A DNA stretch of 42,366 bases, from assembly GCA_900088475.1 (NCBI GenBank), contig FLMG01000818.1, positions 1 through 42,366 of the forward strand, in the 5' to 3' direction. Under the pieces are notes generated by a model. That model searched no databases, was not told where the DNA came from, and saw only the letters and a program-made list of their open reading frames with translations. Origin of the DNA: Hyphochytrium catenoides. Lineage: Eukaryota > Protista > Hyphochytriomycota. Position numbers and translations under genes: made by a program. Of the stretch, positions 1 through 42,366 are shown in pieces (position 1 is the stretch's first letter; the number at the start of each line of letters is the position of its first letter).

Positions 1-10
1 CCTGCAGGCC

Positions 11-51
<41 letters not shown>

Positions 52-572
52 AAGAAGAGAGAGAGAGAGAGTGAAAGATGATCAGATAATTTCCCCCGAC
101 GACAAGAAGGAGGAAATTGAGAGAAAAAGGGATATATAGAGAGAAAAAGGAAGAGAGAGAAAGAAGAGAGACAACAAGAGAGAAAGAGATTATAGTAGGA
201 GCCCGAAAGGAAGAGGAAGGAAGCAGAGGGAAAGGGCGCAAAGGAGTAACAAGAAAAGGCACAAGAGAGAGAGAGACAGAGAGAGAGAGAGACAGCTGCC
301 AAGGAGCAAGAGCAGCGACGGTCGAGCGAGCGAGAGAGAAAGAGGCACTCACCGCGACTGCTTTCTTGGTCTTCTCGAACTCCTCAGGCGTCACAAGGCC
401 TTGAACCGTCTTGAGATAGAGAGGCGCTGTCTCCTCCAAGGGAGGGATAGGCAGACGAGGGAGAGACTTCTGGTGCCTAGTGGAAGGGAACAAGGAAAGA
501 GAGAGACGGACAATGTGAGAGAGAGATCCATCCAGATCCAGATCCAGATCCAAGGAGAGAGAGAGAGAGAGG

Positions 573-618
<46 letters not shown>

Positions 619-824
619 GTCAATCCGGGAGATAAAAATCAACAAAGAGAGGGAGAGAGAGAGAGTGAAGTTGTCAATCCGGGAGATAAAAATCAACAAA
701 GAGAGGGAGAGAGAGAGAGAGCTGCTGACTTATAAAGAGGCAGAGAAGGGTCCTCCATGTCCATCTCTGCGCGATAGTCCCCAAAGGACTCGCGGAACTT
801 CTGGCCCTTCCAGACTTTCGACAT
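1..824 (-). CDS. Choline/carnitine O-acyltransferase family protein, 5' part (runs off the window start); coding exons 824-730, 476-353, next exon begins at position 1
   Basis: Splicing at GT..AG boundaries gives MSKVWKGQKFRESFGDYRAEMDMEDPSLPLYK-HQKSLPRLPIPPLEETAPLYLKTVQGLVTPEEFEKTKKAVA. LPRLPIPPLEET..YL...TPEEF is the N-terminal signature of carnitine acyltransferases. A CT tract plus CAG acceptor lies at 4-2. A probable 5'-UTR intron spans 1011-837 (AG|GTAAAG ... CTAG). Confidence 0.88.
618..719. repeat. ~48-nt direct duplication (period 54) inside an acyltransferase intron; short ATCCAG tandem nearby at ~527-551
   Basis: tgtcaatccgggagataaaaatcaacaaagagagggagagagagagag occurs at 618-665 and 672-719. 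Confidence 0.9.
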
Positions 825-1127
825 TTTCCTCAAAACCTAGGCAGTCTTTCCCTGTCGTGTCTCTCCTGCGAGAGAGAATATGAGCAAAGTGACAGTGGTC
901 CGACGGATAAACGACGACAATAGACCCTGAGCGATAGCGATGGAGAGCGAGAGAGGGGACAGAGCGATAGAGAGAGAGAGAGACAAGAAAGACATCCGCT
1001 GAGTACTTTACCTTAGTGGTCTCGCTTGTGAAGCTAATCAAATGAAGATTTTTATTGAAGCTCCAGCTCCACCTGCTGCGGCCTGTCCGTTGTCGATCCT
1101 GTTTCTCTCCTCTTGCTCGATGCTCCC

Positions 1128-1176
<49 letters not shown>

Positions 1177-1476
1177 TCTTTCTCTCTCTCTCTCTCTCTG
1201 TTTCTCTCTGTCTCCCTCTCTCTCTGTCTGTCTCTCTCTCTGTCTGTCTCTGTTTCTGTCTCTGTCTCTCTGTCTCTCTCTCTGTTGTTGTCTAAAATAT
1301 CTCCTTCCTGAGTTCCCTCTATCTCTCCCCTCACTTTTCCTTCTTTCTCTGTCTCTCTGTCTTTAAGTCTCTTCTCTCTTCTTTCTCTCTCTCTCTCTTG
1401 CTCTGTCTCTCTCACATCAACTATCGGCTATTTCTTGCAGATCTCCTCCAGGGCCCACTTATCCCCTTCTAGTCCG

Positions 1477-1585
1477 CCAATTTACGATTTTATAGTACTC
1501 TTTATTAAGCCAATCACAAGCCATCAAACTTGCCTGTTCTCTGTGATTGGACAGATACACTCTTAGCTCCACACTGATAGCCAAT
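1477..1585. promoter_or_regulatory. Array of four CCAAT boxes upstream of the acyltransferase gene
   Basis: CCAAT at 1477, 1510 and 1581 and ATTGG at 1546, spaced 33/36/35 nt, in a non-repetitive AT-richer island 5' of the gene. Confidence 0.5.
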
Positions 1586-2695
1586 AAAATCACTGCTTCA
1601 AATCGGATTTCCGTTGTTGAAGCTCGAACTGAACGATTTGAAATTTAGATATTTAGAAATATTTGCGCATTGCGTTTGTTTGAAGACTCGAAGTCTCAAT
1701 CTTCGGATTGAAAAGAGAAAGCAGAGCCCGAGCTCTGTCTGCAGTTGCGTTCTTTCCTCGTGGCGATCTGCAGAGAAATGAAGCTCTGCTATGGGGAGAC
1801 AAGAACCTCCGATGATGGGCCACTGCCGCAGAGGTTGGGACTCTTGCAAACGACAAAGCTCCTCTAGATGTCAAAAGACTGTTACCGAGAAACTGTTTGT
1901 GGAGAAATAGTGAAGGCTGTGCTTCCAGAAGGGCAGGACCATCCTTGCGTATACTCCTCTTTGAGTGGCTCTGACAGGGAAGTGGGGTGGGCATACATAA
2001 GGTTGTTGATCCATCTCTGAATAGGGTTAGCTAGGTCTCTTCTATGCTACTTTGCCGTCTCTCCCTCCGAGAGCCCCTCCCGTCCACATCCTAGACTCAT
2101 ATGATGGTATCACGATCAACCCTAGGTGCGTGTTGATGGGAGAGTAGTTAGGGAAAGGAAGCAGCGACATAGACGAGGGGGAGAGACGCGGGCGAGCCAT
2201 AACCTCTAAAATATGCTCTGCATAGGCTGATTCAGAACCCTTGCCAAATAGTTCTATCTCCCATTGAAAAGGCAGAAACTGAGTTCTTGTCATTTTTAAT
2301 GTTCCTCTCTTTGAAAGTGTTTCCCTTTCGGTACAAGGACGGTGAAGTGTGGCATTTGTTTTAAGTCAGAGGATAGGGATTATGACGGAGAGACAGGGGA
2401 AGAGCGGCCCAACTCAATACTGCTCAAGACCGACACGAACGCCTGTTGCTCTCTGTCTCTTGTTCACCCTGTGGGCCTTTCTCTCTTCGGAGTCTCTAGC
2501 AGTTGAGGAGCGCCATTAAGACATCTTTACACTGTCTCTCTCTTTCTCCCTGTCTCTCTCTTTGTCGGTCTCTCTCTCTAGTCCAGCTGCCGGTTACTAT
2601 GGAGTCCTTCTCAATGCATTGCACCTCGACTTTCTCTGCGGTCTGACTTTGGCGTCCCTTCTCTCTGCATGTCTAGTTGAATAAAGGTGCGGCAT

Positions 2696-4919
2696 CTAGT
2701 AACCTGCGTCCGAGGAGATTAAGCCGAGATAATCTTCCTTGATGGTCCCAATCGCACTCTGTGGTGGAGAGAGAGTCAGAGAGAGATTGAGCGCGGCACA
2801 AGAGAGGAGATACACCTATAGCGCCATATGGCAAAAAGTGACAGAGAGAGAGAGAGAGAGAGAGAAGGTCTAGAGATAACGCTAGGACTAAGGATTGCTG
2901 ATCCATTCTTAACGCAATGGTAGAGTCCACAGCACAAGAAAGAGGTTCAGTGGCGAGAACGAAAAGGGAAAAGAAGGCTACGAGCCAAAGAGAGAGAACA
3001 TAGCCAGTACCGCACTTCAAGGAAAGAGCTGAGGTGGAAACGAATGAGAGCACCCAGTTTAAGGGTGGGGACAGAAGTGGAGAAGCACAGGGTTAGAAGA
3101 GGCGAGAGCGTAGAATTGATAAAGAGGAGAGCAAAGAGTGAGAGACGCCAGGTAAAAAAAGGATTTTCATTCGAGGGACTGACAATTTCTGTAGCATCTA
3201 TGCTGATGCCCATGATCTTTAGTCTAACCGCTGAGCCTTTCTTGATCTCCACCTGCTTGTCGTCGGAGATCCAACTGTCGCTCCGAGAGTCATAGCCTTC
3301 CTGAAGATCAGGACCCATACCCTGGCCAGAGCGAAAGAGGGAGCCATCAGATGGACAGAGAGAGAGCGAAAAGGGCAAAACGAGAGCGATAGAGAGAGGG
3401 ACGAGAGAGCGAAGGGCGTATTAGCAAGCAACATATCGCCTGGGGGAGAGAAGCGAGCGAGCGAGAGACACACAAGAAGAGAAGGCGGTGATGACTTACA
3501 TGGCGGGATACAAAGACCTGGAGGCAGCCAACTTCCACGAAAAAACCAAGCTGCGTAGTAGAGTGAGAGAGAGAGGAGTCAACGGTCCCAGAAGAAGAGG
3601 ATGGGAGCGGACCTAAAAGAGAGGACCTTCTAAACAGAAGAAAAGTACAAGAAAGAGAGGGACAAAGAAAGAGAGAGGCAGTTTTTGAGACTAAGGAATG
3701 CAACGGGTGTGAACTAGAGGAATAAATGGAAAGCCGGTATACACGCTAGAGAGCTTGATGAAAACGAGAGAAAGAAAAAGAGAGGGAAAGAGGAGAGAGA
3801 GAGAGAGAAAGAGAGAGAGAGAAAGAGTTCACTAGAGAGCAAGAGGGCTCAATAGACAGAAAGCTAAGTGCCTGTGTAACCGCTGTGACGACCCCGTCCA
3901 GGACTTCATTCTTGAAGGGCCTGAAGAGGATGGCTTGGTAGCGAACATTGAAGCAGACGAACCCTGTGGTGTCTTCAATCAGACCCTTCCCAATGTCCTC
4001 ATCACGAACCTGCACGGGCGGGAGTGAGAGGGAAAGAGGTCAGAGAAAGGAAGGAATTTGTCAGAAGAGGGGACGAAGGCCCCCCGGAAAGAGAGACACA
4101 AAGAGAGAGAGAGGGAGAGAAAGGGCTGAGCCCCAAGCCAACGAGTAGAATTAACAGAGACGGAAGGAGAAGGGATACCACACAGAGACATGTCGGAGAT
4201 AGAAGCACTCAAGGACAGGGAAGGATAACCATCGGGACAGAGAGAGAGAGAAGAGGCAGAGAGGGAGCGAGCGAGGAGAGAGAGAAAGAGAGAGTGTGTG
4301 CATTACCCTGGTCACTGTGACGACGTATCCGTGCTTCCCTAGCGACGTGCCGGCAACCTCCTCAATCAGTCGAAGGCGAATGATGTGATGGAGGTTCGGT
4401 CCGAAGTGCATCGGATGCAGCAGCAGCTGGTGTTGGAGCTCCTTCTGCAGCCACGAGAATGAGAGGAAGAGAGAGAGAAAGAGACAGAGGAAAAGAAGAG
4501 AATGAGCGAGATTTTGACAAATAACAGAGATAAAGAGACATAGGCAAGTAAAGACGGGCAGAAAAGGAGCCTGAAACGGTAGAGACAGAAAGGGAGTGAT
4601 CGAGAGTAAGGAAGGAAGCTGGACGAACGACAACAAGAGAGAGAAAAGAGAGATCGAGATAAAGGGGACAAGGTAGAGGGAGAGAGAAGCAGAGAGGGAG
4701 AGAAAGAAAGACAGTGGTAGAATCGAAGACGCCGGCTCGAAACTACATGTTTGGGAAAGGAGCAGTCGCTGGGCAAGAGTAAAGCTAGACGAACGAGAAA
4801 TCCATTATCGGTGGGAGAGACAGACAAACCGTCAGATAGACAGATAGATAGATAGAGGTAGACGGAGAGAGAGAGAGGGAAGGAGAGAGAGAGAGNNNNN
4901 NNNNNNNNNNNNNNNNNNN

Positions 4920-4955
<36 letters not shown>

Positions 4956-5095
4956 AACAGCTCCATGCCTAAGCAACATAAGGGGAGAACGTTACAGGAA
5001 GAAGAGAAAGAGAGAACTGTTCGACCAGGGTGAGATACGCACAGAAGATGGACAGGGCAGAGCATCGAACCCGGTCTGTTTACCAAGAAGAACAT
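2696..5095 (-). CDS. RPB7: DNA-directed RNA polymerase II subunit RPB7, 179 aa; exons 5095-5084, 4444-4307, 4009-3872, 3550-3500, 3321-3184, 2758-2696
   Basis: Spliced product: MFFL|KELQHQLLLHPMHFGPNLHHIIRLRLIEEVAGTSLGKHGYVVTVTR|VRDEDIGKGLIEDTTGFVCFNVRYQAILFRPFKNEVLDGVVTAVTQ|LGFFVEVGCLQVFVSRH|GMGPDLQEGYDSRSDSWISDDKQVEIKKGSAVRLKIMGISIDATEI|SAIGTIKEDYLGLISSDAGY*. It carries the RPB7 hallmarks LHP.HFGP, FRPFKNEV and AIGTIKEDYLG. All acceptors are CAG; four donors are GT and one is GC. Confidence 0.96.
4896..4919. other. Assembly gap (24 N) inside a (GA)n tract in RPB7 intron 1
   Basis: Run of N flanked by GA repeats. Confidence 0.99.
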
Positions 5096-7949
5096 CTTAT
5101 CGCGTTTGAGTTAGTCACGCGGTTTTCCTGTGGAGCCTCCCTTCTGATGCTAGCACACCGTCACTGAGTGCGAGAACCTCGCAAGATACGAGCTTACTCT
5201 CTCCTATAAGCTATTGCACTGGATCTATGAAGAAGAAATGAATCTGCAAGAGAACAATGCGTTCCGGTATCACCGTGCAACAGGGATGTAGCTCCACCGT
5301 CGCTGCCGGGACTACAAGGCACAAGAAGTTCTCTCTCGCACTTCTGTTACTCTAACAGAGTTAACCCACTTGCTCACCCGTTGACACACATAGAGCCCAC
5401 TCTCTTGGACTGAGGCAGAGCCCCGCTTACCCCTTGTAGCGGCAACGAACAGGTTGAGCTTTTGTCAGCTGATGAGCTTTATCATTGCGAGTCTCTCCGA
5501 AGCTTGGAGCTTTGACTTGCCAGTAAATCTGCGGATCTGGCGTCCCGGAGCTTGGTAAGGCTCATACTTTCTAAACTTTCAAGAAAATAAAAGATTGCAA
5601 GAATGAATTATAGATGGGTTACTTTATTGATGGAAAGATTGAATTCTACAATGTTGAAACCTTCGAACCTAGGCGTTAGCGTTACGCTCTGCCGTGAGAT
5701 TTGAGTTGGAGCTTTTTGCAGTCTCTGTTCATCTTCGTCAGCGCATTGATCTTCAAAATTCTCCGCCAGAGGCACCAGGACACGGCGACAACATTTCCTC
5801 TACTCCGACATGTTCCCTAACAGGGGATCCACCGTCTCCAGCTTTCAGAAAGCAGTTGCGCAAAGGAGCAACGAGCATACGCCCTCACTGACCAGCAGTG
5901 TTTGCCCATGTTGTAGACATGCTCTCAAGGCAACCCTGAAGACCTATTTTATCCTCTTTTCTTTCGCTGTTCCTTCCTATTACTGAAGAGTCTCTCTACT
6001 TCATTGTGAGCCCATGATGCATGTTCCGGTTACCCACCATATTGCCTTATATCTTGGAGGACTAATAAATATAGTGTCTCAAGTAGTAGTCCTCTGAGCT
6101 TCTACTTCTTCTTGCAGTGGGTCAAGGGGCTGACATCCTACTGTTGCATACTATCCCTTGAACAAAGCTGATACCTTCGTTGATATCAGTACCGCCGGGA
6201 CCTTAGTAGTTGCTCCTCCACTCTTCTGTTTTTTTGCAGGGCGTCGATTTGGTGGCAACGTCGTTAGCTCTCTTACGTAAATAGAGACAGGACGACGCGA
6301 GTGATCATCTTTCGTTACTAATACATCTTGTGACCGCTTTATGAAGCCACTAATCTCTATCTGTTATGTCCTAGTAACTGGAGAGTTATCCTCTCCTGCT
6401 CTGTCCACCAGTTCTTTGCTGGCAAGCGTATAATGCGCTTTTGCACATGACTGAACCTGTTACCCATGGAGGCAGCAGGGACTGTTGTTCACAACAGCCG
6501 TTATGCGCCTCCTATGCAGGCGGAGGCAAAGCGTCAAAACAGGGAAGAAGTCACCATCATAACCGCAAAGACAGCTCACGTTGGCGATGGTGATGGCGCT
6601 GGCTGAAAGGGACAAAGTGTATGCCATCCGTCCCGCTCTAAAGTATCTCGTCAAAATCTACCTTTACTTTCATACTAAACTACATCCCATGCCCTTGACT
6701 AGGTATCTCGATGAGCAGAAAACAGTTTAATCTGCGAAGATTTCTGATAGCTGAACCGTCGTCCGAGGTACTGTTCCCTGCAGCGGCGAGAGCAGGTGTG
6801 AATCCACTGTAGACGAAGTACAACTTTAACCATACAGCCCTAAAGAGAGAGAGAGAGAGAGACCTCTTGAGAAAGCTGAGGCAGCCCTACTCCCAGTCCC
6901 ATCCTTGTCCTCTGGTCTCCACTGAGCACAGTGGCCTTCTCTGACGTGGTCCACCTCTGGAACGGGCTTTCCTACGACTTCCCGCAAATTTTGATCGACC
7001 ATCGACGAGACATGTCAGGGTTTCGAGGCGAGTGGAAATACCTGATGGGAAGGGCACTCACGTGTACAAAAAAAGGAATGGGAGCATGCTGGAAATGGAA
7101 AGGAGAGGGAGAAGGTCTGCTCTTCTCACTCATTGGGCGGGGCACGACTTTCCTACGAGTACTCTTTGTTCGCTATCAGTCCTTTTTTTGCTTGAGCTGC
7201 GTACTGCATTACTTACACGGCCCAGCATTGGGACCTTCTCGACCTCGAAGTATCTTCGACGAGCTCTGTGCTGAACTTGACCTGGAAAGCAGCATAAAAG
7301 TGCTGCGCTTATGTTGCTAGCTAGATTCGCCCCTTTCTATTGCCTCATCACTCTGTAGAGTCCTATTTCCTACTTTCCACGACGCCTCTTAGGATTGTGT
7401 ACTACTGGCTCTCCCCACCTCATTGGCATCGGCACAGGTCGGGCCCCTACCTACCTTCATTATCCTATCGATCCATAAGGATGTTTTGTCCATCGCAAGG
7501 CCACCATGTGCATCTGCTCAGAAGAAGGGACCTATATATATATATATTATAGAATCTTCCCCTCCTGCTCCTGCAACCAGCTCGCTCTCATCAATGATGT
7601 TTTGGGGGCAATATTAGTTATTGGTGCAGACTAGTTCCTCCTAGGAATCAGTCCTGGTTATCTCCTTGATATTTTATCATAAGATCCTTGTAGCTGACTG
7701 TGCCCGTCGCTGCTGCTTCGTCTGTCTGCATCGCGCAAACCCTGGTGCTCTCTGCATCTCTGTCTCTGTGTGGCCAAGAAGTACTCTTTGGCGATGGGAA
7801 AGATACGCTTTCGGTCATCAGTTTGGATTTCTATGGCTTGGTCCTTGATCCGGATTGATGTATTACTACTTCCCCGTATAGCGCCAATGTAAAGCGAAGT
7901 TTCCGTCTTATTACTAGAATGGTCAAAATGAATTAGATCTTGAGTTTCT

Positions 7950-7988
7950 ATTGGCTGACAAGGGCAAACTGCTTGGTGATTGGCTGAC
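7950..7988. promoter_or_regulatory. Paired inverted CCAAT boxes (ATTGGCTGAC x2)
   Basis: An identical 10-mer containing ATTGG occurs at 7950-7959 and 7979-7988 (29-nt spacing). No recognised gene is adjacent. Confidence 0.4.
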
Positions 7989-8456
7989 GGATCTCCAGCG
8001 GTGATCTTAGTCTTAGGCCTGTCTAAAAGCAGGAAGATGGAGAGAGAGAGAGATTCTGAAAGGCCTCTCTCTCTCTCAGTCTCTCTCTCTCTCTTTCACT
8101 GTCTCTCTCCCCCCCTCTCTCTCTCCTTTTTGCAGGCTTTATCTATTCGTTTGCTCCACCCTCTTCTTTCACCTTCCTTTCTCATCTGTCTCTCCCTCTC
8201 CTCTTCTGATTCCACGGGTCGCCGCTCTTCAACATTCTCTGGGCCAAAAAATCCTTTCTTTGTGCGTGGCCAGCAACCTTTCTTCACAGAGAAAAAACGT
8301 CACTGAAGAGAGTTTTCCTAGAGGAGAGAGCAAGAGGTTCTTGAAGGTGCGGACTACCCTGCTGGGCGGTCAGTCTGGCGCAAGAAGAAGAAGATTCTTC
8401 CCATCCTCCCACGACTATCCAGTAAATAGAAGACGGATGCAAGCCAAGAGGTGAGT

Positions 8457-8495
<39 letters not shown>

Positions 8496-9452
8496 CGAAG
8501 ACCCAAGAGTATGGCCGATGATGGTGCCCCTTGAGGATGGCCTCTCGCTTGCAGTGTCGTAGCTCTCTCTGTCGCCAGCACTTTCGTTCTCCTGCACTCT
8601 CCTTAGTTTGCTTCCTACCCATCACGTCTCATAGACCACTCCTCACGATTATAGTGTAACCATCGCCTTCTTTTTCCTCTCTCTCTCTCTCCTGCTCTGT
8701 GTCTCACTCTCTCTCTCTCTCTCTTTTCCTTTTCTCTCTCTCCCTGTCTGGTCATAGAGCTAAATTTAAGCCCCGCCTCTTTTTCTCCCTCTGCTCTCCG
8801 CTACCAAGGCAAAAAGTTCAACCCGATGTCCCTTTCTCTCTCCATTCCCTCCTGGACTCTGTCTGTTTCGATGATTGCCCCACCGCTTACTTTCCTTTTC
8901 CGCTTCCCTCTATGTCGCAGAAGATTCCTCTGTCCTAGAAGGTCTTCGTTCGTCACGTCGCGCTCAATGGCTTCCGCGTAGCCCCAAGCCTTTCTCAGAG
9001 AGAGAGAGAGAGAGGTGACGGTCAGCAGGGATGATAGCGATGGTCATATCTTCAAGCGCTGGTCTTGCTTCCTGCCTCCTTGTCACCCACCTCCCGCCAT
9101 CAACATCGCGTCAAACCTGCGCCATCTTCCCCCAAAGTCTGTCTTTCTTTCATATCCGTTTGTCCGAAGTGTGGCTCCATCTCTCTTCTCTCTCTCTCTG
9201 TCAGGGGCTTGTCAATAATTTGCCCTGGGAAGCTTCCCTGTCCGTCTCTGGCTCTTCTGTCTTCCGCGGTGGGAGAGACCGGACAGAACATAGCGAAGAA
9301 GAATTGAGAAACTTTGAAGTTCTTCCCTTCGGATGAAGCGACAGAGTAGCAGGTGACATGGCAGACTGAAGCCAAGCTCCAGCACGGAGCAAGAGAGCGG
9401 GGAAAGTATAAATGACAGAGAGCCTGAGAGAGAGACAGGTATGGATGATGAC

Positions 9453-9494
<42 letters not shown>

Positions 9495-9556
9495 AAGCGT
9501 GAATTCTATTCTAATAGAAGGCCTAAGGGGCGATCTTTTGCTATTTTTTGGCCTCC

Positions 9557-9572
9557 TCATTTCTCAAGTTCT
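9557..9572 (+). promoter_or_regulatory. Oomycete INR+FPR-like core promoter of GH5 gene 1
   Basis: TCATTTCTCAAGTTCT lies 118 nt upstream of the ATG. The same motif and distance recur before GH5 gene 2 and the M36 gene. Confidence 0.6.
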
Positions 9573-9674
9573 ACCTAGGAGCTCACACAGCAGCAGCACA
9601 ATAGTCACGGCAGTCTTAAAGTATCTTCCTGTCCTCAGAACCTCTCCTCTGTCTCCCTCTCTCTCCACGACAAG

Positions 9675-11468
9675 ATGCGGTTACCACGCTTCTTCTCCGC
9701 GTCTCTCCTTCCTACACTTCTTCTCCCCATTCTTTTCCCTTCTTCCTGTGTAGTCTCCTCTTCATTGCCCTACCTAAGGAAAGTCTCCTCTTCAGTGCCC
9801 TATCTAAGGAGAGACGAAGAGAGTAACTCTTCTGTTCCCTCTCCCTCTGACAATGAGTTTGTCAGTGTGTCTGGCAGGCACTTCTCTCTCTCCTCCGGTG
9901 CGCCTTTCCTGTTTGCAGGGACTAACAATTACTATGTCGCCTTTAGCCCTAAGAGAATGACCGATGATCTCTTTGACAAGGCAAGATCTATGGGGATCAC
10001 GGTAGTGAGAAGCTGGGCCTTCAGCGCCATTGGGAGCCCGAACACTGACTCTCCGCCGACTGTCAACCCTAAGGATAAAGCCGTATACTTCCAATACTGG
10101 GATAAGCAGAAGGGAGAGAGCGCTGTCAACGAAGGAGAGAATGGAATAAAAAGACTGGACTACGCGGTAAAGGCAGCAAAAGACAGAGGCATCCGTCTTA
10201 TCCTTGTGCTTACGAACAACTGGGCGGACTTTGGTGGGCTGGAGCAGTATAATCTATGGCTGAACCTCAAGCCGCGAGNNNNNNNNNNNNNNNNNNNNNN
10301 NNNNNNNNNNNNNNNNNNNNNNNNNNNNNNNNNNNNNNNNNNNNNNNNNNNNNNNNNNNNNNNNNNNNNNNNNNNNNNNNNNNNNNNNNNNNNNNNNNNN
10401 NNNNNNNNNNNNNNNNNNNNNNNNNNNNNNNNNNNNNNNNNNNNNNNNNNNNNNNNNNNNNNNNNNNNNNNNNNNNNNNNNNNNNNNNNNNNNNNNNNNN
10501 NNNNNNNNNNNNNNNNNNNNNNNNNNNNNNNNNNNNNNNNNNNNNNNNNNNNNNNNNAGGCAGCGAGAGACAGAGGCATCCGTCTTATCCTCGCGCTTAC
10601 GAACAACTGGGCGGACTTTGGTGGGCTGGAGCAGTATAATCTATGGCTGAACCTCAAGCCGCGAGAGGCATTCTACAAGGACGAGAGAGCGAAGCGAGAG
10701 TACAAGCGATGGCTCTCTTATCTTGTCAACCGGATCAATCCTCTGACGGGCGTAGCTTACAAGGATGAGCCTGCCATTATGGCTTGGGAACTAATCAACG
10801 AGCCACGCTGCAAGGGCTGTGGAGACTCTTCTGGCGGCTGCCCACAATGTCCTTCCTGCTCTGCCTCCTCCCCCAGCTGCTCTACGGACACCATCACGCG
10901 CTGGGTAGACGAGATGTCTACCTACCTTCGCTCTCTAGACAGCAACCACCTGATCGCCGTAGGAGACGAGGGCTTTCTCCGTACAAGCAGGCCAGAGTAC
11001 GGCTATGACGGGACAGAAGGAGACCACGAATCACTGGTCAAACTGGCTAACATTGACTTTGCGACGGTGCATTGTTACCCTGAACACTGGGGCAAGGACG
11101 CGCAATGGGGCCCGGTGTGGGTGAGAGAACACGCAGAGATTGCTAAGAGGTATGGCAAGCCATTCATTATAGAGGAGTTTAACTGGCACGCGGAACAGAA
11201 AGACAATCCGATGGGAAAGGAAGAGAAGAGAAACGCTTTTCTGGACTCGATGGTGCGGACGGTGGATGAGCAGAGAGGGTACTGGGCCTTCTGGATGCTT
11301 TCTGCGGGCAGAGCAGACAGAGATGAAGGCCCATTGCAGGGCTTGTACCCAGATTATGACGGCTTCACAATCTACTGGCAGGACCAGGGTGGACAGGTGA
11401 CGCCTTCGGGACAGAAGATGAGAGAGCGAGCGGAGGGAAGCAAGAAACTGCAGCAGGGATGGACGTGA
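9675..11468 (+). CDS. Secreted GH5 endo-1,4-beta-mannanase-like enzyme (subfamily GH5_7-like), copy 1; about 468 aa once the gap artefact is removed
   Basis: Hydrophobic signal peptide; motifs FLFAGTNNYY, VVRSWAF, LILxLTNNWADFGG, AWELINEPRC (acid/base Glu), VGDEGF, HCYPEHW, IIEEF (nucleophile Glu) and YPDYDGFTIY. No introns are needed. Confidence 0.92.
   Translation: MRLPRFFSASLLPTLLLPILFPSSCVVSSSLPYLRKVSSSVPYLRRDEESNSSVPSPSDNEFVSVSGRHFSLSSGAPFLFAGTNNYYVAFSPKRMTDDLFDKARSMGITVVRSWAFSAIGSPNTDSPPTVNPKDKAVYFQYWDKQKGESAVNEGENGIKRLDYAVKAAKDRGIRLILVLTNNWADFGGLEQYNLWLNLKPRXXXXXXXXXXXXXXXXXXXXXXXXXXXXXXXXXXXXXXXXXXXXXXXXXXXXXXXXXXXXXXXXXXXXXXXXXXXXXXXXXXXXXXXXXXXXXXAARDRGIRLILALTNNWADFGGLEQYNLWLNLKPREAFYKDERAKREYKRWLSYLVNRINPLTGVAYKDEPAIMAWELINEPRCKGCGDSSGGCPQCPSCSASSPSCSTDTITRWVDEMSTYLRSLDSNHLIAVGDEGFLRTSRPEYGYDGTEGDHESLVKLANIDFATVHCYPEHWGKDAQWGPVWVREHAEIAKRYGKPFIIEEFNWHAEQKDNPMGKEEKRNAFLDSMVRTVDEQRGYWAFWMLSAGRADRDEGPLQGLYPDYDGFTIYWQDQGGQVTPSGQKMRERAEGSKKLQQGWT
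9752..9810 (+). repeat. 30-nt tandem duplication encoding VSSSLPYLRK / VSSSVPYLRR after the signal peptide
   Basis: agtctcctcttcattgccctacctaagga versus agtctcctcttcagtgccctatctaagga. Confidence 0.9.
10279..10557. other. Assembly gap (279 N) flanked by a 108-nt overlap
   Basis: 10171-10278 and 10558-10665 are the same sequence with 4 substitutions. Confidence 0.97.
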
Positions 11469-11632
11469 GAGGAAGAAGAGTAAGACGATAGAACGGAGGA
11501 AGAAGAAGGTATAATAAACGGCTAATCAGCGACAGTTGTGTTGTCAGCTAGCGGAGAGTCCGGAAGCTTATTAGGACGACCAATGGGAAGGCTAGGACAA
11601 GAGAGAGAGAGAGCGATAGCGATGAGAATGAG

Positions 11633-11672
<40 letters not shown>

Positions 11673-12621
11673 ATAGGAGGAGGAGAAAGTATGGAAAGCA
11701 GAACACTATTATGTAAGCTTTAAAAGTGCACTAATGAGAAGTCCCAGTTACATCTCAAAATGCCTTGGAGGTGATGGAGTTCTCGCGCTATCTCCTGCTT
11801 CATCATCACCTTCTTCCTTTGCAGCTCTGCAGTCCTGTTCGCAATGTCAAAGAAAAGATTGAGAATAGTCAGCAGTCATCAGGCATCCCACCAGGGAAGC
11901 AGTAGTAGCGAGGACTTGATAGGACAAAAGAGGAAGGAATAGGCGAGAAGAGAAAGGAGATAGAGAGCGCCTTTGGTTCTATGGAGAGATGGGAAAGAAG
12001 ACGGCTGCATTACTGAGATCATAGTACCAAGAGCGTCCGCTACGTCTACTCACTTTCAAGATCTTCTCTCTAGAGAAGTGGTGCAGCTGATGGCTTCCCT
12101 CTGTGTCGCTCCTCTTACTCTTCTCCCTGCTCTGCCTCTCTCCTCTCGCCAGTTGTTCCCGCTTCTTCTTCGTGTTCCTCCGCCTTCTCCCACTCTCTCT
12201 CCCTCTTCTCACTTGCTTTCTCCAACATCTCCTCCCCTCTGTCTTTGTCTCTCCTGCTTTTCTTCTTCCTTTTACCACTGTTCCTCCCTTTGCCTCTGCT
12301 CTACTTCTCTAGCCTCTTCCTCTCTTCAAAACGAAGGAGGAGCCGTCGCCCTTCGTTCAATGCTCGCGCTTCCTTGGACGTCGCAGATCCAAAGCACCCG
12401 CAGCTCCCACGGAGAGAAGGTGCGTTGTCCGCCGTACTGAAGGCGCTGTCATAGTGTGCTATATGTTTAACAGTACTCGGTGGTTGTGCGCCTGAACGAC
12501 ACTGACGTGTGCCGCCTGTTGAAGTACAAGTTGAAGCGTAAAACAGTACTGTCGCGGACCATTCTCCTTCCTCTATATTCTTATGTAGGCTTCTCTCTCT
12601 CTCTTTTTCTCTTTCTCTCTT

Positions 12622-12656
<35 letters not shown>

Positions 12657-13281
12657 ATCTCTATCTCTCTCTCTCTTTTTCTCTATCTCTCTCTTTCTCT
12701 CTCTCTCTTTGTCTGTGCGTGCCTCTCTCTATCCCTGACCCTTGGGTCCTATCTTCTTTTCCCATCTCCTCCCTGTTCGCTCATCGCTCTCTTCTCTTTC
12801 GCTCACTCATTTTGTTCCTGCGCCCTCCACCCTCTTTCTGGTTAGGAGACACTGAAGGAGACTCTTGATGGCCCAGCTGAAACATCAGCCGGCAGCCATT
12901 CAGTTCTATGCTCGGCCACGGCGAGCACACGGACATACAGAGAGAGAAGGGAGAGCGACAGTGAGATGTTCTCGGGTTTAGAGATGAGCAAGGCAGAAAG
13001 TAAACAATGAGCTGGCTTGTGTTGGTACTACTGAGAGTGTGGAACAGACTAGCAAAATGGAGGGAGGAGATGAGAGTGTGTGTGTCGAAGAGATAGATAG
13101 TCAGGAAAGGATAGCTAGCTAACTGAATAATGGAGAAAGAGGTACAGATAGCTAGTAGAGAGAAGAGGGAGAGAGACAGAACGGGTAAAAGAGAGATGGG
13201 GTGAGAGATCAGGAAAAAATCAAGAGAGAGGGAGAAAGACTGTGCGAGAGAGAGGGAAAAGAAGAGAAGAGACCCGAGAGT

Positions 13282-13330
<49 letters not shown>

Positions 13331-14491
13331 TGATATGGGAGCCGGAAGAAGATGAATCTCGTAGCAGCGGTTTGTGGTTGTATCTACTGAGGAGGAGTCA
13401 CCACCAGGACGATCGGTTTCATCATCGGAGGGCATCCACTTCTTCTTCAACCTGATCTCCTCCTACTCCTCCTCTCCTGGATCTTTTGACGGGATGATGT
13501 CCCGCTTGAAGTTCACTTGACGTAAGAAGAAAACGTGAAGAAGGAAAAGAAGATGGAGATCTGAGAGCCTCAGGAAGAGGAGGAGAGACAAGCAGTCGTT
13601 AGAGAAGGGCCCGTGGTGTGGCAGAAGAAGTGAGGGGAGAGACAAGGAAAGAGGAAGAAGAGATGAAAAAGGTGGACGAGGAGGTACGAGGGAGAGACGG
13701 AAATGATAGGATGAGGGTGAGAGGAAGAGAAAGGGAACGAAGAAGAGATAGAGTGAGAGGGAATGGGCAGCACAAGGGAGGGAGAAAGAGAGAAGCCGAA
13801 GAGGGAAAGGTCATGACGAAGGAGGAGAGAGAAAAGAGAGAAGAAGAGAAGGAGGAGGACCACCAAAAGAGCAAAGAAGAGAAAGGCTATCAGCAAGAAT
13901 CTCCTCCTTGTCGCTCAATAGTGGAAACCTATTATGACATCATCCTATAAAATAGAAGAGTATCGGCTCTTCTCCTGCCCATCAACTGTTCATCTGCTGC
14001 ATCTCCTTTCCTTGTTCTTCCCTTTTCTTTTTCTCTCTCTCCTTCCTCCTGAAGCAAGCTTAACCGACAAGCTTGCGATGCGACGCGACTTCGGGAAGAA
14101 ACGTACAAGGAACTCTTTCCTCAAAGAGACACTTATTGAGCGTCTTTTCTCCTGCCTATTCCTTCATCCCTTCTTCCGTCTTCTCATCGGTCTTCTCTCT
14201 TTCCCTTGGTGGCATGCTCCTGCTGGAAGTGCGTCTTCTTATCGCCTTTGTCTGATGGGTCGTGGTGTTTTCAACAACGGGAGCCCTCGCCATCGCTTTC
14301 TGATATCGGGCCCTCTTAATCCCTCATTGTTTAGGGCTAGAAACCTATGGCAGCTTCGTTCTTCGTTCTCTCTCCTTCTTCTCTCTCTCTCTCTTCTCTT
14401 CTTCTCTCTCCTTCCTAGCTAGGATCGACCTCTAATAGGACGGCCTTTCCTCCTCTCGCTTCGTTGTCCTGTTGATCATTATCGAAGACCT

Positions 14492-14507
14492 CCATTCCCA
14501 AAATTCC
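14492..14507 (+). promoter_or_regulatory. INR+FPR-like core promoter of GH5 gene 2
   Basis: CCATTCCCAAAATTCC lies 126 nt upstream of the ATG. Confidence 0.55.
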
Positions 14508-14617
14508 TGGCAAAGCAAAGAATCTCTTGTCGTTCTGTTGCTTTTGCCATCTCTCTTGGCTCCATCATCCTACTAGCTCCGCAGCAGCAGGTATTAGAAG
14601 ACAAAGACAGCAGCAGG

Positions 14618-15919
14618 ATGAAGCTTCATTTGTGTCTCTCCCTCCTCCTCCCTCTCTCTTCTCTTTTGGTGCAGCCCTCACTCTCTTCTTCCGAAAGCAG
14701 CTTCGTGACTGTCTCTGGTCAAAAGTTCCTCGTCGATGGCAAGCCTTTCCTCTTCGCAGGCACCAACAACTACTATATAACGAACAGGAACAAGAGAATG
14801 ACTGATGATCTGATGAGCAAGGCAAAATCTATGGGCATCACTGTCATCAGAAGCTGGGCATTCAACGCTGTCGGACACCCTACCAAGGACTCTCCTCCAT
14901 CCGTGAACCCTGAAGCGTGGCGTGACTATACGTACTATCAATACTGGGACGCGGAGAAGGGAGAGAGTGTGGTCAATGAAGGAGAGAACGGCCTTCAAAG
15001 GCTGGACTATGCAGTGAAAGCTGCAAAGGATAGAGGCATCAGGCTCATTCTTGCTTTGACCAACAACTGGCAGGCTTATGGAGGTCTGGACCAGTACGTT
15101 CTATGGCTTGGACTGCCAAACAGAGATGCTTTCTACACCGACCGCCGCGCCATCGCAGAGTTCAAAAAGTGGATGAACTACCTGGCAAACAGAGTTAACA
15201 CTTTCACGGGAGTGGCTTACAAGGATGAGCCTGCTATTATGGCCTGGGAGCTTATGAATGAGCCGCGCTGCAAGGGCTGCGCGGACTATGGCAGCTGCGG
15301 GAACTGCCCCAAGTGCCGCACCTCCAGCTCGAGCTGCACGATAGATACGATGACCAAATGGGTGGATGAAGTCTCTCTATACGCACAGCAGGTGTTCCCT
15401 AAGCAGCTCATCGCTGTGGGGAATGAAGGATTCCTGAAGACAGATAAGCAGGAATACGCCTATGACGGCTCAGAGGGCGACAATGAGGCGCTGATCAAGC
15501 TTCCGGGGATAGATTTCTCCACTGTCCACTGCTATATTGAGCAGTGGGGCAAGCAGCCCAGCTGGGCCGCTGGCTGGATCAGAGATCATCTGAAGCTCTC
15601 AGCGAAGTATGCGAAGCCCACACTGTTTGAGGAGTTCGGGCTGACGGAGTACGGGGATGTTATGGCGCAGGAAGAGAAGAGGAACGCCTTCCTTGATGAG
15701 TTTATTGGAGAGGTGAACAAGGGCAAAGGTTATTGGGCCTTCTGGATGCTCTCGGCAGGAGAGACCTACGCCGATCAGGGCCCTATCACCTCTCTCTATC
15801 CAAATTATGACGGCTACACTGTCTACTATCAAGATGCCAACGGGCGAGTGACGCCTTCGGGGCTGCAAATGGCAAGAAGAGTGAACCAGACAGTGCAGGC
15901 GCAGATGACATCTTGGTAG
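14618..15919 (+). CDS. Secreted GH5 endo-1,4-beta-mannanase-like enzyme (GH5_7-like), copy 2, 433 aa, intronless
   Basis: Signal peptide MKLHLCLSLLLPLSSLLVQPSLS; motifs FLFAGTNNYY, LTNNWQAYGG, AWELMNEPRC, LFEEFG and YPNYDGYTVY. Colinear paralog of 9675-11468. Confidence 0.94.
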   Translation: MKLHLCLSLLLPLSSLLVQPSLSSSESSFVTVSGQKFLVDGKPFLFAGTNNYYITNRNKRMTDDLMSKAKSMGITVIRSWAFNAVGHPTKDSPPSVNPEAWRDYTYYQYWDAEKGESVVNEGENGLQRLDYAVKAAKDRGIRLILALTNNWQAYGGLDQYVLWLGLPNRDAFYTDRRAIAEFKKWMNYLANRVNTFTGVAYKDEPAIMAWELMNEPRCKGCADYGSCGNCPKCRTSSSSCTIDTMTKWVDEVSLYAQQVFPKQLIAVGNEGFLKTDKQEYAYDGSEGDNEALIKLPGIDFSTVHCYIEQWGKQPSWAAGWIRDHLKLSAKYAKPTLFEEFGLTEYGDVMAQEEKRNAFLDEFIGEVNKGKGYWAFWMLSAGETYADQGPITSLYPNYDGYTVYYQDANGRVTPSGLQMARRVNQTVQAQMTSW

Positions 15920-17413
15920 AAATATAGTATAGAAGAGGCTTTTAACGAGAACCTTGTAGCATATAACAGATAAGGAAGAGAGAGAGAGAGAGAGAGCTGG
16001 GTGGATACGTGAAGGATTCTTGGAGGAGAGAGCGACCGAGCAAAGATTGGCGGCCTTTAGGATGCCGCATTCGTTGAGCGGCATCGCCCTTGTTTGTTGG
16101 AGGCCTCTACGTTTCGTCACCAATGTTCTCATATTAACAGGTCACTTTGGATCATTCTTCTCTTTGTCAGTGATCTCTAATAAATAGCGAGACTTGTCAC
16201 GTGACTGACTCAGCAAACAAAGGTGCGACAACGCAATAGGAGAAGGAGTTCGCCCGTGCGCGCAAAGAAGAAACTACAACGTGCAGGTAGATGGAGCGCT
16301 AGGTTCTGTCTCCTTCCAGGCTTCTTGGCGTTAGGAGCTCAAGACGAAACCTGTCAACAGGATGGTCGAGCAACCAAAAGGCCAGTTTCGCACCTGCTGC
16401 ATGTGCTGCTGGCTTCTTGTTTATAGCCGCCTCTTATGGAAGGAGCTGGGATTCTGCGACTGAGGAGCCCGATGATGACACACAGCACGCTGGAAGAAGA
16501 TGACTGTCAAGGTTCAAAGGTAGAAGAGACACATCCTAAGGAGAGTCAGGACTGACAAGGGCGACGCATCATGTTCAAAGGAGAAAGAGGAGCTGGTCGG
16601 TGCTTTCGTTGAGTTGGTCACAAGCTATCTTCTTCCCCGTTTTTGGTAGTTGAAGGCCTGGTCTTTCCGTATATCCTTCTACTACTTCGTCCTCTCTCTC
16701 GCGAGCTCTCTATCCCGTCTATCACCACTCCTATTGCCGACAAAAGGCTTAGAAGAGGATAAGATTAGATGTTTGAACACAGTGCTGAACGCTGTCTCAA
16801 GTCTGAAGGTGGTCAAGAGGTTGCAATGTTGCATGGACTGCGTCAGAAGGTTTTATGGCACGACGCGGATGCTTTATCTTGACTCGATGGCCTGATGGCC
16901 TGCCGTCGCGGCTGTCTCCTCTCTCTCGTGCTTGGCTGCCTGCACTGTGCCTCCTCCTGTCCTGGTTTCTCCGAACTTCAATGGCCAAACCTGCCATCGC
17001 CAAACTCCTTTTTGCTTCTGTTTATTAGGTTTGTCACTCCTCTCTCTTTTAGCCTTGCTTCTCGACATTCTTCAGTCTTGCTTGCTTCCTGTGCCTCGCT
17101 CTATCTCTCTTCAGACTACCTCTACTAGGCTCCTTCTTGCTGCGGTTTTATTCGAATAAAACATCATCGTCCTCTGTCTAGATCGGAGGAGTAGGAAGGA
17201 AGGAAAGTTGACCACCATCTCTCTAGTGGGAGAACAGAAGAGTCAGGAGAGGAAGGGGAAGAAGGGGAAGAAGGGGAAGAAGGAGAACGGGAAAGTGTAG
17301 ATCCATGTCCAAGATCGGTCCACCAGAAAGGTGAGAGAGAAAGAGAGAGAGAGAGAGAAAAAAACGAGAGAGAGAGATAACTAGAGAGAAGAAGAAGACA
17401 GGAGAGAGAGAGG

Positions 17414-17444
<31 letters not shown>

Positions 17445-19197
17445 GATTTGCTTCTCTGTAAGGTGGAATAAACAGCATCGATAACAGACAGGCCTCCTTG
17501 CACGTGGTGTCCAGGCCCTCGGCCGCTGGTTATGATGATGATCTGACGAGGCGATAGACCTTCTGTCAAAACCAAAGGATTTTCTTAGGTCAGAAGAGCG
17601 ACTTTGCATGGAATAGATTATTTATAAAACAGTTTCCCACGATAGCGCTGCTAACGGCTAACCCCTCCGTAATATAGCGGCTAACCGCCATATTTAGCTC
17701 GTCATCGCCCTCTCTCTTCTATGGAGTAAACAGTAGACGCAGACGTAGTTCACGTACAGCTCCCGGATCAGGGACGACAGACCCTGTCGTTAGCGGTCCC
17801 TAAGCTGGGTCCCATTAAGTTGGCCGTGTCTTATTCAAGTCCGGCTGTACCGCCCCGTCTTATTCCTTAGGATTTGGACGTGGTTCTTCTTTCGAACTAC
17901 CGCGCTCTGGACTAAGAAAACAGTCGTGCCGCCCGCCAGGTGACTTAGTTCCTTAGTCAGAGCGCTTCCACATCCACTGGGGCTGTCTCTCTCATTATCT
18001 TCTCTTCTGTCATCGCTGCTGCTGGGAGGGGTTCTTGAGGCGAAGAGGTGATAGTAGATGGACCAGAGAAGTGGAAGCGAGGCTTTCTAGTCAAAGCTTG
18101 TGATTGAGAGACTGTGAACGACTGTCCTATGCTTCTTGTCTGAGGTTTATCCATAGTTGGACTGAAGACCGAGACCGAGAGGGCACTGCACCGCAAAAAG
18201 ATGATGAGACGTTGTCTCGCTCCTTATAGAGGCTAGATCTTTATTATGTCCAGCCTTTTCTTCTGAGAATAGAACTACCTTCTTTTTTCTCGGTCTCTTT
18301 GGCCTCCCTTCGACCTTAGTTTGCCCTTGCCTTTTTCTCATTCTTATTCCCTCTCTGTCTCTTGAGGCGATTGTGGGTGATCGCATGATTGACCGTGATG
18401 TCACACTATAGACTGAAAGGAGCAGAGAGCTGAGCAGAAGAAGTGAAGATCAGATTAGAAAGAAGCCTCCGGTGTAAGAAAAGGAAACGTAGACAAGCTT
18501 CCTTAAAGTTCTTCGTGCTTGTCTGGATGCCCTCATGGCCCTGCTTTATTGAGTTATTCTTTCTCCTTCCATCGCAGCGTTCATGATGTGGGAAAGAAGA
18601 TATGCAACTCTTCCTCCAGAAGAGATGTAAAGCATAGAAATGAGACGAGAGAGAGACAGACGGACACATCCATGTACTGAAAGAGAGAAAGAGGAGATTA
18701 GCTGATCAGGCATCACGCGCTGAGTGGCTGACAGCTGAAAAGAACGAGCGGTCCAAAGTCCTCCAGTTGGAGGCCGTCGCAATGCTCTGCCTTCAAGTCT
18801 TCGCCGACCTTCGCCTTGGACACATATTTTGGGGTTAAAGATATGGAAAGAAGCGATCTGGAACCCTAAAGATCCGTCCAAATGAAATGAGTGCATTGCA
18901 GATCAACGAAAGAGAGAGAGAGACAGAGAGAGACGGGGAGAGAGGAGAAAAGGAGAACAAAGTGAGAGACAGCAAAGCACACAGATGCGAAAAGAAAGAG
19001 ATGGTGGAAAGGGGAGCTGATTGTGAGACCAGAGGAAGTGGAAGACGGCACATGCAAGACCTCTGCTCACCTTCCCCATCTGCAACACTCGTTCGTTGTT
19101 ATGAGGGGAAGAAGGGAAGGGAAAACTGCCTGTCCCCTGAATAGGTCTCCTCTCTCGCTTTGCGATTGTTTCTCTATTTCTCTCACTCTCTCTTTGA

Positions 19198-19213
19198 TCA
19201 TTCTTCAAATTTC
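19198..19213 (+). promoter_or_regulatory. INR+FPR-like core promoter of the M36 gene
   Basis: TCATTCTTCAAATTTC lies 121 nt upstream of the ATG. Confidence 0.6.
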
Positions 19214-19318
19214 CAGACGTCAACAAGGACTCCTCCTTCCCAAAACCAACGCACATTCATTTTCTAAAGGGAACTACCTTCCCAGATTTCAAAGGCTTTT
19301 ATAAACGAAGAAGGAACT

Positions 19319-21540
19319 ATGGTTCGCCGCACTGGCCTCGCCCTCACCAGCATTGTCGCTGCTGCTCTTCTTCTCGGCGCTTCTGCCTTCGACGATGAAG
19401 TTGCCACGACGGTCTTATCGGCACCTTCCTACTGGCAACCGTCCTCAGAGTTCGTGACCGGCATCTCGCTCGATGTCGCAGGGACCAGCCAGTCTGACTG
19501 TGCGTCCAAGTTTGCGAAGGAGAAAGTTCAAGCTATTGCCACTGCCGCCGGCGTACCTGCATCTGATGTGCAGAAGACCTCCGAGTACCGCGATCAGCAC
19601 AATGGACTGCTGCACGCCACGTTTAGGCAAGTAGTCAACGGCGTCCCAGTGGAAAATGGTCACATCAAGGTCGCTGTAGATAAGGATAACCGGGTTGTGG
19701 CTTGGTCCAGCACCATGAAGGACACCGCAAGAGCTACCACAGCTGGAGACAGCCTTACTGACACTCAGCTCACCGCTGTTGAGGCCCTTCAGTCCTTCGC
19801 TAGGGCTGCCAACCTTCCCTTCAACGCTGAAGCTGTGCAGGCCACCCCTGGAGACAACGTTGTAGATGATGTTCCTCTTGACTGGAAGATCTCTGGCGTT
19901 GAGTTTGCTCTTGGTGATGTGCCAGTGAACATGAAGTACTATGTGACCGCCCAGGGCGTGCCCAAGCTGTCCTGGAGCATGGAAGTAGAGATGCTGAACA
20001 GCTGGTAAGGGAAAAACCGCATCCTCTTTCTGTCTGTTATGCCCCAGATACTCCTTCTTTAGTCTTTCCCCACAGTTTGCTCCCTTCTCTTTCCCCAGTG
20101 TGTTCCTTCCCTCTGCCCTTGCCAGCCGCAGTGTGGTGAGATAATTCAGCCCACTAACTGTGTCTTTTCTTCAGGCTTAATGTCTTTGTAGATGCAGAGT
20201 CTGGAGAGATCCTTGGTTTCTCTGACTGGTCATCCAACACTGAGGCCCCTCGCTTCACTGAAGAGGGCACCACAAGCGGCAGCATGATCCTTGAATACCC
20301 TGCCAAGAAGGATTCTCGCCGCCACCTCTCCACGCAGCAGATTCTCGAGGCGTCTCTGGGAGAGCAAGTCCCAGCAAGAACTCTCCGCCGAGCCCAGGCT
20401 GGTGTCAAGAACGTGAACTACCGGGTGCTTCCTGTGGGCATCAACGACCCTGAAGATGGACCATTCTCTCTTCTTACAGACCCACAGGACCCCAAGTTCT
20501 CTCCTCTGGGCTGGCATGATGCTGGCCGGGGCCCTAGCCCCAGCACTAAGGGAAACAACGTTGTGGCTACAGCTAACAACTATGCCCCAGTGGCAGACAA
20601 CTATAACTTTGACTATGTCTTTGATGCTACTAAGGAGCCTACCACGTACCGCAACCTGTCCGTGACCAACATGTTCTACATGTCCAACATGATTCACGAC
20701 ATCTACTACGCCTACGGGTTTACGCCCGCAGCTGGCAACTTCCAGACCACGAACGCTGGCGAGGGTGGTGCAGGAAACGATGCTGTGGTGGCAAACTGCC
20801 AGGACAGAAGCGGAACGAACAACGCTAACTTCGCTACTCCTCCTGATGGCCGTGCTCCGACCATGAGAATGTACCTGTGGGACAGGACACAGCCAGGCCG
20901 CGATGGGGCTCTAGAGAACGACATTGTCATCCACGAGTATACTCACGGGCTTTCCAACCGTCTCACAGGCGGGCCTTCTAACTCCAACTGCCTCTCAGGC
21001 CAGCAACCCGGCGGTATGGGTGAGGGCTGGTCTGATTTCTATGGCAACTCCTTCAGAATCAAGCCTACTGACAGCAGAGAAACGGACTTTGCCCTGGGTG
21101 TCTACGTGTTGAAGAACAAGGCAGGAATCAGAAAGTTCCCGTACTCCACCAACATGCAGACCAACCCTCTCACCTTCTCTCGGCTGGCCACCAACGACTA
21201 CCGCCCAGTCCACTCTGCTGGCACTGTCTGGAACACCATTCTGAACGAGGTATACTGGAACTTGGTGGATGAGCTTGGCTTCACCGCAGACATCAAGAAC
21301 GATGCCCAGAGTGGCAAGGGCAACACTCTCATGATGCAGCTGGTTATGGATGGAATGAAGCTTCAGCCGTGCAATCCTACCTTCATCAACGCCAGAGACG
21401 CCATTATCCAGGCGGAGAAGGTGCTTACCGGCGGAAAGTATGCTTGCCTGCTTTGGAAGGGCTTTGCCAAGCGTGGGCTGGGAGTTTCGGCCACCTCTAG
21501 CTTCAAGGATGGCTTCGATGTCCCTGCAGACTGCCAGTAA
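19319..21540 (+). CDS. Secreted M36 metalloprotease (fungalysin) preproenzyme, 683 aa; exons 19319-20004 and 20175-21540
   Basis: Signal peptide; FTP-like propeptide (HATFRQVVNGVPVENG); intron TG|GTAAGG ... CTAAC (20154) ... TTCAG|G restores W-LNVFVDAESGEIL. The catalytic domain has GFTPAAGNFQ, NNANFATPPDG, HEYTHGLSNRLTGG (HExxH), GGMGEGWSD and QPCNPTFINARDAI. Confidence 0.95.
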
Positions 21541-22637
21541 AGTGCAGGAGTGAAAGATGACCATCTCTTCTCGTTTCATTTTCAAAAAGACATTCTCGTT
21601 GTTGTTCTGGTCGTGGTGCGGCGGTAGCTTTCTTCCTACCTTCACTTCTCTCAAACGCCCCGCATTTTTGTCTGTTATCAAGGAAATGCAGTTAATATAA
21701 TAAACGCACTTGATAAGATTTACTGCGCCATGCTTCGGCCAAATGGTTGCTCTGTTTGTGCTTGAGAAGAAGTTCTTCTCTTTCCTCGTCGTCAACTTGC
21801 CACTCGGCAGATCCTTCTTACTGTCAAGGTCGGCAACAATGAGGCGTAGATCTTCGCAAGTGAAGAAGAAATGTCATAGCCGCGCTCACCGTTCTCAAGA
21901 AAGTAAGTCTGCTTAAGCGTTACATCCTGACTTCGAAGAGTCCTAAAGATGAGGAGATACCATCATCATCATTGGGCCACTACTACCAAGAAAGAGTTAA
22001 CGAGCAGCTTCGTGCTCCTAGCCGGACCGAGAGAGGAGAGAGAAAAGAACCCTTTGCTGTCCTCATGTGGGGAAGAGAAAGACACAGGCCAAGGGGTTGT
22101 GATGTTTGCCACCAAAGAGAATGTCTTTTCTCTCTTTATTTTTACTGCTGGGTGTAGGAAGTGGCACCATACAGCACCTTTTCATTTGAATTTCACGGAA
22201 GAAGAGGCAGAGCGGCAAGAGAAATGAAGACCTCACTATCCGCTCTAAGAACTATCTCGTGCCCGTTCCTCTTGCCAGCTCCTCATGATGATGAGATTGA
22301 TTATAGATCGCCTCGCTCTACCTTCTTCTTGTCCCTTGATCTCATTACCGACGTGTGGGTTTTTGTCATTCCCTACTGGCGCCTAAATTGCTGTGCACCC
22401 CTTACTCCTCGTTACAAACCTCATGTGAAGGCGAATAATGTCTGACAGACCTGCCAACACTAGTACTCTTAGTACGATCGTTGCTGCATCCACAGGGCCA
22501 TTTCTTCTTCCTCCTGCTTAGGCATTTCTTTGTGGGCTTGAAGGACCAACAACTCAAGACTCCCGCCAACAACAGCTGCCTCCCTTCAGTATAGACTACT
22601 GATTGACTCAAAGCACGCCGCCGTGAAAGCTAAAGCG

Positions 22638-23378
22638 TTAGAATGCAGCTCGTAAAAGAGCCACAGCACAGAGAAGAGTCATAGATAAAGTAATAATGAA
22701 TGTGCTGCTTGTAAGCTCTGCGCGGCCAAGACCCATCGCCGATGACTTGTCACAGGCGAGGTTGCTCTGCAACATGGCCACGTACTTGACTGCGTTCTTA
22801 TAATCTTGTTGATCACCAGGAAGGCAGTGCGCTTGACACTTAGGCAACAGCTCCAATGCCTGCTTCATCACCGGCTTTACCTGCGCAGAGCCAGCGCAGA
22901 GGCATTGGGCAAACTCAGGAAAAACTTGCTTCACTTGCGACGCGAAGAATTCTGATCCTATAATGAACTCCATGAACTCCGGCTGATGGAACTCAGGAGG
23001 AAGAAGTGCCTGCCCATCTGAGCTTTTCAGAGACATACAGATTGGAGCCGCAGCCATGCTCTCCTTCGCCTTCGTTATATTCCACCCCTGGCTAAAGAGA
23101 CATAAGGCACACAAGGCAGAGTCATCGTCCAAGACAGAACCCTGCACTCTCTCGGGCGAGGAGGAGGGAGAAGCGGCCTGTGTGTAGATGTCCGCCACCC
23201 ACGAGAGAGCCACGTCGCTGCTGCTATTGTCGCGGTTGAGAGAAGAGGGACCAGCAGAAGGAGGAAGCGCAGCTCCTCCTTTCTCAGCGCTGCTCGCAAA
23301 AGTTGCCGCCAGTAATAAGAAGGCCGCCCATACTAGCAAGAAGTAGGGCAGAAAACTCAGCCGAACTTCCTTCTTCAT
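22638..23378 (-). CDS. Uncharacterised 8-Cys protein with signal peptide and GPI-anchor-like tail, paralog A (246 aa from ATG 23378)
   Basis: Non-repetitive ORF with an N-terminal hydrophobic stretch, Ser-rich linker, Cys domain, small-residue site SSA and a hydrophobic C-terminus. It aligns with 25680-26423. A probable 5'-UTR intron spans 23505-23416. Confidence 0.85.
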   Translation of the reverse strand: MKKEVRLSFLPYFLLVWAAFLLLAATFASSAEKGGAALPPSAGPSSLNRDNSSSDVALSWVADIYTQAASPSSSPERVQGSVLDDDSALCALCLFSQGWNITKAKESMAAAPICMSLKSSDGQALLPPEFHQPEFMEFIIGSEFFASQVKQVFPEFAQCLCAGSAQVKPVMKQALELLPKCQAHCLPGDQQDYKNAVKYVAMLQSNLACDKSSAMGLGRAELTSSTFIITLSMTLLCAVALLRAAF

Positions 23379-25679
23379 AGTTTCGCTGGCGTCTCCCACT
23401 TGTTTTGCTTGTTACCTGCGGAGATGGCCAAGAGAAAAGAAGTGACAAAGTGCGACGCTAAGCCCTCCTAGAGAAAATCCGTGAGACTGAAATTGAATGG
23501 CTTACCATGGAAGTGTGCCAGCTAAAAGCTTCAGATACCTGCTCTGCTTATGCTGGTACCGTCCGACGGTTATTTGGCTTTTACAAAGCAGCATCCTCTC
23601 TCTCTCCTCTCTCTCTCTCTGTCTCTCTCTTCCATATTTCGCTCTTCTCTCTCTGTTCCTTGACCACCTGCTGGCTCTCCTTCGTTTTGTTCTGTCTCCA
23701 TTACTTGCCCTCTTCTCCATCTTTGAGTTTCTCTCCTAACTCTCTCTCTCTTCCATGTATCTTCTTCTTTCCTTCTCCCTCCTCTATGCATTGTACTGCC
23801 ACAGGAGCCAGCCGCGAACAAGGTTGGTGATGATGCAGTCTCTTGGCTTCTCGTTTTCCCACCCTGCTTCTGATGCTCCAACTCCACCAGCACAGCAGAA
23901 TGTGTGACTGCACTCATTAGATATTGGCTTTAAGGCAGAAGGTGAGGAAGAGAAGAGGAAGAGGGGAAGACCAGACAACAGGATTGGACAACGGAACGTC
24001 GTCCAAAGCTGCACCTTGGCTCTCTCTCTGTCCACCAGCAACAAGCAGAGATGCTGCTCCTGCGTATGATTGAAGGCGCAGACTGGTCAGGGAGGAGGAG
24101 GAGGAGGAGGCTTGCTGCTGCTGGCCTGCCTGGGGTAAGTACAACTCCTCCCGTCTTCCTCCTTCCCTTCCCTTTCTCCTCCTCTTCTCTCTTCTTCTTC
24201 TTTCCGACCTCTTCTGCTGCTGCTGTTCTCCTTCTTCTGTCTCTGCTGAGAGAAAGAGCCCAGACCCTGCTTTGGCCCTGCTGCCTCACGTCCAATATTG
24301 CACCCTCACAAGTGGGCCAATACTGTATAATGTTTTTGATCTGTTTAGAAAGAAAGGTGAATTGTCGTAACCAACTGTACAGTCCATCTTACACGTACAG
24401 GCCTACGCTTGTCGCCGTGATAATACTGCAGTACCAACCTTCCTCCTTGACCCCCCTCTGTGATGAAGATGACCTGTACTATGTACCCTAGTCGAGGGGG
24501 ATCACAGTAAGTTTAGTACTGTTTGTAAAGGCTTCTTCTTCTTCCCATCATCTGACAGACTGATGACAGATGATGATGATTGAGTGAATGATGATGGTGA
24601 TTGACTAGGAGAGGAGACAATGGACCAAGGCCCATCGTCACTACTACCGTCACTGCCGCCGGCGGCCATCATGACAGAAGAAGACCCGTTGCGGCTGAGC
24701 TGCTGCTGTTCGTTCTTTTATGTTGACTGAGAGAGCGCGGGGGGGCTGGTACTCTTGCTGCTGCTACTACTCGCTGTAACTACTACCTACCTTGCTTCTT
24801 CTTCCTGCTGTTGCTGCTGCTGCTGACTCCTATTTGCTGTTCTGATGATGAGTTTGCTCGCCCGTATTTATCAGCTGTAGTTCCTCTTCTGACGCAGATC
24901 ACTCTTCAATATCATTACTACCATACCACTCGTTTGGCGGCGACGGGACCAGGATGATGATGAAGAGCTAAGCTAAGCTTCAATTCCAGGGCCTCATTCT
25001 CACCCTCTCTCCTCCTCATGACCACCATATACCCTCTCCTCCCTAGTCATTCTGCCCTCCCTTCCTCTCCTCTTTCGCCCGCTAAGATCTCTGGCTGCGC
25101 TGCTCATTTATTATTGTTTACGCCGGACAGGCAGCACTCTACACACAGCAGCCATGTTCCTTTCAATTCCTTTTTTATGTCAGCAGCAGGCTTCTCTTGA
25201 CCATTGCCGATGATCGTGCTCCTACGAGGCTGTATGGTATGACCCTCCTACCTACCGCTGAATGCCTAACTATCAGCAGTAAACTGTAGCACTACTATTA
25301 TAAAAGATAATTACGCGGCTTCCTGCAACTACTCTCCTCCTCCTCCCGAGACTGCCACGCACAGAGTCGTTGCCACTCAGATGACTCCTGACTGTCTGCG
25401 GAGGCTGATGGGAACAGATGAACAACGCGACGGACCAGGCAGCTCCATCCCTCCGATATGAAAGTTCACGCCAGGGATCAAATTTTCAATATTATCATCC
25501 CGTATTTTCATTGCATCTAGAGTATTCTGTAAGCGTAAAGTAAGGCCTCGTGCCGTCCTGAAGATGCAGTTTCTAGCTACATGCTGGTGGCTAATGAAAT
25601 ACTACCTAGCAAACGCGTAGTAGAAGAAGGCCATAATTGGGCCTCCATTGAATGGCGATCCAAATAGGCCACTGTCTTT

Positions 25680-26423
25680 TCAGCGAAGGAAGAACCGCCA
25701 ACAAGTTGAGAGTGTGAAGAAGGCTGTCGCAAACATGCCAACAATCGGGGTAGTATGATAGGCCAACGGAGCCGCGGAATCAGATGCAGCAAGGTTCTTG
25801 CACTTTAGATTAGCTTGGGCTTGGGTTGTGAGTTGAGGACTTATGTTTCCCAGATTCGCTTGATCCACAAGGGAGCAATCCTCCTTGCATTTTGGCAAGA
25901 TATCCCGTATGTCTTCATTTAGTCTCTGGCTCTCTACAAGGAGGACACACGCGCACTCAACAAACTCTGGATAGTCCCTCCGCACTTGTTTGGCATAGGA
26001 TGTGGACGTCAGAATGTCCGAAATGAAGCCCTGCAAATCGTATCTGGCCTTGGTAGGGACCTGAGAAGGGCTTCGAAGAGCTCTGCAGGCTGGATCAGAG
26101 GCTACTTTCACTTGGGTGGATTCTATTTCCAATCCACTTCCCATGAGACAGCGATTGCAGGATGGGCTTATCCCCACCAAATCCGCCGATGGAGAGGAAG
26201 CCAGGACTGTCACTTCGTCGCCAGATGTTGGTGGAGAATCTTTTGACAAGGGAGAGAGTAGAACGAGCATTGAGAGCCCGTCAACGTCGTCTGAAGACCC
26301 AAGAGCAGCGGCTCCTCCCACTGCATAGGCGCCCAGAATGGCTATAAGGAAAAGCATTGAGGTGGTGGCTGCTGCGTGTTTCAAAAATAGCGCCATGTTT
26401 CTCGAAAAAGGAAGAGCCATCAT
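25680..26423 (-). CDS. Uncharacterised 8-Cys protein with signal peptide and GPI-anchor-like tail, paralog B (247 aa; start may be Met10)
   Basis: Same architecture as paralog A. Shared motifs are CxxCL, PxC, AxQVx3PEFxxCxC, LPKCxxxC, DQ and QxNLxC; the tail is DSAAP...IVGMFATAFFTLS. Confidence 0.85.
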   Translation of the reverse strand: MMALPFSRNMALFLKHAAATTSMLFLIAILGAYAVGGAAALGSSDDVDGLSMLVLLSPLSKDSPPTSGDEVTVLASSPSADLVGISPSCNRCLMGSGLEIESTQVKVASDPACRALRSPSQVPTKARYDLQGFISDILTSTSYAKQVRRDYPEFVECACVLLVESQRLNEDIRDILPKCKEDCSLVDQANLGNISPQLTTQAQANLKCKNLAASDSAAPLAYHTTPIVGMFATAFFTLSTCWRFFLR

Positions 26424-29400
26424 GCTTTCACGAATGCTTCACAAGATACCCCGTAATGGGAACGTTAGTGGCGCTTAACTTAGGCGATGTACACAAGAGA
26501 AACTAAAGGTGCCGACGACAGAGTCCGTACTATGAAGAACGGCGGACGCGGACGAGTAGTTTATGTTCTAGGGTGGAAAAAAAAGGTGGCAAGAAGAGCT
26601 CGGCTTCCAGGGTTTGCCTTCGAGGATAAAAGCAATACAGAAAGTGAAGTCTCCCAGCTCGCTTCTCGGAGCCTCCTTATCCTGCAGCACAACCTCGCTC
26701 TGCATACATTGGCTTTGTTTGGTGTCTGGGACTGATGACGGGGTGCCGGCGGTCCTGTTCCGCTGCTCACCTCGTCTCATTTCTTCCCCCTTGTCGTCTT
26801 CCTCTCCTCTCTTTCACCGTTCCCTGTCTTCTTCCGTTTGAAAGCACTCCACTCTCCCTATTATTATTATGTTGGATTGGTTGCATCCCTACTTCTTCTT
26901 CTTCGTTGATACATATACACTGCTACTAGTCGTCGACAGGACGTGCTGAGGAGATAGTGCGGTAGCTTGACCTCTTGGGTGGCCAAGGGAGGGGAAGGGG
27001 CCCTCGTCTCACCAAGGATAACTGGTGGGTGTCCTCTTACTTTTTTGGTCGTCCGCCGTCCCAGAGGGGCCATCATCATCATCATTCTATTGACCAACGA
27101 TGATCTTCAGGAAGTCTGGCCCGAGATAGATGTGATGAGGGTGTTTCTTCCTCATCAGACAAAGGGGCCATTATTGCTGCACCACCCCTTGGAAAAGTAG
27201 TTCTACACTCTCTATTGCCTGAAAAAGCCTGGTCCTCTTCTCTCGTTTATTCTTTGGGTTGTTTGTTGTCCTACCGTACCTGGGAAGGCATTGCAAGCCT
27301 AAGGACGTGGTCTGATCTTTTGTCTCCACCACAAATAGTCGTCCGTTGTTCCCAGAGAATTACATAAATCTTTCTAACAAGCAAAAGAAGGGCATAACAA
27401 CCGAAGATGACACTCAGTGCTTTGCCTAATAATGCATTCGCTAGTATTTCTTACATTATTGTGAATACGAGTGAAGTGAGGCGAAAGCGTCCTTTAAAAG
27501 TCGTCAAAAGGCCATCCCTCTCTGGCTATGAGACGGGGGCCACTCGGAATGGGACATTATCATACAAACCCACACTGGGAGGAGGACGGGGAAATCGCTA
27601 CGTCTACAATTATCTTCTGAAGGGTTATTAGTTAGGCGGTGATGACAGGAATAGAGGGAATAGAGGAAAAGAAGAGGTGGTGTGGAAACAGAGGGACACT
27701 AAGTTGATGTGGGGAGGGGGAAGAGGGAGGAAGAAAGATGGACAGCAGCAGGGCTTGAGGAGAACCGTCGTACCTCCTCCTCGCAACAACGGCTGTTGAA
27801 TGAAGAGATGGCGAGGCAAGGTTGAGGCGCAGAAAGAGGTGAAGCGATTTATTACTCGTAAAAGAGAGAGGGAAAGTGATCTTGGACGGCCTCTCTCTTC
27901 TCTCTCTCTCCCCTCTTCTTTCCCTCTCTCTTTCTCTTTCGCTCTCGCGCTCTCTCTCCCGCGCTCTCCTCTCTCTTTCTCTCGCTCTCTCTCCCAAGCT
28001 CTCCTCAGCCCAGTCCCGTCCTCTCTGTTACCTTCCAGTATCGTCACTGATGTTTCTTTCATTCTTCTTCTGGTCATCTTCATTCTACTCTGTTGAGCCG
28101 TGGTATCGGGAATGACCGGATGAGAAAAGCAAAGAAAAAATAGGGAATGCAAGAGTATTGGCAGGACCAGAAAAGACACAACAAGTCCATCCTCCTTTTC
28201 TTACGCTCAGCCGCTGCAGAGAGCACGGTCTATGCGTCACAGCATCAACTCTCAACGTCTGCTTTGCCTTTTTTCTTTCAGAAGAGAAGAAGTTACATAA
28301 TAGAGAAGTAGAGGGGAGAAGAAAAGATTGTAAGAACTGGTGAGGGAGAGAGAGAGGGAGGGAATGAAGAAGGATGATGGAAAGAAAATAGAGAAGTAAA
28401 GGGAAAAGAAATCATTGTAAGGAGGAGTGAAACAGAGGAGGAGAGAGGAAGAAGGATGTAAAAACTGAAGATTACAAAGACAGATGAATAATGGAGGCAG
28501 ATAGACAGAGACAGAGTGCGGAAAGTAGATACAGAGGTGAGAGAGGTAGTTTCATATAATCGTACAAAGAACATGATAAGTGTTATACGTAGTGAAAGAA
28601 ATCTTAAAGCACCAAAGAAGAGGGAAGTTGAGCAAGGGTCAGTCGCCGGCTTTGGCTGTCTAGCGGCCGCTATTTAGCCGGACAAACGCCGCTGAGGAAG
28701 ACCTACTATGCGAAGGTGATGCTACGGAGTTCTCGGCTAAGTCGAAGTTTAGTGTCAGAGCACCTCCTTGTGCATAAACAGACAGGCCTATGGGGCAGAC
28801 AACGACGGGGAACGGAGAAGATGAAGTGGGACATAGCTGCTCTCAATTCTAGTTCTATTGCTTCTCTCCCTCTTTCGCTCACTGCTCCTCCCTGAGGTCG
28901 GTTTGCTTTTGCTAACAATGCCAATCAGTCAATAAAGATTGATCTAAGAGAAAAGTCCTTAGAACCGGCTTCAAAGTCTTCCTCTGCGAAGCTTGGTCGG
29001 AGCTGAGGCCTGGCCAGCCGAAGCGAAGACTTAGCTAAACACCTTACTCACTCTTTTATTCTTGTGTCTTGTACACTTGTGTCTTGTACATTTGTTCTTC
29101 GCGACTCCCTGAAGGCGGTGGGCAGCGGGCGTTGGGGTAAACACAAAAGGAACCACTTGTCGATCTCTGGGATGAGCCCTTCTCATTCCTGGTTTCAATA
29201 ATGAGTGGAGCCTGCTCATGATAGCACCTTCTTTTTCTTCTTCCTTTTCGGAACCTGATGGCGAGGGTGGCGGTGGAGAACGCGTTGTGGAGTCCAGAAG
29301 TCTGTAGCTCTCGTCTCCTCTTCTATTCCCTTCCTTTCCTTCCTTCTTCCTCCTTCTTCCTCTTCTTCTTTTTGATCCTTCAACTTCTTAGTAGTTTTTT

Positions 29401-30736
29401 AGTAGTATACGAAAAAGGAAATATTCTCACTGTTTTTCGAGGCGAAGGAGCCACCAGAGCTGTTCTACGAGCAAATTAATTGTGGCCATTATTAGAGATA
29501 CAGCAGGTCAATAGAGGCTACTAGGACCATGCTGCTAGGAAGCATGAGCACGCAGTTATTAGAGAGATGATCTGAAAACAAACGGCCCTGACCAGCCGAG
29601 AAAGGGACTAAGGCAGGCAGAGATAGGAAGTTCTGGGACTGCTGTAGCGCCAATCCCAAAGATAGAAGGCACAATGTAGTAAGGAGGCATTTTTTGCGAC
29701 AACAGCCGCTGAATCTCCCGCTGCAGTGGACGGGGAGAGACACGTACGGCCGGCAGGAATAGGCGGAGCTCCCTCCTTTGTCATAGTAATAGGTATAGAT
29801 ACTACTAGATGGTGCTAAGCTCAAATTGTCAGGGAAAAGCATAAGGTTGTTGAGACAGAGCGAAGAAGGACCTCGTGGTTGGGGCTTATATGCATCCTCC
29901 GTCTACCGGACTAAGGTACATGCCTACTTCTTCGGAGAGACAAAAATAAGAATGGCACGCGTTTTGCTTCTCTCGGAGCAGCAGGCGCTGCCCCCAGGAA
30001 TAACTCACACCAGCAGCATTGGCGCTGGACATTTGAAAGAAGGAATAAGAAGAGCAATTGGCTAAAGAACCCAGTCCAGCAATTGCCTTAACCAAGCATC
30101 CGGGCGCGAACATGCTCCTGCAATCCGCAATCCAGGGACAAAACCAGCAACCGCGCACGGATTCAGCCAAGCACAACAGACAATCTAAAAACAGCCGACC
30201 ATAAATAGCCAGCATTCAAGCGCAAAGCATCCGCCGACCCAGCTCTCGCGAATCTGAACTTTTTTTCATGTTGGTACGAGAGCAGACGGAAAGGACTTGG
30301 TTTCAAGGTAATCAAGAGAGAGAGACTGCGCCAGAGGTTCTATAGGTCATCACTGCTACCCCTTCAATCTTCTTCTGCCTCTTTTCCTCTCTTTCTTTCC
30401 CCTTTTTGTTTACTTTCGAAACGTTGAGAGCGCCCATACCGATACGTAATTTATCGATAGCTGTTCTCTCTCCTTGTTCCCTCTTTTTCTCTTCCCTTTC
30501 AGTCGCTTCTCTCGTCCAATTCCCTTCTCAGTCGTCTGGCAGATTCTTCACTCTGCCGAGACCGGCGGAAAGATGGTAGAGGAGAGGCTACAGGTCAAGC
30601 TCTATTTCTCTCTCTGTCTCTCTCTCCCTCTTCGCTTGATCCTTATTGCAGCCGTGTCACTCTATCAAAATCGCTTTCGCCGCCAGGGGTGGTAGCGGGA
30701 AATGACTTCCCTCATTTTTCTGGTGCTCTGGTTAGT

Positions 30737-30790
<54 letters not shown>

Positions 30791-33111
30791 CTCTTCCTTC
30801 TCTATTATCGAGTCGATGGTGGGACTCCAGGCCTTTGTCTCTGTCTCTCTTTTCTGAGGCAGTTCATTCACTCACTCTTCTTCTACTCTTTTGCCTTTTC
30901 AAGAAGTCATCTCGGCCCTTTAGCTGTTCTTTCTCAGTCCGCAACCTTCGTTCGCTGGAGCTCCTCTTTCAAGATTGCTCTCTCCCTCTCTCTGTCCCCC
31001 TCTTTCTCTATAAAGACACTCTTCGTTCTCTCTCCCTCTATCCTCTAGCTCCTCTTCTCTCTCTCCTGTCATGGGTGCCTCACATTCCTTAGCTTGGTGC
31101 GAGCTGCATTAGAGGCATCTCGCGCTCCAGGAGATCCTCGTGGCATCTGCTGCACTCCCTCTCCCTCTCCTCTCTCTCTTGAACTTCTTTCTCCTCGGAC
31201 GGCACTCTCGGTCTCTCTCCTCACTTTCTTTTATGGCGTACTTCTCCTCGTGTTAGGGATTCTGTCCTCTTCCCAAACCATCTCTCTCTCATCTGTTCCT
31301 CTTCCTTCTCTCTCTCTCACTGCGTCCTCTTCTATCCTTCCTGCTCTCTTTCTTTTCTTCCCTCTCTTTGTCTTGGCGATGAGACTCTTGGGCTTTCTGC
31401 TGTGGCTTTGCTGTAGAATTTTATGGCTAAAGCTGTATATCGGCAGTATCGGACGGTTCATCGCTGGTCACCGCTAACATTATCTAGGGTATCGCGCTTA
31501 TTGAGTCTTTTCAGGGCTGGCAACTGCTCCGCCTGGGCCTGGGGACTAGACATGGGCCACGGCGGTGATGGGATGCCTCGTGGATATCTTCGCAGCTCTG
31601 GGAACGGTAGGACCGCTAGGATTGGAGCTTAAGATTGTCAGAAGTCAAAATGTGAAGCCCTGAACACGCCACATCAAAAAGCCAACTTTCTTACTTTTGC
31701 GGACGTGGATTTTGAAGCTTTCTCTCTAGAGAAGTGAAGATTTACTGCGTTTCTTGGAGGTTCGAAGACTCAAACCGACGGACTATAAGGTTAAGATTTG
31801 GGGTCCCTCGGAAGGAGGGTTTGAAGAGGAGAAAATTGCTGAGGAAGAGGAGCAACGAGAACGAAAAGAGTTCTTCGGTGACTATTGTGGAGATATCTCT
31901 TTTCTTTTCCCACCCTCTGTCTCTTCTTCTCCAGGTGGCTTTTCTTCTCCTTATATGGCAAGGCTCCAGACGTGATGCGTGATAATAAAATGGAGGAGGA
32001 AGGTGCATCAGAGGCTCCTGCTCTCTCTCTCTTCTACTCTCAAAAGCTATGGCCGTTTCTCTGTGGTTCCTTCTTCTTCCTCTTCTTCTTCCGACCCGGT
32101 CTCTTCCTCTGCAGACACGCCTCTACCTTCTTCATTACCATCTTCCCGAGTGGGGGGCTCTCTCTCAATCCGACTCTGTCTTCTACCTCCTCTCGTTCTT
32201 TTCTCTATAATGCCAAGAGCGAAAGAGTCTTAACTCTTCGAAGCTCGGTAGAAAGTAACTGGCAAATATGAGGCGTGACCGAGAAGGCTGATCGTCTTTA
32301 AGGCGAGCTGTTGGGCGGCTCTTCTCTCTCCGCTTCTTCATCCTCTTCTCGTTTACAGACGGAAGAGGAGTGGAGGAGGAGAGACAACGACGGCGCTGAG
32401 AAGCAGAATAGAGAACAGAGAGTAGAGGCTTTCTCTCTTCTCATGGTTCCCTGGGGCCTTAGAAGCACTAGAGAATGGCTGGGAGGAGACGATCCGCTGT
32501 ACAATTTCTCTCTAGCTCTTCGTCGGGAGCAGGCAGGGTCAAGCCGAAGAAGACACACTGGAAGATGGAAAGAAGACAGGGGGTAAAGAGGAACCAGAAG
32601 ACGGGAGAGAGAAAATAAGAGAGACAGAAGCGCCTTCTTCTCTTCTTCTTCTTCTCAATGGGCCCTCACAAGGCTATCGTGTGGTGCAATGCTCTCTGAG
32701 TCTTACCATTGAGAGAACAAAGCGAGAAGAGACGAGAGAAATTGGAAAAAATGGCGCACGCGCGAGAGAGAAAGAGAGAAGAGCTAGAGAGAATGCTGGG
32801 ATACGCGCTACTTCTTGCCTCAAATCTCAAGTTCCTTCGGCTAACATAGAAGACAATCTCTTGGTAGGGACGAGAGAAGAGACTTCTTGGCTTCTCAATG
32901 AGAAGATTCTTTTTCTCCTCCTGGGAAAGAGAGGCAGCAAGAAAGACGAGCCTTCTGCCCTTCTTCCCTATTCTTTCAAGGATCAACTGAAGGCGTCGTG
33001 GCTCGTCAGCGACGCCAGCGCTATTGTGTCTCTCTTCTCCTCTCTCGTCATCAGAGGCAGGATTGTGGTCATTTCCAAGTTCTCCGGCACCTCCAAAATT
33101 CCTCACAAGAC

Positions 33112-33188
33112 CTGCAGAAAGCTTCATAAAATCTGCAGAAAGATTCACAAAATCTGCAAATAGCTTCAGAAATTCAGCAGGAAGCTCC
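33112..33188. repeat. 21-nt tandem minisatellite, ~3.7 copies
   Basis: ctgcagaaagcttcataaaat / ctgcagaaagattcacaaaat / ctgcaaatagcttcagaaatt / cagcaggaagctcc. Confidence 0.85.
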
Positions 33189-34607
33189 GGAATCGGCGGT
33201 CCAAAGCGCTTGTTAAGAACAGACTCACCGGATATCAGCAGCGACTGTCTGGAGGGAGAACAGAAAGAGGAAGAAGACTTTAGTCTCTCTCTCGTTCTCT
33301 CTCCCTATCTCTGGCTTATTTCTGGGGCTATTGCGATGGCTCTAGGAACAGTGAGCGCCTTCAGATTAACAGGAGGAAAGGTGATCAGGGATCTTTGGGG
33401 CCGCTCTCACCCTCTCTGGGTGATCCTTTGTCGGCAGTACACGGTCATGGCCCTTCTCTCTTCTCTCGTGGAGGCTTTGCAGGAGAAGGGGGAGAGGGCG
33501 AGATTGAGGACAGAGAGAGAGCGTTAAGAAAGAGAGAAGGAGACGAAGAAAGAAGAAAGAAGGGAAAGAAAAGGGAGAAGGGGGAAGAGAGAGAGAGAAG
33601 AGACAGAAGAGGAGGAAGAAGAAGAACCAGAAGAGGAAACAAAGCTGCCACAGACCCCTTCTCGGCCTTCTCCTTTTCCCAGCACGGCCGCCAACTCTCT
33701 TCCCATCTCTTCCTCGTTACTCTTTCCCGCACACTTCATCTTCCTCTCTCTTTCTCCCATTAGCGGAGAGAAAGACAGGAGAAAAAGAGGAAGAAGAGAG
33801 AAAGGAGGACGAGAGAATGGAGGACGAGAGAAAGGAGGAAGAGCACCAAAAGGGAGATATTCAAGAGAGAGAGAGAGAAAGGGTTCGTCCTCCAGCTCCT
33901 CCATATTTCCCTTTCCAAGAGAGAGAAGAAAGAAAAGGAGAGAGGAAGAAAACATTGAAGAGGAGAGAGAGAAGAAAGCTTCCTGAAGAGCTAGTGCTGG
34001 CCTTTGAAGAAGAAGCAACGACAGAGTTTCTCTCTCAAGAAAGACAAAGAAGGAAGAGGGAAGAGAGACGAAGAAGGAGAGAAGGGGTCGGGGCCGGACG
34101 AAGAGAGAAGAAAGACTCTCTTTCTGCTCCTCCTCTACCGTCTCCCTCCTCCGCAGCAGCCTCCCGTGTAGGCTTTGTCTGGCGCCTCAAAAGAGAAGGA
34201 GGAGAGGCTCTTCCCTACGAGTTCTTCTTCTCCCGCCACGCAAATGAGCTGACTGCTTATCCTCAGCGGCGGGCGAGGGAGCAGGAAGAAGAAAGAAGAA
34301 GAAGAAGAAGAGGCTGGAGAGAAGAGAGAGAAAGAGAAGAAGAGATTTGAGAGAAAGAGAACGAAGAAGAGAAGAGACAGGATGGCGGTTTCTATAGGAA
34401 GGTTGAACCAAACGGAGCTCCGTTCATGGTAAGGCACGAACGGAGCGAGAGAGACAGAGAGAAAAACAGACAGAGAGAACGGAAACGGCAGACAAGGACA
34501 GAAGACAGGGAGAGAGAGAGATCAGAGACGGGAAAGACAGGGGAAGAGGAGGAAGATAGAAGATAGAGAGAGTGAGAGTGAGAGACAGAGAAAAAAGAAA
34601 GAAAGAA

Positions 34608-34657
<50 letters not shown>

Positions 34658-36708
34658 TGGAAAGGGACGTCAAGAAGAGGGAATGGTGATGAGCCATGGC
34701 TGCTGTATGGTCCCGCTAATAAACACATAGACGGAAGTAGAAGGACTTAATCCCAAGAGCACTTGAGCGCCTCTCTCCCTCTGTGTCTGTCTCTCTCTCG
34801 CGCGCGCTCTTCTGACTTCTGTCTCTTTCTCCTTTTCTCCCAGCCCCAGCGTCTCTCTCTCTCTCTTTTTGGCACCAGTTCCGTCGATCGATTTATCAGC
34901 TCGTTTCTCCCCGTTGTCTAGCCCTCTGCGCTCTTTTTCCACTCTCTTCCCCTCCTCTTTGCTCACTGCGTCTTGTCGTCCGTCTCCCTGTCAGTCTCTC
35001 TTTCTCTCTGTGACTCTCCGTCTATCTCTCTCTCTGTCACAGGCAACTAAAACCTTATTAGCTAGCTGATCACACTCTATTAGCCATCAACAAACAGACT
35101 GTAAAAGAAAGATACTGGGTCCACAGTCCGGGCAAGAAAAAGCTTCGTTTGACGGCAGCGCTGGCTTTTGCACTGTTATTAGGAGGAGATGAGCCTTCAT
35201 CGCTGCTGCTAATTACTCATCCAAGCTACTAGCATACAGTGGGGGTTGGGGCGGGACGGAGGAGAGGGAAGGGGTTTACAGGTGAACTCCGTGGGAAGAA
35301 ACCTGCCATATCTCTACTGGATGAGGACCCGTCAGGTGCGTGTGTGAGAGACGGGCCCCTTCTTCTTCTCTTTGAGTGTGCCCTCAGGAGGAGGACGACG
35401 GGTAGCCCTGATGATGATGTAGAAGCAAGAGTCAACGACGGCGGGTGGGCTCTCCGGAAGGATGCTCCTCTCTTTTCTCTTTTTCTCTTTGCCATGTTCT
35501 TCATAGGGTAACTTCTTCACAGTCCCTGTTTGTATTTTTCTATCATCTCTGTATTCTCAGTTAAAGAGAAAGTTGACCCTCTCGCAAGGCACACTCTTTC
35601 CTTATCTCTTATAGATCCATACGACCGCGCGCGTCACTCTCACGAAGTCTTCCTCTTCGTGGTGCTTGTCTTCTGAACTGAGTGCCTGGATGGCCAGCCA
35701 AGACAAGGACGACTCACCTTCTTACACTATTATTAAAAAGGGGAACGCTTGTGGCATGACACTCTCTTCTCCCTTAACATTCTTAGAGAGCAGTGGCATG
35801 TCTAGACCTCATCCACTGACTTTTGCAGCAGCGGCGCGATCAGCTTCTTCCTCAACATATTGCAAAAGGGCCCAAGAAGCTCCTTTTGGGTCCCAACGGA
35901 TTCGAGGAGGGAGAGGAACGAAAGAACAAGAAGGAAGAGGAAGCAAGAGGTAAGAAGAACGAACTGTCCAGAACAACAAAAGATACAAGGAAAGGAAAAA
36001 AAGAACAAAGAGTGGGAAACGACAGAAAGGATCCCAGATTTCAGAAGAACTCCAGCTCTCTCTTCTCTTCCCTTCTCTCATGATCAGCAGGAGAAAAGAT
36101 AGAAGCAGCAGCACAGCCGCCATCGTCACCACCAGAAGAGAAGAAAGGTCGATAAGTAGTGCGGAGAAGCCGCCGTACACTTCCCCCTCTTCTCATATGC
36201 AATCTCTCGTCTTGAAAGAGTAGTGATGGGCATCAACATGCGGGAAAGGATAGAGAAGCTGAAGTCATAGCAAGACAGTAGAGGAGTCCTCCAGCAAGGC
36301 CTTTTCGTTGCTAAGCATAAAGGAGGAAAAACGGGAGCTCAGGAAGCTTCACAAGCCCTTCATCAAGAAACCCATCTTCCTTATATGATCAATATAATGC
36401 TCAAGCGTTGCTCACTCCTTTCTCAGTATCACAGTACTGTTCAGGTTACTCGTGCCTGTCACTGATAGTCCTAACGATCAAGCAGCAGCTTCTTAGGGCC
36501 TAGGCTTTGTTTAATCTGTTAAAACCACCCTGTGTGGCGTTGTTGCTTTTTTCCCTGTGCTTTGGCCCACTTTGCAACTCTTCTCTCGCATTGACGACAT
36601 TGACAGCATAGAAGAGGTACAGGGAGCGAGAAGAATAAAAATATAATAAGGAGAGACGAAGGGAGAGAGAGAGAGAGAGAGACGGAGAGAGAGAGACAGA
36701 GAGAGAAG

Positions 36709-36744
<36 letters not shown>

Positions 36745-37409
36745 GAATAGTCAGAAGAGGGGGAGGAGGACAGCAAAAGGATTGTAGTAGTGAGGCAGCA
36801 AGGTTAAAAGATCCCTCTCTCTATGAAGACACAAGCTCAAGCAGGGGCTAAGGTGTCTCTTAATGGTGTCCTTTCGGCCCCGCTTCTTCCTTCTTCTTCA
36901 GTGGATACGGAGAGTCGAAAAGTGGAGTGTACACAAGCAGCTCCTCCTCTTGCTTCTTCTTGACACGCTCTCTCTCTCTCTCTCTTAGGCTTTCTCCTTC
37001 GGATTAATGCTTTTCATCTCCTCCTGTTTATTATGATCTCTCTATGGGGGCCTTCACGTAGAAAGAACATCTACGTCGCATATACCTCTCTCAATATCAT
37101 GATATTCTTCTATGTAATCGTCGGATTATATAGCAGAGAGATACTAATACAGACGACTGAGCTGTGACTCACAACAAATTGAGTTGCTCTCCCCTCTATG
37201 AGATGATAGTGGACATAAAGACCGACCTTTCTTCCAAATTATCTCATCGGCGAGTTAGCAAACACCAAAGCGCCAAAGAGGTCATAAAGGCCGACGTTAA
37301 TCATCCATGCCCGGCATCATGGTGAAGAGCCATTTATCCTGTCATCCCTTGTCAATTGTCTTTGCCTCATCAGGGTAACCGTTGTTCACTTCTATTATCC
37401 TACGCTCAT

Positions 37410-37940
37410 TTAACAAAAGTAGCATCTTATTGATCTGCAACCCTTTTTCACGGCATCTCTAATTATAACAGCATTCCGAAGTGATGCTTGGGAGTCTAGC
37501 GTGGCTCTCTGGCACCTATTTCCCGTTCGACCGCAAACTGTTGAGGCTTTGCAGGTGGCATCCGTAGCATAATACTTTCTGCTGGTAACTCGATGGCAAA
37601 AGTCATTGCTGCATGCTTCGGTACGATATTGGAGTTGACGAAGCTTTGGATTGTGCACCTCTTCACCGATCCCCTCGTTCTCGTTGTCGCCTAGCCCATA
37701 GCCTTCAACTTCCTGTTGGCCCTGCTCCTCTTCCTCCTCAGCCATCACAATGTTGGACAGGGACCTCCCACTAAAAGCGGCTTCAACGCGTTGTCCGGCT
37801 TCCGCGTAGATGGGACCAGCGCTAGGACTGCCATCGTCACTTACAGTCGCAGGGACCACTACTATTGACTCGCCAAAAGCGAATTGAATGGAGTGGGATG
37901 CGAGGAATAAAAGGAATGCTGTGGCTACTGAGATCATCAT
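37410..37940 (-). CDS. Small secreted protein (176 aa): signal peptide, acidic pro-region, cationic 8-Cys C-terminal domain
   Basis: Intronless non-repetitive ORF. Signal MMISVATAFLLFLASHSIQFAFG; RSLS at aa 59-62; EEEEE at aa 68-72; RQLQ at aa 101-104; Cys at 110, 115, 130, 136, 143, 168, 173 and 176. Confidence 0.8.
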   Translation of the reverse strand: MMISVATAFLLFLASHSIQFAFGESIVVVPATVSDDGSPSAGPIYAEAGQRVEAAFSGRSLSNIVMAEEEEEQGQQEVEGYGLGDNENEGIGEEVHNPKLRQLQYRTEACSNDFCHRVTSRKYYATDATCKASTVCGRTGNRCQRATLDSQASLRNAVIIRDAVKKGCRSIRCYFC

Positions 37941-39146
37941 GTTGAACTGCTGGGTCGCGCCTTCCTGAAGGTCGTCTGGGTGGGCAGTGGCAACCAGTTA
38001 TCGTCGTGTCGCCTTGGCGAGATCAGCGTAGGACTAGTCTCTGGATGCTTACAAAGAGTAGCTTCCTCCTGTTATTCTTTGCACTGGTCGGTAAGATGAA
38101 TAATGAGAATAATGAGTAGGCGGAGGAAGCGAAGGGAAGCAAACCTTGAGGAGGGCAAATTTCTTCACAATTGTACAGCCCTGGCAAAAGTTTTGAGGGT
38201 GGTATTGACTCTTGAAAAGGCAAGCTTGCTCAAGATGAAGAAGCCTTTTATTAGGGATGATTCCTCTCCCTTACCTCTCGCTCTCCACCCTGAATGTCCG
38301 GAAGAGTGATAAGAACCACCGACCCTCTTATGCACAGAACAGTACTGCTTTTCTCCCCAGGACTGGACGAGAAGAGCCCGAGAAGGCTTGGCCCTAACCA
38401 ATTTGATGAATGCGTTGATGCGCAGGCGGGTGTTAATGAGGAGGGAGTACGTGCGTGGCTGGTGGAGGTGAGTTGCGCTGGGTTTTTGCCTGCTTGTCAA
38501 ATATCTGGTGGAGCTGAGAGTAGTTCTCTACCTCCTCTACGGGTTTGGTACAGTAGAACTACTTCTACAGTGCCTGGCAAAAATTGTTGAAATCGGGCAA
38601 ATCTGGGATCCTGAGAATGGACCAGCCAACCCAATCTCTGAGACATTGAGGAGTGCCAGTCTTATATTATGGTAACAAGATGCAACGTAGAGTTGTCAGC
38701 GTATCATGTCCTAATAATAATCACATATCGAAAGCGACATTAAGCATCATGTAGTGCAGCCGTAGAACAGTAGAAGGAAGACGGCGGCGATAGAGCCGTC
38801 ATTTCTTCTCCATTCTAGACCCAAACCTTATCCCATTGTCCATCTCTTCCCACGACACTTGCTCTTCAGCCACAAAATAATAAGGGGAGAGAACCTCCTG
38901 GTCCTCCAGTGGTGCTGCTACAGATGGCCACCAAAATTTGCAGGTCTTTGTCCACCGTCGTTTCTTCTCCATTCTAGACACACACTTTTATACCCGTGTC
39001 CGTCTCTTCTCTTCCCAGGCAGGAGATGTTGTCTGAAAAGGATATGAAGTTGTCTGGGCAGAAGAAGAGTTCCTGAGTTGTGGGAAAAGACGGACAAGGA
39101 GATAAAAGTGTGTGTCTAGAATGGAGAAGAAACGACGGCGGACAAA

Positions 39147-40049
39147 AGCGACATTCTGCAAGCACTCCCAAATCGGATGGACGAAAATCGGACGGATGAA
39201 CTTTTGAGAATTTTAAAAATGGAGCCTGCAACGGCCACTGACGTCATTTCGCGTCACACCCATTTCATCCGATTTTCATCCGATTTCTCGTTCGTCCGGA
39301 AATTTGCTAGTTCCGGATGAAATGGTGGGTATCCGTCCGATTTGCATACCCACCCCGACTGAGAAAGGCAAATCGGATGAACCTAAAGGAGAGGCTTTGG
39401 CGCGAAAATCGTCGTTTCGCGCCAAAATATCGAGAATATTGCTTCTTTTATTCTGCTTTAATTGGTTACCTATTCCGTATATCGGCAAAATGCGTAAGAA
39501 TCAAAAATTCTCTGAAGAAAAATGTGGTTACCATCAGAAATGTTGGCTCGCCAACATATTGTTCTAAAGTCTAATACATTTGGCTATATACCTGCTACCG
39601 ATTTAGAACAAATAGAAACCTCATACATAATAGCTCACGCAAAAATGTTTGCCCGCCATCGTACTTTATGCTGTCATCAACAAAATATTTGACCCAGAGC
39701 GAGTCTGCTGACAACAAGCAGCTAGGCCCTTACATAACAATGTCTGCTCTGCAAAGTTCACGAATCCTCGAGCAAAGGGATGCGAGAAGTGCGTTAACAC
39801 TACCATCTTCTCATCAGTTCCATCATCACTGAAACGTTTCCTTAGTTAGCTTTCGCTTTTTTCACGCTATTTTCCAGAAATGTTTCATCAGGTTGATCAC
39901 GTCCATCCGGAGGAAAAGTGGCGGCTTGCAGAACACTTTTTGCGCTCAAATCGGACGAAGTGGTCGGTCTCAAATCGGACGAAGTATCCAGAGGTTTCGT
40001 CCGTCCGATTCTCGTCCGTCCAGAATTTTGAGGCTTGCAGAAAGTCGCT
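39147..40049. mobile_element. 903-bp non-autonomous TIR DNA transposon (MITE-like; 3-bp TSD suggests PIF/Harbinger-type)
   Basis: Ends agcgacattctgcaagc / gcttgcagaaagtcgct, with the imperfect IR extending ~55 nt. Flanked by AAA (39144-39146) and AAA (40050-40052). Removing the element plus one AAA restores ggacaaagacctgcaaat, as seen in the uninterrupted inverted copy at ~38937-38954. Many internal AAATCGGA(C/T)G motifs occur in both orientations. No transposase ORF. Confidence 0.85.
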
Positions 40050-40167
40050 AAAGACCTGCAAATCTTGGTGACCATCTGTAGCAGCACCACTGGAGGACCA
40101 GGAGGTTTTCTCCCTTTATTATTTTGTGGCTGAAGAACAAGTGTAGTGAGAAGAGATGGACAATAAT

Positions 40168-40187
40168 AGCGACATTCTGCAAGCACT
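40168..40187 (+). mobile_element. Solo left TIR of the same element family
   Basis: agcgacattctgcaagcact is identical to 39147-39166 and again interrupts a satellite unit. No matching right TIR was found. Confidence 0.7.
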
Positions 40188-40702
40188 AATATTTTTCATA
40201 AAAACTGCGTCTTCTGAGCAGGTGGATTAGAGTGAGACAGGGTACTCCCTCCCACCATCATTTGCACTTTGTTAAATTCAAGACCTTTTCCTCCGTGCTG
40301 TTCTACTCAAAAGTTGAAGAAGAATAGTCGTGGGAAGAGACGGGAAAAGGGATAAAAGTGTGCGTCTAGATGGAGAAAGAAGAGACCGCGGACAGAAGAC
40401 GTGCAGATCTTGGTCAACATCATCACACGGAAGGACACACCATAGGATGTATCCCTTCTTCTTATATGGCTGAAAAAGAAAAAAGAGTCATGGAAAGAGA
40501 CGGAAAAAGGGATAGAAGTGCGGGTCTAGAATGGAGAAGAAAAGACGGCGGACAAACGACCTGCAGGTCGTGGCTCTCATCAGCACAGTGGAGGACGCAG
40601 GATGATAGTTCTATCCTTCTTCTTTTATAACTGAAAACGAAAAAGAGTTGTTGGGGAGAGACGGAAAAAGCGATAGAAGTGCGGGTCTAGAATGGAGAAA
40701 AA

Positions 40703-41265
40703 ACTGCCTCCCATGCACCTTCACTGCCCTCACCTCGGTCAGCTAGTGACCCTTCCTCCGTCGAGGACTCCTCTACCCAAGCAAAGGGTCCGACGCGCTT
40801 CCAAACTGGCTGAAGATGGCTTGTTTGCAAAAGCTGTTGCTGCCCTAGTATCAGATGGCATTGCCACTCCCTCGGAGGAAACTCTCTCTATCCTCCTCCG
40901 GGCCAAGCACCCCGTGGGTGCCGCCATTCCTTCCCCTGTTAATCCTCTCTCCCCCGCCGCTTTCTTACCTCTTCACGATGACGCTTTCTCTCCCTCTTCA
41001 ATCACCGCTAGGCTTTCTTCCTTCCCTCCTGGCTCCGCCGCTGGCGCCAGTCAGCTGCGGCCTCAGCATCTGAAAGACCTCTGTCTCTTCACACCTTCTC
41101 CCGGCGTTCGCGAAGCCCTTTGCCTTTCTCTGTCAGCATTGACATCGCTCCTGGCCCAGGGCCTTGCACCCCCGGATATTTCTCCCTTTCTCGCTGGTGC
41201 TCCACTGTTTGGTTTGACTAAGAAGGATGGCGGCCTTCGCCCCATCGCCGTTGGCGAAACTCTAA
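40703..41265 (+). mobile_element. Truncated non-LTR retrotransposon reverse-transcriptase fragment (CRE/SLACS-like clade)
   Basis: GSAAGASQLRPQHLKD ... FLAGAPLFGLTKKDGGLRPIAVGETL matches the pre-RT and RT domain 0-2 motifs of early-branching RLE-type non-LTR elements. Similarity stops abruptly after GETL, and there is no YxDD. Confidence 0.82.
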
Positions 41266-42366
41266 CGGTATTGTTGACCTCTGCTTGGGTTAGGAGCGCC
41301 GAACGATCGTATCACTTCGTTACCCAAGCAAAATTGGACATACTCTTTCCTAGCTCAAGATCACAAACGAATTTTAGTGGGGCAGAGGTTGGGCAGCAAA
41401 TATTGACCCAACTTCAACAGATACAATCGAAGATTGTCCAAGATACACCTCAGGACAAGGGGCTGGAGGAGCGGCCAAGCTTGACTCATCTTCTTAGGCT
41501 CCATCATGGGTGGACTGCTTGGAGGTCCACGACCGACATGATAGAGGTTGTTCCCGACAGCAATAGAGCTGAAGAAGAGAGAGACAGGGGACAAATATTA
41601 GGTAGGGACAACAAGGGCACTCATCAAATGTAGCAGCTACCTGAAGGTGTTGTGAGAGCGAACGTCTCGCCGAACCCTAGTACAACGTAGCAGTAGTAGG
41701 AGCCGTCGCGGTGCTGAACTTATTGGCAGCACCATCTCTTGAAGATCTGTGGCTGAAAGCATTCTGTCCTCCACCTCTCCTCGTCTTCGATCCCCCTCTC
41801 CTCTGTTGTGGGAAAGCTCTCATCCATAGACTCAGAGGGAGCTTATGCACTAAGCTGCGATACTGTACCCTAATAAGATGGTTCAACTGGTGTCTCGTCT
41901 CACAAACAACAGAGACGGGCCAGTCATGTTCCCACGGAAGTCCTCTTAGACTGTCCAAGAGAGCAGAGACCGAATGACGCCCACATGGAACTGTCGTAAC
42001 CGCAAGGAACGAGTTCCCTTGGAACAAGGACTTAGGGTTACGACCATACTTTAGGGGAAGGAGGGGTTCCTTACATTTGGTAGGAAACGAGGGATGTTGA
42101 TGACTGAGCTCCATCATCCCCCATCTTATGCGGAAGGAGTATGCCTCAGCTCGTGATATGCAAGATAAGAAACTATACCGGTACCAGGAGAGAGCAAGAT
42201 GATACGTCATTCACTTCCTCAAAAACGGTCATGCAGGCTCAGCATTCGGCAATTAGATGGTGTGCGTCGTAGGGAGGGTTATAAGAGGTAAAGAAGAGAA
42301 GATTGATGGTGGTGGGTGAAAACAGGTACATAGAACTATAGTAGAAAGAAGACCAAAGATAGCAGT

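Follow-up and report, generated by a model that had tools for sequence, protein, structure and literature searches.

A putative GPI-tethered family of eight-cysteine helical proteins, apparently restricted to its lineage, in Hyphochytrium catenoides

Two paralogous genes and their genomic family

The window, 42,366 nucleotides of contig FLMG01000818.1 from Hyphochytrium catenoides, carries on its minus strand two head-to-tail paralogues, called here P1 and P2. P1 (22638..23378) is a single-exon gene of 246 aa, read from ATG 23378 to a stop codon at 22638-22640; the list of open reading frames has it begin at GTG 23399, the ATG being the eukaryotic start. P2 (25680..26423) is likewise a single exon and encodes 247 aa from ATG 26423. 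Two minus-strand proteins of about 246 aa had been noticed in a previous sequence-only reading, and both ORFs are present with these ends. Their overall identity is low, as that reading had also said: BLASTP aligns them with 28% identity over 126 aa, with an E-value (2e-15) well past chance that makes their paralogy clear. A profile search of the genome contigs with the family recovered P1 at E 1e-87 and P2 at E 1e-86 and nothing else on this contig. The 2.3-kb GA/CT-rich, low-complexity spacer between the two genes (23379..25679, no strand assigned; ORF list and family-profile search) thus holds no additional copy. The pair lies amid clustered genes for secreted hydrolases, two of the GH5 type and, beside P1 and P2, one M36 protease gene of fungal type.

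The same profile found three further copies in the 61-Mb genome. Two of these three lie on collinear contigs (C1360 and C2435) of about 91% DNA identity, which may be haplotypes or a duplication, and the number of loci is therefore four or five. The tandem pair first described exists, but it is not just a pair. No functional clue was obtained from the neighbours of the other family loci, none of which adjoins hydrolase genes.

One might suppose that these ORFs are chance or dead, unexpressed reading frames, and their third-position GC content (GC3 0.50-0.57) is indeed below that of the adjoining GH5 and M36 genes (0.65-0.66). Against this, all five genomic copies are intact reading frames, 226-300 aa long, whose ends are conserved and whose cysteine frame is invariant, and dN/dS in the single measurable pair is below 1 (0.44 overall, 0.45 in the domain); such an origin is thus highly improbable. 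No positive selection was seen in that pair, and all remaining pairs are saturated at synonymous sites. The idea that the family is diversifying quickly is not borne out by these values: since the other pairs are saturated, low identity may just reflect age. In the explanation that we favour overall, P1 and P2 would be real, intronless genes that were anciently duplicated and belong to a lineage-restricted family.

Predicted secretion and GPI-type ends

The five copies share a common plan: a signal peptide-like segment, a Ser/Thr/Pro-rich linker, an eight-cysteine domain of 120-128 aa, a run of small residues and, last, a hydrophobic tail resembling a GPI signal. Signal peptides and GPI signals were judged from hydropathy and composition. 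In P1, the N-terminal segment covers residues ~1-30 (23289..23378, minus strand), with hydrophobic 15-mers starting from residues 7-17, a maximum Kyte-Doolittle (KD) value of 2.48 and an AlphaFold2 (AF2) helix at residues 10-27. That of P2 is longer (residues ~1-40; 26304..26423, minus strand) owing to a long n-region, its hydrophobic 15-mers starting from residues 16-28 with a maximum of 2.15. By hydropathy reading alone, a hydrophobic N-terminal segment is found in 5/5 copies. The linker consists of 54-57% S/T/P/G/A.

At the other end, the GPI-signal-like tail of P1 (22641..22745, minus strand) shows the small residues SSAMG, a polar spacer and a terminal hydrophobic stretch (15-mers 224-232, maximum KD 2.53), after which 5 residues remain. 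The tail of P2 (25683..25793, minus strand) presents ASDSAA, a spacer and a hydrophobic end of ~20 residues. In all five copies, the hydrophobic stretch ends 0-5 residues from the stop, and a run of small residues lies 8-12 residues upstream. Read heuristically, this is the layout of a GPI signal (small omega-region residues, polar spacer, hydrophobic end, no cytoplasmic tail) in each of the five. The arrangement initially attributed to the pair, signal peptide plus Ser-rich linker plus GPI-like tail, appears by hydropathy and composition to extend to the whole family. The genome also encodes the GPI transamidase subunit PIG-T/Gpi16 (G000:C3882, E 6.6e-105, above the curated cut-off).

The copies very probably form a real secreted family, and its products are probably GPI-anchored. 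Alternatively, the hydrophobic C-terminus could act as a transmembrane anchor or be retained; the products would then lack GPI and be either type I membrane proteins or secreted in soluble form. The heuristic nature of the GPI call leaves some room for this, as does the P2 tail, which is only weakly hydrophobic (one 15-mer over threshold, KD 1.71). The classical layout ending 0-5 residues past the stretch in 5/5 copies, together with the transamidase subunit encoded in the genome, makes it improbable.

The eight-cysteine domain and the search for relatives

The domain spans 22752..23111 in P1 (minus strand; Cys 90, 93, 114, 159, 161, 181, 185, 209) and 25800..26159 in P2 (minus strand; Cys 89, 92, 113, 157, 159, 179, 183, 208). 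Its cysteine frame, C-x2-C-x20/21-C-x43-52-C-x-C-x19-C-x3-C-x22-24-C, has its eight Cys invariant and their spacing almost constant in 5/5 genomic copies. All elements of the motif proposed beforehand (CxxCL, PxC, AxQV, PEFxxCxC, LPKCxxxC, DQ, QxNLxC) were found; only the gap between QV and PEF had to be corrected, from three residues to four. The eight cysteines presumably form four disulfides locking the ~120-aa domain.

Models of both proteins agree with the helical domain that had been suggested and predict it with high confidence. For P1, AF2 gave eight or more helices over residues ~85-210, with pLDDT blocks mostly of 73-90 and one of 66. For P2, a 129-aa construct reached pLDDT 90.4 and pTM 0.79, values that may be overconfident for helical bundles at an alignment depth of 5 sequences. 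The P2 model is all-helical without any strand (helices at 5-13, 18-27, 29-32, 42-46, 48-57, 59-68, 70-97 and 103-124 of the construct).

Searches for relatives were carried out at the levels of sequence and fold. Pfam, queried with full-length proteins and domains up to E 10, returned scattered chance rows only, such as Synaptonemal_3 (0.009, in 2/5 members), and a PDB sequence profile search just two (E 0.4-0.6). No match was obtained in a word-indexed search of 5.8 billion protein clusters using P2 and the 5-sequence alignment as queries. Among 1.84 billion representatives (1.84e9) searched by profile, no relative was detected; the sole match, at E 1e-4, was rejected, being a 711-aa repeat protein that overlaps the profile over 20 residues (positions 60-79). 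A JGI metagenome scan yielded 79 pattern matches, 0 of which were confirmed, and two ESM Atlas searches gave no usable match. Looking up either protein by its exact sequence gave no record, in protein collections from which entries of this genome seem to be withheld. With two models as queries, nothing rose over noise in Foldseek (PDB and BFVD) or in VIA-align (wide and second-look): recurring rows of globin-like, Mp1p and invertase-inhibitor folds were discarded, all falling under the noise level that is given for helical models. No saposin or CFEM structure appears among the rows listed. The family profile, which recovered three more copies in its own genome, thus met no described family, and as far as these searches reach the family appears to be undescribed, as had been surmised from the pair. 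This orphan status is partly to be expected, because the lineage is poorly sampled and the databases contain no other hyphochytrid genome.

We then compared the family with known disulfide-rich helical proteins. The closest in cysteine order is CFEM (PF05730; Candida Csa2/Rbt5), a helical domain whose eight cysteines show the same succession of motif types (C..C, C, CxC, Cx3C, C). The proteins that carry it usually lie outside the cell and often bear a GPI anchor and S/T-rich regions, a location and an anchorage that are putative in our family. The CFEM consensus, PxC[A/G]x2Cx8-12Cx1-3[x/T]Dx2-5CxCx9-14Cx3-4Cx15-16C, covers ~60 aa (PMC8867779). Only the CxC and Cx3C spacings of the family fit it; the others do not (2 vs 3, 20-21 vs 8-12, 43-52 vs about 4-9, 19 vs 9-14, 22-24 vs 15-16), the domain is ~120 aa and the conserved consensus Asp is not identifiable. 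The Pfam CFEM model matched none of the five members at E <= 10, a genome-wide CFEM search missed the family loci, hitting only an unrelated 25-residue stretch (E 0.1), and CFEM chains, which have the helical-basket fold of Csa2, are absent from the matches listed by Foldseek and VIA-align. Membership was thus rejected: there is no profile match, the long spacers are out of range and the domain is twice as long. It could still be argued that the family is a highly diverged, expanded CFEM relative serving haem or iron capture, perhaps gained, as other genes of the organism were, from fungi; the shared motif order, the typical GPI anchoring of CFEM proteins and the adjoining fungal-type M36 gene would speak for it. 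Given the spacer lengths, the doubled domain, the failure of profile and genome searches and the lack of CFEM structures among the fold-search rows listed, we consider this very unlikely.

Elicitins and GPI-anchored elicitin-like proteins (PF00964) of oomycetes, the sister lineage, are also small, disulfide-rich helical proteins that are secreted or GPI-anchored, as is putatively the case here. They have 6 Cys (three disulfides) in ~98 aa and a beta-hairpin, whereas the family has eight invariant Cys with CxxC, CxC and Cx3C in 120-128 aa and an all-helical model. PF00964 matched neither the family proteins (E <= 1 or <= 10) nor any other part of the genome, in which SRS domains were likewise sought and are absent; H. 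catenoides was reported to be without elicitins (PMC5795050). Saposins are of the same general type, small disulfide-stapled helical domains interacting with lipids, but carry 6 Cys in ~80 aa in another pattern, with no Pfam match and none among the fold-search rows. The initial view that the cysteine spacing fits neither group is therefore upheld. Plant LTPG proteins (8-Cys nsLTP; pattern C...C...CC...CxC...C...C) resemble the family in their 8-Cys helical domain and CxC, and in a signal peptide and GPI signal such as the family putatively has. They differ in spacing and have a shorter domain; their CC doublet is lacking in every member of the family and no Pfam or fold match was found, and nsLTP/LTPG membership was rejected on the doublet and the Pfam result. 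A globin-like fold, which would call for both a significant match in structure and a haem-ligating His that is conserved, was rejected too.

Possible function of the domain

Apart from the cysteines, the only invariant residues of the family are L, G, P, S, A, F and Q. As no polar catalytic-type residue is invariant, the domain is most likely a non-enzymatic binding module. Taken as a whole, we favour, with somewhat better than even confidence, a lineage-restricted family of secreted, GPI-tethered helical 8-Cys proteins acting as such modules. The signal peptide would direct entry into the secretory pathway; a disordered Ser/Thr/Pro-rich segment would precede a single compact, all-helical domain of ~120 aa; and the C-terminal signal would be exchanged for a GPI anchor, placing the domain on the surface of the plasma membrane or cell wall.

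By analogy with CFEM, LTPG, elicitin-like proteins and Mp1p, the domain might hold a small hydrophobic ligand of lipid, sterol or haem type, which is our preferred though tentative proposal. Mp1p of Talaromyces marneffei (PDB 3L1N, 5ECF, 5CSD), a wall protein held by a GPI anchor, combines an S/T-rich region with ligand-binding domains that are helical bundles. With either model as query it recurs in the weak structural matches, below the noise level. H. catenoides reportedly makes its own sterols and has CYP51 (PMC5795050), so that one motive for scavenging sterols falls away. The more specific proposal, that the disulfide-stapled helical fold is new, occurs in hyphochytrids alone and serves as a GPI-tethered carrier of a hydrophobic ligand, is rather doubtful. 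If it is true, GPI-anchored helical carriers rich in Cys, like CFEM in fungi, LTPG in plants and elicitin-likes in oomycetes, would have arisen independently once more, in an osmotrophic walled lineage devoid of elicitins.

In osmotrophs with a cell wall, proteins linked to that wall typically have GPI-type tails and S/T-rich segments. With the same family and location, the domain could be a structural, adhesive or coat part, either of the wall or of the surface of zoospores or cysts, without carrying any small ligand. The lack of catalytic-type invariant residues is compatible with this, as is the C2184 copy, in which a long Ser-rich stalk separates the domain from the tail. Nothing specific counts against it. 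In the other 4/5 copies, only ~10-15 residues separate the domain from the putative omega site, so that the domain would lie buried next to the membrane instead of being displayed; Pfam also revealed no repeats, lectin or adhesin domains. A role of this kind is a fair possibility, short of even odds. A variant surface antigen, suggested earlier, seems unlikely with four or five loci in a probably saprotrophic protist.

The hydrolase cluster around P1 and P2 raises one further reading, an inhibitor of secreted hydrolases, either a PMEI/invertase-inhibitor-like bundle or a guard for the adjoining M36 protease. Tobacco invertase inhibitor chains (1rj1, 2cj8) do figure among the weak Foldseek rows (E 1.7). 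With E above 1 and TM 0.27-0.30 these are noise, the cysteine pattern differs, and the hydrolase neighbours are confined to this locus; this reading has very little to commend it.

In a protist so isolated in phylogeny, orphan families of Cys-rich surface proteins are to be expected, and the value of the present one is in this respect moderate. If expressed, it would be an unnamed family whose confidently predicted helical domain has no match in Pfam, the PDB or ~15 billion predicted proteins, and a putative cell-surface family of the sole sequenced hyphochytrid, sister to oomycetes. It would also add to the surface proteins evolved independently by walled osmotrophic eukaryotes. With 120 aa and four predicted disulfides, the domain is tractable for structure determination and ligand screening.

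The P1/P2 pair and its paralogues

P1 and P2 lie head to tail on the minus strand, spaced by 2.3 kb. The P1 ORF is listed at 22638-23399 (253 aa counted from a GTG), and its first in-frame ATG, at 23378, gives 246 aa, in line with the ~246 aa proposed by the sequence-only reading. P2 covers 25680-26423 (247 aa from its ATG). BLASTP aligned the two proteins over 126 residues with 28% identity (E 2e-15). All the elements of the conserved frame described from the sequence (CxxCL, PxC, AxQV, PEFxxCxC, LPKCxxxC, DQ and QxNLxC) fall in this block, except that the gap from QV to PEF is four residues and not three. The initial observation of the pair is confirmed, and no further member was found in the spacer using the family profile.

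Six-frame searches of the eukaryotic assembly containing the C3246 contig (61.0 Mb, 4759 contigs), using P2 and then the family profile, retrieved exactly five copies: P1, P2, C1360:1334-2020 and C2435:1343-2023 (both on the minus strand), and one on contig C2184. P1 and P2 are paralogues within a family of five copies rather than a pair only. None of the five ORFs is interrupted, and their lengths range from 226 to 300 aa. Contig C2435 (6.7 kb) aligns collinearly over its whole length with the start of C1360, with ~91% DNA identity (C1360:1-6721 versus C2435:1-6700). Since this divergence is well above the SNP frequency reported for the assembly (~2.75%), the two contigs are either haplotypes that have diverged or the products of a recent segmental duplication, and the number of loci is therefore four or five.

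Alignment of the five domains showed as invariant the eight Cys and L, G, P, P, S, A, P, F, P and Q, with a Cys spacing of C-x2-C-x20/21-C-x43-52-C-x-C-x19-C-x3-C-x22-24-C. The signal peptide, linker and GPI-like tail noticed in the pair recur in all five copies, as judged by hydropathy and composition. In each, a hydrophobic segment resembling a signal peptide opens the protein, and the linker after it has ~45-65 residues; S/T/P/G/A account for 30% of this linker on C2184 and for 54-61% in the other four. Each copy ends with a small-residue run, a short polar spacer and a hydrophobic stretch of 15-21 residues, 0-5 residues from the terminus. By these sequence properties, the C-terminal layout is that of a predicted GPI-attachment signal. 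The transamidase subunit PIG-T/Gpi16 is encoded in the genome (E 6.6e-105); GPI proteins are unmentioned in the H. catenoides genome paper (PMC5795050).

Relatives and predicted fold

No relative was detected in Pfam with full-length proteins and domains up to E 10, in PDB sequences by profile search, in 5.8 billion clusters by word-indexed search with P2 or the alignment as query, in scanned metagenome contigs, or by ESM Atlas queries. Because the claim of an undescribed family depends on the absence of relatives, a full HMM search was also run with the five-member domain profile, against 1.84 billion representatives of ~15 billion proteins. It gave a single match (E 1e-4), a 711-aa repeat-built protein overlapping profile positions 60-79 by 20 residues, which was rejected as spurious. 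The family HMM suggested by the sequence-only reading thus recovered five copies in the own genome and no described family, which supports an undescribed family within database limits. The protein collections contained neither the family members themselves nor a second hyphochytrid genome; ‘orphan’ therefore means without relative outside the lineage, a status less surprising in an isolated protist. The family is new, its kind (Cys-rich GPI-type surface proteins) is familiar and the lineage is under-sampled.

Modelling of the P2 domain by AlphaFold2 with the five-sequence alignment gave a confident helical structure (pLDDT 90.4, pTM 0.79) with no strands and eight helices, of which the final two (70-97, 103-124) are long. 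The full-length P1 model has the same helices over residues 85-210 (block pLDDT mostly 73-90, one block 66), with linker and tail disordered. The proposed Foldseek comparison with the PDB returned nothing better than E 0.2. Three kinds of weak structural match recur, as leads only, one of them a tobacco invertase inhibitor (E 1.7).

In the otherwise disordered N-terminal linker, ~25-35 residues past the signal peptide, a partly conserved [A/G]-L-S-[W/M] motif occurs in P1 (~23172-23222, minus strand) and in matching regions of the paralogues. It lies within a short predicted helix, which in the P1 model is the low-confidence helix 53-69 (A-L-S-W), and could be a pro-region or sorting motif.

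The family cannot be placed with the elicitins, saposins or nsLTPs, by profile, by the number or pattern of its Cys or by fold, in agreement with the misfit in Cys spacing first noted for elicitins and saposins. A genome-wide search found no elicitins, and H. catenoides is without them in the genome paper's table (PMC5795050). Nearest in Cys pattern is CFEM, whose consensus shares the order of motif types (PMC8867779). However, none of the long spacers of the family domain falls within the CFEM range, the domain has twice the length and family members do not score with the Pfam CFEM model; we thus consider this a resemblance and not membership.

Selection and possible function

The sole pair with measurable synonymous divergence is C1360/C2435. 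Its dN/dS is 0.44 over the whole CDS, 0.20 in signal peptide and linker, 0.45 in the domain and 1.56 in the tail, where 27 codons are too short for interpretation. The remaining pairs share 26-37% domain identity, with saturated synonymous sites. These values are evidence for constraint, give no sign of rapid diversification and leave the idea of a fast-diversifying variant antigen unsupported. The low identity among members is compatible with old duplications.

Several GPI-anchored helical proteins are carriers: CFEM proteins bind haem, LTPG lipids, elicitin-like proteins sterols and Mp1p fatty acids. These appear to be the closest functional analogues of the family and, for this reason, our tentative preference is that the domain may bind a hydrophobic ligand. 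A structural or adhesive role in wall or coat is about equally likely. As to which ligand such a binder would take, H. catenoides reportedly retains CYP51 and is azole-sensitive (PMC5795050), which counts against a sterol scavenger.

Genomic neighbourhood

Upstream of P1/P2 are two paralogous GH5 genes, both on the plus strand, intronless and with a signal peptide (9675-11468 and 14618-15919). An assembly gap breaks the first gene; this run of N duplicates flanking sequence, so that the gene's length of 597 aa is probably an artefact. A fungalysin follows on the plus strand. Its FTP propeptide (PF07504, 19319-20008) and its M36 catalytic domain (PF02128, E 3e-152, 20284-21540) each occupy an ORF of their own, with a GT...AG intron of ~170 bp between them; the exons were scanned one by one, unjoined. 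Downstream of P2, a small secreted-looking protein of 176 aa (37410-37940, minus strand), without Pfam match, has an acidic middle and a cationic C-terminal part with eight Cys, in a spacing unrelated to that of the family. Together these genes make the region a secreted-protein gene cluster; no such neighbours were found at the other family loci.

The fungalysin (19319-21540) is a fungal-type secreted protease inside a stramenopile-like genome. A reverse-transcriptase-like ORF of 313 aa (40692-41633, plus strand; motif …LRPIAVGETL…), without Pfam match, probably represents a non-LTR retroelement fragment. Long intergenic GA/CT-rich low-complexity tracts occur window-wide (e.g. 401-883, 23570-24300, 27628-28179 and 33500-34350) and generate many spurious RE/SL-repeat-rich ORFs on both strands. 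Strand-specific GC and AT skews alternate along the window.
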